Assembly: GCF_902713615.1 (NCBI RefSeq)
Contig: NC_052158.1
Location: forward strand, 86,436,822-86,500,821
Source: Scyliorhinus canicula
Lineage: Eukaryota
Direction: 5' to 3'
DNA: 64,000 nucleotides
Shown: positions 1 through 64,000 of the stretch, piece by piece
Numbering within the stretch: the stretch's first letter is position 1
How the letters are laid out: each line of letters opens with the position of its first letter
Notes under the pieces: generated by a model
Database searches by the model: none
What the model saw: only the letters and a program-made list of their open reading frames with translations
Told to the model about the DNA's origin: nothing
Made by a program: the position numbers and the translations under genes

Positions 1-997
1 TGGAAAGCTTAAATGTAACAAAACCATTTTGAAAAGCTATGGAGAGTGGGTAAGCATGCAAGTTAAGTGGGTAAGTCGGTAGATGGCTGGTAAATGGGTG
101 AGGGGGTAGGGTAACTGGTAAGTGGGTGAGAGGACAGGATGGCAGTTTGGTGGGTGGTTTGTTGGGTGAGAGTTAGGTGGCTGAGTAGGGTGGCAGAGGA
201 GTGTGTGGGTCAAGGATTAGGGTGGCTTGTAAGTGGCTGAGGATATTTGTGTGTTGAGAGGTCAGTCACTTGAGGGATAGCTGAGGAGTCAGTGGATAGA
301 CGGCCCGAGTGTTGGGGTGTAATTAGGTTGGATATTTGTCAAGGGCAATAGTCAGGGGGACATATGCGAGTGGTCCAGTGGGGAGTTGGAGGGGGTGCGG
401 GGAGCGGGGGAGATGTGCAGCAGTACATTTACCCAAGAGTTGGAACTAATTTAAATCCTTCTAACCTCAAGGGGTCCCTCCGGGGTACAGCCATCTGAAG
501 GTCGGAAGTTCTGGAATATCATTATTGGAACTAAGGATACGGTTTACAATCATAACTCATTGCTGAGTTATCCACAATGAATGGAATATTACAACAGTCT
601 TAGTTATTTTGCAGCAGTTGAATGAATACATTACTACATTTAATCAACATATACATTTTCATATACATTTTCTACAGTAACAATGAAAGCAAAAGTACAC
701 CAAGTCTCATTGATTCACTTTATCTAGGTGCAATAAAATACGTTTATAAAACTCTGAAACATGTACCTTGGCAACTGTTCTGACTGTTTCATGGAACTGA
801 TTTTAAGAGTTTGTAGATTCTAAACAACATATGATCAATTCCAAACTGAAAATATTCTTAATATCTTTAACTTTATTGATAAGAATTAAGTTCTCACCCA
901 AGCTGTACCCTTTCATATCTTTGGTCTTTTAGATCAAAGTCTTCTCTTTAACTCACATGTGTTATATATTCAAGTAACATTATTGGCTGGTGATAGG

Positions 998-1870
998 TGT
1001 TGCTAGGTGTTGCTTTTACTTAATTGCTCTGTTTAATAACCTTTGCTCTCGAGTCGCCAGGTATCTTTCTGATACCATCACGAGGTTCAAAGCCAAGTGC
1101 TGATCAATAACTCAATACACCAGTTAGTAAGTTTCAAACTAAAACACATTTATTATACACAGTCAATCACTACTTATGCATAAACTATACTTATTAAACT
1201 AACACTGCTACTAAAGGCCTATACTTAGCTTTCGAATGGCCCACCAGGTCAGAGGAACAATGGCCTTTGTCCGGTTCTGAATCTGCTGGCTTAAAGTTGG
1301 TATGGAATAGTAGCTAGGAGCGTCTATCTCGTAGCGAGTGTTGACTGGAGACTTACTTGGTTGGTGGAGCTGCTAGACAGGTCTCTCCTTGTTGAGAGTC
1401 ACGGTCAAGAGTTCTTTGAGAGCTGCCAAGACATCCTGCAAAGAGAGCGAACTGAACTTGGGGACTCTACTTTATAGTCCCCAGGGGTTTTGCGCCCTTG
1501 TGGGCGGGCCCCGGACCTGGTCCTAATTAATTGGACCATGTCCCAATCGTTTCAATCGATTTCTCCAATACTGGAGCTGTTCCCTGATCGCTGGGCGGTT
1601 CCTATGTGTCCGTTGGCCTTCCTTTGTCCTGGCTCCCGCTGGCGCTGGGGAGTCTGTCTTGGTCCCGATCGCTTCAATGTATCAAATTGTTCCTGGGGAT
1701 TGCTCATTAATATGTAGATGGCTATTGGTTTCAGTTTTGTCTGGGCTCTGCAAGTCTTAATACACAGGAAACCTTGCACCTGCTTGTTTTCCTGTGCCTG
1801 GCCAATTTTCCCTGTATTCTTTGCGGGCCTCCATATTGGAATCGGGAAGTGGCCACCCAAGGTGGCTACA
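998..1870 (-). repeat. 3' LTR of element A
   Basis: Direct repeat of 6007-6879; on the minus strand a TATA-like CTATAAAG at ~1469-1476 and AATAAA at ~1149-1154. Confidence 0.93.
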
Positions 1871-1880
1871 CTCCCTCCTT
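1871..1880 (-). promoter_or_regulatory. Polypurine tract of element A
   Basis: Minus strand AAGGAGGGAG directly before the TGTAGCC start of the 3' LTR. Confidence 0.85.
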
Positions 1881-2255
1881 GTGATCCTCAACGCGAAGCG
1901 TGAAGGATCACATTACTGCGGTGTCTTCATTCCCTGATCCAGTGAGCACTGCTCCTTGGCCTCTACACTGACCATAACTATGCAATAAAATTTTAACTAA
2001 CAACTCTAAGGGGCCGCTATGTCATAAAGGGACATGCATTACAAAACAAGAACTGGAACCTCTAACTATCCTCAATAAACTACTCTCACTTAAATCATTC
2101 AAACATACTAACTTCCTAACAGCACAAAAATAGCAGCATTCAAATTTTCCTCTGGTTTGGCAGTCAAACACAGAGTTTTACAATCCTTTGGTCACAAATG
2201 AACACATTTCTTTATTTACAAATGAAGGCGCACAAACAAAAATAAAAGTTCTTTA

Positions 2256-2951
2256 TTACATCTCAAGGGGTTCGGGGGCCTGGTGGAAACCGTAAATAGG
2301 GGATCTCATCCTGTATACCGGGGTGCGAGAGCGGTAGGCTCTCCTTCGCCATTTCTTCATGCTAATATTCTGCACGATGCTTGCCAATCAGAGTATTGCC
2401 AATGCTAGAAGTGCTTCGACAACATACGACAATAAACTTATCACACCATGTCGGGGTACTGTTGGTTGTTACTGGGCTCTGTGTACTATGGGGGAGTGAA
2501 CCATTGACAGCCGGTGGGGTGGATGTGAGGGGTTCGCGTTCGCGCGCAACCAAATACACAAGTGTCCAACAAAGAAAGATGGAGGTCGTCTTGGGGCAGC
2601 AGGGTAGCACGGTGGTTAGCATAAATGCTTCACAGCTCCAGGGTCCCAGGTTCGATTCCCGGCTGGGTCACTGTCTGTGTGGAGTCTGCACGTCCTCCCC
2701 GTGTGCGTGGGTTTCCTCCGGGTGCTCCGGTTTCCTCCCACAGTCCAAAGATGTGCGGGTTAGGTGGATTGGCCATGCTAAATTGCCCGTAGTGTCCTAA
2801 TAAAAGTAAGGTTAAGGGGGGGGTTGTTGGGTTACGGGTATAGGGTGGATACGTGGGTTTGAGTAGGGTGATCATGGCTCGGCACAACATTGAGGGCCGA
2901 AGGGCCTGTTCTGTGCAGTACTGTTCTATGTTCTATGTTTTATGTCTTCAT
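2256..2951 (-). pseudogene. Small transmembrane-protein ORF of element A (disrupted by a SINE, one frameshift and one stop)
   Basis: Removing the SINE and one TSD copy gives MKTTSIFLCWTLVYLVAREREPLTSTPPAVNGSLPHSTQSPVTTNSTPTWCDKFI/LSYVVEALLALAIL*LASIVQNISMKKWRRRAYRSRTPVYRMRSPIYGFHQAPEPLEM*; homologous to 20741-21111. Confidence 0.75.
2593..2943 (+). mobile_element. HE1-like tRNA-derived SINE inserted in element A
   Basis: tRNA head with A/B boxes (GGTTCGATTCCC), HE1/V-SINE core, (TTCTATG)n tail, TSD GTCTT at 2588-2592 and 2944-2948. Confidence 0.92.
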
Positions 2952-3724
2952 CTTCTCTTGTCCTGGAGCTTCTGGAATTCTGTGGATACAAGCATAATAT
3001 CTGTTATTATCTTGCCTAAGATCTCGTGTGCTAGTCTGTCTGTCCTTTGGTGCCAATTACCCTTTATAATTGGTCACCATCTGTGACTCCCTCATTTTTT
3101 TTTTTAAACCCAATTTCAGGACCAGACATACATAAAAATACTGAAACAGTGCGAGCTGTCTCGCAGCCTGTGCGATTTGCCATCCAACTGTTTGAGGATG
3201 TAAATAACATGAGGGGAAGCAACCGAAGGGTTACCTTAAAACAAAACAAAAACTTTTGAAACAAAAGAGCCAAAATGAGGTACGTATGGGCCGCGGCAGG
3301 TAAGAATTGGATGGAATCCCAAGGTAGGGCGGATTGTGCTCTACCCGAGCTTAGCTGACCAGAGGGGGGTCCTCAGACAGGGCGGGGATAAGTGCCGTGT
3401 CTCCACTGCCTGAGTAACCGGCAAGAACGGGCAAGAATGTAGTCATCGTGGTGGGTTGCAGTAATGTCTCTACCTTCAAATCGGAAGAGCAGTTATGAAT
3501 TGGGTGCTGGCAAGTTCTCAGCGGTTTCGGCTGATAAGCATGCCGTCAAGTTCTCATAGGTTTCTGCAGACAAATTTGGCCTGGGGCTGTGTAAGGCTGT
3601 TTAAAATTCAAACAAAGAACATTTGACAAACACAAACAAACATGCAACGAATATCGTGCAGGTTCCATCAGAAAGAAGGATACTGTAAATCACATGTGGT
3701 TTGGGGTGTAACTACCATATGGAG

Positions 3725-5682
3725 TCAGTGCAGTGTGACCAATGAAGAGAGGAAGGAGGAGAGAAACAAAATGAATTGGCATTGCTGAGGTGTCCCTGCC
3801 ATGAAAAGTGGTGTGTAAGCGCTCACAGTTTGCATGGGGCAGCTGGGACCTTGTAGTTGCTGTGGGTGGGGTTCTCTTTCATATCTGGGGGCGGGTCTAG
3901 CTGGTGGTGGAGGTCTCCTGCAATCTCGGGCGAAGTTTCCTGGCTGCCCACAAGTGTAACATGACATGGGGGACATAAGGTGGAGCAGGCACTCTGGTGC
4001 ATTGTTCCCTTGGGTATTATTCCCTGAGTGGGGGGTTGGGGCTGTTGGTGTCGTTGCTGGTTCGGGGGGCATTGGTGGGCTGATTCCGTGGCTGTTTCAG
4101 GGGGGCTTGACAGTCTCGTGCGTAATGTCCTAATTGGCCGCAATTATAACACCCCTGGCATTTGGTCTGCTGTGGGCTGTTCCTTCCCTCATTTACCCAT
4201 GCGGGATTTTAATGTGTTTTAACTGGATGCATATCTGCATCTGCCTGCTCTTCATCGGGTTTCCTAAAATTGGTCTTGTGTACTGATTTCTCCCAAGCGC
4301 GGGACAATCTTTTTAAAACCCATTTCTCATTGTGGGCCTCATCTGAGGGGTCATAATTTGCACAAGCTCTCTGACCTGCCTCTGTGGCGTGAGAGATCAG
4401 GATTCGAGTCTATTTTGCCATGTTATCTGGGGACAAATGGGCGCGGGCTAATTCTCCAAAAACTGCCGTGAAAGTAATCCATAAGCGTCCAGCAAACACT
4501 GTGGGGTGTTCAGTTTTCTTCTGCCTGCATCTATTCAGGCCTGCTACTGGGTCTCTATTGTAACCGATCGCATCTAGGATCGCTGTGCGCATCTCTGCTA
4601 GGGTGCCTCCTCCTACATTCTGTGGGTTGGGAAGGGCTGCTACAACGGAAGGGTCTAGGCTCAAAACTGTGAGCTTCACTTGCTCTTTCTCATCCAGGCC
4701 ATACATGGTGACCTGCTGCTTAACTTTTGCAAAGAATTGGTGGGGGTCTGAAGTGGGGAGGAATGGTGTGATTTTCTCACACGCATCCCGTAATTGGGTT
4801 ACGGTTGCGGTGGGTGGTTATTGGATTCATGGGGGTGTGATCTATCTGCTCTGTGGGGGGTTGGGGTGCTCTTCTCTTCTGGGGCTTCTCCTGCGTACAT
4901 GCTCCATGTACATACTTATGCGTTGTTTCATTTAACTCTTGCCAATCGGGTCGTTATCATCATTTAATTGGGATCCAAATGTGCTTTGGAATCCATTCTG
5001 GACTGAAAGCAGAGATTGCAGTTCTGCAATCTGCTTCCGGCACTTTGCATGATTTACCGAGCTCTGCCTCTGTTCCGTGGTGGAAGCATGGAGTGTTCAT
5101 AGAGCTGCCTTTAAATCGCTGCACTGCTTCTGCAATGCCTCTACCTGCTGTTTCGTTTCTTGTCTTACCAGGACTGCACGTTGTGTGTCCTGGATAGGCC
5201 TGGTCATATTAGGTTTGGAAGCTGCTTAAGTGCGCCAGACAAGACTGGTGTGCCCTCTTGGCATCATCCAACTCTCTGTCTTTTGCTGCCAACCTCCCTT
5301 TTAACTCTCTGTTCTCCTTCTCTATGTTGCTTACATCGACTTTACTCATCCTATTTCTCTCATCTATCTCTTTACGGAGCGTCCTAACGACCTCCTCTGT
5401 GCCTCGCAATTGTGCCAGACAGGACACGATTGCCATCGGCTTGCGAGCTTTTCCCAAGCTCTTCCTGTGAATCTCTGTCAGGTTCTCCCACCAAGTATGT
5501 CCTATACTCCCGGGACCTGTTTCTTCATTTGCACAAAATTCGCTCTAAAGGGGCCATCCCTTCCCTTTGAGGTACTTCCTAATCTCATCTTCCCAAACGG
5601 GACACTGTCCTACTCTGCTGCTGGTCGCTGCTACCACGAATTCTTGCGGGTTCATAAGGCGTTCCATTGCCTTCATTGCCAT
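3725..5682 (-). pseudogene. gag: gag of element A (frameshifted)
   Basis: Begins MAMKAMERLMNP..QCPVWEDEIRKYLKGKGW; coiled-coil segment; capsid-like MYGLDEKEQVKL..PQNVGGGTL..RQKKTEHP; CCHC knuckle CYTCGQPGNFARDC near 3920-3962. Confidence 0.85.
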
Positions 5683-5978
5683 TTTTCCTATCTGAGTTCT
5701 CTTTAAATTCGGAACAGGGGGTAATAAAGCGGTGCTGCAAATACGGGTATGGCTTTCGCTAATTTCCAGAATACAAACTCCCGACAGTTTTTCGCAACAG
5801 AATCTATCAGTTTTACCTTATAGCCCTGTTAGTACGCATGCATTAACACACTTCCGAATTCTGGAGGATTGATCAGAACGGCTTGAACACTTGTGGTTAT
5901 TTCTGTTCTCAATTGGATTCTAATTCAAATTTTGGGTTCTCTCGGAGTTGAGGGGGGGGGGGGGGGGGCACTTCTAAG

Positions 5979-6002
5979 TCGAGTCCCGTCAAAGTTCACC
6001 AA
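5979..6002 (-). promoter_or_regulatory. Degenerate primer-binding site of element A (tRNA-Arg-like)
   Basis: TGGTGAACTTTGACGGGACTCGAC 4 nt after the 5' LTR; aligns with the PBS of element B. Confidence 0.6.
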
Positions 6003-6006
6003 TAAA

Positions 6007-6879
6007 TGTTGCTAGGTGTTGTTTTTACTTAATTGCTCTGTTTAATAATCTTTGCTCTAGAGTTGCCACTTATATTTCTGATACCACCACGAGGTTCAAA
6101 GCCAAGTGCTGATCAATAACACAATACACCAGTTAGTAAGTTTCAAACCAAAACACATTTATTATACACACAGTCAATCACTACTCATGCATAAACTATA
6201 CTTATTAAGCTAACACTGCTACTGAAGGCTTATACTTAGCTTTCAAATGGCCCACCAGGTCAGAGGAACAATGGCCTTTGTCCGGTTATGAATCTGCTGG
6301 CTTCAAGCTGGTATGGAATAGTAGCTAGGAGCGTCTATCTCGTAGCGTGCGTTGACTGGAGACTTACTTGGTTGGTGCAACTGCTAGGCAGATCCCTCCT
6401 TGTTGAGAGTCACGGTCAAGAGTTCTTTGAGAGCTGCCAAGAGATCCTGCCAAGAGTGCGAACTGAACTTGGGGACTCTACTTTATAGCCCCCAGGGGTT
6501 TCGCGCTTTTGTGGGCGGACCCCGGACCTGGTCCTAATTAATTGGACCATGTCCCAATCGTTTCAATCGATTTCTCCAATACTGGAGCTGTTCCCTGATC
6601 GCTGGGCGGTTCCTATGTGTCCATTGGCCTTCTTTGTCCTGGCTCCCGCTGGCGCCGGGGAGTCTGTCTTGGTCCCAATCGCTTCAATGTATCTAATTGT
6701 TCCTGGGGATTGCTCATTAATATGCAGATGGCTATTGGTTTCGGTTCTGTCTGGGCTCTGCAAGTCTTAATACACAGGAAACCTTGCACCTGCTGTTTTC
6801 CTGTGCCTGGCAAATTTTCCCTGTATTCTTTGCGGGCCTACATTTTGGAATCGGGAAGTGGCCACCCCAGGTGGCTACA
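6007..6879 (-). repeat. 5' LTR of element A
   Basis: Direct repeat of 998-1870, followed on the minus strand by the PBS and gag. Confidence 0.93.
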
Positions 6880-7205
6880 AAGGTTACATGATGCGCTTTT
6901 GGAGGGTTCACCACCTTACCCTGCAGAAGCAACATCTCTGAATAAACCCTGCACTATATTTTCACAAACGTAAAGCATGGCATCTCTACTTCTTTTTCTC
7001 TTTGCGGCAACAACAAAAATATAACAATATGGTTAGTTAGGAATATTCCTCAAAGCTATGTTGTCAAATAACAAGATAACATAAGTGTGATAAAAGACTG
7101 TAGAAAGAATTGAGGAAGATTGATCAAAAATTCAAAATAGATTCTGGATCAAATGAAAGATAAAAGTTGTTGTATCATCCTTTCCTCATTACCTCTAATT
7201 ATTGA

Positions 7206-7324
7206 ACTGAGGAAAGAGCTGCGCTCCGAAAGCTAGTGATTCAAAACAAACCAGTTGGACTTTAACCTGGTGTTGTAAGACCTCTTACTGTGCCCACACC
7301 TGTCCAACGTCGGCATCTCCACAC
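7206..7324 (+). mobile_element. Penelope-like terminal-repeat fragment with minimal hammerhead ribozyme core
   Basis: CTGAGGA-A-GAGC-TGC-GCTC-C-GAAA-GCTA at 7207-7235; flanked by 11-bp TSD CTAATTATTGA (7195-7205, 7325-7335). Confidence 0.7.
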
Positions 7325-8170
7325 CTAATTATTGAGTCAGTGCAACATACTGATCAATAATGCAGGAGTCATAGCAATGCAATGGTGAGCTATTTTAAAG
7401 CGTAGGAAATCTGCTGCATGGATTAGGAAAGGGAGAAATTCACACAATTTCATTTAGACATTCCCCTCTCCACTTTGAACCATGGGGTTTTTTTGTGAAT
7501 CCTTAATATAGACTAGCAGATAGCGTCTTTGTGGCCAAAGGGCACTTTGGAAGAAAAATGTAACACTATAACCTATATACGGATAAAATCTGTGATTCTG
7601 TAGGTACAGAGACCCACTTACTGAAGGCGTAGAATAAACCCCATGCTGTTATTCAATGTATTAGATAACAACACATTATTTCATTAGGCATAAGAGCACA
7701 TAGGGTCCCCCAAAATGTCATTCTTGAAGTTGTTTATTTTTCACTGATTGTAAGATACATATAATTTTGCTACACAGGGACTTAACCTACTTCAGAGCTG
7801 CAAATGCTTCTGATCCTCTTTGGAAAAAACAAACTTCTAAATGACAATATGAGTGACTACTCTTGGTGCCCACACTAAGTTTTGAAACAGTGGGATACTG
7901 ACAAAAATGAAATAAAGTAACAGAATTATGTTGGGATCTGTTGAGGCTCACCCTACTACCATCCAGAATATTCACACCCTGTGAGCAACACCACTATTAT
8001 AAAATGAATGTAGCAACATCCCAGCATTGATAGAATCATGGCTTTTGAATGGTAACGACATCTCCCTCACTAAAGCTTCTGCATCTCTCTATAAATGTCT
8101 TCACTCGCCTTGTTGACGATGCAGTTCACTTCCTGACCTAAAGGAAAAGAAAAATTTGCATTTGTATAAA

Positions 8171-9786
8171 CCCCAGCAGCCCACAACTCACTCACACCCA
8201 CCATCACAGCTTCCAAAGTCAGATCGGTCTTCCTGAAAGTGAACCCTCGGAAGACGACGGGCCCGGACGGGATCCCTGGTCGTGCACACAGAGCCTGCAC
8301 GGACCAGCTGGCACAGGTGTTCGTGGACATCTTTAACCTGTCCCTACTCCACTCCGAGGTCCCCACCTGCTTCAAGAAGACCACCATCATACCGGTGCCA
8401 AAGAAGAACCAGGCAACGTGCCTCAATGACTACCGTCCGGTGGCCCTGACTTCAGTCCTAATGAAGTGCTTAGAGAGGTTGATCATGAAGCACATCACGT
8501 CCATACTCCCAGAACGCCTTGATCCATTGCAATTCGCATACTGTCGCAACCGGTCCACAGCAGATGCCACTTTCCTGGCCCTATACTCATCCCTCGAGCA
8601 TCTCGACAAGGACTCCTACATCAGACTCCTATTTATTGACTACAGCTCCGCCTTCAACACCATAATCCCAGCCAAGCTCATATCAAAGCTCCAAAACCTA
8701 GGACTTGGCTCCCCACTCTGCAACTGGATCCTCGATTTTCTGACCAACAGACCACAATCAGTAAGAATGAACAACAACACCTCCTCCACAATAGTCCTCG
8801 ATACCGTGGCCCCGCAAGGCTGTGTACTTAGCCCCCTACTCTACTCCCTGTACACACACGACTGCGTGGCAAAACTTGGTTCCAACTCCATCTACAAGTT
8901 TGCTGACGATACGACCATAGTGGGATCTCTAATAACGACGAGACAGAATACAGGAGGGAGATAGAGAACCTAGTGGAGTGGTGCAGCAACAATAATCTCT
9001 CCCTCAATGCCAGCAAAACTAAAGAGCTGGTCATTGACTTCAAGGAGCAAAGTACTGTACACACCTCTGTCAGCATCAACAGTGCCGAGGTGGAGATGGT
9101 TAGCAGTTTCAAATTCCTAGGGGTGCACATCTCCAAAAATCTGTCCTGGCCCACCCATGTCAACACTATCACCAAGAAAGCACAACAGCACCTATACTTC
9201 CTCAGGAAACTAAGGAAATTCGGCATGTCCACATTAATTCTTATCAATTTTTACAGATGCACCATAGAAAGCATCTTATCTGGCTGCATCACGGCCTGGG
9301 ATGGCAAATGCTCGGCCCAGGACCGCAAGAAACTTCAGAGAGTCGTGAACTCCGCCCAGTCCATCACATGACCCTGCCTCCCATCCATTGACTCCATCTA
9401 CACCTCCCGCTGCCTGGGGAAAGCAGGCAGCATAATCGAAGATCCCTCCCACCTGGCTTGCTCACTGTTCCAACTTCTTCTATTGGGCAGGAGATACAGA
9501 AGTCTGAGAACACGCACAAACAGACTCAAAAACAGCTTCTTCCCCGCTGTTACCAGACTCTTAAATGACCCAGATATGGACTGACCTCATTAACACTACA
9601 CCTTGTATGCTTGATCTGATGCTGGTGCTTATGTAGTTACACTGTATACCTTGTGTTGCCCTATTATGTATTTTCTTTTATTCCCTTTTCTTTCCATGTA
9701 CTTAATGCTCTGTTGAGCTGCTCGCAGAAAACTCCTTTTCACTGTACCTCGGGACACGTGACAATAAACAAATCCAATCCAATCCA
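8171..9786 (+). mobile_element. 5'-truncated Rex1/Babar-type LINE (RT, frameshifted)
   Basis: ORFs 8239-8964 and 8973-9371 with [50 protein letters not shown]; AATAAA and (AATCC)n tail. Confidence 0.9.
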
Positions 9787-10039
9787 TTGCAACATCAGGA
9801 CATCCTAAAGTGCTTTACTAAAGAACACTTTTGAAGCATTGCCACTGCTGTAGTGTAAGAAACACAGCAGCCAATTTGCATAGATCAAGATCCAACAAAT
9901 ATTTAAAATATTTCTTTTAAATATTAGTTAATGGATGAATGCTGACAAGGCAGCAGAAGATCTCCTTTGACCTTCTTGAAATGGTGCCATGGGATCTTAA
10001 ACATTCATCTGGGGGGCAGAGAGGACCTTGGTGCAATAT

Positions 10040-11330
10040 CTCAAGGTGGTGTCCTGGGCCTAACCATCTTCAGCTGTTTCATTAATCACCTTCCTTCCAA
10101 TCTAAGATCAGAAGTGGGGATGTTTGCTGATAATGTTCAGAGCCATTCATGATTCCAGATACTGAAGCAGTCCATATCCAAGTGCAGCAAGACCTGGACA
10201 ATATCCAGGCTTGGGCTGACAATGGGCAAGTAACATTTGTACTACACAAGCACCTTTCATGGATTTGCCCAGTAACAGCAGTAACATGAATTTAACAAGA
10301 CATAATAGGATCCAACAACAGGTAGAAAGTGAGAGCAGTGACCAGTATTCAAAAGGCCGGATGAGATGCAGTTTCTCAGTGACTAGATTAGCAGACATCA
10401 AGATAGGATTAGGTGTGAATCGCCTATTTGTAAAAACAGCGTACCTAGACGATTGGGAGATCAGTGAGGTATACACATGATCATTTCTGGAGTCAAGGAA
10501 TGCGAGAGAGACAAACAGCCAAGTACACAGAATGCAGACTTAAAGGAGAACAATGGTATAATTGCCAGCATCCTCAGAAATAGGAGGCCAGCTTTACATC
10601 TACCAGCCTCCAAGACTTAGAGCCAAGGCAGTACAGAAAACCTTCATAAAGGCAGTTTAAATACCTTCACTGGACCAGGATAAGACATTTCCCAGACTTA
10701 ATTAACCTTCCTGTATTGTGTGGTGACTATAAGCTGTTTTTGACTGTTGGATCTATTTAATTTTATTTTTTGGGGGGGGGGGGGGAAGTCTTGGAGTTCA
10801 GGGATTGTAGATATTGTTTGGAACAAGGAATATGTTCCACATAAAGTGTGTGTTTAATAATTCATTTACTTAATTGTCATAGCGTAGTACATCCTGTTCG
10901 TGTGTATTTGTCTTTTCTTAAATGTAATAGTCTTTAATAATTGTTACACGATGACTAGACTTATTCTCACTGGGGTTTCACTTGTCTCGTCACACCATTC
11001 CATAAACAAAATTATACACTCTTATAAACCGGTGTTCCAAGTTGGGATACACTCCTCATAGATAACATTGATGTGGTTCATGATACCATCTCTAACAAGA
11101 GAGAATCTAAGCATTGCCCCTAGAGATTCAATGGCAGCACTATTGAATCATCTACTGTCAGGATTCTGGGTGCCGATCATTGACCAGAAATTTAACTGGC
11201 CTAGCCATAAAAATACTGTGGCTACAAGAGCCGGTCAGAGGCTGGAAATCCTGCAGTGAGTAATTTGCCTCCTAACTCACCGCCCGACTCCCCAAAATAT
11301 GTCCAGTAGTGTGACTGGATACTCTCCACT
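10040..11330 (+). mobile_element. CR1-type LINE RT fragment split by an ~830-bp LTR-like insert (~10251-11082)
   Basis: SQGGVLGLTIFSCFINHLPSNLRSEVGMFAD (CR1 RT motif); CR1 sequence resumes near 11083 (IDQKFNWPSHKNTVATRAGQRL). Confidence 0.65.
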
Positions 11331-11332
11331 TG

Positions 11333-11500
11333 GACAGCACGGTGGTGGTTGCTAGCCTCACAGCGCCGAGGACCCGGGTTCGACCCGGCCCTGGGTCACT
11401 GTCCATGTGGCGTTTGCACTTTCTCCCTGTGTCTGCGTGGGTCTCACACCCATAGCCCAAAGATGTGCAGTGGTGGTGGATTGGCCACGCTAAATTGCCC
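11333..11500 (+). mobile_element. HE1-like SINE (partial)
   Basis: tRNA head plus TGTGGCGTTTGCAC...GGATTGGCCACGCTAAATTGCCC core. Confidence 0.8.
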
Positions 11501-11711
11501 CCCAGAGGGTAAAGCAGCCAATCTCTTGTTCCTCAACAAACAATTGATGAATGGTTGAATATGTATGTGTGCAGACATGTCGTATGATAGGATCACATGG
11601 TGTTTTCCACAGTTAATCTATCTATTGAACTTTACATTTAAAGAATGTCCAGTTAACTGATACCGCCAAAGGAATTGTGTCCCATCCGTAAATTTAAGGA
11701 GGCAGGATAGA

Positions 11712-11955
11712 GGGCGGCATGTGGCGCAGTGGATAGCACTGGGACTGCAGCGCTGAGGACCCAGGTTCAAATCCTAGACCTGGGTCACTGTCCGTGTGGA
11801 GTTTGCACATTCTCCCCATGTCTGCATGGGTTTCACCCCTGCAACCCAAACATGTGTAGGTTAGATGGATTGGCCACGCTAAATTGTCCCTTAATTGGAA
11901 AAAAACAAAACAATTATTGGGTACTCTAAATTTATAAAAAAGAAAAAAAAAAAGA
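11712..11955 (+). mobile_element. HE1-like SINE
   Basis: tRNA head, HE1 core, A-rich tail. Confidence 0.85.
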
Positions 11956-12783
11956 AGGCAGGAGAGGAAAGTTGGAAAACATTCCAGAAGCAAAGACTGG
12001 ATGATTAAAAAATGATGACAGAAACTAATTTAATCTGTTTATTTTAATGGCTTTAATTACATTTCTGCTTGGTAGTGCTCCCCAACTCATTCCTTATCCT
12101 GTAAGTGCACAGGTGATATATTTCGGTCAACTACAAATTACTTAATGAATTTGCAACAACGATGTCAGCGTCATTGATCTCTCTTTCTAATTTATAGTTA
12201 CCAAATCATGCAATGACCAGCAGAGAGAGAATAAATTGAAGCACAGCAATGCCATCAACTCAACAGTATATGTTCACATAGGGCTTGCTCATAGCTCATA
12301 ATTTCATTTTGGAGGAAAACTATTGATCACTCAAGGTTTGCATTTTGATTAATGACAGCACTTAAAATCCAAAAGGTGATCACTGCTTTGTAATTGCTTC
12401 AAATCTGGTATTGAATTTGCACACAAACATTCAAACTGGTAAAAGGCCAGTTTAGATGCTTTTATAAAGTGCCCTTAATGTAGCAAAACCATTTCAAAGT
12501 ACTTCACAGGGAGCATAAGCCAGAGAAAAATGCACATCAGCCCAGTCGCGTTGTTAACTCTGGTTAGAGAAATTCCTGGAGGTCTGATCATATATCAGCA
12601 AATATTATTGCATTTACCTGTAATACCTGCAGTTGAGAGAACATTTGCCAATAGATTAATGTTGGGAAGTTCCAAAAACTGAGAATTTTGAGTACCTGAA
12701 AGTTGATTCAATCCTAACTTTTAAAAGGGATTGGATGTATTCATGAATGTGAAAAAAATTCAAAGGCCACGGTGAAAGAAGAG

Positions 12784-13544
12784 TGTAGTCATCTAAGATG
12801 GCCACCTGCAAAGGACCATGGGAATTATGGCCAACCCAGGACTCGGACAGATACAGAGCCGATATGTATCTGAAACACAAGTAACCAGGCCTGATCGAAA
12901 CCCCCGCTCGTTTGCATTTTAATGGTCCATTTTCCCAGGACAATAGAACTCAAATCAAGCAACCGGCACAGAGACAGACTGATTGGCACCATTCCCTTTA
13001 CTCAGAAAGCCCAACTGCCAATGACCGCTAAGGACCTGCGAGACACCAAGGCACTCACCTCTTTATTGGCCGAAATCGGACAGTGATCAGAGCCCTGTCA
13101 AACTGTTGGGTCCAAGGTAAAGGACCGCCCCAACGAGCGCAAAATCCCAGAGGGACAAAAGAGAGCACAGCCATGTGTTCTGTCTCTTTTGGATCCGGCC
13201 TGTGCCAGCCCAATTGCAGCAGGGACAGCCAGCCAGGTTCAAGACCAATGATCGCTACCTGATGGATGAGCAAAGCAGAGACAGAGCCACTTTCTTCGAA
13301 CCAGCCAAGTGAAATCCAGATAAAGGCCTTATCCATTTGCACAGTGCTGGTCACCCTGAAGTTAAGTATAGGTTATTGTAGCTGATAGGTGTAGTTTAAC
13401 TCATAGTAGACATTGTGGTTGCATGTTGAGATAACTCTTGTGTATGTGAATAAACCATCTTTTGAACTAACTAACTGGTTGTTTGGTCATTTGATTGATA
13501 TAAGGGAAGGCTTGTGGTTCACCAACATTATTAATAGAGCAACA
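12784..13544 (+). repeat. 5' LTR of element B
   Basis: Direct repeat of 21475-22237; AATAAA near 13449. Confidence 0.93.
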
Positions 13545-13548
13545 TTAT

Positions 13549-13566
13549 TGGCGACTCTGGTGGGAC
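13549..13566 (+). promoter_or_regulatory. Primer-binding site, tRNA-Arg(UCU)
   Basis: TGGCGACTCTGGTGGGAC is the reverse complement of GTCCCACCAGAGTCG-CCA, the 3' end of vertebrate tRNA-Arg(TCT) as I recall it. Confidence 0.85.
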
Positions 13567-13853
13567 TTGATTAGAAGTGACCTTATCACTCCAAGAGACC
13601 CCACAAACTTTGAATCCAATTGCGAGAAAGAGAAAGAAGCACAAGTCCCATATCGACCAAATAACCGAATTTTGGAAGTATGAACTAACCCCGCATGCGT
13701 ACCTAATAGGAAGGGTAAGGTAAACTTGTTAGAATTCTGTACAACTATCGAGGGGTTGTGAGTCAGAAAATAGCTTAAGCCATACCCATTGTTCAAATCG
13801 CCGCCTTATTCCCTTGTCCCAAATTAAAAGTAGAGAAAGAGATAAGAGAAGTA

Positions 13854-15592
13854 ATGGCCACTAAACAATGGAAAGATTGATGAATGCACGGGAACCCAAG
13901 GTCGCAGCGACCAACAGAGCAGAGCAATACCCCATATGGGAGGAAGAGTTAAGGAAATACTTAAAGGGGAAAGGATGGCTCCTTCGGTTGAATTTTCGCG
14001 CTAATGAGTCAGGTCCAGGAAAGATAGGACAGACTTGGTGGGAGAACCTAAGCGAGGTCCACAAGAAAAATGTAGGGAAAGTCAGAAAGACGATAGTGTC
14101 CTGGTTGGACAGTTGCAAGGCACAGAGGAGGTCGTGAAGATGCTCCGTAGGCAGTTAATTGAGAAGGAAGAAAAGAATGAGGGAAACAGTAACAAAAGTG
14201 AGAAAATAATTGAGCAACTCCGGGAACAGTTAGCAGCTAAGGATAAGGAAATAGCCGATGTAAAATGCGCACATCTATCTTGTCTAGTTCACATTAGAAG
14301 CTTCCAGACCCAGAACGATAAAGGCTACCAAGATACACAGTGTGCAGTCCTGCTAAGAGAGGAAACAGAACAACAGGTCGCCAAGCTAACTAGGAAATGC
14401 GCAGATTTAAAAGCAGCTTTGAGATCGCTCCACGGCTCCATTAAGGAACAGAGACAGAATACCGTTGACCATGGTAAATGCCGATAGAAGATAGAAAAGT
14501 TACAGTCATTACTCAGTGCAGAATGGCTTCAGGTACACTTTCGGGCAGGATTTAGACGAGGAAGATGCTCCCGATTGGCAAGAGTTAAACAAAAGCTCCC
14601 AAAGATACGTAGAGGACACGGGAAATCAAAATTGAGCCCCCCACGCCCCAAAAAGAAAAGCACCTGCAGCACTGACTGCACAGGCAGCACACACCCCCCT
14701 TACAATTCAATCCCCATGAATTCGGTTACCACACAACGCACGTCATCAGATCAAGAGGAGCCTGATATCATTTACACCACCCCACTATCCATAACCCAAT
14801 TAAGAGAGGCTTGCACGAAAATTGGTCCATTCCAGTCCACCGCAGACCCGCACAGCTTCTTTGAGGAGATGCGTCAACAGAAAGTTATGTATGGCCTAGA
14901 TTAGAGAGAGGAAGTAAAGCTAATAGTTATGAGCCTTAGCCAGTCTGTAGGGTCAGCTTTGCCAGAACCCCAAAATGTAGCAGGGGGAACCCTACAAGAC
15001 ATGAAAACAGCCATATTAGATGTCATTGGGTATAACAAAGGAGATCCAGTCAAGGGTTTAAATCACTGTAGGCAAAAGAAGGGGGAACATCCGACCACAT
15101 TTGCTGGTCTAGGGATTAATTTCATGGCAGTCTACGGACAATTGAACTGCGCACACCTAAATGAGGACACCACTAAATGGTCCCGCACCTCAGTCTCACA
15201 TGCCACAGACACAGGTCAAAAGGCTTGTGTAAACTACTACCCCACAGACCACAGACACAATGAAGTTTGGGCATTGAAACAATGTTCCAAAGCATGGGAA
15301 CAAACCCTAGACCAACAAACAGATCAGGACAAGATAGAAGCACCCAGTTAGGATTAGCCAGGACCCAGCATGGATAAATGAGGGTAGACACGAGGGACAG
15401 CACCCCAGAGCACAGGCACCATGAGGTTGTTAGAATTGTGGCCACATGGGACATTTACGCCCGCGATTGCCGACAAACCCCCCGAACCATCAACGATACC
15501 AACAACCGAACCCCCCACCCAGGAACATTGTTAGGCCCATGCATAATGTTCGCACCTGTTCCGACGACTTAGCATTTAATTCCCTAGATTGA
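13854..15592 (+). pseudogene. gag: gag of element B (frameshifted)
   Basis: ORF pieces 13868-14137, 14035-14487, 14575-14904, 14929-15351 align with element A gag; decayed knuckle C*NCGHMGH/ARDC near 15425-15470; ends in TGA-CGG. Confidence 0.85.
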
Positions 15593-18500
15593 CGGTGTTT
15601 GACTCCCCAACTTGGGTCTGTGACACACGCTGGGACAAATTAGGAAGACCAGTAGTTACAGGCACAGTCCAGATACACACAGTCGATTTTCTTTGGGACA
15701 AAGGAGGATCCCACACCACTTTAAACTCCTCCACCACGTTTCAACAGGACAAATGGCCCACCACAGACACCAACACCCTGAGTGGATTCAAGGGCACATA
15801 CAGCAAGGATATATCACAGCTCCCATACCATTCAGATAGGGATGATTAGAACCAAACACGCTGTTGTTTTAGTTGACTTACCCCAAACCACAGAGCACAT
15901 TTTAGGCATTGATTTTATGAGCTCCCATAACATTTCATTTGACCCAGTAAACAAATGTGTATCGCGAATGGCCAAAACAGCTAGGGCACCCGCTACGCTC
16001 ACAGTAGGGGATTATTAAAACAGGATTTGTTCAGTAGGGGACTATTGGTTTAATCCGCAAACAATTAGCGCAGACTAGACAATTAAAGAGGTCCTCATAA
16101 AACACAAAGCGTCCTGCGCACAACACAAAACACGACTGTGGGAAAATCCCAGGTGCAGTAAAGATTTCAGGTCCTGATCCAAAGCCGCAAAAGCAATACG
16201 GTTTCCCACAGCAAGCCGAGGGTGAGATTTCAATGGTTATTAATGGTTTGTTAGACCAAGGAGTTATACGACCTGTAGTGTCCACAAATAATGCCCCAAT
16301 TTGGCCCGTAAAAAAGCCCGATGGTTCATGGCGACTAACGATTGACTACCGAGAACTTAATAAGGTAACCCTGTTAGCAGCCCCCACTGTTGCCATGAGT
16401 CCAGAGACCATGCTCAAACAGGGAGTACAGGCAAAACATTTCACATTGCTGGACATCAGCAATGGCTTTTGGTCCATCCCGTTAGACAGGGCCTGCCAGT
16501 ATAAATTCGCATTTACGTTTCAAGGGCAGCAGGTCACGTGGACATGCCTCCCACAAGGATTCCATAACTCCCCTTCCATTTTCCACTGACAGTTGGCCAG
16601 AGGACTTTCTAAATTTTCCCGACCTGAATGCCTCATACAATATGTAGACGATCTGCTCTTGCAAACGGACACAAAAGAGGAACACCTAGAGCTCTTATCT
16701 GAATTACTAGGCCTACTGCGATCAATCGGACATCAGGTAAACCCCCAAAAGGCCCAGAATTTGAAGGAAAAGGTTCTTTATTTAGGCTATCATCACCCAC
16801 GGGAAGAGAGAAATTGAGCAAAAACAGATCGAGTCCATCGTTAAATTGCCCCAGCCCCAAAATGTCACTGCACTCCGGTCATTCCTAGGTTTGGTAGGAT
16901 ATTGCACAAATCATATAGATGGCTTTGCCACTAAAGCAGCCCCACTCTCAGAGCTCCTTAAAAAGAGCGCCCCATGGTTAATGGCTTCTGCAGTACACAG
17001 ACGCCATTGATGATTTAAAATGCGCTCTAGGCACAGCCCTGCTTTACAAGTTCCAGACCCAGGCTTGCCCTATACCATAGAAGTAGCAACCACCGACCGA
17101 ACCCTATCAGCAATACTCCTGCAAGAACAACACGATCACTTAGGACCCGTAGCCTTGCCTCAAGAGTATGAGACCCCGTACAGCAAGGATTCTCAGCCTG
17201 CAAACGGCACTTGCTTGCAGTACAGTACTTTGCGTACATCACAGGCCTCAACCTAGTAACGATCTTGACTGAGCACACCCCATGCAACTATTACTAGACG
17301 GTACATTAAAGGATGGTTCAGTCAGCCAAATCAGAGCAGCTCGCTGGACACTACTGTTACAAGGGACCCCACGAGTGCCAAATCATATGCAGGGACCCCA
17401 CATGAGTGCCAAATCATAGCAGCCCAACACCACGCAGGACCCTTTATCCCAAAATTACTACACCCATGAGCAGGCAATAAGACACAGGATTTCCAAACCA
17501 CAGGGAATGCTTTAAAAATGAGACGGTTCCTCCACAATCAAAAATGGAGTTAGAATTACTGGTTGTGAAATTTACGTGGAAAACACGCAGGGACGCCCAC
17601 TAGAAGAGATCTCTTTAAAATTGCCCGGCCACCTAGGTTCACAAGCAGCAGAACTCGCAGCCATAGCCTATGTAATTCAGCATCCCGACTCTTTTCCAAC
17701 TCCCACAGACATACACTCAGACAGCCTGTATGTGTGCAATAGTTTAACAGAATTTCTGCCCCTGTGGGAATCTCTTGGTTTTGTTTCAGCCGATGGAAAA
17801 CCCCTACCCTCTGCCCCGTTGTTAAAGGACATTCTCAAGAAAGCCTCAGACTGCACATACGGTATTATTAAAGTAAGAAGCCATCATTGCTCCTCCCCAC
17901 CTGGTAATGTAAAGGCAGAAGCCTTAGCCAAAGCAAGATCACGCCATGGTCACTTCTAGCAGCCACCCGAAAGCCAACCGATACAGGTTTCCCAGACCAA
18001 TATTGAGGATCTATCCCAAGCCCAAAAAGCAGACGACACCTTCAAACAGGTTTTAGACGGCAACTTCCCAGCCCCCTATGATAAATGGAAGGACGCACTG
18101 GCTGAACAGGATGACATAGTTTTAAAAAACGAAATTTATGTGGTCCCCACCCAGGACAGATACCAGCTCATTTACCAATTTCATAATGGACACTGACATC
18201 AGGGGACAGACAATACCATTGCCCATTTAAGACCATTGTGTTGGTGGCCTGATTTAAAAAGCAATGTAACCCATTATGTCGAGAATTGCCTTATCTGTGC
18301 TCAGAAACAATCCTGAACATTACTCAAAGAAAAGGGCAATTACGTCACACCCAACATGTGAATGGCGCTTGGACAAAATTTCCAAATCGATTACATTGGC
18401 CCCCTTGCCCCTTGCAGATATGGTTTCAAGTATGTGCTGGCTGTAATCAGCACCTTTACTAAATGGGTAAAAGCATTTCCCTCACGGACAAACACAGCAA

Positions 18501-19200
18501 AGGTCACTGCTGAGATTTTGACCCAACAGATATTCACACTCTGGGGTCTCCCCCACAGCATTGAGTCAGACCAAGGCTCCCAGTTCACCGGCAGAGTCAT
18601 GCAAAATGATTTAACAATTTTTGGGATCGGGCAGAAATTCCATATAGCATATCACCCCCAAACCAGCGGCATTGTTGAGAGAATGAATCGAACTTTAAAA
18701 GCGACCATTAGGAAGATGGTGCAACAGAACAATACCATGTGGGGCATGGTCTTCCCATTTGTTCTCATGTTTATTCGGAACACCCTTTCCAGTTCAACAG
18801 TTTTCACCCCCACGCTCTCATGACTGGATGGCCCATGAACGGTATTGAATATTTATTTGGCCTCGATTTGGCAAGCCCTACAGTAACCGTCCTCTCCCAC
18901 GAAAAAGCATCCAAAAGGTTACAGATGACATTAAAGTGGCACAACTCGCTGCAGCTGTCTGATTACGTTCTCGAAGGAAGCAGAGTAAAGAATGCTTTGA
19001 CAAAGCCATCCACCCCGTAGAGCACACAGTTGGTCAGCAAGTAATGGTTTCCCTTTACAATCCCAGTTCTTTCCTCTCCCCCAAACTTGCACGACCCTAC
19101 TTCATTTCAGATAAAGTGAGCCCCTCCGTGTACAAGATAATGTACCCCAACGGTAAAACTGGTTTGTTCCACATCAACCAACTCTAAGTCCATGGATCAT
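15593..19200 (+). pseudogene. pol: pro-pol of element B (protease, RT, tether, RNase H, integrase)
   Basis: FLWDKGGS (protease); QKQY..NNAPIWPVKKPDGSWRLTIDYRELNK, LDISNGFW, LPQGFHNSP, YVDDLL (RT); SQAAELAA..SDSLYV..KVRSH..GNVKAEALA (RNase H); FQIDYIGP, SDQG, VERMNRTLK (integrase DDE). Confidence 0.93.
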
Positions 19201-20740
19201 AATGTAGCCACTCCCACCACATCTCTCTGGCAATAAGAGATGATTACTCCCCGCCCATCAACAACCTAGTCCAACCCCTATGCCAACCCTCCCCCAGCCA
19301 TGCAGGCATTTATCCCTTGTCCATGCCCACAGACCCGAACTTGGCTCCACCCACAGGTACAGACTTTCACCTTGAACTTGACTCAGACGACAGCGAGAGC
19401 CTCATGGATTTGATTACTATCCCTGACCACTGGCGCGATCTCTCTGCCCCCAGTCACCCCAGCCCTCAGAACCACAACTTCGATATCTTTGACTCTCTAT
19501 ATGCCCTCCCCCAGCCACCGCCTGACCACAGTAACTTGCCCTCCACTCCCACCACCCCAACGCCTCACAACAAACAAGCCCCTCTTTGGCACCGCGACAA
19601 CTCTTGCAGACTAGTAAGGCACGGCGATTCGGATTATCCGACAGCCCACGCGGCCGAGGCACAGAAACAGCAGAAATTAGTCTGGCAATCGTGAGATGGT
19701 GGTGATTCAGATACTGACGCTCGTTTTGGTTAATGCTGTTACAACACTGTTTGGTACAGAACCCTGAGGTGTCCAGATGATGAGAAAGAGACACCGCCTA
19801 AGTATTAATGTGTCCTAGTTCTGATGGAGCCTGCCCGCCTTTTTCTTTTTTTTTCTACAACATGGTTTTAAGTCATGTCGCCCGACACACAGTTACTCTT
19901 CTGATTCGAGGGTAAGATACCCAATGTCAGTTAAAGGCACAATGTTGTGGGGAAACAGATCACTGTTCTCTCAGTCTTTATGACACATTTCCACACAACT
20001 ACAAACTCTTACCGTCCACCCAGGTAGGAAGTAACGGCACTGATCCCCACCCTACCCGAGGACTCCAAATGCATCCGGTCAGTTAAGCTCGGGTAGTGGA
20101 GTAACGGCACTATGCCCCGCCCTACCTGAGGATTCCACCCATTCTTATCCTGTAGCGGCCCACATGCACCTCATGTTCCCTTCACTTCATATGCTCTCGA
20201 ATTGTTCTCTACACTCTGCGTTGTATTTGGCAGGCCTTAGTTTCACCTTCTCAACTCTCCCTTTGGTTGTGGTATAAAGAATGCATTTTGCCACGGTTTG
20301 CACGCACATCCCTTCTTTCCTTTACCTTCCGCGACTCCCTGGTCGGTACCCACCTGCTATTTACACGTACGACAATTGGTTGTTACACACGCTGCTAAAC
20401 GCAAACTACCTCTGAACCCTGGGATGGAACTCTATAAAACTGGCAGCCCTGAAATCCGACTGGTTAAGATGAGCCTCAACCACCACTGGTTGCAAGTAAA
20501 GAAAAGACTGGTCGAAGAAATTGTCATACCACTCCCGCACCGACCACAAGCTGCGAGAGTTTCTGCACTTTAAAAATTTGCATTTCTTGTCTCTCAAAAT
20601 GGTATTTCAAAAAAAAATTTTTTAAATGAGGGAGTCACACATGGTGACAATCATAATGGGTAATTGGAGTAAGGACAGAAAGACTAATAAAACGAGATAT
20701 TAACCAAAGATAATAACAGATACTATGCTTGCATCCCCAG

Positions 20741-21111
20741 GATCACCTGGAAAACAGAAAACACAGGGTGAAGCAAGGACTGCTGACATGCGTTTGGATC
20801 ATTGCTGGAGTTCTGCAACTATGCACGCAACGGACCGTTATAACAAACCCCACACCAGCCCCGAACACTACCACACAACAGGCCACCACCAGCCCAGACA
20901 CTACACCACACAAAGACAGATATCGAAACCCCCACTTGGTGCGAAAGCATTGCCAAATGGAACCCCCTTTCATACAGAGTAGAGGCCCTTCTAGTAAGTG
21001 CAATAATCTGCAGTGTCATTCAGACACCGACTCCGTAAATGGCAAGCAAAAGCCTCCCGCTCCCCGACATATAAAGTCCGATTTCCCTTCTTTGGAATTC
21101 AACAAAATTAA
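20741..21111 (+). pseudogene. Small transmembrane-protein ORF of element B (two frameshifts)
   Basis: DHLENRKHRVKQGLLTCVWIIAGVLQLCTQRTVITNPTPAPNTTTQQATTSPDTTPH/KTDIETPTWCESIAKWNPLSYRVEALLVSAIICSVIQT/RLRKWQAKASRSPTYKVRFPFFGIQQN*; follows a splice acceptor at 20740. Confidence 0.75.
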
Positions 21112-21474
21112 ACTCATGTACCAATAGCGGCTAAAAATAAACCATGTACATCTTTAATTTTTGCTGCTGTTGTAAATTTTGTACTGTATATAAGTTCTTT
21201 GATATTCACCAGCAGCACGAGAGTAGCTCAGATAGTGTTAGCCAGAGATCCACTGTGTGGATAAATTAAATGTTTTATAGAGACCTGATTATAGTAACCG
21301 TTAGAGATGAATTGATTTATGGATGTTTTAATGGAATATTAGGTAAATGTCCCAAACCAGAAGATAGAGTAGAGTAGAACCTTGCCTTGACCAAAATTGA
21401 CCGAGCCACCAAGGATGAACAGGGATCGATAGTGTGATCCACCACGCTTTGCGTTCAGGATCAAAAGGACGGAA

Positions 21475-22237
21475 TGTAGCCATCTAAGATAGTCACCTGC
21501 AAAGGACCTTGGGAATTATGGCCAACCCAGGACTCAGATAGATACAGAGCTGATGTGTATCTGAGACACAGATAACCAGGCCTGATCAAAATCCCCGCTC
21601 GTTTGCATTTTAATGGCCCATTATCCAAGGACAATAGAACGCCAATCAAGCAATCAGCACAGCGACAGACTGATCGGCGCCACTTTTTTTACTCAGAAAG
21701 CCCAACTGCCAATGACCGCTAAGGACCTGCGAGACACCAAGGCACTCACCTCTTTATTGGCTGAAATCGAAGACAGTGATCAGAGCCCTGTCGAACTATT
21801 GAGTCCAAGGTTAAGGACCACTCCAAAGAGTGCAAAATCCCAGAGGGATAAAAGAGAGCACAGCCATGTGTTCTGTCTCTTTTGGATCCGGCCTGTGCCA
21901 ACCCAATTGCAGCAGGGACAGCCAGCCAGGTTCAAGACCAATGATCGCAACCTCACGGATGAGCCCAGCAGAGACAGAGCCATTTTCTTCAAACCAGCCA
22001 AGTGAAATCCAGATAAACGCCTTATCCATTTGCACAGTGCCGGTCACCCTGAAGTTAAGTATAGGTTATTGTAGCTGATAGGTGTAGCTTAACTTGAAGT
22101 AAACATTGTGTTTGCATGTTGAGATAACTCTTGTGTATGTAAATAAACCATCTTTTGAACTAACTAACTGGTTGTTTGGTAATTTGATCGATATAAGGGA
22201 AGGCTTGTGGTTCACCAACATTATTAATAGAGCAACA
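21475..22237 (+). repeat. 3' LTR of element B
   Basis: Direct repeat of 12784-13544, preceded by a purine-rich tract. Confidence 0.93.
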
Positions 22238-22659
22238 CAAGGAAGCAATACTAATTGGAATACTCCTTCAAAGATTTGACACAAACATGATGGGTTGAAT
22301 GGCTTCCATCTATTCCACCCAAAACTCGACTGACCATGGCAGAGGAAGATGACAAAGTTTGGTGATGCTGCGACTACATAGAGCACACTTCCCACACACA
22401 TAGTTGTTCTGCCTTTGACATCCAAGCCAGGGATGAATCATTTAGCTGCCTACGTCAAAGATGTTGAATAGCTCAGAAAAACAAGTCCTTTCTTTCAGGA
22501 ATGTGTGCGGGTATCCTGAAACAGCAAATTACATGCTGGGCTTACATTTTAGATGCAACCATGTCAGAAGATTCAGTGTTTAAACGTGTGGCCATGTTTC
22601 ATATCCAGGTTAATATTAAACACAGTGGACTAATGAGGAAAATACCTTTACTGCACAGC

Positions 22660-23520
22660 CCCTTTTTGTAACTGAGGGAAGGTAGGAGCGTGTTTGCCAG
22701 TCTGGAGAGCAATGTGCTATCCCAATAGAGAGCAAGGCAGTTAGTATAGACTCTAGCTTGCAATGCCCAGAAACCGGAGAACCATACAGTGAGGGTTCTG
22801 AGGAATGGCGAAGGCTCAGGATATGTCTGGCAAGAGCTTGAAAGAGGATCAGTGAGAGCTCAGAGTGGTGGAGAGAATGAGCCAGCAGCGGACAGGACTA
22901 CTCTCAGAGCTGCAGGCTCAAGGAAATGGAGTGATCAGCACTCCTCAGAGTAGCTGAGTGAACGTCAACTTGTGCAGGCACAAGCCTGGAAATGGCTGAC
23001 TGGCCAATGATGGGAGAATCTGTGCATGCAGCTCAATGCAAGTCAAGTGCACATGTGCAACTGTTCCTGAAACCTGGCCAGTGTTGGGAGTTACAATGGG
23101 TAAGGAAAGAAAACGGTGGTCAAGTGAGGAAAGAGTGCATTGTAGATGGTGGACAGGCTGTTTTTCTCTGACATCTGACCTATAATAAGCAGCAAGTATA
23201 TAGCCCATTGATACCCGCCCTGAAACAATGACCAGAATCTTTCTGCACTGCACAAGGTGCACTCAAGCTCCCAAGTCAATGTCACTTTAACAGACCCCAT
23301 CCCCCTTAAACCCTGGTTAGAATCAGGGTCCATGTGAAGATGAGGACTCTGAACTGCGGACCTAAATATTTTCTTCAACTTCACATGTCAAAGTCAGCTG
23401 GCAGAGATCAATCAGACACAAGCTAAGAAATATAGTGGCCTATGGTGCTCAGGAACTACTCAAACGGCACACTGTTTTAAAGACAGGTCAACCCCAATAT
23501 TTCTATACCACTGAGTTCTG
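22660..23520 (+). mobile_element. Possible highly degenerate LTR-retrotransposon gag/pro remnant
   Basis: Weak protease-like SSQVNV segment near 23265-23285; no intact ORF. Confidence 0.3.
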
Positions 23521-23581
23521 ACTCAATAAACAAAAGTTTTAATAAATGGATCGAAATCACAGCAAAGAAGTAGGTTAGTTA

Positions 23582-24373
23582 TGTTGCTCTTTTTAACTGG
23601 ATACAGATATGACAGTTATTAATGATGAGATTGCTTTTCAGAGTCGCCAGGTATCAAATGATACCCCCACAAGGTTTTACCGGATATCGATCAAAGACCA
23701 AACCAGTTAGTTAGTTCCAGTTCAATGATAGTTTATTTGCATTCAAGAATTACTTGGACATGCAACATAAAACACTACAAGCTAAATTACACCTAACACA
23801 CAACAACCTGTACTTAACTTAAGGCACCCGGCTTTATGCAGAGGAACAAGGCCTTTGTTCGGATCTTGAATGGCTGGGTCTGGAGAAGTGACTTCGTTCC
23901 TGCTGGGCTCATCCGTCTGGTAGCGATCGTTGGTCTTGAACTTGTCTTCTGGTCGTGATGCTAAACTTGGTTTTAGGCATAGGTCTGGGCCAAGAGAGAC
24001 CGAGCGCCGGGGCCAAGAGAGACTGAACACATGCCAGTGTCTCCCTTTATCCTTCCTGGGTTTTGCGCTCTTTTGGGCAGTCCTTAGCTTTGGACCCAAT
24101 AATTCAGCAGGCTTCAATTACTGCCTTCGATTTTGGCCAATAAAGGGGCGGGTGGCTTGATGGCGGGGCGTGTCCTGAACGGTCATTGACCTTAGCTTTT
24201 TGGGCTCCCTGAGCAAAGGTAGTGGCACCGATGAGTGTTTCTGTATCTGTTACCCGAGTACAGGTCTTTTGTTCTGGGGAAATGAGTCCTGGGTTGACCA
24301 TATTTCCCATGGACCTTTGCAGGTGGCCATATTTCCTGGGATCCTTTGTAAGTGGCCATCCCTGATGGCTACA
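23582..24373 (-). mobile_element. Solo LTR of a third member of the A/B family
   Basis: TGTTGCTC...GATGGCTACA ends; clear similarity to the element B LTR (GCCACCTGCAAAGG..CCATGGGAA, TTCAAGACCAA.GATCGC); perfect 4-bp TSD GTTA. Confidence 0.9.
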
Positions 24374-24941
24374 GTTATTGGAAAATTTAAAGTAAAAGCT
24401 CTTCCAGAGCAGGTCATCCATGCTCAACTCTGGGAGATTCCCAGGCAATTTGGGAGCATTGGCAACGCACAGACCCAAAATAGGAAATATTACAAAGGAT
24501 GACAAGAAGTTAGGTCCAAGGCGTGGACTTTACAGAGGGTCATCAAGGAGGAAAGAGGAGTAGAGTGAAACATTGATTTAGAGAGGAAATTCCAGATTGC
24601 AGGGCCTAGACAGCTGAACACAGCCACCAACAAAAGGGAGTCAGGGGATAAATGAGACTAGAATCAGATGTAATGCAGAATTGTGGGTTGTTGTTAGATT
24701 GGAACAGTTGGCAGAGTTAAGCTGAGGACATGAAGGGATTTAAACAGGGTGTCAATCACACAAAGTATGATCAATCATTGTAGTGGAGATCCAGGTTAAG
24801 TAATAAAGGAGATACATTTGAAGCCATTTTAAAGAACAGCCAGATGTTGGACTGGGGAATCTGTCTGTCAGGTTTCCTAATTGAGTGAGTTAAGTTGGAC
24901 AGAATGACTTTACTTGTCCATCTTTTGCTTGTGAATCTCAT

Positions 24942-25272
24942 CATAGAATTTACAGTGCAGAAGGAGGCCATTCGGCACATCGAGTCTGCACCGGCTCTTG
25001 GAAAGAGCATCCTACCCAAGCATAACCCCATAACCCAGCAACCCCACCCAACACTCAGGGCAATTTTGAACACTAAGGGCAATTTGGCATGGCCAATCCA
25101 CCTAACCTGCACATCTTTGGACTGTGGGAGGAAACCGGAGCACCCGAGGAAACCCACGTATACACGGGGAGAATGTGCAGACTCCACACAGACAGTGACC
25201 CAAGCCGGGAATCGATCCTGGAACCCTGGAGCTGTGAAGCAATTGTGCTAACGACTATGCTACCATGCTGCC
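24942..25272 (-). mobile_element. HE1-like SINE
   Basis: Reverse-complement tRNA head, HE1 core and CR1-derived tail. Confidence 0.88.
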
Positions 25273-25887
25273 TTATGGCCGACTATTCCACAGTATTGAA
25301 TAAACTTGCATTTTGTACTTGCAGCCTTGTTATTGACACATCCGTTCAATCAGCAAAGCATGGGTTAGAAATAATTAATTCTAGTTTGGACAGTAAACTT
25401 TATTAGAAATTCTTCATTCAGTTAATTCACATTTAAAACTCTGAAGGCAGCACCGTCCTTACATTCGACACCCTGCAACTGCAACAATTTCCAGTTTAAA
25501 AACAAAATAAACTTTAAAACAGATCGAAGAAAATTAAGCAGCAGCACCTTAAAAAGATCCGACCGACACAGAAGTGAAAATGACTGGAGTCCACCAGTGA
25601 AGGGACTGATATGGATTAGAGTTACAATACAGATAAAACTATTCCACATACATACTAGTACATTGCAGTGAACAAAGTTTTTCAGTTGAATTAAGTAGAA
25701 CAGTTCTGGAAAAACTTAGTTCAAAATAAAAAGTGACTCAAGCTTTGTAAGAGTGAATATTGTGTGATCTCTCAGTAGTTTCTTTTTAAATTCATACAGA
25801 ACTTCAGAGGAAATTTTGCAATAAATAGAAGCTAGTGCACACCGGCTTCAAGGCATATATTTTCTCATCTGTTAAAAGCCAGATCCC

Positions 25888-26101
25888 GGGCAGCAAGGTG
25901 GCGCAGTGGTTAGCCTGCTGCCTCAGGCGCTGAGGTCCCAGGTTTGATCCTGGCTCTGGGTCACTGTCCGTGTGACATTCTCCCCGTGTTTGCGTGGGTT
26001 TCACTCCCACAACACAAAGATGTGCCGGGCAGGTGGATTGGCCACGCTAAATTGCCCTTTAATTGGAAAAAATGACTTGGGTACTCTAAATTTAAAAAAA
26101 A
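25888..26101 (+). mobile_element. HE1-like SINE
   Basis: tRNA head, core and A tail; AAAAGCCAGATC repeated on both sides (TSD). Confidence 0.88.
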
Positions 26102-26631
26102 AGCCAGATCTCAATCAGTCTAATATGACAATCATGCTAAAATTAATAACACAGTACCAGTATTCAAACCAATACCTCTGCATTTAAAAAACAACTACGG
26201 TAATTGCCCCAGAGGTCCCCGTTAGCTTCAACCTGCACATTCAGTTTTAAACAGGAAAGAATACAAAACAATTACAAGGCCGTATCCTCAAGCTACAACC
26301 TGCTGAATATTACAGGGTGTATTCGAACGATGTAGACTTTGTATGGACAACAGGCTAAAATTACAAATGTGTAGAAAGTGGTTTCCTGGATTAAGAGGAT
26401 TTCATAACGAGGTACTGTTTTACTGCTAAAATAGGAATACTTTTAAGACTGGCTGAAAATAATCCTCTTAATCCATTTGACAGGTTCTCCTCTAATTCCT
26501 ACCTAAGCATGGTCTATTTGGAAGTCACAATATTTCAAACAACCGTGGGTCCTCCACAGATTAAAATAGGATGTAAACCGTAGCTTTTCATCTCTTTGCA
26601 TTGATCTTCCAGCTTAGTCCCAGTTTATTCA

Positions 26632-26759
26632 TCACTGGTACTGCAAATAATTCTTCAACGAAATAGGCATGGGTAGGGTCTCTATCTCATGCAATCGTTC
26701 CTTGCCAAGAGAAAGGCGAATGGATCTTCGGCACAAGTCCATTAAAGGCAATGGTTCCG
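26632..26759 (-). CDS. SPSB4: Last coding exon (SOCS box) of a SPRY domain-containing SOCS box protein, SPSB4-like
   Basis: Polypyrimidine tract + CAG acceptor at 26760-26762; phase-1 exon reads (P)EPLPLMDLCRRSIRLSLGKERLHEIETLPMPISLKNYLQYQ*, matching the SPSB1/SPSB4 C-terminus; RRSIR and SLKNYLQYQ favour SPSB4 but the paralog assignment is not certain; the SPRY exon is not in the window. Confidence 0.9.
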
Positions 26760-28399
26760 CTGAAACAAAAAAGAAAAATAGTTTAATTTTTAAACATTAG
26801 GAAACTTTTGCATGAAAGAATGTGAGCAGCAGCCCTTTGGACAAATACATTCCACAAATGTGAGAGAGATTAATTATAACATCGCCATTATTTGTGAAAA
26901 CAAATTGAAACATACAAAACATTGAACAAAATTCTCCATACTATTCACAAAACATCATTAAGCTAAAAATAAACGTATTACAACATTCTTGCATGGCCCA
27001 CTATTATTCTCTTTGATACAACAATCTGTGGAATGGAAACGGGCTACATTCCTCTTGAGCATATGCCAATCACATGGTCATCAAATGAAGTTCATATATA
27101 TCAAGTAACATCTCAGCCCCAGTCTTTGGTTCAAAGATCGCATTATGCTCAGTCAACAAAATATTATCACTATAGTCACTGTGTTCTATGGATGTCTCTT
27201 AATCTTCAATTTCCTGTACGCCATTCACAATCTGGAGATGTTTCACAACTGCAATCCCAAAAGTAAGAGAGAAGAAATATGGAGCTGATTTCTATAATCA
27301 GTCTTCTCTTACACACACAATATTGAAACAGCAGTGTTCAAAAATGGCAAGTGGAATAAAAGTGAATCCCCAAGCTAAATAACTTCAGAGATTACAATTG
27401 CATGCAACAGCACTAATTAATACATGTGGCAAGTGTAATTTGTTGTTGTTAATTGTCCTGCAGGGTTAATCTTGAAATGCAATCTAATTTTGAGCAAGAT
27501 GCACAGAAACCTGCAATCCTGAATTCAAACTCCATGAAATTAATGTTGATGTATATCATAATATTTGTATATGTATATATCTGAAACTACTTGGAACGAA
27601 TGCTAAAATTAGGACTTAACCGGGGATGGAAGTGAAATGGTTACAGTCAGTTCTCGGGTGACTCATTCTGATGTTGGAATAGACTCTGTGGGTCACGCTA
27701 CATTGGCCCGTAACTTACTGCATCATTCGTAACTTAAGTCGCTGGTACGCCGCACATGAGCGGCATGACAACCTAAAAGTTCAGGCATGTGCGCTGGAAA
27801 CACTGTTTTACCTCCCGGTCATTTTTTCCCCCCCATGCTTGAAGCCCTGTGCTGCTGAATGAAAAGTCCAGCTGCAGTGTCAGCTTGTGCCACTTACCTG
27901 GATATTGTTGGGTTTTTACATCGTGGGTTTTTACATCGTTTTATTTATACAGAAATGTTTCAGTCTAGCAGAGGCAATAGACTTTTTTTTGGTAGGTTAA
28001 TGTTTTATATTATTAGTGTTTATGCATATTTAAAATGCCAATACAATGAAAGGAAGATATATATTCTTTTAAACTTTGGTTTATCACGAGGCTGTTAATT
28101 CCATTAAAAGGGTACTTTACTGTATAAGTGAGTTTGAAGTCACAGAAGGTGAAATACTTATTTGTTTTTATACCTTGGTTTGTCATGAGGATGTTAATTC
28201 CATAAAAGAACTATAACGGGTTCATTGAAGCCTACTCGTGACAATAAGCGATTTTCATTTCATTTAATTTCATATCATAATGGATAGAATGAGGTGATCT
28301 CTCACCAACTGGTATGATTGTCCACCTAAGATGCTCTGCTACTTATCACGGGTTCTGTGGGTTCTCGTGTGACTGATGAACCCGATCCTAGAGCAGAGT

Positions 28400-28760
28400 T
28401 TCCAAAAGGTGGCATCAGTCCTTGGACGATAAGTCATGGGAATTGCTTTCTCAGGCTCCTTTTCCGGGCCGCCTTGGGTGTTCTTGAAGAATTGTGTGCC
28501 TTCAAATCAGGAGATTCTTCCAAGTAGATCTCCCCCACATTGACGTCTATGATCCATTTCTTGAGGTCTTTGAAGAGCTTTCTTTGTCCTCCTCTTTTCG
28601 GGTGAAGATGATTTGCTTTGGCAGACAGGACTCTGATATCCAATGCACGTGGACGGCCCAGCGGAGTTGGTTCTGGATGATCATGGCCTCGATACTGGTA
28701 CTATTGGTTCCTTCAAGGACAATAACGTTAGCACACCTGTCCTCCCAGCTGATTCAGAGC
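28400..28760 (-). mobile_element. RTE-clade LINE 3' fragment
   Basis: QLRWAVHVH..LPKQIIF..KRGGQRKLFKDLKK resembles the RTE ORF C-terminus. Confidence 0.65.
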
Positions 28761-29214
28761 TAAAGTACATTTGGATTTTGCAATGTATTTTAAGCTGAGT
28801 TGTTTACTAGTCTCCCAGATGTAATGTTCATCCTTAGAAGTCTGAGTGATTGCTTCAAATTGTTTAACAAAGTTTAATGCCTTAGTTGATATATGAAAGC
28901 CTCCTGTAAGGTAATGTGAACTATCTGTCTGACACGTATTGCAGCAAATCAATCACCCACCCCTGAGAGTGTACTGCCAAGGGACATCCCAAAATGATGC
29001 CAGAGGAGAGGTGTGCCTGGACACTGCACTTCACCAGCTGCTGCTTTCAGATGTTGAGCTTGTCGATTAACAATTGTTACAACACCCCCCCCCCCCACTT
29101 CCCTCCCTCCCACCCTTCTCTCCCTCCCTTTACCCCACTCTTCACTCATTCCCCTTTACAAGTAGGTGGAACCATTGTGTTTAAGTGATAAAATATATTT
29201 TATTGCAGGACCTT

Positions 29215-29800
29215 GTGTGACAGTGTGGTGTTTGTACATTCTCCCCATGTCTGCATGGATTTCCTAGAACCATGGAAAATAAATCTTACAGTGCAGAAGG
29301 AGGCCATTCAGCCCATCAAGTCTGCACCAACCCTATGAAAGAGTACCCCGCGTGGGTCCATTCCCTCATCCTATCACCAGAACCTAACCTGTGCATCTCA
29401 CTAAGGGGCAACCTAGCAAAGACAATCCACCTAATCTGCACACCTTTGGACTATGGGAGGAAACCAGAGCATCCAGAGGAAACCCACGCAGACATGGGGA
29501 GAATGTACAAAGTCCACACAGAGTTACCCAAGGCTGGAATTGAACCCAGGTCCCTGGTGCTGTGAGGCAGCAGTGCTAACCACTGTGCCACTGCCGTTTC
29601 CCCCGGGTGCTTCAATTTTCTCCCACAGTCCAAAGATGAGCAGGTTAGACGGATTGGTCTTGCTAAATTTCCCATTAGTGTCCAAAGATTGGGTGGAGTT
29701 ATGGAGGAAGGGCGGGGACCTGGGTCAGGTGCTCTTAAGGAATGTCAGTGCAGACTAGATGGGCTGAATGGCTTTCTTTTGCACTGCAGTGACTCTATAA
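29215..29800. mobile_element. Nested HE1-like SINEs (minus copy ~29265-29592 inside a plus copy)
   Basis: The plus core breaks at GGATTTCC and resumes at GTTTCCCCGGGTGCT after a complete antisense copy. Confidence 0.8.
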
Positions 29801-32064
29801 ACACGAATAAAACAAAAAAGATTTTACAAGGTCAGTGACAGCAAAAAAGCCCCAAGGCGCTTTTAAAATCTTATGATCATAATCTAAATTAAAACATACG
29901 AACATTTTTAAGCATGCCACACGTTAAAAAAAAAATATAGTATAGTACAGATTTAAATAGTTTCACAGATTTAAAACAAATAACCAAATCTATGCTCACT
30001 TATGAATAATCACTTTTCATCATGAAAAAAAATAAAAAATAACTTTCCAATAATTAACAAGAATAGTAATGCCTGTCTAAACGTAAGAGCAAAAAAAAGC
30101 CTGTTTAAAAATCATCCACATAACTTTTTAAAAAGTTACCACACGTGTCAAAAAGGTTACCTGTTCTTTTCTATCTAAATTTATTGTTTAAATGCTTGCA
30201 CAGAATGGATGTTCCCAAGCTGGCTGCAGCACCGCACTGGAGCCTGTGCAGACCGGGCCGCTGGAGGCTTCAGGCTGCTGCAGAGAAAGGAAGATTGGAC
30301 GCATCATTGGAGCGCAGGTTAAATGGGCATATTTCTCTTTCAAAAGCGTTTGATAGTGCAACTTAAGCTTTGGTACTAAGCGGGACTACCTGGCACAAAT
30401 GCTACTGTGTAATAAGGTTATATCCTAAAGTGTACTAGTTCTGCTGTGTCATTTTTCTAAACTAGGAGCTCATTTTGCCCACATCAATCTCACTGATTGA
30501 GATGAAATATTACCTATTACATTTTTGACATTATTCGCTAAAGAAAACGTGAATAATACGTTCAATCTCATGCAAACTAGCAACTAACAAATGTAAAGCA
30601 ATATGTAAATGTAAGTGCAAACAAAAACAGTCCTTTATTGTTAAGAAAGATGATGATGACTTGTTCAAAAAATTTAATTAGTCAGACATGACCTGCTTTT
30701 TGCAATTTATGCAGACTGCAATTGATTAGCCCATGTCTTTCTGAATGTTCACTGCTTTCGCAGGGCGGATTGCTGCCTTATATGATGAACAGTTGAGAAT
30801 CCTTGATAACTTGCTATTGATGACAGCTAAAGATGATTTAGGGCATGTTTTAACAGAAATGAAAGATTCCATGTCGAGCGGGTTGAGCCGGGTGTTACCT
30901 GCTGCTGGCAGCTCCGAGAATGACCATGCTATTAAATGGGACTCTGTGTAATTTCTGGGCCTCGGCGAGGCCCATCGACGTCGCACTTAGTCCCATTTCC
31001 GGCGAGCTCCATCATTTTAAAATGGCACTGCAATCTCTCAACCCCCATCACCACCACCGAAGCCTCCAGACCCCGCCCCCAAAGCCTCAAACTCACCAAT
31101 AAGGAGGTAATCGAGCCCTCCATATCTCACCTCATAAGGGCAAGGCACACCCGGGCCCAGTCCCTGGCATGGGCTTGATGTCACCTGGGCACCCTGGCAG
31201 TGCACCTTGCAACGCCACTTGGTCACCCTGGCAATTAGGGTGGCACTGCCAAAGTGCCAGATTGGCAACACCACAGTGCCCAAATAGCTCAACATTGATA
31301 TTGAATAAATCTTCTCTGGATATGGGTACAAATCATATTAACTTGAAGCCTGGAATGTAATCTACAAGTTGCATGTCACTTATTTTGATTATTCTTTTTA
31401 CAGTTCATTGGTTAACATTCTCTGAGAAAGACAGATAATTGCAAAGCAGGAATATGCAAAATATTTGTACTACAGCACATTAATAGATATGGAGCATGTG
31501 GGTACCAATTGTAGTACCACACAGCCAAAGATTAGTTCTGAGCAAAGTCAAAGTCATTGGACTTCCCTACTTTGTGCTAAGCATGTATTTACTCACCAAG
31601 CTATCGGATAGATTAAACTTCAAGTTTTAATTGGGACATAATTTGTATGTACCAATAGCAGCATTTGAACAACAGCATGAATCATTACTCTCGACATGTT
31701 TTACACCAAAGGCCAGCATCAGACACAGACACCAAAAAAAATATGCATGTCTCATGATGAGAGATTGAGAAGAGAATGCACTAAGCCCATGCAAGGTATT
31801 TTTGAGTTTAAACTTGGAAATGTAAATTTAAAAATGGGAGCGCAGCAAGGCCAGTAAAGGAAGTGACTGTATTAAACTATAATGCAATTTGTTTCCCATT
31901 TCTGAACATGTATTTTGAGGAGAAAAATCATGGACTAGAAAACTCCAACTGTTTAGTTCAATGATAAAATAATAAGTTATCATGGAATTAATTGGTGCTC
32001 CAAAATACTTAATTACAATGTACTACGGTAAAGTAAAACTAAATGCAATAAGTCAAAGAATGAG

Positions 32065-32243
32065 CAAAGGCATTGGGTGGACGCTCCTTCCCGCCACGCC
32101 ACATTTCTGTTTCACCTCGCCGGCGGGATGCTCCGTTACGCCGGCCGGTCCATGTGGTTTCCCATTGTGAGGCATCCCCACGCCGTCGGGAAACCCCTGG
32201 GCTGCTGCAAAACGGAGCATGCTTTGGCGGAGAATCTTGCCCA
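32065..32243. mobile_element. Harbinger-like MITE remnant
   Basis: Ends in GGAGAATCTTGCCC, the same terminus type as the 48080 and 50186 elements. Confidence 0.5.
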
Positions 32244-33924
32244 ATATTTTAGTTTAACCCTTTACGATTAAGGGTCTCGACAACACCAACACCAGACCCA
32301 TTTGAGTATTGCCCTCTGTAATTCTTTCACCGGCACCCAAATATATATCTGTACCTCCCTAGTCTCTTGCCCCCCCTCCAACAAACAGATGCCTATTTAT
32401 GTGTTGTAAATAATATTGCCAATTGCACAGAGTTGCTGCTGTTGAGCTGGTGCATAATACCTTACCAGTTACTTTATTTTATTTTTTATTTCTTTTCTCT
32501 TATTACTTTTTTTTGGTATGTTTGTGTGTGCCCTTCTCTTCTTTCTATATATATGTATATATTATTCTGTGAACATAATGGCAAATATATTTTGTTCATA
32601 AACCCAATAAAAGACATTTATATTAAAAAAAGATTAAGGTTCTCTTGCTAATTTTCACAACCACTGGATGGCTCACAGTGGTATCCAGCCAATATAGTAT
32701 TTTTGAAGTATAGTCGCTTGTGTAATGTAGGAAAGTAGAATATGGATTGTTCATAAGCTTTTTACTCAGGTTGGCGGAGGGTGAAGCAAAGGAAAATAAG
32801 GGAGAGGGCAAAGAACAGGGGAGTTTGGAGAAAATAATTAGCCAGGATTTCTGTTGCTGACTGCTGGTTCCAGAAACTGCAGACAGAAAGTGCACATGCA
32901 TAGATGCGCGGGATAGGGATTGACTTGTCTGGAATTCTTATCACTCATCCTATAGGTGGTTAGACTGCCAACACTCACTGTCCAGACTCTTTAACAATGA
33001 CCAGCATTGGACAGTGACCCGGGGCCAGGTCCTCGGTGCCGTGAGGCAGCAGTGCTAACCACTGTGCCACCATGCCGCCCTACACCAAATCATATATATT
33101 AGTGATTGCATTACAAAAGTGTGAATTTAATGTTAAATCCAACTGAAATTCAGTTGACCATTTTTCTGTGTGAGTAGTCGTTCATATACCTGTTTTCACC
33201 ATTTTAATAAATTCAAGTTTCAACCATGATTTTTTTTTCTGTTTGTTCTAATGGCCTGGGTGCTGTGGTAGACCTGCATTTATTTCCTCACCCTACGTAT
33301 CCTAAGAAGCTATTAGTGGACTGCTAGAATCACTGTTGTAATTGTGCTCCAGCAGTGTTAAGTAGTGAATCCTACAATATTGGTCAGAATGGTGTGTTAA
33401 TTTGGTGGGGAACTTTTTGTCCCCCCCACAACATCCCAATTGTTTTGCTCCGGTAGGGGACTACTATTCAAGTAACTTTGCTAAATTTCACCCTGTGGTT
33501 TGGGTATTCTGCAAACATTACAGTGTGTGAATATTGAATTCAAATTAGCAAGGGTACTAATTGAGTGAATAACTTTCGTAGATGTTATAGGTTCCCGAAT
33601 CACTGGCAGCAAGGACTTTCAACAAAGTAGTTTATTCACTAGCTTAGCAGCTACTCCAACACTTGTGCTGTGCCCATGCACCTGGGCATAACTAATGTAC
33701 TGCCATGTGATCTCTCTGGTAGCGGTGTTCTCAGGTGACCACTCAGTCTATAGCTTTGCCCTGTATGATGTTGCGGGTGTATGTTGGACTCATGCAGGTA
33801 AATGATGAATATGCCTGCCAACAAATTATCGGGGGCTTTAGCTAATCCAGGGCAATTGAAATATTTATTATATGTATTCTTGTTTCTGCTTTAGCTGTGT
33901 TGTAATCAGAGATAAATATCTGTA

Positions 33925-34990
33925 TTCAGATGGTGTATTTGATCTTCTCCAGATAGAGAAATTCCGACAGGTCTGCCAGCCAGTCCTCAGCTGTGAGTGG
34001 TGCTGCTGATCGCCAGCCGAGCAGGATTCTCCGGCGTGCGATCAGGGAAGCAAAAGCAAGGGCTTCAGCCCTCTTCCCCACATGAAGTTCTGGCTGGTCC
34101 GAAATTCCGAAGGCATTCTCGAGCACGGCTTCACCCTCAGCCCCACAACCTTGGACATCGCCTTGAAGAAGGTTGTCCCGAACCCGACAAGTCTGGGTCA
34201 GGCCCAGAACATCTGGGGTGGCTGGCCGGGCCTCCCTGGCACACTTCACACTTGTCCTCTAACTCCAGGAAGAACCAGTTCATTCGGGTTCTGGTTGGGT
34301 GCGCTCTGTGCACCATTTTGAACTGCATGAGGCTTAGTCTTGCGCAGAAGGAAGTGGAGTTGGCCCTGCTCAGTGCTTCACTCCAGAGTCCCCACCGTAC
34401 TTCCGTCCCTAGTTCACCCTCCTATTTCTGTCTTGCCCCATCTAGTGGTGTCCTTGCCCTTTCTAACAGTCGTCCGAAAATGTCCCACAGTTCCCCTTCT
34501 CCACAACATCCGCTTCCAGCAGTTCCTCCAACATTGTATCTCTCGGGGCCCTAGAGTACCTGGTCGTCTCCTTGCGGAGAAAGTTTTTGATTTGTAAATG
34601 ACGGAACTCCTGTCCGTTTGGTAACTCCAGTCTTTCCGTCAGCTCATCCAAGTTTTAACTCTGTCCCCCATGTAGAAGTCCCTAATCGCTAGCGTTCCCT
34701 GTCCTATCTCCACTTAATAGTGGTGTTTAGCCTGGCTGGTGGGAATTTGTGATACCGCAGATGGGGGCCATAGTAGACACCTCGGTTAAGCTGAAGTGCT
34801 CTCTCATCTGGTTCCAAGCTTTTAACATAGCTACCACCACGGGGCTGGTTGTGTATTTTGCAGAGGGAGGTGGGAACGCTGTGGTGGCTGGGGCTTGGAG
34901 GGTCGTACCTATACAGGACGACTTCTCCATCTTCACCCATTCCTTGCTCGGCTCCCTTACCCACCCCCTCACTCTCTTGAAAATATACTA
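33925..34990 (-). mobile_element. L1-clade LINE ORF2 3' fragment
   Basis: MQFKMVHRAH..DKCEVC (zinc-knuckle region) and ASLIARRRILLGW..YLEKIKY, typical of the fish L1 ORF2 C-terminus. Confidence 0.8.
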
Positions 34991-35027
34991 CTGATGTCTT
35001 CCTGTCATTTTTGACAGTTCTCAACCT

Positions 35028-38000
35028 TGTGGTGATCCACTGTGTTAACTGTGTGCACCTGTATTAGGGGATGTACAGTAGGACCTACACTACAGGTTCG
35101 CCGGTAGCCCCTGCCGGCTAGCTCCGCCCACAAGGAGCCATATAAATAGGTATGACTCTTCCTGATCAGCCATTTCGCCAGCTGCAGTAGGAGGCCACGC
35201 ATCTGACTGTAATAAATCCACAGTTGTACCAATCTGAGTCTTTCGTGCAATTGATAGTGCATCAATTTATTACAGTCAGATTTTCCACATTAAGGACATC
35301 AGGATCAAACCCGATCGCCTGCAGCTGGATCCACACTCGCCAGACGCCAGAAAGGACTTTATTCACTGGCTGGCTTGCTTTGAGGCCTATATCAATGCTG
35401 CGACCCCCGCTCCGACGGAAGCTCAGAAGATCCAAGTGCTTTACTCCAGATTGAGCTCCAGCGAGTTCCCGCTAATCCAGGACGCCCCGAATTACGCAGA
35501 GGCTATGGCTCTCCTTAAAGAGAACTACGTTCAGAAGACGAACACACTCTTTGCTAAGCACGTTCTCGCCACTCGCGTACAACTACCTGGTGAGTCGATC
35601 GAAGACTTCTGGCGGGCTCTTATCCCACTCGTACGGGACTGGGACTGTCAGGCCGTCACGGCCATGGAACATTCCAATCTCCTCATGCGAGACACATTCG
35701 TGACGGGGATTGCATCGGACCCCATCCAACAATGACTGCTGGAAGGGGCCACGCTCAACCTAGTGGAGACAAAAGCTTTAGCGCTCTCCATGATGGTCGC
35801 ATCTCGCAACGTCCAATCCTACCACGCTCGCCGCGCGGCCCACCCCTCCTACTCCTCTTGGACCCCGCAAATGACCCCCCCGGCAGGGGCCACTCCTGCT
35901 CAATATGCCTGCGCCGTCCGCCACACCATGCACCCTGGGGGTCCCCGCTGTTACTTCTGCGGCCAGCGGAAGCACCCCCGCCAGCACTGCCCAGCCCATG
36001 CCGCCACTTAGTGGTAAGAAGTGCTACTTTGCGGCAGTGTGCCAGGCACACGCAGTCGCCGCTATCGCGCCCGAATTCACTCACTTCCCCCAGCCGATCG
36101 CACAATGGACGCCGCCATCCTCTGCTCCCGGGGCCACGTGCGACCAGTGGGCGCCGCCATCTTCTACCCCCAGGTCCACGTGCGGCCCATGGGCGCCACC
36201 ATCTTGCCACGCCCCCACAAAGTGCACTCCATGGGCACCGCCATTTTGCCCCGCGCCCGCAATGTGCACTCAGTGGACGCCGCCATCTTTCTCTGCCCCT
36301 ACAACGTGCGCTGCGTGGGCGCCGCCATCTTCTCCTCCACAGGTCCTCCGGATGCCGCCATCGCCACTATTTGGTCTTCCCCACGGGACTGGAACGCTGG
36401 ATCCGGGTCGCCGACGCTCCACATCTGAATCCTCGGACGACCACCCGCTGCTTGTCTCTATGACACTGGACCAGTTCCGTCCTCACAACCTGGCCACCGG
36501 GAAATCAACGGCCACGCGACCTCTTGCCTACTGGACTCCGGGAGCACCGAAAGCTTCATCCACCCGGACACGGTAAGGCGCTGCTCCCTCACGGTCCACC
36601 CCGCCAACCAACGTATCTCCCTGGCCTCCGGATCACACTCTGTCCCGATCCGAGGGTTCTGTGTGGTCAATCTCACTATCCAAGGCATGGAATTCAGCAG
36701 TTTTCGCCTCTACGTTCTCCCCAACCTCTGTGCTGCACTATTGCTGGGTCTAGATTTTCAGTGTAATCTCCAGAGTCTCACCCTCAAATTTGGTGGGCCC
36801 CTACCCCCACCAACCGTTTGCGGCCTCACGACCCTCAAGGTTGGCCCCCCTACTTCTTTGCCAATCTAACTGCGGACTGCAATCCCGTTGCCACCAGGAG
36901 CAGACGGTACAGCCCCAGAGCAAGGCCTTCATCAGGTCCGAAGTCCGGCGGCTGTTTCAGGTGGTTATAATCGAGGCCAGCAATAGCCCCTGGAGAGCCC
37001 AAGTGGTAGTGGTTAAAACTGGGGAGGAACACAGGATGGTCGTGAACTACAGCCAGACCATCAATCAGTACACGCAGCTCAGCGCATACCCCCTCCCTCG
37101 CATATCTGATATGGTCAATCAGATTGCACAGTACCGGGTCTTCTCAACGATCGACTTTAAATCCGCCTACCACCAGCTCCGCATCCGTAAATCGGACCGT
37201 CCATACACTGCCTTCGAGGCGGACGGTCGCCAGCGCACAAGTAGACCAACTCCGGGCCCTGCATGACAGCCTTTGTCACCCGTGGGGTCACTCGATTATA
37301 CCACCTCGTCAAAGCCTGCAATCTGCCCTACTGCATCGAGGAAGTACGGACAGTCACCAGAGACTGCCAGGTCTGTGCGGAGTGCAAGCCGCACTTCTAC
37401 CGGCCGGACCGTGCATGCCTGGTGAAAGCCTCCCGCCCTTTTGAATGCCTCAGCTTGGATTTCAAAGGGCCCCTCCCCTCCACTGACCGCAACACATATA
37501 TCCTCAGTGTGGTCGATGAATTCTCCAGGTTCCCCTTTGCTATCCCATGCCCCGATATGACGTCCGCCACCATCATCAAGGCCCTCAACTCCAGCTTCGC
37601 TCTGTTCGGTTTCCCCAACTACATCCACAGCGACTGGGGATCCTCATTCATGAGCGATGAGCTGCGTCAGTTCCTGCTCAGCAAGGATATCGCCTCCAGC
37701 AGAATGATCAGCTACAACCCCCGGGGAAACGGGCAGGTAGAGAGGAGAACGGGACGGTTTGGAGGGCCGTCCAGCTGGCCCTACGGTCCAGAAACCTCCC
37801 AGCCGCTTGCTGGCAGCAGGTCCTCCCGGATGCACTGCACTCCATCCAGTCTCTACTGTGCACCACCACAAATAACACACCATGAAAGTGTTTTACCTTC
37901 CCTAGGAAGTCCACATCCGGGGTGTCGCTCCCGACTTGGCTGGCAGCTCCAGGACCGGTTCTTCTACGTAGGCATGTACGACTCCACAAGTCGGACCCCT

Positions 38001-38707
38001 TGGTGGACATGGTACGCCTACTCCACACCAACCCCCAGTATGCCTATGTGGAGTTCCCTGACGGCCGCCAGGATAGGGTCTCACTCAGGGACCTGGCTCC
38101 CTCAGGTTCCACTCACACACTTCCCCACCCACGCGCCACCCTCCCCTCCCCCGGCACTCCCAGCATTAGCCCCACCAGGTCCATCCCTCCTTCCCCTGCC
38201 CACGCTACAGGACGAGGAAGACTTCAGCACGCTCCCAGAGTCATCCAACTACTGGCCAACACCAACACCGCCAGCACCGACGTCGCAGACGCCAGCACCG
38301 ACTTCGCCACCGCCGCTACGTCACTCCCAGTGAACCGTCAAACCACCGGACATGCTTAACCTCTGACGGGCACTAGATGGACACATTTTCTTTCTCCCCT
38401 CCCCTCTGTAAATTACTCTGGTATAGTTCCACGCCACCCCCGCCGGACTCATTTTTAACAGGGCGTGAATGTGCTGATCCACTGTGTTAACTGTGTGCAC
38501 CTGTATTAGGGGATGTACAGTAGGACCCAACACTACAGGTTCGCCGGTAGCTCCTGCCAGCTAGCACCGCCCACAAGGAGCCGTATAAATAGGCATGACT
38601 CCTCCTGATCAGCCATTCTGCCAGCTGCAGTAGGAGGCCACGCATTTGACTGTAATAAAGCCACAGTTGTACCAATCGGAGTCTTTCGTGCAATTGATAG
38701 TGCATCA
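35028..38707 (+). mobile_element. Ty3/Gypsy (Mag-like) LTR retrotransposon, internally deleted
   Basis: LTRs 35028-35264 and 38470-38707; perfect 5-bp TSD AACCT; gag with Cys/His knuckles; protease LDSGSTES; RT start (SNSPWRAQV..IDFKSAYHQ) joined directly to integrase (H..LCH..CQVC, LDFKGP, HSDWG). Confidence 0.93.
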
Positions 38708-38879
38708 AACCTCTTAAAAACACATTTGCATTTGACGTTTCCAGAGGAAACCAATGCGGCATGAGTTTTCATTTAAAAATGTTAAAATGCAGATACTCCA
38801 GTTATTTTTAGAAATATGTGAAATGCCCACTCTAACAAATTTATTATGAGGAGTGTGATTCCTAACGAAAATCAAATGT

Positions 38880-39150
38880 CACTTTATTAAATCTTTATTT
38901 GTGTCACAAGTGGACTTACATTAACACTGCAATGAAGTACTGTGAAAATTCCCTCATTGCAACACTCCGGCACCTGTTCTGGTCCACTGAGGGAGAATTC
39001 AGAATGTCCAATTCAGCTAACAAGAAACTCACCTAACAAGAATGTCCAATTCACCTACCAAGAAAACTGCACTGACAGTGACCCAAGCCGGGAATCGAGC
39101 CCAGGTCCCTGGCGCTGTGAAGCAACAGTGTTAACCACTGTGCTATCTTG
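38880..39150 (-). mobile_element. HE1-related SINE
   Basis: Antisense tRNA head with a CTTGTGACA-type tail. Confidence 0.75.
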
Positions 39151-40007
39151 CAAGGAGGTCCTGAAATCCCAGGATTTTTATCAGTGCTTCTGGATATGTG
39201 CACCTGATTTGGGATTGCACCCTGTGCCTGCATCTGCACGTAGACCCCAGAGAGTTGACTTGAAAAAAAAGCAGCAGTGGGGCCTGCTGAAGCACACCCT
39301 CTTGCCAATGGCCTGGAGCTTGAAGTTGTCTTGATCCCTGCCTTCCCTTACCTGAAGTCTTTGAAGACTGAAGCCACTTTGACTACTATAATATTATGAG
39401 CTTATAGTTGCATATTAAATGCCATCACTTACAAAGGGGAACGGTAATCAAAAACACCTTCCTGTTTACGGATGAGTGGCAAGAGGACAAATTGAAGCTG
39501 TTTAAATTAACCCCCTTCTGAGCGCAACACGAATAATGTAACAGATCATGTGGAGCTTTGTTTGAAGAAAGGCATTTGATATTTTTCTCATCTTCCGATC
39601 ATCAATCTCACAAGCGAGACTTCTTCAAGCTAAACTTGCTTGCTGTGTCTTTGCATCTTACCTCATCTTAAGGTACCAGAACTGCTCTGTTTTTGGGGGT
39701 GGGTGGTAAAATGGCACTTGGAATTTTAAGATTTGATTTTCGACTAATGAACTGGAACTGATAATATGGGTAACTATAATCTCTCTTTCTTAAAACATTT
39801 GTTCAGAGAAGAGAATTAAATTTAGTTTTGAAAAACAACCACATCACATGTATGATTCGAAATTGTGCAACTGACACCAGCTGAAAGAGGAGAAGAAAAT
39901 GCCAAGTATAAATGAATCTATTATTGGAGCAAACAATGTTCAGAAGGGTATTGTAAACATCAGCGCAAGAACACTTTGAGCTCGGCTTTGAATCAGTACT
40001 ACTATTG

Positions 40008-41200
40008 TATAATGGGCCAAGATTTAGAGAACACCAAAGTATATCATGGAGTTCACCTGACCTACAACCTTTAATAGATTTTGGTCAAGGGGAGCACAAG
40101 GGCCCACTTTACAGGTGTGATGCAACAGAGATCAGAAGTATTTTCAAACAAAACAATGTTTATTCTATGAACCCAGTTCACATTTTATAATGTCAGGTGG
40201 ATATACCTTTAAGTTTTATTATGGGCCAGAGTTTAGAGAACCCCAAAGTATATCATGGAGTTCACCTGACCCACAACTTTTGATAGCTTTTGGTCATGTG
40301 GAGCACAAGAGCCGACTTTATAGGTGCGATGAGACAGAACTAAAAGTATTTTTAAACAAAAACAATGTTTATTCTATGAATCCAGTTAACATTTTCTAAA
40401 CACACAGTAAACAGTTTATCAACTACCAACCCTGACCATCCCTCAAAAGATACAGTACTCCATAGATAACCCTTAATAACTTCACAAACAACATCCAGAA
40501 GTTAAACCGTTTTTAAATAAAGACAGCAGGTTCAAATTCTCTACAGAAACAGGTATTACTTTGAAATCATCAATGAGCTGAAGACATTCTTTAGCTTGTA
40601 GAGAGAAAGATCAATACACACATCTGCTTGGTTCACATGTAGCTCTCCATCTCTGAAAACAAAACTAAACACACTGCAACTGCCAGCTCAAAACGAAACT
40701 AAAAGTCAGACAGACAGCCCCAGCTCCATCCACACACTGACATCACTACAGCTATTTGATAAACACTCATTTCGTAAAGGTACATCCACCTGACAATAAA
40801 CACACAGTAAACATCTTATCAACTACCAACACTGATACCTCCCCCAAAGATACAGTACTCTATAGATAACCCTTAGTAACTTTCCCAACAACACCCATAA
40901 GACAAAGACCCTTTTTAACAGACAGTAGGTTCGCATTCCTTACAGAAACAGGTATTACTTTGAAAACATCAAGTGATCTGGAGACATTATTTAGCATGCA
41001 GAGAGAGAAAGACCAAAATATACCTCCTTGGTTTGAATGCAGCTTCCCAACTGAAAACGAGACTAAAACTCAAGTCAAAAACTGCTTCCAGCTCAAAACA
41101 AAAGTAAAAAGCAGAGCCAGAGTCCAACTCCACCCACACACTGACATCACTGCAGCCACTTGAGAAGACAAACATTTCTTGAAGTGTCATTCCCATGACA
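40008..41200 (-). mobile_element. Solo LTR containing a nested, related solo LTR
   Basis: Outer element has perfect TSD ATTG; inner element 40191-40795 has perfect TSD ATAA; the two share sequence (GGGCCA..TTTAGAGAAC..AAAGTATATCATGGAGTTCACCTGACC). Confidence 0.85.
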
Positions 41201-42347
41201 ATTGTAGGGAGCCAAACGTAAACCATTTTGACGTTGCAAGCCTCAGCACTAAAAGACCAATAGTTCAAGATGTCACGTATTTTGGTTCACATGCTCCTAT
41301 TTCACATGTGTTTCTAGTGTGTCTAGCCTCAGTTGAAATGATTTAGAGGTTTTGTTTCTGAGTGGAATTAATGTCTTTGGATGCATTGCACAGGGGAGAA
41401 GGGTCAGTATTGGATTTAGAAATACTTTAGCATTGTGTTTCAGAGCTGGAATTCACAAGAGCAGAGTTCATTGGTGGGTTAGAGCAAACTAGATACTCAG
41501 ATTCTTGGGTCAGGCCTTTGTGGGATTTTGAAGCAATCTCGAAGCAGAGGCCCATAAAAGGGTCACTTTAGATCTTTGTCAGTTGTGAAAATAAGAAAAG
41601 TATAATGTTAGCAGTAAGGCATGTGACAATTGAAAACTACTATGAAGACAATTTTTCATTTTAATAACCGTAGAAGACAGTACAAGGAAATAAGAGTTCA
41701 TGGGTTTGCAGAAAAAAGTTTTGAAATTGGTGGCATGGATTCCACATTACAGTGAATTATTCAAAAGTAGTTTTGAAGCATTGCTTGACATGGTTTCCAT
41801 ATGCCTACATCAGTCATTGGGAGTAATTAATTGAGTGAATTGCTTTTGAAATTCCTTGATCAAAAAGAAAGAGCATTTAAACAGCACCTTTCATTACCTC
41901 AGGAAGCCCCAATGAACAGTCATGAATTCCAAAAATGTTATTTTGAGGGGAATAAAAATATTTTAAAGTGTTGAAAAATATTTTATTTTGTTTAGCCCAG
42001 TTACTGGTACAGTTGTCCTCCCAAGGCTGCACCTCAGTCAGAAGGTTATGAGCTTGAAACACATTCTGCAAGACACAAATTAGTCATTAGCGAAGTACTG
42101 AATGTCAGAGGTGATGCTTTTCAGATGAGATGTTATTACCGAGACCTTTATAGAGAGTTACAACACATCACACGCCACTGGAAAATAAGGATCTCCTGGT
42201 GTCTTGGCCAAATTCCTCCTTCAGCGAAGCGACAAAAAAGTCAGCTGACCGATTTTGAGAGTCTTGCTATGTGCAAATTGGATTCTACGTTTCACTGCAA
42301 TGACTGCACTTAAAGAACGTTGCATTGACAATGGAATAATTTAATTC

Positions 42348-42795
42348 AGCTGTGGCTCAGTTAGCAGCACTCCTGCCTCTGTGTCCGAAGGTTGTGTGTT
42401 CAAATCATGCGGCAAACACATGAGCACAAAAGTCTCGCTGAAGCTCCAACGCAGTGACTGAAAGAATATTTTACAATTGGAACAGTCGTCTTTTTGGGTG
42501 TGATGTTCAACCAAGTCGCTGTTGTTCTCATGAGGGGGGCATTGTAAAAGATCTCATTACATTATATTGAAGCGGCGTAGGGGAGTTATCCCTTGTACCC
42601 TGGTCCGTATACTCCTGTAGATTCACTTCAAGTGGATTAACTGGTTATCACGTTGCTTTTTGTAGGAGCTTGCTGTGTGCACGCTGACCCCATTTCTTAC
42701 TTTACAACAGAGTGCACCTCAGAAGTGCTACATTGTCTGCAAAGCACTTTGGGGTTTCTGGAAAGGTGCTGTATAAATGCAAGTCTTTATTTTTC
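42348..42795 (+). mobile_element. Old tRNA-headed SINE with L2-type tail (DeuSINE/SacSINE-like)
   Basis: GCTGTGGCTCAGTT..GTTCAAATC head; GTGCTGTATAAATGCAAGTCTTT L2 tail. Confidence 0.6.
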
Positions 42796-43790
42796 TCATT
42801 CCAAGGATTCCATGAGCCCTATATGAATGCAAATTTGTTCTTTGGCACAAATGCTAAATCGGCATCTGTAATTGTGATTTATCTGAAACTGACAGGCTAT
42901 TTAAAGTTTTTGCTGTCCTAGATTTGTGCTCAAATAATGGGAGAGGCTGGTATGTGATTGAGGATGGTCTTCAATCTGTCCTTTCCTCTCCTCCGCAACC
43001 AACCCCCCTCCCCTCCCCCCCACGCACATACGCACACACACAACAGACACTCCTACAAAAACTTCAGTTCAATTTCCAAAATGATCTAATTGGATGATTC
43101 AATCAGTCTCCAACTTCAGTGGGAGAAAAGTAGATTTTTCTGATGAAACACTGATTAACTTGCACACTGGTTGAAAATCTGACATATCGTCTCAGAAATT
43201 AGATTGATTTAGGATGGCTATACAGTACCTTGCGCATCTCAAATTTACATGGAAGTTGTACCATTGGTCCCCAATGGTGAAGGGAATTTGCTGTGATGTT
43301 TCAGCCAATCATCGTTTGTAATTCTAATTTGCTGCCAATTTTCACAATTCAGTGGTTGCTTCGTGACATCAGTATGAAAACGATCACCACGGAAACGTCC
43401 TGTTGTCACCACAAGGGGCCATTTATTAGCCGCATTTGAGAATGACTCAGCCAAGAAGATGCTGTGGATAAACTGAACTAACCAGCAGGCAAATTATAAA
43501 TGTGCTGCATCTTAAATATAAATGCACTGTAAATTAATTGTGTTAATTTTTAAATGAACAATCAGTTAGCACACAAAATGGTTGAACCAGCATTTCCAAT
43601 TTTTAAAATGTGCCGCGTATTTACTGCTGCAATATATTTAGTCAGGTGAAATAACAATTTTACTGTAGAATACCACTTTAAAGAATACAGATTTTGCTTT
43701 TACAAAAAAAACAACCTGTTTATTGTTGCGATCATAGAGTCAAGTATTAATAGTGGTTGCTACAGGAATCCATCAACTGTCACATGATTT

Positions 43791-44146
43791 GGGGCAGCAC
43801 GGTAGCATTGTGGTTAGCACAATTGCTTCACAGCTCCAGGGTCCCAGGTTCGATTCTGGCTTGGTTCACTGTCTGTGCGGAGTCTGCACGTTCTCCCAGT
43901 GTGTGCGTGGGTTTCCTCCGGGTGCTCCGGTTTCCTCCCACAGTCCAAAGATGTGCAGGTTAGGTGGATTGGCCATAATAAATTGCCCTTAGTGTCCAAA
44001 ATTGCCCTTGTTGGGTGGGGTTACTGGGTTATAGGGATAGGGTGGAGGTGTTGACCTTGGGTAGGGTGCTCTTTCCAAGAGCCGGTGCAGACTCGATGGG
44101 CCGAATGGCCTCCTTCTGCACTGTAAATTCTATGAAAATTCTATGA
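43791..44146 (+). mobile_element. HE1-like SINE, full length
   Basis: tRNA head, core, CR1-like tail ending ATTCTATGA. Confidence 0.92.
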
Positions 44147-44339
44147 TTAGTTTTGTTCTCAAAAAAGATACTTCACCAAAATATTTTAACAGCTTTACTA
44201 TACTTTTCTGTGACTTATTTGCTCCTACCTACATCCATTCTGGATAGTTGCCTGGTGCCACTGTGATTGCTAGGTATATTGACCTATCATGAATATATAG
44301 AATAGCAAATTGCTGACAGAATTGTAAATAGTCACCTGG

Positions 44340-45540
44340 ATTACGTGATAGCAATGATGGCGAACTGTCAGCATTCAGCAATCGATTCAGGAATCGAGCA
44401 GTTTGTGGACCCGTTTGTGGGGGGCAGCTTTGCGAGTTTAGAGGACTTGGGGGAGGAGCATGAGCTGCCCAGTGGGAATGGGTTCAGATACTTGCTGGTT
44501 TGAGACTCTGAGGAAGCAGGTGCCGTCTTTTCCCAGTTTTCTGCCCTCGGGGTTGCAGAATAAGGTGCTGTTGAGGGAAGAAGTGAGTGAGGGCAGGGTG
44601 TCGGAGGTTTATAAGAAGCTAATGGACTGAGATGGAGCCCCGATAGGGAAGGTCAAACAGAAATGGGAGGAGGAACTGGGGGGTGGGGTGGGTGTGAAAT
44701 GGAGCCCGTGTTGTGGGAGGAGACACTGAGAAGGGCGATTGTGTCCTCGTAGTGTGTGAGGCTCAACCCTATCCAGTGTAAGGAGGGCGCATATGACGGT
44801 GGCTAAGGTGGACAGTTTTTTTTGGGGGGGGGGGGGGGAAAGAGGAGGATGACAGGTGTAGGCAGTGACCGGGGAGGCCTGTGAACCATGTTCACATGTT
44901 TTGGGCATGTCCGAAACTGAAGGGTTTCCAGCAGGGGTTCACAGATGTAATGTCTGAGGTGTTAAGTGTGAAGGTGGTCCTGAATCCAGAGGTAGTGATA
45001 TTTGGAGTGTAGGAAAACCCGTCAGTCCAGGGGGTGAGAGAGGCCAATGTCCTGGCCTCTGCCTGCCTGGTAGCGCAGAGACTGATAGTGGAGGGACCCG
45101 GAGCCACCGAAACCGGGGGGGGGGGGGGGGGGGGGGGGGTGTGGTGAGCGACCTGGCGGAGTTCCGAAGGTTGGAGAAAATTAAGTTCATCTTGATGGTT
45201 GGTTGATGGGTTTGCCTGGAGGAACAAGTCGTTCATCTACTTCTTCAAGGAGAATTGAGGCATCAGCGGGGGTGGAGGAAAAGAGATAAAGTGGTTAAAT
45301 TGGGGAACATAGGATAGGAGGAGGGGAATGGCGGGGGAGGGGGGGGAATGGCGGGGGAGGGGGGGGAATGGCGGGGGAGGAGGGGGGGAATGGCGGGGGA
45401 GGGGGGGGGGAATGGCGGGCGGGGGGGTTCCGATGTTGATTAGCTAGTTATTTATTTATTATAATGTTCCTGTTTGTCGTTTCGTTGCTCTTGTCTTTTG
45501 TTTGTATTCATTGTTCATACAAATGCCTTAATAATAAAGT
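44340..45540 (+). mobile_element. Degenerate L1-clade LINE 3' end
   Basis: HMFWACPKL motif near 44894; G-rich 3' UTR and AATAAA. Confidence 0.7.
45322..45427 (+). repeat. G-rich minisatellite, about four copies of (G)nAATGGCGGGGGA
   Basis: AATGGCGGG units separated by G runs, within the L1 3' UTR. Confidence 0.8.
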
Positions 45541-46124
45541 GAGAATTACTGGATTATTGAAGATCCAATGAAGTACTTGTGATATCTGGAGTTAAAATTA
45601 ATTACAGTTTAAATGCAGCTTTCTGCAGTCTTCCCCGTTGAGATGAGCCATTTTATGCCCTAAATTTGGGAATTTGTTTAATCACTAACACCCTCGAGTA
45701 GTTTCTAACAATGTAGATTGAAAGTGATTTAGTTCTGCTCAAGGATGCGCCAGTCATGATGTGCCACAGTGCCACAGTATCTTGAAATCTGTCTGCAGCA
45801 CAGCATGGAAAACACTTGTAGGAAAATGCCTGAGTAACATTTGGCCAGTTAATTGCCTGTAGTTCTTCAATCTTGTAATTACAATGAATACCAATCAGGA
45901 ACGCTGATTTTGTGCACCAAGTTATTTTAACTCATTTTCATTTTTAATTAGCAAGAAAAGCAAATCCTGCTTTAAATATTTTAGTGGACCTGTACCTACA
46001 TAAGGATAATTTCAGTGGGCCGAGATAGCTGTTGTTACTGGTCCCCATCCAGTTTGGATTCTAGGAGGCTGTTTGTCTCCTGGTTCCCATAAGGTAGAAA
46101 TAGACCAGAAGACTATATAAGGTG

Positions 46125-46760
46125 GAGGAGCAGAATTAGACCATTCAGCCCATTGAGCCTGCTCCACCATTCAATGAAATCATAGAATCCCTACAGTGCT
46201 GAAGGAGGCCATTTGGCCCATCAAGTCTGTGCCTATCCTCTGAAAGAGCATCCCACCAAGGCCCAATCCATGCCCTACCCCTGTAACCCCACCTAACCTT
46301 TGGACATGAAGGGGCAATTTAGCAGGGTCAATCCACCTAACCTGCACATCTTTGGACTGAGAGGAAACAGACTCAGGGAGAATGTGCAAACATCGACAAT
46401 CACCGGAGGCTGAAATTGAACCTGGGTCCCTGACACTGAGACGGCAGTGCTAGCCACTATGCTACTGTGCTGCCCCATCAGACTGTTCTGATGCGATAGT
46501 CCTCAGCTCCACTTTCCCGCCTCATCCCCATAGCCCTTGACGACCTTACCGATTAAGAAAGTTTGTCGATCACATCTTTGAACATACTTAACGGCCCAGC
46601 CTCTGAGCCCTCTGCGGTAAAGAATTCCTCTGATTCACTATCTTCTGAGAGAAGAATTTCCTCTTCATCTGTGATAAATGGGCTGCCCCTTTCAATAGGA
46701 TTATACCCTCTGGTCCTCAACTCTCCCAAAAGGGGAAACAACCTCTCAGCATCTACACTT
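46125..46760 (-). mobile_element. CR1 LINE 3' end with nested HE1 SINE (46180-46477)
   Basis: MFPLLGELRTRGY.. CR1 C-terminus; antisense SINE inside it. Confidence 0.8.
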
Positions 46761-48079
46761 CAGACTCATGGATCTTCAGAGTGTATTTTTTTTTGCTGTG
46801 TGTGGCTGATAGACTAATACATTGTTACTCAGCACCTATCTTTGGTGCAACAGTGCTTGTAGCACTCCTGGATATATATCTTCATATAAAAATTAGTTGC
46901 TAGCTCTTTATAAATAACAAAACAGTACAACATCTCACTGTCTTTAAAAAATAATATAATGCCGTCTCATCAGTATAAGCCATCACTAACTTTGTTTTTT
47001 CCTGATTTAAGATTAACAATAAACTTTTATAAATTAACTGAGCTGCTTGAGAGTCTTTAATAGCTTGTTTTATTTTCAATAAGTATTATTCAGGGTGTTG
47101 TTTCAGTGGTGGGATGTTGTGCCTCCAACTTGTAGATAGTTTTCATTACTCTGGTGAGTTGGCAATATTGTCTATGTCACTGTTGCTGTTGTTGGAATCA
47201 TTCCTGATGCTGCTGATATTGTGTCACTTGGTGGCATTGCTGATGCACTGCTTGTGTGTTGCGCTTGACGCTGTGTCGGGTATTTAGCGATGTTGCTGGT
47301 GTTGGTGATCATTTTTTCAGCTTTTCCAACTCGGGTGCATGTTGAATACGGACTCTCTTCCTTCTGGTGCCTTCTTGCCTGATGCTGTCTGGATGATGTA
47401 TAAGCTTGGAGTCTGACCTTCAACAACAACTTTTGCCAGGTTCCAGGTTTTCCTGGTTGGATCTAGTAAATGTACATTTTGTCCTTTCAACAGCTCAGGC
47501 AGGGATTTAACATATTCGGTGGAGTGTTACACTCCTCCTATCTGTGCATCAATGAGTTGTTTGTCTTCCTCTTGGACGCAGTATCATGCTTGTATAATAT
47601 TTTCTTCCATTAACAGCTCTGCAGGCGATTTCATGTCCGCTTTTAGAGGGTAGATCAAAGTTACAATAAGGCAAAGTTTGAGTGTTCCTTTATCGGTATT
47701 TTTTGAGGGTTGTCTGGATCATCTGTATTTGTCTTTCTATAATCTATGTCCTTGAGCATAATGCAGCAATGAGGTGACTATGTTGAACCCACACTGTTCA
47801 TTGAATTACTTAAGTACTCTGGATGTTAATTGAGTTCTATTGTCATTTATTATTCTTTCTGGAATCCATTGCTCACTGAACAAAACTAATGCTGCTTATA
47901 AATTATCATTAGCGATCTCAAACTTTTCACTCTTTCGCTAAAAGGGAACTTTGGTTTATAGTCTGATACTGTGAAATTCCATTCCTGATTGTGTGAATAA
48001 ATGACTGCCAAAGTATGGGTGGTACGTCAGCTATCATTTTCTCATTCTGCTGTGTATTTCTGTACTTCTGGAATACATG

Positions 48080-48952
48080 GGGCGGGATTCTCCAAAGTCG
48101 CGCCGGTTGGCAGAATCGCCGGCCGCGGCATTATATTGCGCGACGGCGTCCCGCCATTCTCCCAACCGGCGAGAACAGCCCCGTTGAGGTCGGCACCGCG
48201 CATGCTGGAGAATCGGGGTCCGTTAGACACACTGAGCCAGGTGTACGGTGGTGGAGGGGGCAGGGTTGGGGGTGGAGTGGGCAGAGTGTGAGGGGGAGGG
48301 GTTGGGGGTTGTCTCACTTGCTACTGCGCCTCCGACCTGGCATGGCGCTACCTCCTGGGTGGCGGAACCCCAGTGTTTGTCAGCAGTCTTATCCTGCAGA
48401 GGAGGGGGGGGGGTTGGATAAAGCATCACAATTAGGTGGTTATCATTAGGATGTGCAGATATAGGCTACATTATTGCTGGGTGGGGAGACAGTTGGAGCC
48501 ACCCACTCTCGTCAGAGCGGGGGGTGTGCCCCCTGGCACTGATCGCGGTGCCAACCTCACGCCAGCCGTGCCTCACACTGCTTGACGGTTGCCGATGCCC
48601 ACGTCTTGGGCAGATGATGGCCCTGCGTTCTTCCACCTCATCCAGCAGGGTGTCCAGGTCTGTGTCGCAGAACCTGGGAGTGGCTCGCCGGGGCTCAGCC
48701 ATCGCGTCTTCTTGGGTCCTGTGCACGGATCGCGCACTTTAAATAGCGGTGCGCGGTGTCAGCTGGGCATCGCACGATGACGATGCTGCTTTTGCGCCGC
48801 GCCCCCCCCTCCCCGAGTTTCACGCGACCCCGCTGCTAGCCCATTTGCGTGCCTTGAATCGCTCATGACCGTGGCCGTTTCGCGCCGTTGTGACACGCGA
48901 CAGCATTCACAACGGCGCGGGCACTCTGCCACATTATTGGAGAATCCCGCCC
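48080..48952 (-). mobile_element. Non-autonomous PIF/Harbinger element with Myb/SANT-like ORF remnant
   Basis: TIRs GGGCGGGATTCTCC/GGAGAATCCCGCCC; 3-bp flanks ATG/ATT; ORF MAEPRRATPRFCDTDLDTLLDEVEERR..WREVGTAISA..RS. Confidence 0.85.
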
Positions 48953-49084
48953 ATTGTACTGCATGTCAACTCCATTCTTTCAATGCCTGTGTAGATGTCT
49001 TTCCAGCACACAGCTGATCTGGCATTGAGCTTGTGGTACCCATTCCAATGGGACCCATTCCAATGGGACCTACATAGCTTTTCT

Positions 49085-49310
49085 TTTAAAAAAAAGTCTG
49101 AGTATCCAATTCATTTTTTCCAATTAAGGGGCAATTTAGGGTGGCCAATCAACCTACCCGGCACATCTTTGGTTTTTAGGGATGAAACACAGGCAGATAG
49201 TGGGGAAGAATGTGCAAACTCCACTCAGACAGTGACCCAGAGCAGGGATCGAACCTGGGATCTCGGCGCCGTGAGATTGCAGTGCTAACCACTGCCCACC
49301 ATGCTGCCCT
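49085..49310 (-). mobile_element. HE1-like SINE
   Basis: Antisense tRNA head and core. Confidence 0.8.
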
Positions 49311-50185
49311 AGCCGACATATGGTTTCCAGAGAAATTCTTCCTGCATTATTTTGGACGTGATTATTCTGCATCTGCCTCACTGCATGTCATCTTCCAGTG
49401 AGATGCCGTCGCTGATAGCCAGCATTATGGCAGTACCGGTCTGTGTTTGCAGTATCTTATCAGGCCCTCCCTGGTTCACTTGCTGAGAGAGTGCCTGTAA
49501 CTCCTTGTCTTTGTCAGTCTCATCTCTAATTAACTCTGTTTTCAGTCATGTTACATTCACGAGGTAATGGATATTTATACCTGGATCTTTTATCTCATGG
49601 TTTGCTGCGATAAGCTGCAGCTCTTTGCAACTGTAGCCCCAGGAAAGCAGGATCATCTGTTTCGATGATATAGAACTTCCTTTCCTTTGTGCGTCCCTCT
49701 AAAATGGGTTGTTCCGAGTTGTTGAATCTCGGATTCCCTTCATATGCTCTTAGCATGACATTGTTTAGTTTCTAAGCACCTTTATAGCACCAAATTAGTC
49801 ATTTTGTTTCAAATTTTTAGAAAAGACCTGGCATAGATTGAGTGGACTAATGTTACTCTGTGCTCCATAACCAAGCTTCAGATTTCTGACTGAGCTTATT
49901 TCTCACCTCGCTTCCTGATCTGAATGGTCGAGGAGAATTTTTTTCCATGGGAACGGCTGCATCCAGCCATTTCATGGAGTTGCATGATTCCTATGACATC
50001 TAAACCTAGTGTCATCTTCGAGATTATGGGTGTTTTCATTCTTTTTACTTCTCATTTGCCCTGTTGCTATGTCTCTGGTACTCCATTTACTCTCTTCTTT
50101 CTTTGTTCTGCACATCTTTTCCCAGTGATTTGGCTTTCCACAAGCTATGCCATTCATACATTTCCTTTTTGTTTGTTAACTTGTG

Positions 50186-50759
50186 GGGCGGGATTCTCCA
50201 AACCCGCAGCAGAGTGTCCACGCCGTTGTAAACGCCGTCACGTTTCACGAGGTGAGCGTGCCGCTCCCAGTACTAATTCTGCCCCCTGCAGCACCAACGC
50301 GTGCAAGCGCAGTGGCCTCCTTCAACGAGCTGGCCCCGACGCATCATAGCACAGGAGTACAGGGGCCGGCGCGTAAGAAAGGAGGTCCACAGCCACAGAG
50401 ACCGGCCCGCCAACTGGTGGGCCCCGATCGCGGGCCAGGCCACATTGGAGGCCCCCCTGGGGTCGGGTGCCCCCCACACCCCCCCCCCCCCCAAAACAGG
50501 CTGCCACCCAACCCTTCCACGCCGAGGTCCTGCCAGCCCAGAGCAGGTTAGAACGGCACCGGCGGGACTCTGCTCTTTTCATACGGCCGCACGGCCCATT
50601 TGGGCCGGAGAAACGGCTTGCCAGCCGCGTAGAGCGGCCTGCATCCGCACCGCACCAACCGCGCCAGGGCCAATCCGCTCTGCGGAGAATCGTGTGTCGG
50701 CGGCGTGGCCCGTTCGCGGGGGTTCTCCAGCCTGGCCCCGGGCTGGGAGAATCCCGCCC
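50186..50759. mobile_element. Harbinger-type MITE
   Basis: TIRs GGGCGGGATTCTCC/GGAGAATCCCGCCC; perfect 3-bp TSD GTG. Confidence 0.88.
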
Positions 50760-51403
50760 GTGGTCACCAACATGACTGTATCTCTCTCTGTTGTGCATTC
50801 CTTTGCTGCCGTTTCATGGCATCTGCCTGTGTTTCACTTAACCCAACTGAAGGCTTGCTCGTTGGATCATTAGCATGTTCATCTGTCTACTTGGGTTTCG
50901 TGAGATCTGGTACAGTCCACAATTGTGAGCTTGTCCTTTCCAATTATGTCTCAGCCCCAAATGAGCTGCCCCAGCAGTCTTTCATCTGTGTCCCTGATTT
51001 TACGTTCCTCAATTTTAGAAAATGTTCAAAAAACTCACCTGATTCTCACCTCAGGCTTTCAAACTCATATCAGTTGTCCTGATTTTTGACTTTTCCTGGG
51101 GGTATATGCTGAATATTTTCAAAGATTATGCTTTCATCATCACCCAACTCCCAGATTTTAAATAAGTTTAACCCTTTCTCTTGTATCCACAAAAATATAC
51201 AGCTGATCCTTTCCTCTTCACTGGTTCTGCCTTTTAGAAACTTACTGAATGTCAGTCCATGCTATTCTAAACTTCTCATGCCTTTATGACATCATCAGCC
51301 TCCCAGTTTATTGTTGTGCTTATTTGTCAAACCTTTTACATGATTCTGTCATAAAGCTACAACTCAATTTTTTATAAATAAAATTTTTCAAAGTCTTTTA
51401 ACT

Positions 51404-52691
51404 TGTTAGGACCCCAGTTAATACAACTCTAAGGGGAAATCACAGAATGGAACCCTGGCTCAAAAGACCGTAACTTTTATATTTCTTTTATAAACCTTGG
51501 AGGAACAGAGTCACAGGACCACTCATTAGTTTTAACAACAGGAAAAAACGTTTAGAATACATGAAAAGTTGGATTATTATACAATTCTCCATTAGTCCTC
51601 CATCCTTAGCTTAAAAATTACACACACGTTTTAAAGACAAACATGAATTATAAAGTGCATCCTAAGTTACAATGGTCTCATTAACACACAAAGTCCCTTT
51701 TACACACACAAGATGACTGGTCAAATCCACTCATTCTGCTCTGCATCCAAGTTGTGTCCTGTAGATTTCTCCTTAGTATCCCCCCAGATGATGATCACAA
51801 GAGAGTTTCCAAACTCCACTCCCAAAAACATTCTTCAAAATCTTCTCTCAGAAAAATGTTTTCCCGTAGCGATTTGTGTTATGAAATCTAGACCAGGTTT
51901 TCCAAACGATACTTTAAACAAAGCTTCTGCTCCACTTTTACAGCAAATCCAGTTTAAGAATTTACACAATTCCTTTCTGATTTATTTGTCTTGACTGCTG
52001 TGTAAAATGCTCACACTTGCTTTAACGTTTGATTCTCAGACTATATTAAAATGGCAGCAGATATTTGTTTTCCCTTAGAAGGCTGCTGTCACACTTTAAA
52101 TCTGGTTACTGCAATTGTCTCTAACTCAGAACACTTTGTTTACTCTTTCTTGAAGCCTTCTGAACCATACCTTTGCCTCTGTTCACTTAACTCCAGACTT
52201 CTTGGGACACTTCTCTTCATTTCTCCACTCTCCTCAACTAACTGCTCTTCAGATCTCTGCACTTGTTTTCTTAACATTACTCCATGGTATGACTTTTCTT
52301 CTCGTGAAGCTGAAATAAATTTTCCTTCTCTCGCCTTTTAAGCAGAGCTGTGAGAGCTGTCTTCTTTCTCACTATCTATCTCCAACTGAAAGCAAATTAG
52401 CTAACTAAAACTTATCTACCTTGCAAAGCTCCAGTTGCTAAGAAACACCCACATGCTTATGTCTTTTATTTATTCTTCATGCAGTCGCTCTCTCTAAGCA
52501 AAATAGAAACAAAGTTGGAACTTAAGCAATCTCCATACATACAGACACCTTTATCCAGCATGAATCAAACAATAGGTTTTACCCTTCTAGGCACAGAAAT
52601 ATTAAATTAAACCTGCTTAAAACTATACCTTATTTCTAATGTTTACTGATACAAATAATCTACCAATGCAAAAACCTTTGTTTACCTAACA
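51404..52691. mobile_element. Long solo LTR (~1.29 kb)
   Basis: TGTTAGG...CCTAACA inverted ends; 4-bp flanks AACT/AATT; no coding content. Confidence 0.65.
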
Positions 52692-52914
52692 AATTGAAAT
52701 TCAAAATTAAACAGAACAAACTGCTTTAATTTTTAAATTAATAATTTTTGTTGTCACAAGTTGGCTTACAATTAACACTGCAATGAAGTTGCTGTGAAAA
52801 TCCCCTAGTCGCCACACTCTGGCGCTTGTTCCGGTACATGGAGGGAGAATTCAGATTGTCCAGTTCATCTAACAAGCATGTCTTTCGGGACTTGTGGGAG
52901 GAAACCGGAGCACG

Positions 52915-53450
52915 CAGAGTTACTCCAGCTAAAAGGACAAGAAAGCAAAGTATCTCTCGCTGGTGCTGGAGAAAAGCTCAACAAGGCCATGGGCAAAAGG
53001 AAATTAAACAGTTTGTAGCCATTCTGTGGAATCCAGTGTCTCCAAACTAACTGCGAGCTTTCCAGAGTCTACTGTAATCACCCAATGTACTAGCATATAT
53101 GCTCATGGAGAAGCCAAAGACTGATCCATGTATTTTAAAAAAAATTTTATCTGAACTTTTAACTTCTCATCTTATCAGTGGGTGAATGTGTATCTGTTGT
53201 ATCCTCTTGAGTATTTTCTCAATTTAATTTTTAGTAGCTAATAAACGTTTCCTTTCTTTCTCCAGAAAGTCTGGTTAAATTGGTTCCTTCTAAAAAGTAA
53301 CTGCAATTGGGCTGGGAAATGGTATCCACAAGGGAAGGGATTCCTTTAAAATTAACCTTGTTGCACAATCAGGGTGTGGGTTGAAGAATGAAGGGGAACC
53401 TGCTAATTCCTTCTCACCCGGGGGCATAACAAAATTGGGGTCTTGTTCAA
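52915..53450 (+). mobile_element. 3' part of an LTR with a degenerate tRNA-Pro-like PBS (ERV1-like)
   Basis: AATAAA near 53240; ends CATAACA at 53431; then TGGGGTCTTGTTC. Confidence 0.4.
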
Positions 53451-53517
53451 TAAGTTAATAAATTTAGGGGACCTTGCCCCAGGACTGGTCGAAACAATTC
53501 ACTCCATTTTTCTCTCT

Positions 53518-53830
53518 GGGACGGCGTGGTGTACAGTGGTTAGCACTGCTGCCTCATTGTGCCAGGGTCCCGGGTTCAATTCCAACCTTGGACGACTGTC
53601 TGTTTGGAGTTTGCATGTTCTCCCCATGTCTGCATGGGTTTCCTCCAGTTGCTCGGGCTTCCACGCACAGTCCAAAGATGTGCAGGTTAGGTGGATTCAA
53701 TATACCAAATTGTCTCCAAAAGGGGTTGCAAGATGGGGAATTAGGCCTAGGTTAGGGTGTTCTTTCCGAGGGTCGCTGCAGGCTCGATGGGCCGAATGGC
53801 CTCCTTCTGCACTGTAGCATTCTATGATTC
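53518..53830 (+). mobile_element. HE1-like SINE
   Basis: tRNA head, core, CR1-like tail. Confidence 0.85.
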
Positions 53831-55599
53831 GGAGGTTGGTTTTTCAATCTCACTCAAAGTTTTACTCTCAGATATCCACTTCCACTGTTTCATCCTTGGG
53901 TTCCCATCGGTTTGAAATAATCAAAATGCTCGAACGTCTTGGAGTATATTTTACAGCTGTCCACATGGCTGGTTAGTTGATAAGATTGATACATTGGGCA
54001 GAATTTTCTAGTCCCCACCTTGTCAGCTGCAGGACTGGAAATTCCTGCCCAAACATAATGAGCCTTTGCTGGTCCTTCAAATTTTCCATCCCAACCATGA
54101 TGTTTCCCAAGGAAGACAGGATTGGAAAGTCCCAGCCATAGCTATTTGGCACAAGCTGCAGTGTAACAGTATATGTGGAACCCTGGGATATATATATTTA
54201 CACAAGCATTAATACCTAGCTTTTTACGAATAATATTTTACGAGTGTTATAAAATGTTAAGTATAGTTATATGAGCCCCCTTTAACTGACATAATTTTGA
54301 TTGCACTATTTATTCATATTTATCATTTTCACATTCTTTTTATTCCTTCTCTGCTTCCTCCCTTCTGTCAAAGGCAAAAAAAAGATAGTTGGGAATCCTG
54401 AAGCCCAGGCAAGACATTACGATAAGGATTTTTTCCATCAGATGCACTTAAATTATATTCCCATGCCCTGTAGTTAATGTGTTACCAAGGCGTTTCAGCC
54501 GCTCCCAAACTGCGACTAATGAGTGGTGACCACACTCTATTGCTCTGCCCCTATAATTAATGTATACATACTTTTCAGTGGTTACAATTTATTTGATACT
54601 GACAACAGCAATCCAATCTTGCTCTCTCTCCCGCCCAGTCTCCCCCGACTTTAGTTGTTATTTAGCTGCAGCTGTTAGCACTAATTAAGGCATGTTAATG
54701 GCAGCAATTAATCTTCAGCTTTTGAATAGAAGATTTGGCAGAATTAGCAAATAAAGGCTGCCTCGTTATTACCCTTCAATTCTAGGTATTGCACTCTGTT
54801 TAAATTATTAGGATTTTATTTCACGTTATTGTGTAGCATAAAAGTAACATTTAAATGTTGTGCCGTTTCAAATTTATCCAGAGCACCAAAGTCTGAATAA
54901 AAATACCTCCGTTGTAAGACAAAAAGACAAACAATTTCATATTGATCAAAAAATTCATACTGTGCTCAGAAAGCTAGGCACATTTGGTCATTGTTCTCAA
55001 ATCAGCTACTGGTAAGTAGGAATGGATTGATGATTCTAAAAGGCTGAATGACGCATCTGAATTACAGAGATTAAGTTTTATGTCAAAGTGCAGTAGAAAA
55101 GAAATCCAATGATTATTTTGACCTTTTGTATAAAAACTAAAGCTACTACAAGCAAACTGTCATTAATAATTTATGATGCCAGATGGTAACACGTCAGACA
55201 TTGGGTGTACACTGATGTATCAGTAATTGGTCCTTTAGATCTAATGGGTCCCATAGAAAGTGGATGAAAATGGTTAGTTTTGAATGGATTGTAAATTTTA
55301 AGTTTTTATTAAAAACATGTGAAAGAATATAACATCATCAATATTTACTAAGCTGTACAAAGATGCTTGCGTACAGAATAGCCAGAGGGCTTATGCAGAC
55401 AATAATGATTATTCTGTAGAATAAAAGGTTAACATCAGGAGCACCTGATACTGATGTAACTATGATACAATGTCATATGACTAAGAAAGTGAGATCTCTT
55501 GGGAAACAGAAGTACAACCTTGTGTAAAGTACTGATATGTATCTATCCGCCCATCCACCCCCATAAATGTAGATCTGTAAATAAACAAGAATGTTTTAT

Positions 55600-55820
55600 A
55601 TTTTTTAATTTTTAAAAGTAAATTTGGAGAACCCAATTCATTTTTTCCAATTAAGGGGGAATTTAGCATGGCCAATCCACCTACCCTGCACATATTTGGG
55701 TTGTGGGGGTGAAACCCATGCAAACACGGGGAGAATGTGCAAACTCCACACCGACAGTGACCCAGAGCCGAGATCGAACCTGGGACCTCAGCGCCGTGAG
55801 GCAGCAGGGCTAACCCACTG
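55600..55820 (-). mobile_element. HE1-like SINE
   Basis: Antisense core; AAGAATGTTTT on both sides (TSD-like). Confidence 0.82.
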
Positions 55821-57073
55821 AAGAATGTTTTTTATGAATAATGGCCTGTGGCAGTATTCGTAAGGTAACAGCCAAACCCTAAAGAAGCCGCTTCTAGACC
55901 CCGAACCCATCAGAAATATGGAAGCATCAGGCAGAGCAAACGACCCAGGAAAAACTCTTACGACGACTGCAGATCTGAAAGTCTCTCTGAATCCTTGGAA
56001 AAGGACAGGATGAAAGGTTGAAGACTCGCCTGAGAATGGGAGCATTATGGGTGCTGCAGATGCAGAACCTGGGTCCCCAGCACAGTGGGGCAGCAGTGAT
56101 AACCGCCGTGTGTTGATTATCCCACCAATCAGGACATTAGAGTGGGGAATCACCCTAGGCTCTGGAGTCCTCTCTTCGGCAGAAGTCACATAGGAAGCGG
56201 GGGGCTGTAGTGTAATCGGTGTTTTCTTATCAATAAATAATTTTACATTCACAAATGAAGCCTGTGAAAGTGCATCACAACTGGCAACAAGGATAAAATT
56301 GTCAATACATCTCTTCTGGCCTGACAACTGTGACTACCCTGTTTTAATGGAAGTCTGAAAAAGAAATTCTCACGAGAATGTCTCTCTTTGGCCAAATAGA
56401 CCCCTTTAAGATATTGAGATATTGCCAGACCATGTGTAATGTAGAATCAGAAAAGATGGCCAGTTACAATATGCTCAGTGCATTAACGATACTGAAAGAC
56501 AGACATGGAAAAACAAACCTGTATTTGTCTGCAGAGTCAAAAGTTTAGAAAGAAGCTTCTAAGGAAACGAAAAACAAAAGGTGGCCATGTGGAGCTGGCA
56601 GTTAGAAGAGCTGTGGCTTCAAATTTAAAAAGGAATTTGGATAAAAGGCACAAAATTGCTGCAGTTTTTAAAAGAAAAAGGCTCAAAAATCTTTTTTTAA
56701 AAAAAGCTGGCACCATCAGGAAGCAGTGTTACAGCTTTAAGAGTAAACAAAAAAAAGAAACAGTTCGAGACACTCTGTACCTGCATTGATCGATTTGTTG
56801 AAAAATACACCTGCAAAGGTAAGCCACCTGTATCTGAGCAATTACAGCCTGTGGGAGGAAAAGATTACCACACAGTCTTGAAGTAACAATACCCTTAAAG
56901 AGGCAATAACTCCCATGCACTTAATGCAGCAACCATGAAAAGGAGCAAACAGCTTTGGACAGGAAAATTAGAGAAGACCCCATAGAAGGCATCTCTTTTT
57001 GAAAAAAAAAACATCCGTAAGCAACAAAGGCCTCAAAGAAGAGGCAACAATAGACCTCAGAGGAGGCAATGAA

Positions 57074-57256
57074 GGGGCTGTTTAGCTCACTGGGCTAAAT
57101 CGCTGGCTTTGAAAGCAGACCAAGGCAAGCCAGCAATACGGTTCGATTCCCGTAACAGCCTCCCCGAACAGGCGCCGGAATGTGGCAACTAGGGGCTTTT
57201 CACAGTAACTTAATTTGAAGCCTACTCGTGACAATAAGCGATTTTCATTTCATTTC
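57074..57256 (+). mobile_element. Short tRNA-derived SINE (second family)
   Basis: A box TAGCTCACTGG, B box GGTTCGATTCCC, (TTTCA)n tail; antisense copy at ~63525-63705; tail-only piece at ~28220-28265. Confidence 0.85.
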
Positions 57257-58329
57257 AAGGAAGAGATCCCAAAGACCTCAAAGAGGAGGGTACTCAAAAG
57301 TTCCCACAAGGAGGGCAACATTTTGTCGGAGACAGACCTAACCAACAGTGAAACCAAAAGACTTAGAAATGAAGGTTCCAATTAGAAATGTATACATTCA
57401 GTAAGAACAGATTGGCCTTGGAAGAAACACCAAAATTACAGACCTCAAAAGAAAATAGGAACAATTGAACATAGAGGAATCAGCAAAAAGAATTAAAGCT
57501 CTAGCGAAGATATTAAAAAGGACAAGGTGAGATGGCTGACAAACTTGGCAAATAAAGAAGTTGCAAAAAAAAAACAAAATTAACTTGAGAAGGAGAAATT
57601 AATGAGACAATGTAGAATTTAAAAAATCTAAATTAAAACAAGTCCAGTGAAGAATTGAATCAGGAGAATAAGAGCTTGGAGAGAAGCTCGACAGTGAGAA
57701 ATTAACTGATGAGATAAAACTTGATAAATTGATGAATTTGACGCAGAATCGGCAATTAAGACAGAGAAAGAAACTGAGATTGTGTGCCAGAACAAAATTG
57801 CAGAAACGGTCACGTAAATGGAAAAGCACAAGAACCAATATGATAAAATGGTCGATGAAAAAGATACTGAATTGAAATGCTGGAAAGAGAAGAAATTTTA
57901 TCACACAACCCAAGTATCAGAAACAATGTATCATGACTATCCTCTGATGTCTTTCGTCTTGACAGTTCACAAAGAACTGTCAAGACATAAGACTTTGTTA
58001 TGCTGTGATGATATGTGCCTGCATGTATTATATTGTAGGGTGCTCGGCAGAGCAAGAGGTCAACGTGGGACTGGAGAGTGCACTGTCCACATATCATTTG
58101 ACTAAATATGTATAAGGTGAGAGAACAGTCTAGTATATAAAATTCAGTGAGCAGCATGCCTGCATGGAACAGCTCCATGCAATCCTATATTTGAAATTGT
58201 ACATAGTTAAACAAGTGTTTATGTTTAAACACACCAGCCTCAAGATCTCATCAATGAGCAATCTCCACTGCAACAATAAAAAAACTATTAAGTACATAAT
58301 ATGAAACTTCGGTAGCAGATCAAGTTAGA

Positions 58330-58640
58330 TCTCCAGAATTATTGGTTCTAAAATGGACCCCTGTCATACCAAATAGACATAGAGGGACAGATCGTACATA
58401 AGCACGTGGACCACTTGAGAAGTAGAGATGCTCCAGTCTGTGTTGACATCAAGAAATGTTTTTGAACACAAAAATACCAAAATGTGTGATCGACCTGTTA
58501 TGGACTTAACTGATGTTTCAGTGGAAGAAAGTAGTAATGAATTGCCTGTGTCAGAAGGGGTACCCATTATTGCAGTTCCTGTTCCCTATGGAAGCATCTC
58601 AGGCTGCAGAAATACTCTGCTCTACAAAACAAAACAGAAA
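58330..58640 (+). mobile_element. Gypsy integrase C-terminal remnant
   Basis: GPLSYQIDIEGQIVHKHVDHLRS motif. Confidence 0.6.
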
Positions 58641-58959
58641 AATCCTTTAATCCTGTTTATAATTGTCCAATTCATGTATATAATGTTTAGTTAGGAAGAT
58701 ATAGTGATGCATTTTCACAGACCTCATTTATGAAAACAAAAAGGATTTATTAATAAGAAAACGACAGCTGCACATAACTCCCTATATTCCTCCTGCCTAA
58801 GAAAGGACTCCACCCCACTCAATCTCAATTGGTTCCCCCAAGCCAGATGACCCTTACTCTGCTGTGTTGCTCTGAAAGGAACAATTACCAGAAATCACCA
58901 CACAGCCAAACTAATAAAGCAGCAACAAATATAGAGCTTAGAGTAAGCGTGGAGTTGAC

Positions 58960-60260
58960 ATGCCACCCTAAGAACTGTTCCAAAACAAGGGAGGTTTGCA
59001 ACACTCAACATTTGGACAGAAGAAAAAATTCTCCAGAAACAGAGCAGCTTCAATTTACATATGAAGGAACAGAAAGATCAGGTTAGTACTCAGCCTCAGC
59101 AGTAGGGGCCATACCAGACGATGCTATTGCAAATCCCGGCATCGCAGAGGCTTTAAGCTCATATGAGGAAGTCCTCCAGTCATTTGTATTTCATTCAGTG
59201 TTTGCAAAAAATTGATAATTGAGTGGGTGAAATTTAATAAGGGGAGACAAATTCTAGGCAAATCTATGGACCCATTTTATGAATGACCTGCACAGACTTG
59301 GGGAGAGTTTTAACTATGGGATCTTCAAATATGACTTAATGGTTACCCCACAGAATTCAAGCTAGATACTGAGGCAGGTGTTTCTGTATTATCTGATGAA
59401 GTTAAAATGGCTTAAAAATATGTTACAGCCATTCTCCATCCAGTTGCAAGGTCCAGGAGGGACTGCACTTTAAGTAATAGTTCAACACTTGGCAAGAATA
59501 AAGAAATTGTGGAACCCCTATATGTGATAAAGGACCAAGTGTAATTATTAATAATAATAATCTTATTGTCACAAGTAGGCTTGCATTAACACTGCAATGA
59601 AATTACTGTGAAAATCCCCTAGTCGCCACAGTCTGACACCTGTTTGGGTACATGGAGGGAGAATTCAGAATGGCCAATTCACCTATAAAGCAAGTCTTTT
59701 GGGGGCTTGTGGGAGGAAACCGGAGCACCCGGAGGAAACCCATGCAGACACAGGGAGAACGTGAAGACTCCACACAGAGTATGAGCCAAGCGGGAATCGA
59801 GCCTGGGACCCTGGTGCTGTGAAGCAACAGTGCTAACCATCGTGCTATCATGCCACTGATTACCGAGCAGAAAAACATGCTTTCAGCTAAGAGTCATTTT
59901 ACAAGGTTGATGAAATTGCTGATCAGTCCAGCCAGGTATTGTGAATTTCCATGCTACTTACAGGCCTAGGGAAACTGTAAGCAGAATATCATGTAACTCT
60001 AAGGGTAGGTTCTAGGCCTATATGTTTCCACACAGCAAGGATTGTCCCTCACCCACTCTTGTGCAAAGTCAAGAGCAAGATTGAATGCAACAAGTGGTTA
60101 TCTCTCCACTTTCTATATTGACAAAAATGGTGTTCTAGAATGTTTTCAGCACTAAAGTCTAATGGCTGATTTAAAATCTGTGTGGATGTGACTCAAGTCA
60201 GTGGACAGCATGATCCACCTGATGACATTAGTGAATGAATGTCTCTCCAAATTAGTGAAA
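58960..60260 (+). mobile_element. Degenerate Gypsy gag-pro-RT fragment interrupted by a SINE (59550-59855, -)
   Basis: FKLDTEAGVSV protease-like motif near 59356; ICVDVTQV RT-like motif near 60177. Confidence 0.55.
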
Positions 60261-60274
60261 GAAAGCACCGTCAA

Positions 60275-60493
60275 AATTGTTTTCAATATCCAATTAATTT
60301 TTTTCCAATTAAGGGGCAATTTAGCATGGCTAATCCACCGACCATGCACATCTTTGGGTTGAGTAGGCGAAACCCACGCAAACACGGGAGAATGTGCAAA
60401 CTGCACATGGACAGTGACCCAGAGCCGGGATCGAACCTGGGACCTCGGCGCCATGAGCCAGCAGTGCTAACCACTGAGCCAACATGCTGCCCT
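60275..60493 (-). mobile_element. HE1-like SINE
   Basis: Antisense tRNA head and core. Confidence 0.85.
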
Positions 60494-60879
60494 CACCTTC
60501 GCAAAACTGAAAGTTGAGGCAGTAGATTCTGGGCAAAGAAACCAGATTGCTGGCTACTATTATCACAAAAAAAGTAACAAATGAAGTACTGTGGAGACTA
60601 ACAGAAATTTGGGAAAACGCAGAGACATTGGGTACGGCAAGTCCTGACAGGAAATGGGCTCATAAGAAATATTATGTAGGGGCGATTTCAAGGAAAGAGA
60701 GGAGAAAATATCAGTTATGGATGGCTTGAAATTTTAAGGAAGTTATTGGAAAATGAAAAGATTGGCATACGACAGTGAGGCATGAAGACGACCATGTTCC
60801 AAGGACCTGCCTTCAAGCGAAGCGCATATGATAATTTTATGTGGACTATTTGTCACTTGTGCTGTCCTGAAGGTGCTGA

Positions 60880-61290
60880 AACATGCTGCACATTCTCACT
60901 GTCTCTGTGTGGGTCTCAGCCCCACAACCCAAAGATGCTTCACAGCTCCAGGGTCCCAGGTTCGATTCCCGGCTGGGTCACTGTCTGTGTGGAGTCTGCA
61001 CATCCTCCCCCTGTGTGCGTGGGTTTCCTCCGGGTGCTCCGGTTTCCTCCCACAGTCCAAAGATGTGCGGGTTAGATGTGCCCGTAGTGTCCTAATGTAA
61101 GGTTAAGGGGGGGGTTGTTGGGTATAGGGTGGATACGTGGGTTTGAGTAGGGTGATCATGGCTCGGCACAACATTGAGGGCCGAAGGGCCTGTTCTGTGC
61201 TGTACTGTTCTATGTTCTATGTTCTATGTGCAGGGTAGGTAGATTGGCCATGTTAAATTGCCCCTTAATTGGAAAATATAAATAAAAACA
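60880..61290 (+). mobile_element. HE1 SINE nested in another HE1 SINE
   Basis: Inner copy ~60935-61229 is nearly identical to the 2593-2943 SINE and sits at the AAGATG/TGCAG site of the outer copy. Confidence 0.82.
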
Positions 61291-63524
61291 TTTTTAAAAC
61301 GATTTGATGGAGCAATACATTTCCTTGTTAAAAACAGATTTCATTAATTAATTGAATGAATTTTTCTTAATAGTCATCTGTGATAATTAAATTTAAGCTT
61401 ATTATTAAAGATCACATTGCCTACATGTTTGAAGATCACATTCACTGCATGTTTAATTCAATATTTCTGCCCGTGATAGAAAATTATTTTTAATTTATTA
61501 CATTTTACAATTTTGTATTAGTATTTTGTTCTGATCCCAGCTGCTGTTGGTACTGGACAAAACAGATGCCAGTGAAACCAGGTTTGATTGAGCATATATT
61601 TTTTTGAAACCGTGGCGGACGGTTACTGAACAAATTCACAGGAGTCTCCTAATAAACTTTTATCACAAAGAATAAAACATTTATTAAATAAGAAAAGTAA
61701 ACTACATTACAACAAACAAAAAGGTTTGGAAGATCTCAACACGAACACAAGAATATGATTCTAATATTCACTATTCCATCACCCCAGCTAAGGTTTTAAG
61801 ACACAGACAAATTAGAAGAGGTAAAACAGTTAACCATATCTAACTTATTTCTAATATCCAGGGCAAGTATGTGTTACAAGTGAATTTAGAGGCTAACTGT
61901 AGTCAGACATAAAAATTTAAAAGTAAATGACAGATGCAACCAAGCACATTCCCTGGCTTTCTCCACAAACTACCCAAACGCTTGTCGCATTGAGTTAACC
62001 AGTCTCACTAAAACCTTGGGCTGGATTCTCTGTTCAGGAGAGCATGTTCTGCCATTGGAGCGGAATCAATTCTGGTTTGCACTGATGCGAGGAGCAGCGC
62101 CCAGAAATTATTTGCTCTCCCCAGCCGTGTAAATTTATGCATTGCGGGGATTACTATCAGGTCGCCATTTTGAGCAGACGGTCGATCACAAGGCCTTGGG
62201 GCTGGCTCCGTTCCCTCCCCACGATGCAAATATTGACCCCCGCTGACAATTAGGGGCAGCCTTTCCCTCCTCCCCATCACAGGAATTGCTGGGTCAAACC
62301 CCCACAGAACTCACGCAAGATGCTGACCCGATTCCCCCCCCCCCCCACCAGAGAATCCGTCTATATCAGGAAACCCCTGCCTATAACAGGGAACATCTCT
62401 TCTTCCCCTCCCCCTTCCATTGCAGGGAATGTTAATCCCCCCTGCCTCTCATAACAGGGAACCATACCCCTGTCCCCCATCAGTCACTCTGGCCTGGAAG
62501 CTAAAGAGCAGTACAGGCAGAAAGTGTAAAAAGCACTGCTTTTTTTATTCACCTGTACCTTACACCGGCTGCCCCAGACAGATCTAGAAAGCAGCAGCTT
62601 CAATTTAGTAGAAAACCAAATCCACGTCACAAGACTTTAAACTCCCTTATTTTCCTTTGATCTGCAAGGCTTCTATTCACTTCAAAAATAAATAGCTTTT
62701 ATAGTCTGTAGTTGACGGGTTCCAGACAGCCAGATGTCTATATTGCATATTTACATCTCCTTTCATGCTTGAATGCATTTCAAATACTCTACTGTGAACT
62801 TAACCACGAGGTTTATAAACATCTGGCTCTGATTAACAGCTCCTGATCACAGCAGAAGCAGTTAAGTGCTTTCTGCCGAGATACACAGGAAGTCCTAGAT
62901 GAGGTAATCTCTGGTGGCCAGAGAGGGGCGGGGCAGGGATGTGGGAGAAGGGAGGTAGTCTCTGGTGGCCGGGAGTGGGGGAAGAAGGTAAAGTGGTCTC
63001 TGGCGAGTGGGTTGCTCTGGCAGGTCTGTGGTCAGGGGCATGCTGCCGAATACTTGCACCAATGCATGCCTGCATGAATCCTGGCCAGAAGGCTGGGGCA
63101 TCATGGAGAATCACATGCCCAGCCGGATTCATAGGGCATGGCACAAACCTTGATGCCACTACTAGTGGGGGACTGGAGCATAGCAAACAAATCAGCGCCT
63201 GTTTTCTCTCCCAACATAGGATTCTCCACCACATTAGGCACCCCGTTACCGGGGGAGGATCCAGTCCTTTGCCTTTATCGCAAATGCTTCCAATCTCCAA
63301 CTTTGAACAATGTGCTTTGGAATTCTCTTCAAACATTGCTCCCACTTGGACAGTTTCAACTAGTTGCACCTACAGGCTTTCAATCTCACCTTCTGAGACT
63401 CCTTTCCCTTGGACATCCAACTACATTCAAGGTTTACCTCCGAAGCACACATTTAGATCTTAAATCATGCCAAGCAGAACACTACTGCTCAAAGGGCCCA
63501 CAGTAAGAATCACCAGCCTGAATG

Positions 63525-63705
63525 AAAAAATGAAATGAAAGTCGCTTGTCACGAGTAGGCTTCAATGAAGTTATTGTGAAAAGCCCCTAGTCACCACATT
63601 CCGGCGCCTGTTCGGGCAGGCTTGTACGGGAATTGAACCATGCTGCTGGCCTGCCAAGGTCTGCTTTGAAAGCCAGCGATTTAGCCCTGTGTGCTAAACC
63701 AGCCT
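63525..63705 (-). mobile_element. Short tRNA-derived SINE (same family as 57074)
   Basis: Reverse-complement match to 57074-57256. Confidence 0.82.
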
Positions 63706-64000
63706 TTGGATGCCTCCTCAGATCAGGCCTCCTCTCAAACCCGCTTTGTTTTAGGTCTGCTCTGTGCAGTTCTCTAACTCAGAACTTACTGCTTTGCTTC
63801 TTTTTTTTTTAACCGTGACTTATGTATTGGTGCAAGTCCCCAACCTCGGTAAATGGGGAGGGTTGGTGACAAGGACACCCGGTTGTAAAACCACCATCAT
63901 ATTAAAAAAAGGTTGCTACAACGATGATCAATGAACATTGTGGCAACCCTATATAACATGGGACTTTAATTGTTACATTCATTGTCTCAGTTTCTCTGTT

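Follow-up and report, generated by a model that had tools for sequence, protein, structure and literature searches.

Comparison of two broken proviruses with their relatives indicates that a small membrane-protein gene of the catshark Scyliorhinus canicula is a genuine gene of an endogenous retrovirus (ERV), situated in the env position, and apparently a real viral gene that is as yet undescribed. It occurs twice in the 64,000 nucleotides analyzed here (the window), once in a gag-only provirus (element A) and once in a longer provirus (element B), and neither of these copies is able to make the protein (Table 1). No published description of the gene was found in the literature listings and passages covered, and the family may be catalogued in Repbase or Dfam. 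Natural uninterrupted copies are present in RefSeq, which makes the reading proposed below testable.

Table 1. Coordinates of the features of elements A and B within the window
Feature	Positions	Strand	Remarks
Element A, gag-only provirus	998-6879	-	
3' LTR of A	998-1870	-	873 bp, TG...CA; 94.5% identical to 6007-6879
Polypurine tract of A	1871-1880	-	Purine run adjoining the LTR, in a block common with B
Small-gene body of A, pseudogene	2256-2592	-	Signal peptide, stalk, membrane segment, basic patch, and tail; 50-61% identity to four relatives
In-frame stop inside the membrane segment	2388-2390	-	Placed by 4/4 relatives in frameshift-aware alignment
Frameshift between TWC motif and membrane segment	2428-2436 (near 2430)	-	Placed by 4/4 relatives
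Probable off-frame stretch, end of signal peptide	2533-2562	-	Sliding-window scores; forced by 2/4 relatives
SINE target-site duplication, 5 bp	2588-2592 (left), 2944-2948 (right)		Direct repeat
tRNA-type SINE	2593-2943	+	351 bp, antisense within codon 3 of the small gene
5' end of the small gene of A, including the start codon	2944-2951	-	ATG at 2951-2949; start matches that of P0016
Splice-acceptor region of A	2980-3010	-	AG ends at 2980, 29 nt upstream of the ATG
Non-coding block common to A and B	A 3272-3426, B 20007-20177	A -, B +	72-77% identity, z 29.5; internal repeat in B
gag of A, broken	3725-5682	-	Three frameshifts and five stops within 4074-5682; two CCHC knuckles, no pol after it
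Candidate splice donor in the leader of A	5810-5819 (GT at 5816)	-	7/9 consensus, match only
Primer binding site of A	5984-6001	-	TGG-led 18-mer after the 5' LTR
5' LTR of A	6007-6879	-	4-bp flanks match at 3/4 bases
Element B, LTR-gag-pro-RT-tether-RNase H-integrase-small gene-LTR	12784-22237	+	All parts broken, no env
Splice-acceptor region of B	20710-20740	+	27/31 bases identical to A 2980-3010
Small-gene copy of B	20768-21111	+	Start codon position reads GTG; frameshifted near 20910 and again near 21030

The gene is common to both proviruses and to natural relatives

The original prediction had aligned the small frame of element A with element B and considered it older than the split between the two. 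Both points stood, as the two copies are 68% identical in DNA over 215 columns (z 8.4, exceeding all 200 shuffles) and B has the gene in the same place. At the protein level, the copy in B, with the same position in its element as that of A, was 46% identical over 112 aligned residues to P0016 (XP_072363218), a predicted protein of Scyliorhinus torazame. Differences between A and B fell at third codon positions in 22 of 45 cases (P = 0.02; four gap-free blocks), the same share as in gag (67/136), a pattern that is supportive rather than proof given that matching residues served as anchors for the codon blocks, a choice that favors a third-position excess. Homology and codon pattern together rule out a chance ORF.

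A word-based protein search at 61 to 195 residues scored none of 12 candidates, the relatives being models of 204 to 254 residues and outside that range. With the membrane segment plus tail as the query against 1.84 billion representatives and no length limit, six proteins were retrieved at an E value of 0.001, among them three relatives (E values of 4e-11 to 9e-4), namely, XP_038648067 and XP_038635067 from S. canicula and XP_072344540 from S. torazame. A profile search of 6,031 candidates returned the same three and, as a fourth, P0016. The other three proteins of the first search were attributed to chance similarity caused by repeats and set aside; these were P0008, a protocadherin in which nine stretches are repeated, and the repetitive P0009 and P0010.

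The four relatives are 47 to 68% identical to each other, 50 to 61% to A, and 41 to 52% to B. All of them maintain an uninterrupted frame from the Met through the membrane segment to the basic patch, and three of the four have a homologous tail. The original prediction hinged on a frame running unbroken from the TPTWC motif into the membrane segment, and such a junction is present in every one of the four, which are RefSeq XP predicted gene models seen without their genomic context and may belong to pol-bearing families. Beyond this set, the small gene had nothing near the cut-off in Pfam, the small protein had no PDB profile match at an E value of 10, none of 79 BFVD viral-fold matches reached an E value of 0.001, and none of 16 IMG/VR pattern matches was confirmed. 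The Atlas gave no usable hit, as the nearest named clusters (TMIE, 0.86; influenza M2, 0.85) fell short of the 0.9 threshold. A likeness of the helix start to CD3-zeta/FcR-gamma found no support in the same PDB profile search.

The copy in element A is a pseudogene

A SINE with a 5-bp duplication had been predicted directly after the first two codons, and it is indeed there, breaking codon 3. Motifs resembling A and B boxes and a tail made of short units are present, and related copies elsewhere in the window are 84 to 89% identical. It is probably HE1, the name also given in the original prediction; Rfam had no match in positions 1 to 25000. HE1 is named in PMC10468316. The interval from 1900 to 3400 was partly present in 20 of 24 sequencing-run rows.

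Below the SINE, the frame runs without stops to just past TPTWC, as had been claimed. The view of a real ORF carrying a SINE was upheld, but not that of the SINE as the sole damage, since the gene is also frameshifted near 2430 and interrupted by the stop at 2388-2390, which rules out an intact gene that is only masked. The end of the signal peptide as originally read (about 2560-2535) is likely to be off-frame as well, given that a window of eight codons at 2556 scored 24 in another frame versus 5 in the frame originally read. This stretch (2533-2562) probably contains a compensated frameshift pair. The copy in element A is a pseudogene, dead several times over and not merely hidden by the SINE.

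The two firm breaks in 0.33 kb of the small gene correspond to ca. 6 per kb (up to 12 per kb if the frameshift pair is real), and the eight breaks in 1.6 kb of gag correspond to 5.0 per kb, all of these being small counts. The closeness of the two densities fits decay of both genes after insertion, and the protein was probably intact until about the time that element A inserted. The LTR pair of A has a K2P distance of 0.052 over 871 sites, and that of B has a distance of 0.078 (92.3% identity). When the flanks were inspected for a 4-bp target-site duplication, those of A agreed at three of four bases and those of B showed no clear duplication.

Element A is the one copy in which the gene stands in a pol-less context, and the original inference of a lineage that lost pol and retained the gene is based on this single copy. 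Its region 3111-3860 was no more similar to the pol of B than shuffled sequences were (z 1.2; 40 shuffles). The gag frame was 78 to 86% identical to four RefSeq proteins of S. torazame, the sole hits among 654 candidates. Both CCHC knuckles of the A gag lie within 3725-4208, with zf-CCHC above the cut-off twice, while there is a single knuckle in the B gag and in the RefSeq Gags P0003 to P0005 (zf-CCHC above the cut-off in P0003 and P0004). The second knuckle hints that A represents a family of its own, rather than a simple deletion of the type of B and P0003 to P0005. In being a gag-only, nonautonomous form, A is similar to BHIKHARI, and in lacking pol it resembles zebrafish Bik-2 (bioRxiv 10.1101/2024.03.25.586437). 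However, the available text of that preprint describes Bik-2 with neither pol nor env, while A keeps the small membrane gene, and the Gag of Bik-1 has a glycine-rich patch where that of A has zinc knuckles.

In S. torazame, P0003 and P0004 (XP_072337111 and XP_072354093) are annotated genes whose Gag frames are open over 543 and 579 residues, respectively. By analogy with zebrafish BHIKHARI, they may possibly be expressed Gags. The predicted structure of the P0004 Gag (pLDDT of 42) was too poor for a fold search.

Evidence for a probable env-type spliced mRNA

The best-conserved block between A and B is non-coding (2949-3110; 85% identical, z 31), and both elements have a splice-acceptor region ahead of the small gene, a feature that the original prediction did not mention. 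The match of P0007 to A begins at 2979. P0016 contains a galectin domain truncated at Pfam position 86 of 132, after which its residues fit, by eye, the frame from 2979. Two of the four RefSeq models switch to element-like sequence at the acceptor and the other two lack a clear breakpoint, acceptor use being read here from the protein breakpoints of predicted models. Together, the acceptor conserved between A and B and the two models joined at it point to an env-type spliced mRNA, from which the small protein was very probably made. By eye, no TATA box shared by A and B was seen upstream of the small gene.

The donor-like motif of A at 5816 is also found in B at 13720. The two leaders (5810-5845, minus strand; 13690-13726, plus strand) have a short motif in common, with a branch-point-like sequence and an AG ca. 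10 nt before the candidate donor.

These gene models could also be taken to mean that the shark itself uses uninterrupted copies, as a membrane protein or as an exonised tail on host transcripts, with any viral role being secondary. In each of the four RefSeq models, the viral part is preceded by unrelated sequence, which in one case includes two thirds of a galectin domain (positions 1 to 86 of the Pfam profile). However, divergence among the four is as great as that between them and the dead copy, and their upstream parts differ, which argues against orthologues of one host gene, and the chimeras are explained by read-through into a strong proviral acceptor. We therefore consider co-option by the host very unlikely. 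The galectin-like model P0016, joined to the viral gene, is possibly a case of gene trapping or exonisation at the proviral acceptor.

Architecture of the predicted protein

Counted from the true Met, three of the relatives have 114, 115, and 120 residues, and the fourth is cut at 94. The N terminus, with a hydrophobic peak and an A/G-x-A/T site in all four, is predicted to be a cleaved signal peptide. After the predicted cut, there is an ectodomain of 41 to 47 residues, 45 to 54% of them Ser, Thr, or Pro, with an N-glycosylation sequon at positions 29 to 33 in each relative. Two cysteines are also present in all four, one in the TWC-type motif and the second near the end of the helix, and an acidic residue is conserved at the start of the helix. 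The single membrane helix (KD19 peak of 1.7 to 2.4) is followed in all four by 6 to 8 Lys or Arg residues in 14 and then by a tail of ca. 35 residues that contains Tyr. Mean identity rose from 0.31 in the signal peptide and 0.41 in the stalk to 0.65 between TWC and the end of the helix and 0.83 in the basic patch, and it was 0.47 in the tail. AlphaFold predicted a signal helix, a disordered stalk, and one long helix, with no ectodomain fold, at low confidence (mean pLDDT of 58).

Given its position between pol and the 3' LTR, the probable spliced mRNA, and the signal peptide, the gene is similar to a retroviral env. However, it differs from a retroviral Env in having no SU/TM, furin site, fusion peptide, or heptad repeats and a total of only 114 to 120 residues. 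Within the window, no env-sized frame besides the small gene is present in A or B, and there is no Pfam hit to any env, including the PF00523 type (Mononegavirales fusion glycoprotein). One explanation would be a passive remnant with little or no function, produced when a single ancient deletion inside env, in the common ancestor of A and B, joined the start of env (signal peptide and beginning of the stalk) to its anchor and tail. The exact env position, the env-type acceptor, and the order of parts, with the signal peptide first and the anchor and short tail last, are as expected of such a remnant; loss of env accompanied by spread is common in ERVs (reference cited in bioRxiv 10.1101/2021.11.23.469661), and a catshark consensus has a 1,326-nt stretch labeled env by position in which no env domain was reported in the available text (PMC10699275). 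However, relatives that are only 47 to 68% identical have each retained a single uninterrupted frame and share a short layout, the third-position excess equals that of gag, no vestige of a furin site, fusion peptide, or heptad repeat is visible, and the search of 1.84 billion representatives without a length limit found no longer relative. A passive remnant thus appears unlikely, with the data opposing a lack of function rather than an origin from env.

Element B and its retroviral affinity

The Pol of B was compared with solved structures (PDB), to which the nearest-Pol comparison is confined. The best match of the RT was foamy virus (125 bits, versus 69 for MLV and 64 for Ty3), the integrase was also nearest to foamy virus (78 versus 41 bits), and the RNase H matched foamy virus only, at an E value of 1e-5. 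To our knowledge, there is no lokiretrovirus structure for comparison. In Pfam terms, B has a RT_RNaseH_2 tether piece (E value of 1e-4, below the cut-off) followed by RNase_H (E value of 3e-11). A tether with a second RNase H is common to all retroviruses and Odin (PMC9040795) and hence non-specific. These matches assign A and B to the endogenous retroviruses of a foamy-like or loki-like kind. An origin from Gypsy/Metaviridae is ruled out by the foamy-like Pol and the second RNase H.

Similarities to the foamy-like ERVs of fish and amphibians (FLERVs) (PMC5210030, PMC5512871) include the Pol of B, closest to foamy virus, and the presence of accessory ORFs near the 3' end; a 4-bp target-site duplication like that of FLERVs fits the flanks of A at three of four bases and those of B not clearly. 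Unlike the FLERVs as described in the available parts of these papers, there are CCHC knuckles in Gag (absent in teleost FLERVs) and no full env, the GGGTG at the border of polypurine tract and LTR is in neither A nor B, and the genome is 9.5 kb versus 12 to 17 kb. For the ghostshark, the detection of only pol of a foamy-like ERV is mentioned (PMC5512871). With lokiretroviruses (PMC7947760) the elements have in common a dual RNase H and a helical, coiled-coil-like N terminus of Gag, but they have no env related to the paramyxovirus fusion protein, and the host list in the available text of that source contains no sharks.

A further described element for comparison is ERV-Spuma.0-Sca of Scyliorhinus canicula (PMC10699275), with a spuma-like pol, 9,220 nt, LTRs of 866 to 869 nt, and the same host genus. 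Its 3' region bears the label env although no env domain was detected there, it does not begin with TG, and none of the 12 feature rows in the available material is a small membrane ORF (PMC10699275). None of nine DNA motifs of A and B was found for it in the supplement, whose lines break every 31 nt so that misses are possible, and one 8-mer of these motifs matched elsewhere in that file (PMC10699275).

The primer binding sites of A (5984-6001, minus strand) and B (13550-13567, plus strand) differ. We take that of B to resemble tRNA-Arg. The non-coding block common to both elements (3272-3426 in A, 20007-20177 in B) is a candidate packaging or export element; its predicted folding was no better than that of shuffles (z of 0.44 and -0.65).

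A possible role in cell-to-cell spread

Vertebrate ERVs without env are taken as confined to the cell that expresses them. The protein described here is too small and unfolded for a receptor-binding fusion machine, and we tentatively propose, at slightly worse than an even chance, that it is an envelope substitute for cell-to-cell spread. In active elements, splicing would join the donor in the leader to the acceptor located 29 nt upstream of the ATG, and the product of this mRNA would be a type I membrane protein of 114 to 120 residues, with a signal peptide cut after an A-x-A-type site. Outside the cell, it would have a glycosylated, unfolded stalk of ca. 45 residues, with one helix crossing the membrane and, inside the cell, a basic patch and a short Tyr-containing tail. 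It might gather capsids, made of a Gag that lacks the myristoyl glycine, at the cell surface and assist their transfer to cells in contact, in the way proposed for the insect sORF2. The explanation as a whole (a pseudogene copy of a true gene at the env position, spliced mRNA, type I protein, and envelope substitute) falls somewhat short of an even chance.

This proposal draws on the small size of the protein, the conserved helix and basic patch, a Gag without Gly2 (residue 2 is Ala in A and P0004), the dependence of foamy viruses on Env, and the sORF2 precedent. Foamy Gag needs Env to bud and binds the cytoplasmic N-terminal leader of Env (PMC3649970). The small protein has no such leader, so that any contact with Gag would need a different surface, which counts against the proposal. 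A modeled complex of Gag residues 1 to 240 with the mature small protein scored 0.00 and favors neither side.

As for the precedent, MDG1-group LTR retrotransposons of insects such as Drosophila move from cell to cell although they have no env, and sORF2, one of their products, is a small membrane protein (PMC11952523). Like sORF2 and the reovirus FAST proteins, the catshark protein is a small single-pass protein, in this case of an env-less LTR element, with an N-out/C-in orientation, a basic patch after the helix, and a length within the FAST range of 80 to 200 residues (PMC11952523). Some lepidopteran sORF2 genes are located downstream of pol, as the small gene is here, and some sORF2 proteins also have no Gly2 motif (PMC11952523). 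On the other hand, the host element is a foamy- or loki-like ERV of a vertebrate instead of one of the Metaviridae, an env-type spliced mRNA is indicated here, and there is no sequence link to sORF2. There is a cleavable signal peptide with a sequon in place of Gly2 myristoylation, the ectodomain has 41 to 47 residues versus about 30 (PMC11952523), and no amphipathic signal was detected. Residue 2 of the relatives is K, R, T, and K, with no Gly2 myristoylation motif, and the hydrophobic moment of the membrane-proximal segment was equaled by 29 to 64% of shuffles. Judged by Gly2, ectodomain length, and amphipathicity, the protein is not a member of sORF2/FAST, and the absence of two of their hallmarks (Gly2 and the amphipathic segment) speaks against an envelope substitute.

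The protein could also act as an accessory factor, down-regulating host surface proteins (such as receptors, restriction factors, or molecules of the immune system) by means of its membrane helix and Tyr-containing tail and taking no part in the spread of particles. Vpu and the adenovirus E3 membrane proteins are models for such action on host surface proteins. The cleaved signal, the short glycosylated stalk, the conserved acidic residue at the helix start, and the Cys at its end would suit this function, as would the nearest named Atlas clusters, which are small membrane proteins although below the bar, and in fish foamy-like ERVs several accessory ORFs near env are under purifying selection (PMC5210030, PMC5512871). 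However, Pfam, PDB, and BFVD gave no sequence or fold link to any protein of this sort, the tail is less conserved than the basic patch (0.47 versus 0.83), and env-less elements confined to germ cells would usually need little defense against surface immunity. All in all, we regard an accessory role as rather unlikely.

If an envelope substitute is indeed encoded, it would be a candidate route for envelope-independent spread in a vertebrate, from a deep-branching shark retrovirus, and would bear on how retroviruses gained and swapped env. A broader version, in which a vertebrate retrovirus lineage swapped env for a small capsid-moving membrane protein with a signal peptide, arriving independently, for a second time, at the sORF2/FAST strategy, and in which the gene was important enough to be kept even by a gag-only satellite family, seems doubtful to us. 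The copy in element A itself adds little beyond the occurrence of the gene in a pol-less element, which could keep this region merely as sequence between needed cis signals.

Other elements in the window

A lone LTR-like piece (23684-24373, minus strand), 68 to 69% identical to the LTR of B, is a third member of the family. A separate LTR element at 35084-38708 (plus strand), with 182-nt direct repeats and pieces of RT and integrase, is probably of the Gypsy type. There is also a fragment of a non-LTR reverse transcriptase at 8170-9371 (plus strand; RVT_1, E value of 4e-28). ARAGORN called a tRNA-Ser at 57074-57165 (plus strand), inside an arm of a 159-nt inverted repeat pair, which may be the head of a SINE.

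Follow-up and report, generated by a model that had tools for sequence, protein, structure and literature searches.

Snakehead retrovirus reportedly has a leader-encoded peptide exon, that is an ATG-led segment standing before a donor upstream of gag. Several other described systems are comparable with the element considered here. Spliced 3'ORF mRNAs of snakehead retrovirus are described in passages that leave a leader peptide unmentioned (PMC12193657). In foamy viruses the major splice donor lies in R and is used to suppress 5' polyadenylation (PMC3694450), and their Gag is described as having no Cys-His knuckle (PMC5210030). Lokiretroviruses and Odin are organised as LTR-gag-pol, with protease, RT, a tether plus a second RNase H, and integrase (PMC7947760, PMC9040795), and the Loki integrase has been placed beside CGIN1 (PMC7947760). 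Lokiretroviruses have an env resembling a Mononegavirales fusion glycoprotein, and cartilaginous fish do not appear in their host list (PMC7947760); Odin is cnidarian and has no third gene (PMC7947760, PMC9040795). The ERVs of the elephant shark were defined by having env (PMC4422223). MDG1 elements can also be env-less; their transcripts showed no splicing, and some lepidopteran sORF2 genes, encoding short membrane proteins comparable with reovirus FAST, lie downstream of pol (PMC11952523). No paper describing the shark element was found in open-access literature text, Repbase being outside the scope of this search.

The window analysed here is a stretch of 64,000 nucleotides of Scyliorhinus canicula (contig NC_052158.1), and it holds two decayed copies, A on the minus strand and B on the plus strand, of a large env-less retrovirus-like LTR family. 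Element A lies between its 5' LTR (6007..6879, minus strand) and its 3' LTR (998..1870, minus strand), which are identical at 827 of 871 aligned bases; its gag (4095..5682, minus strand) is broken and most of its pol is deleted, other copies having about 4 kb more at that place. The 5' LTR of element B (12781..13544, plus strand) is identical at 707 of 764 positions to its own 3' LTR (21472..22237, plus strand), and the broken gag and pol between them (13854..19700, plus strand) retain pieces of RT, RNase H and integrase. Between the two elements broken LINE-type reverse transcriptase frames are found (8170-9600), and beyond B there is a solo LTR-like stretch (23780-24530, minus strand) about 72% similar to the LTR of B and in inverted orientation.

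Copies of A and B were sampled in the genome from 2209 and 1071 first-look candidates, respectively, with the best 40 scored and 30 loci used for each; the counts reported here therefore describe the copies most similar to the query, and copies within one lineage are not independent. A young family (L173-L192, genome G000) was located by a search with a database RT relative, and two further lineages, D and E, were reached through database proteins. Fourteen of the 20 loci fetched for the young family have LTR pairs that are 98.5-99.7% identical. In its copies a single stop separates gag from pol without a change of frame, an arrangement suggesting stop readthrough (in L173 the stop is TGA and the next codon CGG). 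Pol frames measure 1404-1419 codons, the family is transcribed along its length in the RNA runs, and 13 of the 20 loci have an undamaged 3' ORF that opens with an ATG of its own.

Protease, RT, a Ty3-like tether (RT_RNaseH_2/RT_RNaseH) plus a second RNase_H, and integrase are joined in one Pol, and the dual RNase H of Lokiretroviruses (tether plus acquired RH) is thus found also in the shark element. This Pol lies at roughly the same distance from the foamy, MLV and Ty3 structures, the best solved-structure match of an RT fragment being foamy, and its nearest relatives in the databases are frog, coelacanth and turtle proteins, several of them named NYNRIN-like. The pattern of best matches and the automatic names may point to a Loki-clade RT and a CGIN1-like integrase. 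The dual RNase H, the distances of Pol and its database relatives fit the Loki/Odin neighbourhood (PMC7947760, PMC9040795, PMC8922424, PMC12440569). The element also shares with both groups the organisation given above; it differs from Lokiretroviruses in its cartilaginous host and in its lack of env, and from Odin in its host and in having a third gene. The Loki env being absent, we call it only Loki-like and do not file it as a Loki member.

No env-sized ORF was found, and no ORF above about 150 codons lies from pol to the 3' LTR in the 20 young copies; the roughly 1.6 kb of this region hold only a membrane-protein ORF of about 115 aa. The small proteins are 114-116 aa long with 34-49% identity between families, and dN/dS is about 0.2-0.4 in those pairs with finite, non-extreme dS: the ORF is under purifying selection. 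In order, the protein has a hydrophobic N-terminus beginning with MK or MME (a predicted signal peptide), an S/T/P-rich stretch with N-glycosylation sequons, the conserved motif TWC..W.S.SY, a membrane segment, a basic patch and the tail Y..[RQ]SP.F. The hydropathy peak is at 61-72 and a K/R run, the predicted juxtamembrane basic patch, follows it; from this hydropathy profile a type I membrane protein is predicted. The AlphaFold model is of low confidence (pLDDT 58, with helices at 3-20 and 38-89). Word-index protein searches found no relatives, the Atlas returned only generic single-pass matches below 0.9, and Pfam gave nothing above cut-off and no match to PF00523. A profile built from five natural small ORFs had six matches among 1.84 billion representatives, and relatives were found only in catshark records; the sixth match (P0024) was discarded as a repeat artefact.

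Like the sORF2 and FAST proteins (PMC11952523), the product of the shark ORF is predicted to be short and single-pass, with a basic patch after the membrane segment. It differs from them in that their MG myristoylation start is replaced by a hydrophobic N-terminus, a predicted signal, and in having an S/T/P-rich ectodomain with N-glycosylation sequons and a probably spliced mRNA (PMC11952523). No sequence similarity between the shark ORF and sORF2 or FAST was found.

The first-pass annotation of this DNA had proposed that a leader mini-ORF is spliced in frame onto this small ORF, and the leader and acceptor motifs on which it relied are indeed present in both A and B at the positions it gave. 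The leader block of A (5817..5841, minus strand), with the arrangement GCATG-CGT-ACTAAC-AGG, contains the ATG at 5839 and is followed by a putative donor-like site AAG/GTAAAA (5811..5819, minus strand). At the other end are a branch-point-like TAATAAC and the acceptor AG at 2981-2980 (2980..3010, minus strand), a purine-rich spacer (2952..2979, minus strand) and the small ORF with its own ATG at 2951 (2256..2951, minus strand). From the ATG to the GT at 5816-5815 there are 23 nt, from the AG to the ATG at 2951 there are 28 nt, and the sum is divisible by 3. In B the leader block (13684..13725, plus strand) has ACTAAC at 13684, GCATG at 13693 and the ATG at 13695, with a stop at codon 4, a donor-like GT at 13720 and a second one at 13715; its branch-point-like motif, acceptor AG (20739-20740) and 27-nt spacer occupy 20710..20767 (plus strand). 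Leader and acceptor blocks are common to A, B and four further lineages (C1, C2, D and E), C1 being the main branch of the young family and C2 a sublineage of it.

The in-frame join is correct for window copy A but it is not a trait of the family. Among 33 other non-redundant A copies, five are in frame (one of them with a stop), while 18 and 10 fall in the two other phases; 16 of the 49 stretches collected were dropped from this count (10 without acceptor, two without a start within 125 nt, four duplicates). Five of 33 is below one third, so the number of in-frame sums in A is no more than chance. The A leaders themselves are regular, with the ATG in 28 of 30 loci, GTAAA at +23 in 25 of 30 and, when read without splicing, a frame that ends at codon 9 in 28 of 30. 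The spacer of A is a variable GAGAA repeat, 30-110 nt long in other copies, and slippage of this repeat after insertion could have scrambled the phase, so that A alone is not decisive; B is. The annotation had removed one extra base from the B leader of the window to obtain the join and had asked whether the family consensus lacks it: the codon-4 stop is instead the state of the family, present in all 29 leaders scored (one of the 30 loci was not matched by the pattern), and B leaders are thus out of frame family-wide, an outcome that the annotation itself had named as refuting its proposal.

The codon-4 stop is also present in nine of ten true D leaders, the tenth being A-type and without the GT, and in all five true E leaders; one spurious pattern match was dropped from each set. 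C1 keeps the leader block, with GA in place of GT at +23 in 17 of 17. In C2 all 29 copies scored have the GT at +23, and 23 of them are in frame, two of these containing a stop; this sublineage is the best evidence for a fused leader peptide and the one lineage of six that supports fusion. Loss of the leader frame arose at least twice, because the base that breaks the frame in B differs from that in D and E, and the lineages with a broken frame kept multiplying. From this analysis it is evident that the nucleotide block is conserved across six lineages and the leader reading frame is not. A leader-encoded peptide fused in frame fails in B, C1, D and E and in the greater part of A, and it works arithmetically only in C2 and a few A copies; we are highly confident that the leader peptide is not required. 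The five leader codons common to A and C show no silent change even though A and C have almost reached saturation at the silent sites of the 3' ORF (pS 0.62-0.71), and because of this we consider that it is the nucleotides, and not the peptide, that are conserved.

The acceptor end is more constant. The branch-like motif and the AG align across A, B and C and are also found in D and E, the AG is present in 32 of 33 other A copies, and the spacer of B measures 27 nt in 27 of 30. An ATG of its own opens the small ORF in 30 of 33 A copies and 28 of 30 B copies, with a purine at -3, and also in the intact C copies; the leader ATG has a pyrimidine at -3 in all A and B copies scored. Dependence of the 3' ORF on a leader start, as in snakehead retrovirus, is accordingly not observed in A, B or C. 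In the window copy of B the ORF (20768..21115, plus strand) is broken, with GTG at the start position and a frameshift downstream; the proposal that a leader start had made this GTG tolerable does not hold, since the GTG is private to the window copy. Nor is the peptide MKTTSIFL... quoted for A contiguous in the window: a SINE of about 350 nt (2593..2943, minus strand) breaks the ORF three codons past its ATG, and a second break follows further on.

Five of the six profile matches are Scyliorhinus database sequences, all of them annotation models, with unrelated N-termini; none of the five has the leader peptide as its N-terminus. For two models mapping into genome G000, identity with the genome begins at the predicted AG. 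An EP3-receptor isoform model and a HEPACAM2-like isoform model run from host sequence into the first post-acceptor residues, and in the EP3-receptor isoform and one other model these residues are A-type and in frame 0. We consider it very probable that the acceptor is functional. The suggestion of a subgenomic spliced mRNA for the small ORF is hence supported at its acceptor end, by six lineages and by the database models, but its leader-peptide exon is not. The catshark EP3-receptor and HEPACAM2-like isoform models (P0023, P0025, P0022) end in the acceptor exon of the element, a possible exonisation altering the C-termini of host proteins; with its acceptor picked up by host gene models, the family may remodel the ends of host transcripts.

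The ATG of the leader is the core of a GCATG that always stands next to an ACTAAY, which precedes it in B and follows it in A, C, D and E. The same pair recurs around the polyadenylation signal of the LTR in A, B, C1 and C2, with GCATG 25-28 nt before and ACTAAY 17-26 nt after AATAAA. In the LTR of A these are TGCATG at 6191-6186, AATAAA at 6163-6158 and ACTAAC at 6137-6132 (6132..6191, minus strand); in the 5' LTR of B, TGCATG at 13420, AATAAA at 13449 and ACTAAC at 13466 (plus strand). GCATG and ACTAAY are each present in 25 of 30 A copies, in 21 and 24 of 30 B copies, in 18 of 18 of the C1 set and in 26 of 29 C2 copies, and their order and spacing are fixed in the four lineages examined. 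In the LTR the GCATG is not a start codon. UGCAUG is the motif of RBFOX and ACUAAY that of QKI (10.1101/2021.11.03.467086), and from the motifs we infer that such proteins may bind the element. We also considered a micro-exon (an AG after TACTAAC, 9-10 nt, then GT) and rejected it, since only B has a branch-like motif near enough to be used.

A second putative donor-like site, CAA/GTAAGT (6362..6370, minus strand), lies in the R region of A and is a rival 5' partner for splicing. It is about 120 nt past a TATA-like box, upstream of the polyA signal and with no ATG between the box and the GTAAGT. The GTAAGT is present in 28 of 29 A copies, in 20 of 20 of the C1 set and in 25 of 27 C2 copies; in B the R-region site is weak, only CAA/GTGAAA (13309). 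If used, this strong candidate donor, which precedes the polyA signal of the LTR in A, C1 and C2, would resemble the arrangement of foamy viruses; the shark element differs from them in the weak R site of B, in its single stop followed by pol in the same frame and in the CCHC knuckle of its Gag (zf-CCHC, E 1.8e-07). With snakehead retrovirus it has in common a short segment that begins with ATG and precedes a putative donor ahead of gag, as well as the acceptor before a 3' gene. It differs in that conservation does not extend to the frame of the fusion, and in that the 3' gene brings an ATG and a predicted signal segment of its own.

That the family is transcribed is plain from RNA reads. On B, 4010 reads from four RNA runs were placed (1 to 34 in 100 of each run was covered), and on C1, 12,571 raw reads and 4984 contigs. 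No joint from leader or LTR to the acceptor was present among the 8 joints listed on B, nor among the 15 listed of 24 on C1, the runs being partly read in both cases. On B likely-sense depth goes up in the acceptor bin in three bulk runs, with the leader bin near zero; within the window the bin 20611-21190 shows a rise of about tenfold in likely-sense depth in X21 and X22, without a listed joint to the element's own leader. No depth step is seen at the C1 acceptor in the placed reads. About 110 likely-sense reads pass the C1 leader site unspliced, most of them with the GT form (84 of 95 in X19 and 13 of 15 in X21). One contig of run X5 traverses the leader motif region of L179 (1113-1145) a second time, which may reflect a copy in which the leader block is duplicated in tandem. 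A stretch of about 400 nt from pol to the acceptor (window 3060-3450, minus strand; L173 7500-7900) is conserved as DNA with frames that differ between A and C; it has the highest C1 read depth and adjoins an A-tract, and it is possibly a cis-acting RNA element, or its depth possibly stems from internal priming at the A-tract. An open stretch of about 100-117 codons between pol and acceptor was rejected as a gene, since its frame changes between families.

Taken together, the explanation that we regard as probably correct is that the small gene is translated from its own ATG on a spliced mRNA and that the leader ATG is the core of an RNA motif, not a peptide exon. A 5' donor, either the leader site or the better-matching R-region GTAAGT, would be joined to the acceptor and yield a subgenomic mRNA; ribosomes would skip the weak leader ATG, or not encounter it at all, and initiate at the ATG of the 3' ORF to make what would be a membrane protein of type I. 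Proteins of the RBFOX and QKI/SF1 types would recognise the GCATG/ACTAAY pair and, once bound, could help to set how much RNA is spliced and polyadenylated and how much stays full-length. The occurrence of this pair both at the polyA signal and at the leader donor offers a concrete, testable model of RNA-processing control. Against this explanation stand the frame of C2, the joints listed on B and C1, none of which connects either donor to the acceptor, the missing depth step at the C1 acceptor, the unspliced GT-form reads at the leader site and the weak R-region site of B. In window copy A the in-frame join is most readily seen as fortuitous, a matter of how long the spacer happens to be.

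It is instead possible, though unlikely, that the leader ATG opens an in-frame exon extending the membrane protein in C2 and a few A copies and lost elsewhere, which is the earlier model in a weakened form. C2 as counted above speaks for it, as do the leader ATG itself, which 28 of 30 A copies and 29 of 29 B copies possess, and the spacer phase, which matches the leader in 10 of 17 of the C1 set and in all 20 D copies (phase 1); in E phases 0, 1 and 2 occur in 14, 2 and 4 of 20. The spacer gives a weak pN/pS signal in the leader frame (0.27-0.61), with 0.15-0.61 in frame 2 and only about a dozen changes in all. The join is however prevented in B, C1, D and E and in the majority of A copies, several C2 copies have an out-of-frame spacer variant in common, and the spacers of C2 and D, equal in length, are internally frame-shifted relative to each other. 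The start context is also weak (in A, T at -3 and C at +4, the unspliced frame being an 8-codon uORF), and no junction was among the joints listed on B and C1. No other in-frame ATG was seen upstream of either B donor on reading the sequence. Given the frame of C2 and the spacer phase of C1 and D, fusion of a leader peptide could be an ancestral feature or an optional one.

Other retroviral leaders carry a site for genome dimerisation immediately ahead of the donor, and here the ATG lies in the middle of an octamer that is complementary to itself (UGCAUGCG in A and C, where the ends pair as G-U, and CGCAUGCG in B). That dimerisation accounts for the conserved block is somewhat less probable still. 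The octamer is the strongest 12-mer self-dimer between primer-binding site and gag in A and B, and the difference between the two keeps the pairing; yet another site ranks first in C, 49, 37 and 56 of 100 shuffles attain the best self-dimer energy, and both the ACTAAY and the second motif pair at the polyA signal are left unexplained. We judge least probable of all that the leader ATG serves as a short regulatory uORF damping gag translation on unspliced RNA, its presence selected and its length free: all six lineages do have, upstream of gag, an ATG that is followed by a stop within 3 to 10 codons, but its context is weak, the flanking nucleotides are kept beyond what a uORF needs and the same GCATG recurs in the LTR.

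A leader peptide, as originally claimed, would have added only a second case of a leader-peptide exon, and it fails as a family trait. Of greater weight is what is left: a high-copy vertebrate retroelement lineage near the retroviral root, some of whose young copies are intact, and which lacks env and has, in that place, a small membrane protein under selection. The lineage is relevant to the question of how retroelements acquire env genes, lose them or exchange them for others. By analogy with insects one may go farther and conjecture, as a doubtful reading, that in a Loki-like branch of the catshark env was replaced by a spliced, RBFOX/QKI-controlled, glycosylated membrane protein of 115 residues for envelope-independent passage from cell to cell, which would be the vertebrate counterpart of insect sORF2; in this equally doubtful form the branch would be huge and still recently active.

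Some minor observations concern the composition of the elements and of the window. Primer-binding sites (5975-6000, minus strand, and 13549-13570 in the window; also L173 and L179) are of at least two types that cut across A, B and C, and locus L263 has an A-type leader paired with a D-type 3' end; mixed primer-binding sites and this chimera are signs of recombination. At 36091-36373 the window contains six tandem 42-nt GC-rich repeats with GCCGCCATCTT-like motifs.

Follow-up and report, generated by a model that had tools for sequence, protein, structure and literature searches.

A conserved, duplicated element downstream of pol in env-less, spuma-related endogenous retroviruses, predicted to fold as two tandem hairpins

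Export elements have been described in mammalian and avian retroviruses. The CTE of the MPMV type binds NXF1 and replaces Rev/RRE; in MPMV it is built from a duplicated unit and also carries the NXF1-binding motif AAGACA. The ASLV DR has its own family in Rfam. Packaging signals made of double hairpins occur in gammaretroviruses, and CAS II lies in the 3' part of pol in foamy viruses, the hallmarks of which are a Gag without a Cys-His box, a Pol made from a separate spliced mRNA and the presence of env. AAGACA is the NXF1-binding loop motif of the gamma-CTE in the accessible part of PMC7551171. The DR affects export, stability and packaging, according to the available portions of PMC12193657, PMC11379458 and PMC1363727. 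For the small-spotted catshark, the excerpted text of PMC10699275 lists 293 ERV elements in which neither Gag nor Env domains were detected; further related work is found, in excerpt, in PMC5210030, PMC6001957, PMC7947760 and 10.1101/2024.03.25.586437. No export element in a fish or shark ERV was found in the literature searched, and no description of the present RNA element or of its neighbour ORF3 in that literature outside subscription papers, Repbase and bioRxiv supplements.

Here we analyse a 64,000-nucleotide stretch of DNA (the window) with two proviruses, A and B, each of which carries a copy of such a candidate element (Table 1).

Table 1. Features of the element and its host proviruses; positions refer to the window unless a locus is named.
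Feature	Position	Strand	Remarks
Element B, unit 1 (predicted hairpin 1)	20019..20064	+	stem arms flanking GGCAC loop motif
Element B, unit 2 (predicted hairpin 2)	20077..20134	+	4-bp base, 7-nt bulge, 9-bp stem
Element B, conserved 3' tail	20135..20172	+	third GCAC motif; no fold supported
Element A	3272..3419	-	unit 1 (3419-3368), unit 2 with shortened loop (3360-3315), 3' tail
Provirus B, whole span	12784-22237	+	LTRs 92% alike, gag-pol broken
Provirus B, 5' LTR	12784..13544	+	92% identity to 3' LTR
Provirus B, primer-binding site (PBS)	13549..13566	+	
Provirus B, leader block	13700..13725	+	candidate splice donor GT at 13720
Provirus B, gag-pol	13856..19760	+	frames broken (RT, RNase H, integrase)
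Second conserved block in B	20624..20740	+	ends in acceptor-like CAG (AG 20739-40)
ORF3 remnant in B	20760..21120 (approximate)	+	broken; small predicted single-pass membrane protein
Provirus B, 3' LTR	21475..22237	+	
Provirus A	998..6879	-	gag-only, pol-less derivative
Provirus A, LTRs	6879-6007 and 1870-998	-	94.5% identity between LTRs
Provirus A, leader block counterpart	near 5816	-	
Provirus A, gag/3' junction	near 3675	-	
Second conserved block in A	2980..3097	-	ends in acceptor-like CAG
ORF3 remnant in A	2300..2960 (approximate)	-	broken; SINE-like insertion ~2938-2593
ORF3 copies elsewhere	L103:2466-2804; L171:7930-8271; L145:287-940	-; +; -	

The element and its proviral setting

The initial annotation had described a two-fold-symmetric element shared by A and B, and the motifs it quoted are all in place: the arms of B at 20021-27, 20052-64, 20077-96 and 20122-28, the loop motif AACGGCAC at 20033 and 20103, and the arms of A on the minus strand, starting at 3419, 3380, 3360 and 3327. 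The two copies align over 173 columns with 72% identity (E 6e-16) and their flanks do not align. The element is about 150 nt long and non-coding, and it starts 250-330 nt past the pol stop. Its description as a conserved, duplicated and structured ERV cis element, in the place expected of an export element (after pol and ahead of a conserved acceptor-like site), has stood up. Unit 1 of window copy B is without 10 nt carrying the 5' base of the stem. We take the PBS of provirus B to be of the tRNA-Arg type, and the insertion in the ORF3 of A is presumably a SINE. Elsewhere in the window, an L2-like RT lies at 8170-9370, and 34000-38900 is taken up by a third LTR element, which is rich in GC, has RT and integrase, and contains a 42-base tandem repeat at 36091-36373. 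A tandem array whose 45-base unit includes the LTR end and the PBS was seen at G000:C8:194858716-194859525.

The genome searched was a 4.2-Gb vertebrate assembly (G000), in which a 25-base pattern of the unit had 412 exact matches and its reversed control 0. Clustering of 146 copies by their flanks placed the element in about 10 lineages, nine labels being set by hand. The counts over 145 or 146 copies leave out six duplicates, four partial copies and L097, which fits lineage F; pair counts also leave out L063, which has three units. L063, L077 and L078 have three units or one unit, a sign of tandem repeat expansion and collapse. A scan of viral contigs for the element pattern gave 0 matches, and integrase relatives were absent from these contigs. 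Metagenomes yielded five distant integrase loci, the best two of which end about 500 nt past integrase and are without the motif, so that they allow no cross-species comparison. A word search of sequencing runs had no RNA run among the matches listed; a second organism shared 16-18% of the words.

Between-lineage identity in 16 copies (90 pairs) was 0.67 in the element, with a peak of 0.73, compared with 0.24-0.42 in windows over the 180 nt upstream and 0.11-0.16 over the 120 nt downstream. Conservation no higher than that of neighbouring non-coding DNA had been named beforehand as the outcome that would count against the element, and this outcome did not occur. The best integrase windows reached 0.71-0.73, the peak of the element equalling the integrase C-terminus, and one other conserved 60-nt window (20321-20380) had an identity of 0.64.

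Because the first 60 copies had been chosen by their likeness to the element, three sampling routes independent of it were added, based on the PBS (40 loci), on RT and on the gag-only junction of A. The element was carried by 15 of the 40 PBS-selected loci, many of the remainder being truncated. Among the 14 two-LTR copies selected in this way, 9 had the element, 1 had part of it and 4 were without it; the one element-less junction examined was a singleton, spanned by 1 of 40 scored matches. Nine divergent PBS-selected loci were 74-78% identical to B in the element and 65-73% in gag-pol. All 12 RT-selected copies fetched from the 121 matches listed contained it. The gag-only junction of A was spanned by 40 of 40 listed matches, and 28 of the 30 copies fetched through it kept the element; the other two have a break within it and have lost the entire 3' end. 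ORF3 was retained in 25 of these 30. Retention is not peculiar to the element, since gag-only copies preserve the 3' cassette in full. The copies of this amplified subfamily (L203-L232; window 3675 (-)) combine one 5' half with 3' cassettes from several lineages, which suggests that templates were switched repeatedly at a point immediately 5' of the element.

Downstream, the second conserved block was present in 137 of 146 copies and ended in YAG in 113 of these 137. The YAG alternates between CAG and TAG by lineage, and the sequence just 3' of it diverges, as at a 3' splice site; the spacer from the element to this acceptor is about 300-570 nt and is not conserved. Two short inverted repeats were observed at the start of the block (window 20640-20665 (+) and 3085-3050 (-)). 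The leader block (window 5845-5810 (-) and 13695-13725 (+)), conserved across lineages, contains TGCATG and, after it, a perfect branch-point heptamer, an AG and the candidate donor; among these are sites that we take to be of the RBFOX/QKI type. The candidate donor GT was lost in three young copies, L171 and L173 among them.

Three raw RNA runs gave no GT..AG joint on B, at low depth, and none on a young copy, at an acceptor depth of about 23-80. Two guessed spliced junctions had 0 genomic matches, a weak test. In two oligo-dT runs pol and the element were covered by sense reads, assuming the usual library stranding. A peak of RNA depth at the element of the young copy (about 150, compared with 30 over pol) was set aside as a possible artefact because a downstream A-run can prime oligo-dT and reads of other lineages map there. 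The order of these sequence features suggests that the element may lie within an intron, in which case only unspliced RNA would carry it.

Predicted folds: two tandem hairpins and the rod

A duplicated hairpin can pair locally or as one rod, so that sequence variation must decide between the two. In a covariation set of 60 copies, with up to 7 per lineage, the two-hairpin model had 92.6% paired cells and 22 double-change cells, which 4 of 500 shuffles equalled or exceeded, although 5-25% of unconstrained alignments score this high. The rod model had 88.4% paired cells and 5 double-change cells, and its covariation did not rise above shuffles, 312 of 500 being as high. At two positions of the rod outer stem, 48 and 41 of the cells from the 60 copies were unpaired; this stem has an A·C mismatch in every main lineage, and 8 of 11 show a second. 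At the level of lineages, the hairpins gave 203 Watson-Crick, 28 G·U and 2 A·C combinations among 234 pairs, and the rod 172, 44 and 17, respectively. On the sense strand G·U outnumbered A·C (7 positions versus 1), an excess that points to RNA.

Few changes are informative: near the apex of hairpin 1, C-G versus U-A separates B and E from the remaining lineages; at the base of this hairpin, C, A and Y show C-G, U·G and U-A; and A-U in unit 1 stands against G-C at the equivalent position of unit 2. Compensatory double changes at the lineage level number two in hairpin 1 and none in hairpin 2, and the pairs with double changes in the two-hairpin model are fewer than in shuffles (3 versus 5.5). 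A stepwise path from C-G through U·G to U-A in hairpin 1 was rejected: it rests on 2-3 copies, and C-G is present in 7 of the 8 F copies that matched the search pattern, 7 of 15 not matching it. An apical GGC/GCC helix and a small tail hairpin were likewise discarded; both fit the columns, but their pair probability was at most 0.2 in the main lineages.

Then, what became of the rod in individual copies? Constrained folding gave the hairpins the lower energy in 87 of 91 copies outside lineages B, E and F; within B/E/F the rod was lower in 39 of 54 and the hairpins in 15 of 54. In the young lineage the rod was 21 kcal/mol worse (median). Folding z-scores were mostly -2.2 to +1.6. Window copy B, an atypical case, does fold as a rod (z -1.8, with 11 of 200 shuffles doing equally well; inner-stem pair probability 0.99), and it has one rod-favouring difference per 3' arm versus most B copies. 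Copy A does not fold in this way (z -0.27, rod probability 0). The RNAalifold check proposed for the rod returned a weak mixed fold (-4.5 kcal/mol, from decayed copies) that includes part of the rod inner stem. The symmetric rod therefore holds for copy B and is feasible in lineages B, E and F, but it is not the shared fold across 145 copies. The inner stem is indeed preserved through G·U pairs, as had been claimed, with 94.6% of it paired; the rod itself fails in copy A.

Taken together, the model comparison makes it likely that the shared fold is two tandem hairpins on the sense RNA, and gives modest structural support for a conserved RNA element. Each unit would form a 13-bp stem, interrupted by one bulge, from its 5' and 3' arms, and its loop would present GGCAC or GCAC. 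The commonest letters of GGCAC in loop 1 are identical in 8 of 8 lineages, and GCAC is retained despite the deletions in the unit-2 loop of A and Y. This constancy and survival suggest a protein-binding site.

Candidate roles of the element

By analogy with the CTE, DR and RTE elements, we consider the element a candidate export or post-transcriptional signal for unspliced viral RNA, with a probability of roughly 0.5. The tandem hairpins would recruit a host protein, by which the intron-retaining genomic RNA would leave the nucleus and be used; the acceptor-like YAG would serve a spliced ORF3 mRNA, so that unspliced RNA alone would retain the element. As no Rev-like ORF turned up, export would depend on a host factor. 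As pol-less copies retain the entire cassette, packaging and control of ORF3 are kept as rival explanations.

It is possible, but on balance unlikely, that the hairpins are a packaging or dimerisation signal, either bound by Gag or pairing between two genomes; conversion from hairpin to duplex would then be the intermolecular form of the rod. The amplified pol-less copies keep the element (28/30), the joining of one gag-only 5' half to the 3' halves of several lineages implies co-packaging, and the 3' arm of unit 2 contains a self-complementary run. The ASLV DR likewise affects packaging, as the available text of PMC12193657 has it. However, the leader, which is the usual site of a packaging signal, is also conserved, A and Y carry a deletion of the unit-2 loop, and there is no invariant self-complementary loop.

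We regard as rather doubtful a role in regulating splicing at the downstream acceptor or in permitting translation of ORF3 from unspliced RNA, as for sORF2 of Drosophila. The element is always inherited together with the second block and ORF3, spliced reads were not seen, and the sORFs of MDG1 sit on unspliced RNA in the accessible part of 10.1101/2025.03.14.642691. This explanation would not predict an unconserved spacer of such variable length, nor the unconserved upstream ATGs that precede ORF3. That the symmetric rod is the working, CTE-like fold is improbable: the majority of B/E/F copies and window copy B favour it and its G·U-paired inner stem appears in part in the RNAalifold fold, but the outer-stem A·C mismatches, the covariation and the energy cost in the young lineage all oppose it. 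A DNA-level enhancer with a YAACGG core, which we take to be a MYB-like site, or a slowly evolving relic under no structural constraint, is very improbable despite the weak folding z-scores and the presence of the core in unit 1 of several lineages, for A and Y have a changed core, unit 2 of A, Y and C has none, the excess of G·U is strand-specific, and the element is as conserved as coding DNA.

Comparison with described retroviruses and export elements

In a comparison among solved structures, the RT of the clade matched foamy viruses best (E 3e-35, versus 5e-18 for MLV), and the named database relatives nearest to Pol were Pol proteins of frog and coelacanth. A tree of the RT region, not of integrase, joined the genome's own copies and one unnamed protein in a single clade (SH-aLRT 100). 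Young relatives have open gag and pol linked via an in-frame TGA and encode a Gag CCHC knuckle and a tether plus RNase H; an env-sized ORF was absent from 12 of 12 RT-selected loci. On these sequence characters the clade is a spuma-related, env-less class III ERV. Identity with foamy viruses is ruled out by the CCHC in Gag, the in-frame TGA and the lack of an env-sized ORF. Lokiretroviruses were ruled out by eye, as the RT reads CLPQGFHNSP and env is absent; Loki RTs read CPFGYSNSP-type in the excerpts available, and a motif search of the accessible part of the lokiretrovirus supplement gave two unrelated matches and nothing else.

With XtERV-S and the catshark ERV-Spuma, as described in the available part of PMC10699275, the clade shares a foamy-like RT and a tether plus RNase H, and with XtERV-S, in the excerpt of PMC8278194, gag and pol separated by an in-frame TGA. 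In contrast to XtERV-S and to foamy viruses, which are without CCHC knuckles, its Gag has CCHC; unlike class III spuma-related ERVs it is without env and has the small ORF3. It may be among the 293 catshark elements of PMC10699275. The young lineage (L171-L182) has LTR identities up to 99.9% and sense RNA reads, and 7 of its 12 loci have a pol frame of 1383-1419 aa; the clade seems to have been recently active without env.

An ORF3 match was found in 121 of 146 copies and in all main lineages. Judged by eye, it runs from a signal peptide through a T/P-rich stalk and a transmembrane segment to a basic run and a short tail. In several lineages its length is 113-117 aa; in lineage E it reaches about 220 aa and has an extra, cysteine-rich ectodomain. 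Pfam gave no family above cut-off, the Atlas no usable match, and the single database relative is labelled Scyliorhinus canicula, which makes a catshark the likely host. As in the sORF2/FAST-like proteins of Drosophila MDG1 (10.1101/2025.03.14.642691, accessible part), a small ORF in an env-less element encodes a hydrophobic segment and, behind it, a polybasic run. Unlike them, ORF3 has a signal-peptide-like start by eye in place of a myristoylation motif, spans 113-220 aa and lies behind an acceptor-like site; no MG start was seen in the ORFs printed, and no sequence similarity to those proteins was found. ORF3 is possibly more interesting than the RNA element, because it makes one ask how a vertebrate retrovirus can go on spreading without env. 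A speculative and rather unlikely answer would be that the young clade swapped env for a 3' cassette, consisting of an export double-hairpin (rod-switchable in one lineage), a regulated acceptor and an ORF3 that moves particles between cells as sORF2/FAST does in flies. If this were true, the export element would have no precedent in a fish or spuma-related ERV, nor the env-independent infectivity module in any vertebrate ERV.

A relationship to the MPMV CTE was not supported: the AAGACA motif was found in 1 of 146 copies, and no Rfam family matched. An Infernal-type search of Rfam had 0 matches at E<=1 over window positions 1-24000, and five other copies gave a sub-threshold LTR match only. 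Our analysis indicates that the cis element is real and conserved, and probably of a functional kind already known; its fold is revised from rod to two hairpins, and an export role is proposed by analogy. The roughly 10 natural lineage variants, some hairpin-only and some able to adopt either fold, make both fold and function testable with natural sequences. Like the MPMV/SRV CTE in the available text of PMC7551171, it is structured, about 150-175 nt long, and 3' and non-coding in a simple retrovirus. The CTE differs in being a single long stem-loop with two internal loops, whereas covariation here favours two hairpins and an extended rod with two symmetric internal loops is feasible only in lineages B, E and F; the CTE also lies behind env, and the element between pol and the acceptor-like site. 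It is distinguished from the DR by the absence of an Rfam match. With the ASLV DR, the IAP RTE and the MusD MTE, as presented in the accessible portions of PMC12193657, PMC11379458 and PMC1363727, it would share the character of a post-transcriptional cis element of simple or env-less retroelements.

Follow-up and report, generated by a model that had tools for sequence, protein, structure and literature searches.

The copying of endogenous retroviruses (ERVs) without env is assumed to be confined to germ cells, with no requirement at the cell surface, and in superspreaders such as IAP, MusD and ERV-L the loss of env accompanies very high copy number; to our knowledge, none of these three keeps a dedicated gene for a surface protein. 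Foamy viruses bud only when Env is present, and foamy genomes deficient in Env retrotranspose inside the cell (PMC3185757). In Drosophila, the sORF2 protein co-localises with capsids at contacts between soma and oocyte (bioRxiv 2025.03.14.642691). The FAST fusogens are proteins of 95–198 aa with one membrane anchor and a membrane-proximal basic cluster, and they are described as unglycosylated and lacking a signal peptide (PMC3952855). In the small-spotted catshark, an element of the foamy clade, ERV-Spuma.0-Sca, has been reported (Jing et al. 2023, PMC10699275), with a length of 9,220 nt, LTRs of 866–869 nt and 1,487 nt between the end of pol and the 3′ LTR. Its positions 6989–8314 are labelled 'env CDS' without an ORF row; the part of that account available to us gives an env domain for the hagfish element only and describes no small membrane gene in the catshark element. 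Here, we find that the env-less, high-copy foamy-like ERV of the catshark very probably has a third gene, which would be expressed from a spliced 3′ transcript, would encode a type I surface glycoprotein of ~115 aa and was under selection while env decayed.

The window, a stretch of 64,000 nt of Scyliorhinus canicula DNA (NC_052158.1), holds two related LTR elements, B (12784–22237, + strand) and A (6879–998, − strand). Element B is organised as gag, pro-pol, a 1-kb spacer and a small ORF, with the Pfam domains RVT_1, RNase_H and rve in its pol. Element A comprises gag, a spacer and a small ORF with a SINE inside it, and pol is entirely absent. The features of both elements are:

12784–13544 (+): element B 5′ LTR, TG...CA, 761 nt
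13549–13566 (+): element B primer-binding-site-like sequence after the 5′ LTR, similar in other copies
13850–15460 (+): element B gag, broken, with a C-terminal Cys-His box
15600–19767 (+): element B pro-pol, broken, encoding protease, RT, tether, RNase H, integrase and an acidic Pro-rich tail
19765–19860 (+): element B decayed env 5′ stump directly 3′ of the pol stop, with DNA similarity to the env start of locus L179
20016–20165 (+): element B conserved non-coding block, common to all subfamilies examined (cross-group identity ~0.5–0.8)
20613–20740 (+): element B conserved block with a splice acceptor at its end (AG 20739–20740)
20768–21111 (+): element B small membrane-protein gene, broken
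21455–21474 (+): element B polypurine tract
21475–22237 (+): element B 3′ LTR
6007–6879 (−): element A 5′ LTR, 873 nt
4080–5700 (−): element A gag, broken
3680–4090 (−): element A zinc-knuckle module (410 nt; Pfam zf-CCHC) replacing pro-pol
2980–3100 (−): element A conserved block and splice acceptor (AG 2981–2980)
2256–2951 (−): element A small membrane-protein gene, broken, with a SINE at ~2594–2948
998–1870 (−): element A 3′ LTR

The LTRs of element A differ by 5.1% (6879–6007 vs 1870–998) and those of element B by 7.4% (12784–13544 vs 21475–22237), although B may have arisen by recombination between two insertions, which would make its LTR divergence an unreliable measure of age. The flanks of element B (12778–12783 vs 22238–22243) show no matching target-site duplication, and element A has one of 4 bp with one mismatch. 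Elsewhere in the window, a segment at 23828–23947 (−) is 71–72% similar to the element B LTR on the opposite strand and is probably a related solo LTR, a non-LTR-type reverse transcriptase fragment lies at 8170–9371, and a third, unrelated LTR element (35084–38708) has an integrase core (Pfam rve; 32% to the family described here).

Analysis of pol placed the carrier lineage close to foamy viruses. The best PDB match of its RT is foamy Pol (E 3e-35, vs 5e-18 for MLV and 1e-16 for Ty3), and the nearest named Pol proteins, which are 44–56% identical and include the tether and RNase H, come from frog, coelacanth, turtle and ostrich. In an RT tree that took in no reference foamy sequence, nine shark sequences form one clade (support 100/99) within a group (89/93) that includes frog and coelacanth sequences, and the carrier RT groups with vertebrate retrovirus-like sequences, apart from those of invertebrates. 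Of 14 loci examined, 7 have target-site duplications of 4 bp and the others lack a readable end. Gag carries a Cys-His box (Pfam zf-CCHC, E 1.4e-6 in another copy), and the carrier is therefore foamy-like, not a foamy virus proper. The first-branching fish sequences of the tree, which may be lokiretroviruses, form a separate clade. Lokiretroviruses have an env related to the Mononegavirales F protein and an RT that is sister to all retroviruses (PMC7947760); the env of the shark lineage's sister loci matches PF03408 instead. With an LTR of 873 nt and ~1,510 nt from the end of pol to the 3′ LTR, subfamily A comes near the published dimensions of ERV-Spuma.0-Sca, which is probably the same family as the window lineage and whose 'env CDS' spans the corresponding interval; a motif look-up covering up to 400 characters per supplement entry gave no match.

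In some copies, pol frames longer than 1,300 codons are open, which indicates that the lineage is in part young. There are also pol-less derivatives, which keep gag and the small gene. The 410-nt zinc-knuckle module is found in pol-less A, B and C copies with 85–91% identity across loci (L066, L068, L071, L077, L103, L105, L107, L110, L124, L125 and L152), which indicates an amplified gag-plus-small-gene derivative and module swapping among these three subfamilies. Nine pol-tail matches cluster on the small contig C31 (9.5–11.4 Mb). The end (residues ~1190–1331) of the closest named Pol relative, a Pyxicephalus adspersus protein (P0004), combines a signal-like stretch with a weak Ig domain (Pfam E 0.012, under the cut-off), and represents either a fused gene model or an Ig gene captured in a related frog element.

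An earlier reading of the window from sequence alone had described the family as env-less, which proved correct for nearly all copies and incorrect for the lineage as a whole, since five loci (C11 near 93.31 Mb, C7 145.41 Mb, C3 138.24 Mb, C24 27.26 Mb and C1 166.95 Mb) have an env or the sequence downstream of it. Among 60 long loci, 40 have both the pol end and the small ORF, and none of these 40 carries an env between them; the gap is 737–2,093 nt and its longest stop-free frame 72–254 codons. Likewise, env is absent from all eight loci hand-picked from 150 integrase matches, of which six have full small-ORF matches, one a partial match and one is interrupted before the ORF, and no env fragment was found among 254 candidates in a protein collection. 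A foamy env profile gave weak matches at four loci, a lower bound given the stricter first look, and at one of them, L179 (C11 near 93.31 Mb), an env scoring above the PF03408 cut-off in two frames comes after the lineage's pol tail. The five loci with the L179-type env or its downstream region compare with ~5,500 small-ORF candidates. The other weak matches are at C20:62.04 Mb, C7:162.10 Mb and C9:91.83 Mb, and there are a few more distant env matches. Several frames follow the env at L179/L180, one of them Cys-rich and one with a hydrophobic helix, and none belongs to a Pfam family; foamy accessory families were not detected in five post-env frames of the env-bearing locus.

Env-less copies also retain a trace of env that the sequence-only reading had passed over, as it had the absence of pol from element A and the signal-peptide-like character of the small protein's N-terminus. 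In element B, the sequence directly behind the pol stop resembles the beginning of the L179 env (z 17.6 relative to shuffled sequence). Homology to the env start was seen over the first 90 nt in 7 of 8 spacers tested from env-less copies (z 11–19) and extends over ~200 nt in subfamily E (z 6.7–6.9). This means that env was deleted and that the stump is distinct from the small ORF. The stump frame (window 19777–20070) is open for 50–110 codons in three B/E copies, but meets a stop within three codons in A, C, F and G.

A lineage that once had an env, with a small type I protein encoded behind an env-like acceptor, could also be read as having a collapsed env, in which an internal deletion fused the signal peptide to the membrane anchor and tail. 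This reading is largely refuted and we consider it very improbable, as env's own start is still present, apart from the small ORF, directly behind pol. The small ORF shows no similarity to the L179 env or to the ~1.85 kb of unique sequence examined after it, short of the LTR, and the best match of the 52 open small ORFs described below to the env-bearing locus (E 0.028) covers 15 residues within an inserted repeat. In addition, the terminal helix of the L179 env is a different one and has almost no tail behind it, and the small protein has no similarity to the ends of env, no furin site, no fusion peptide and no Pfam env match. Thus, relatives do carry an env, one half of what the sequence-only reading had named as refuting its interpretation, but the small ORF is very probably not what remains of it.

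The small ORF is a real, conserved and selected gene, the last before the 3′ LTR. As the earlier reading had proposed, homologous ORFs occupy this position in A and B, with products 38–43% identical, and the motifs listed for both are present in three-frame translations. The window copies are indeed broken by a SINE and frameshifts: in B, the start codon is lost and frameshifts occur near 20910 and 21027, position 20741 being the first base 3′ of the splice acceptor rather than a start codon, and in A there are breaks near 2560, 2530, 2430 and 2385 in addition to the SINE. Two further kinds of candidate gene were rejected, in-frame extensions on the upstream side and a frame overlapping the ORF in B, as they start upstream of the acceptor and A and B do not share the frame. 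DNA searches of the genome returned 899 (B query) and 1,119 (A query) candidates, with 40 scored each, and protein searches returned 5,534–5,655 (150 scored each); all of these are first-look candidates rather than verified copy numbers. Among 179 loci, 52 distinct ORFs of 105–128 aa are naturally unbroken, so the frame needed no reconstruction; the loci were chosen as best matches and many overlap, so this open fraction is not a genome-wide rate. Besides A, B, C and E, subfamilies D, F, G and H were also seen.

Selection was assessed by pairwise comparison of 48 open copies (8 from A, 11 from B, 23 from C and 6 from E) after removal of the four of the 52 frames with shifted ends. Between these four subfamilies, net dN/dS is 0.24–0.41 for the whole ORF and 0.16–0.31 for the membrane-tail part (from the Trp-Cys motif through the tail), with dS of 0.4–2.1 and bootstrap upper bounds of 0.42–0.76, and differences rank codon position 3 > 1 > 2 in all six comparisons. 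For reference, integrase dN/dS between subfamilies is 0.05–0.11 (five pairs with more than 140 codons each and a defined value) and that of the env stump 0.53–0.79, on 24–56 codons only. Within-subfamily values for the small ORF (0.19–0.77) were set aside because the copies were chosen as best, open matches. Individual copies decay while selection is visible between replicating subfamilies, and at least six subfamilies kept the gene under selection during the decay of env.

A 120-nt block directly 5′ of the small ORF is 80–85% identical between A and B, compared with ~66–74% for gag-pol, and can be aligned in six subfamilies. It presents, in order, a branch-point-like motif, pyrimidines, an AG, a purine-rich run and the start codon, which makes a spliced viral mRNA for the small ORF likely. 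Five annotated Scyliorhinus protein models (P0003, P0124, P0125, P0126 and P0128), which are themselves predictions, join the element at or beside this AG; the P0125 junction was checked on genomic DNA and the other four were read from translations against family copies. P0124 is an S. torazame HEPACAM2-like isoform X2 in which Ig domains are joined to the viral membrane helix and tail, and P0128 and P0129 are UGT8 isoforms, host gene models that end in a viral exon. RNA reads from four runs gave sense-biased, low depth over the small ORF in X20 (~4–8, vs 0–4 over pol), a difference confounded by oligo-dT bias and read-through, and the acceptor joint was not among the 15 splice joints listed of 47. 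There was no clear case of a retrocopied spliced form, with blocks beginning near the acceptor at 3 of 48 B and 4 of 29 A loci. Non-coding blocks at 20016–20165, 20338–20370 and 20613–20740 are kept across subfamilies, and RNA reads of other families share some of them. These conserved blocks might serve in export or packaging or as a promoter; an Rfam scan of 19700–21500 found no family at gathering score and one chance match (E 0.2).

Low-level sense transcription of the region and its exonisation in host gene models, together with the past existence of an env-bearing relative, would fit a protein that blocked that relative's receptor or entry, or benefited the host, independently of the element's own copying. 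We regard this as improbable, given that selection lies between replicating subfamilies as single copies decay and that no single fixed domesticated locus was seen, the P0125 and P0127 models representing multi-copy subfamilies.

The product of the small gene, with subfamily means of 114–118 aa, is predicted to be a type I surface glycoprotein with a signal-like N-terminus. From the N-terminus, it consists of a hydrophobic segment, a stalk, a Trp-Cys motif, an aromatic run, a membrane helix, basic residues and a tail. In all four subfamilies, an 11-residue hydrophobic window (hydropathy 2.2–2.9) starts at residue 4–6; a low-confidence structure model has a helix at residues 3–20, and a crude cleavage-site motif is present in 39 of the 48 open copies, from which we infer that the segment is cleaved as a signal peptide. 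If it were left uncleaved, the protein would have two spans, yet the stalk would still be outside and the tail inside. The stalk (30–40 aa) is 47–58% Ser, Thr or Pro, and all but one of the 48 copies have at least one N-sequon and would thus be glycosylated. The Trp-Cys motif, with the single ectodomain Cys, is found in 46/48, and a second Cys lies near the end of the helix. The helix itself (19-residue window, hydropathy 2.1–2.3) contains a Glu in 47/48 copies and is followed within 15 positions by 5.3–6.8 basic residues (subfamily means). Conserved Tyr, Pro and Phe are present in the tail, and a YxxPhi motif is absent from all 48 tails. Hydrophobic moments, calculated with no control, are 0.35–0.47 before the helix and 0.26–0.44 in the tail.

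The sequence-only reading had suggested a FAST-like fusogen, meaning that the small protein itself merges adjacent plasma membranes as FAST proteins do and as has been proposed for sORF2. Its size, its membrane anchor (with the N-terminal hydrophobic segment in addition), a juxtamembrane basic cluster above the FAST threshold of 3 Lys/Arg in 15 residues and the Cys at the helix end fit this idea, as does the aromatic membrane-proximal segment with its hydrophobic moment. However, sequence predictions contradict it where FAST proteins are unsignalled and unglycosylated: the signal-like segment is universal here and sequons are nearly so. The ectodomain of a FAST protein is acylated or forms a cystine loop, whereas the shark protein has one ectodomain Cys, no dicysteine and an MG (myristoylation) start in 0/48 copies. 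A glycosylated stalk rich in Ser, Thr and Pro would also be expected to hinder membrane apposition. With three defining features failing and no match in sequence or fold, membership of the FAST family is not sustained, and a FAST-type fusogen is unlikely.

Comparisons with known proteins likewise linked the small gene to nothing described. A full HMMER search of 1.84 billion representatives returned five matches, all Scyliorhinus gene models, and so no homolog outside this genus, and a word-based search with 12 open copies gave one match among 595 candidates. Every match in the ESM Atlas was under 0.9, the best E-value of a PDB profile search was 0.67, the best Pfam family was TMEM156 (E 0.003, below the cut-off), and a single-sequence fold (pLDDT 63, pTM 0.33) had no match at E 0.001 in a search of viral folds. 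FAST proteins are too divergent for sequence searches to link, so the absent match is weak evidence against a fusogen. The gene is also undescribed in the literature searches made, the coverage of which ended short of subscription journals and bioRxiv supplements (which could list sORF2-like proteins).

Selection in an env-less lineage suggests that the protein raises the number of germline insertions. We tentatively favour a role in cell contact or capsid tethering that would allow passage from cell to cell independently of Env, in view of the comparable purpose of sORF2 and of the Env dependence of foamy capsids. Lacking a membrane-targeting signal, foamy-type capsids cannot bud without Env, and an env-less copy would thus be confined to its own cell. 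The small protein would reach the plasma membrane, where its conserved basic and Tyr/Pro/Phe tail could gather capsids, presumably by binding Gag. Its short, glycosylated and possibly disulfide-linked ectodomain would then hold the neighbouring cell, and capsids might pass at close contacts such as those between gonadal soma and germ cells. Follicle-cell processes in sharks are a possible route, on which a literature search returned no paper. Such a factor would serve a purpose like that of sORF2 with a different build, and need not be a fusogen. Purifying selection between env-less subfamilies, the excess of small-ORF candidates over env loci, the pairing of gag with the small gene in pol-less derivatives and the conserved basic, Glu and Cys residues speak for it. 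Several points weigh against transfer. Pure intracellular retrotransposition explains the copy number without it, retention of the small gene in pol-less copies may only reflect closeness to 3′ cis signals, and there is no homolog or fold from which to borrow a function. Moreover, the Gag Cys-His box, unlike foamy Gag, means that foamy budding rules may not carry over.

The position of the env-bearing relative also bears on transfer. In an unrooted pol-tail tree (54 of 68 loci yielded the region), the env-bearing copy is intermediate, with B/E on one side and A/C/F/G on the other, a position compatible with a small gene that was once an accessory alongside Env and served a different function. 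Its pol tail is 70–82% identical to that of many copies, and at least 17 of 150 have the small ORF close behind, against 0.004 expected by chance; in the subfamily closest to it by pol tail, the ORF lies ~850 nt after pol. This placement fits an accessory gene older than the loss of env, or recombination at the stump. The far 3′ sequence of the env-bearing copy reaches z 3.3–4.2 against 4 of 20 spacers and ~0 in B and E, with protein scores at the level of shuffles.

A 3′ accessory gene kept after env loss could act as a modulator of host factors. Its membrane Glu and Cys would pair with a host membrane protein, which might be a restriction factor, an innate sensor, or an immune or growth-factor receptor, such that cells making new copies are protected or favoured. 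The combination of a charged membrane-helix residue and an ectodomain Cys is known from immune adaptors and from small viral receptor binders (Vpu and E5), and the last place before the 3′ LTR, well downstream of the env stump, is where foamy viruses and fish foamy-like ERVs have their accessory genes. The proximity of the ORF to pol in the subfamily nearest the env-bearing copy agrees with this, but the ORF was not found within the ~1.85 kb examined after env in that copy, the tails have no YxxPhi motif, and restriction factors acting at release or entry should matter little to a purely intracellular element. Modulation of a host factor is held with less than even confidence and is nearly as likely as the contact or tether role, which remains our preferred, if provisional, reading. 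Either outcome would be informative: the one would show that a vertebrate retrovirus can pass between cells without Env, the other that retrotransposition in the germline is limited by a host membrane factor. The same genome still contains env-bearing relatives with which the env-less copies can be compared.

Compared with foamy viruses and the foamy-like ERVs of fish and amphibians (PMC5512871, PMC5210030 and PMC3185757), the shark lineage is alike in its foamy-type RT, in a PF03408 env confined to rare sister loci and in having a 3′ accessory region. It differs in its Gag, as foamy and teleost foamy-like Gag are reported without the Cys-His box that the shark Gag has (PMC3185757 and PMC5210030), and in encoding a predicted membrane glycoprotein where foamy viruses encode Tas/Bet, with env lost in nearly all copies. 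Our analysis suggests that the annotated 'env' of the catshark foamy-like ERV is not an env. The sORF2 gene of the Drosophila MDG1 group is comparable in that an env-less LTR element encodes a small, selected membrane protein with a single anchor and a basic patch. sORF2, however, belongs to Metaviridae, lies upstream of gag, is unspliced and encodes ~70 aa that are often myristoylated, whereas the shark gene is Retroviridae-like, 3′ and behind an acceptor, with a signal-like N-terminus and sequons; the word 'shark' occurs zero times in the preprint (bioRxiv 10.1101/2025.03.14.642691). It is conceivable, though we would not put it higher, that a vertebrate retrovirus lineage gave up Env, moved from soma to germline by means of a tiny unrelated surface glycoprotein and thereby became a family of several thousand copies. 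On that reading, which we hold equally loosely, the shark gene would have converged on the role of insect sORF2 with a protein of new architecture.
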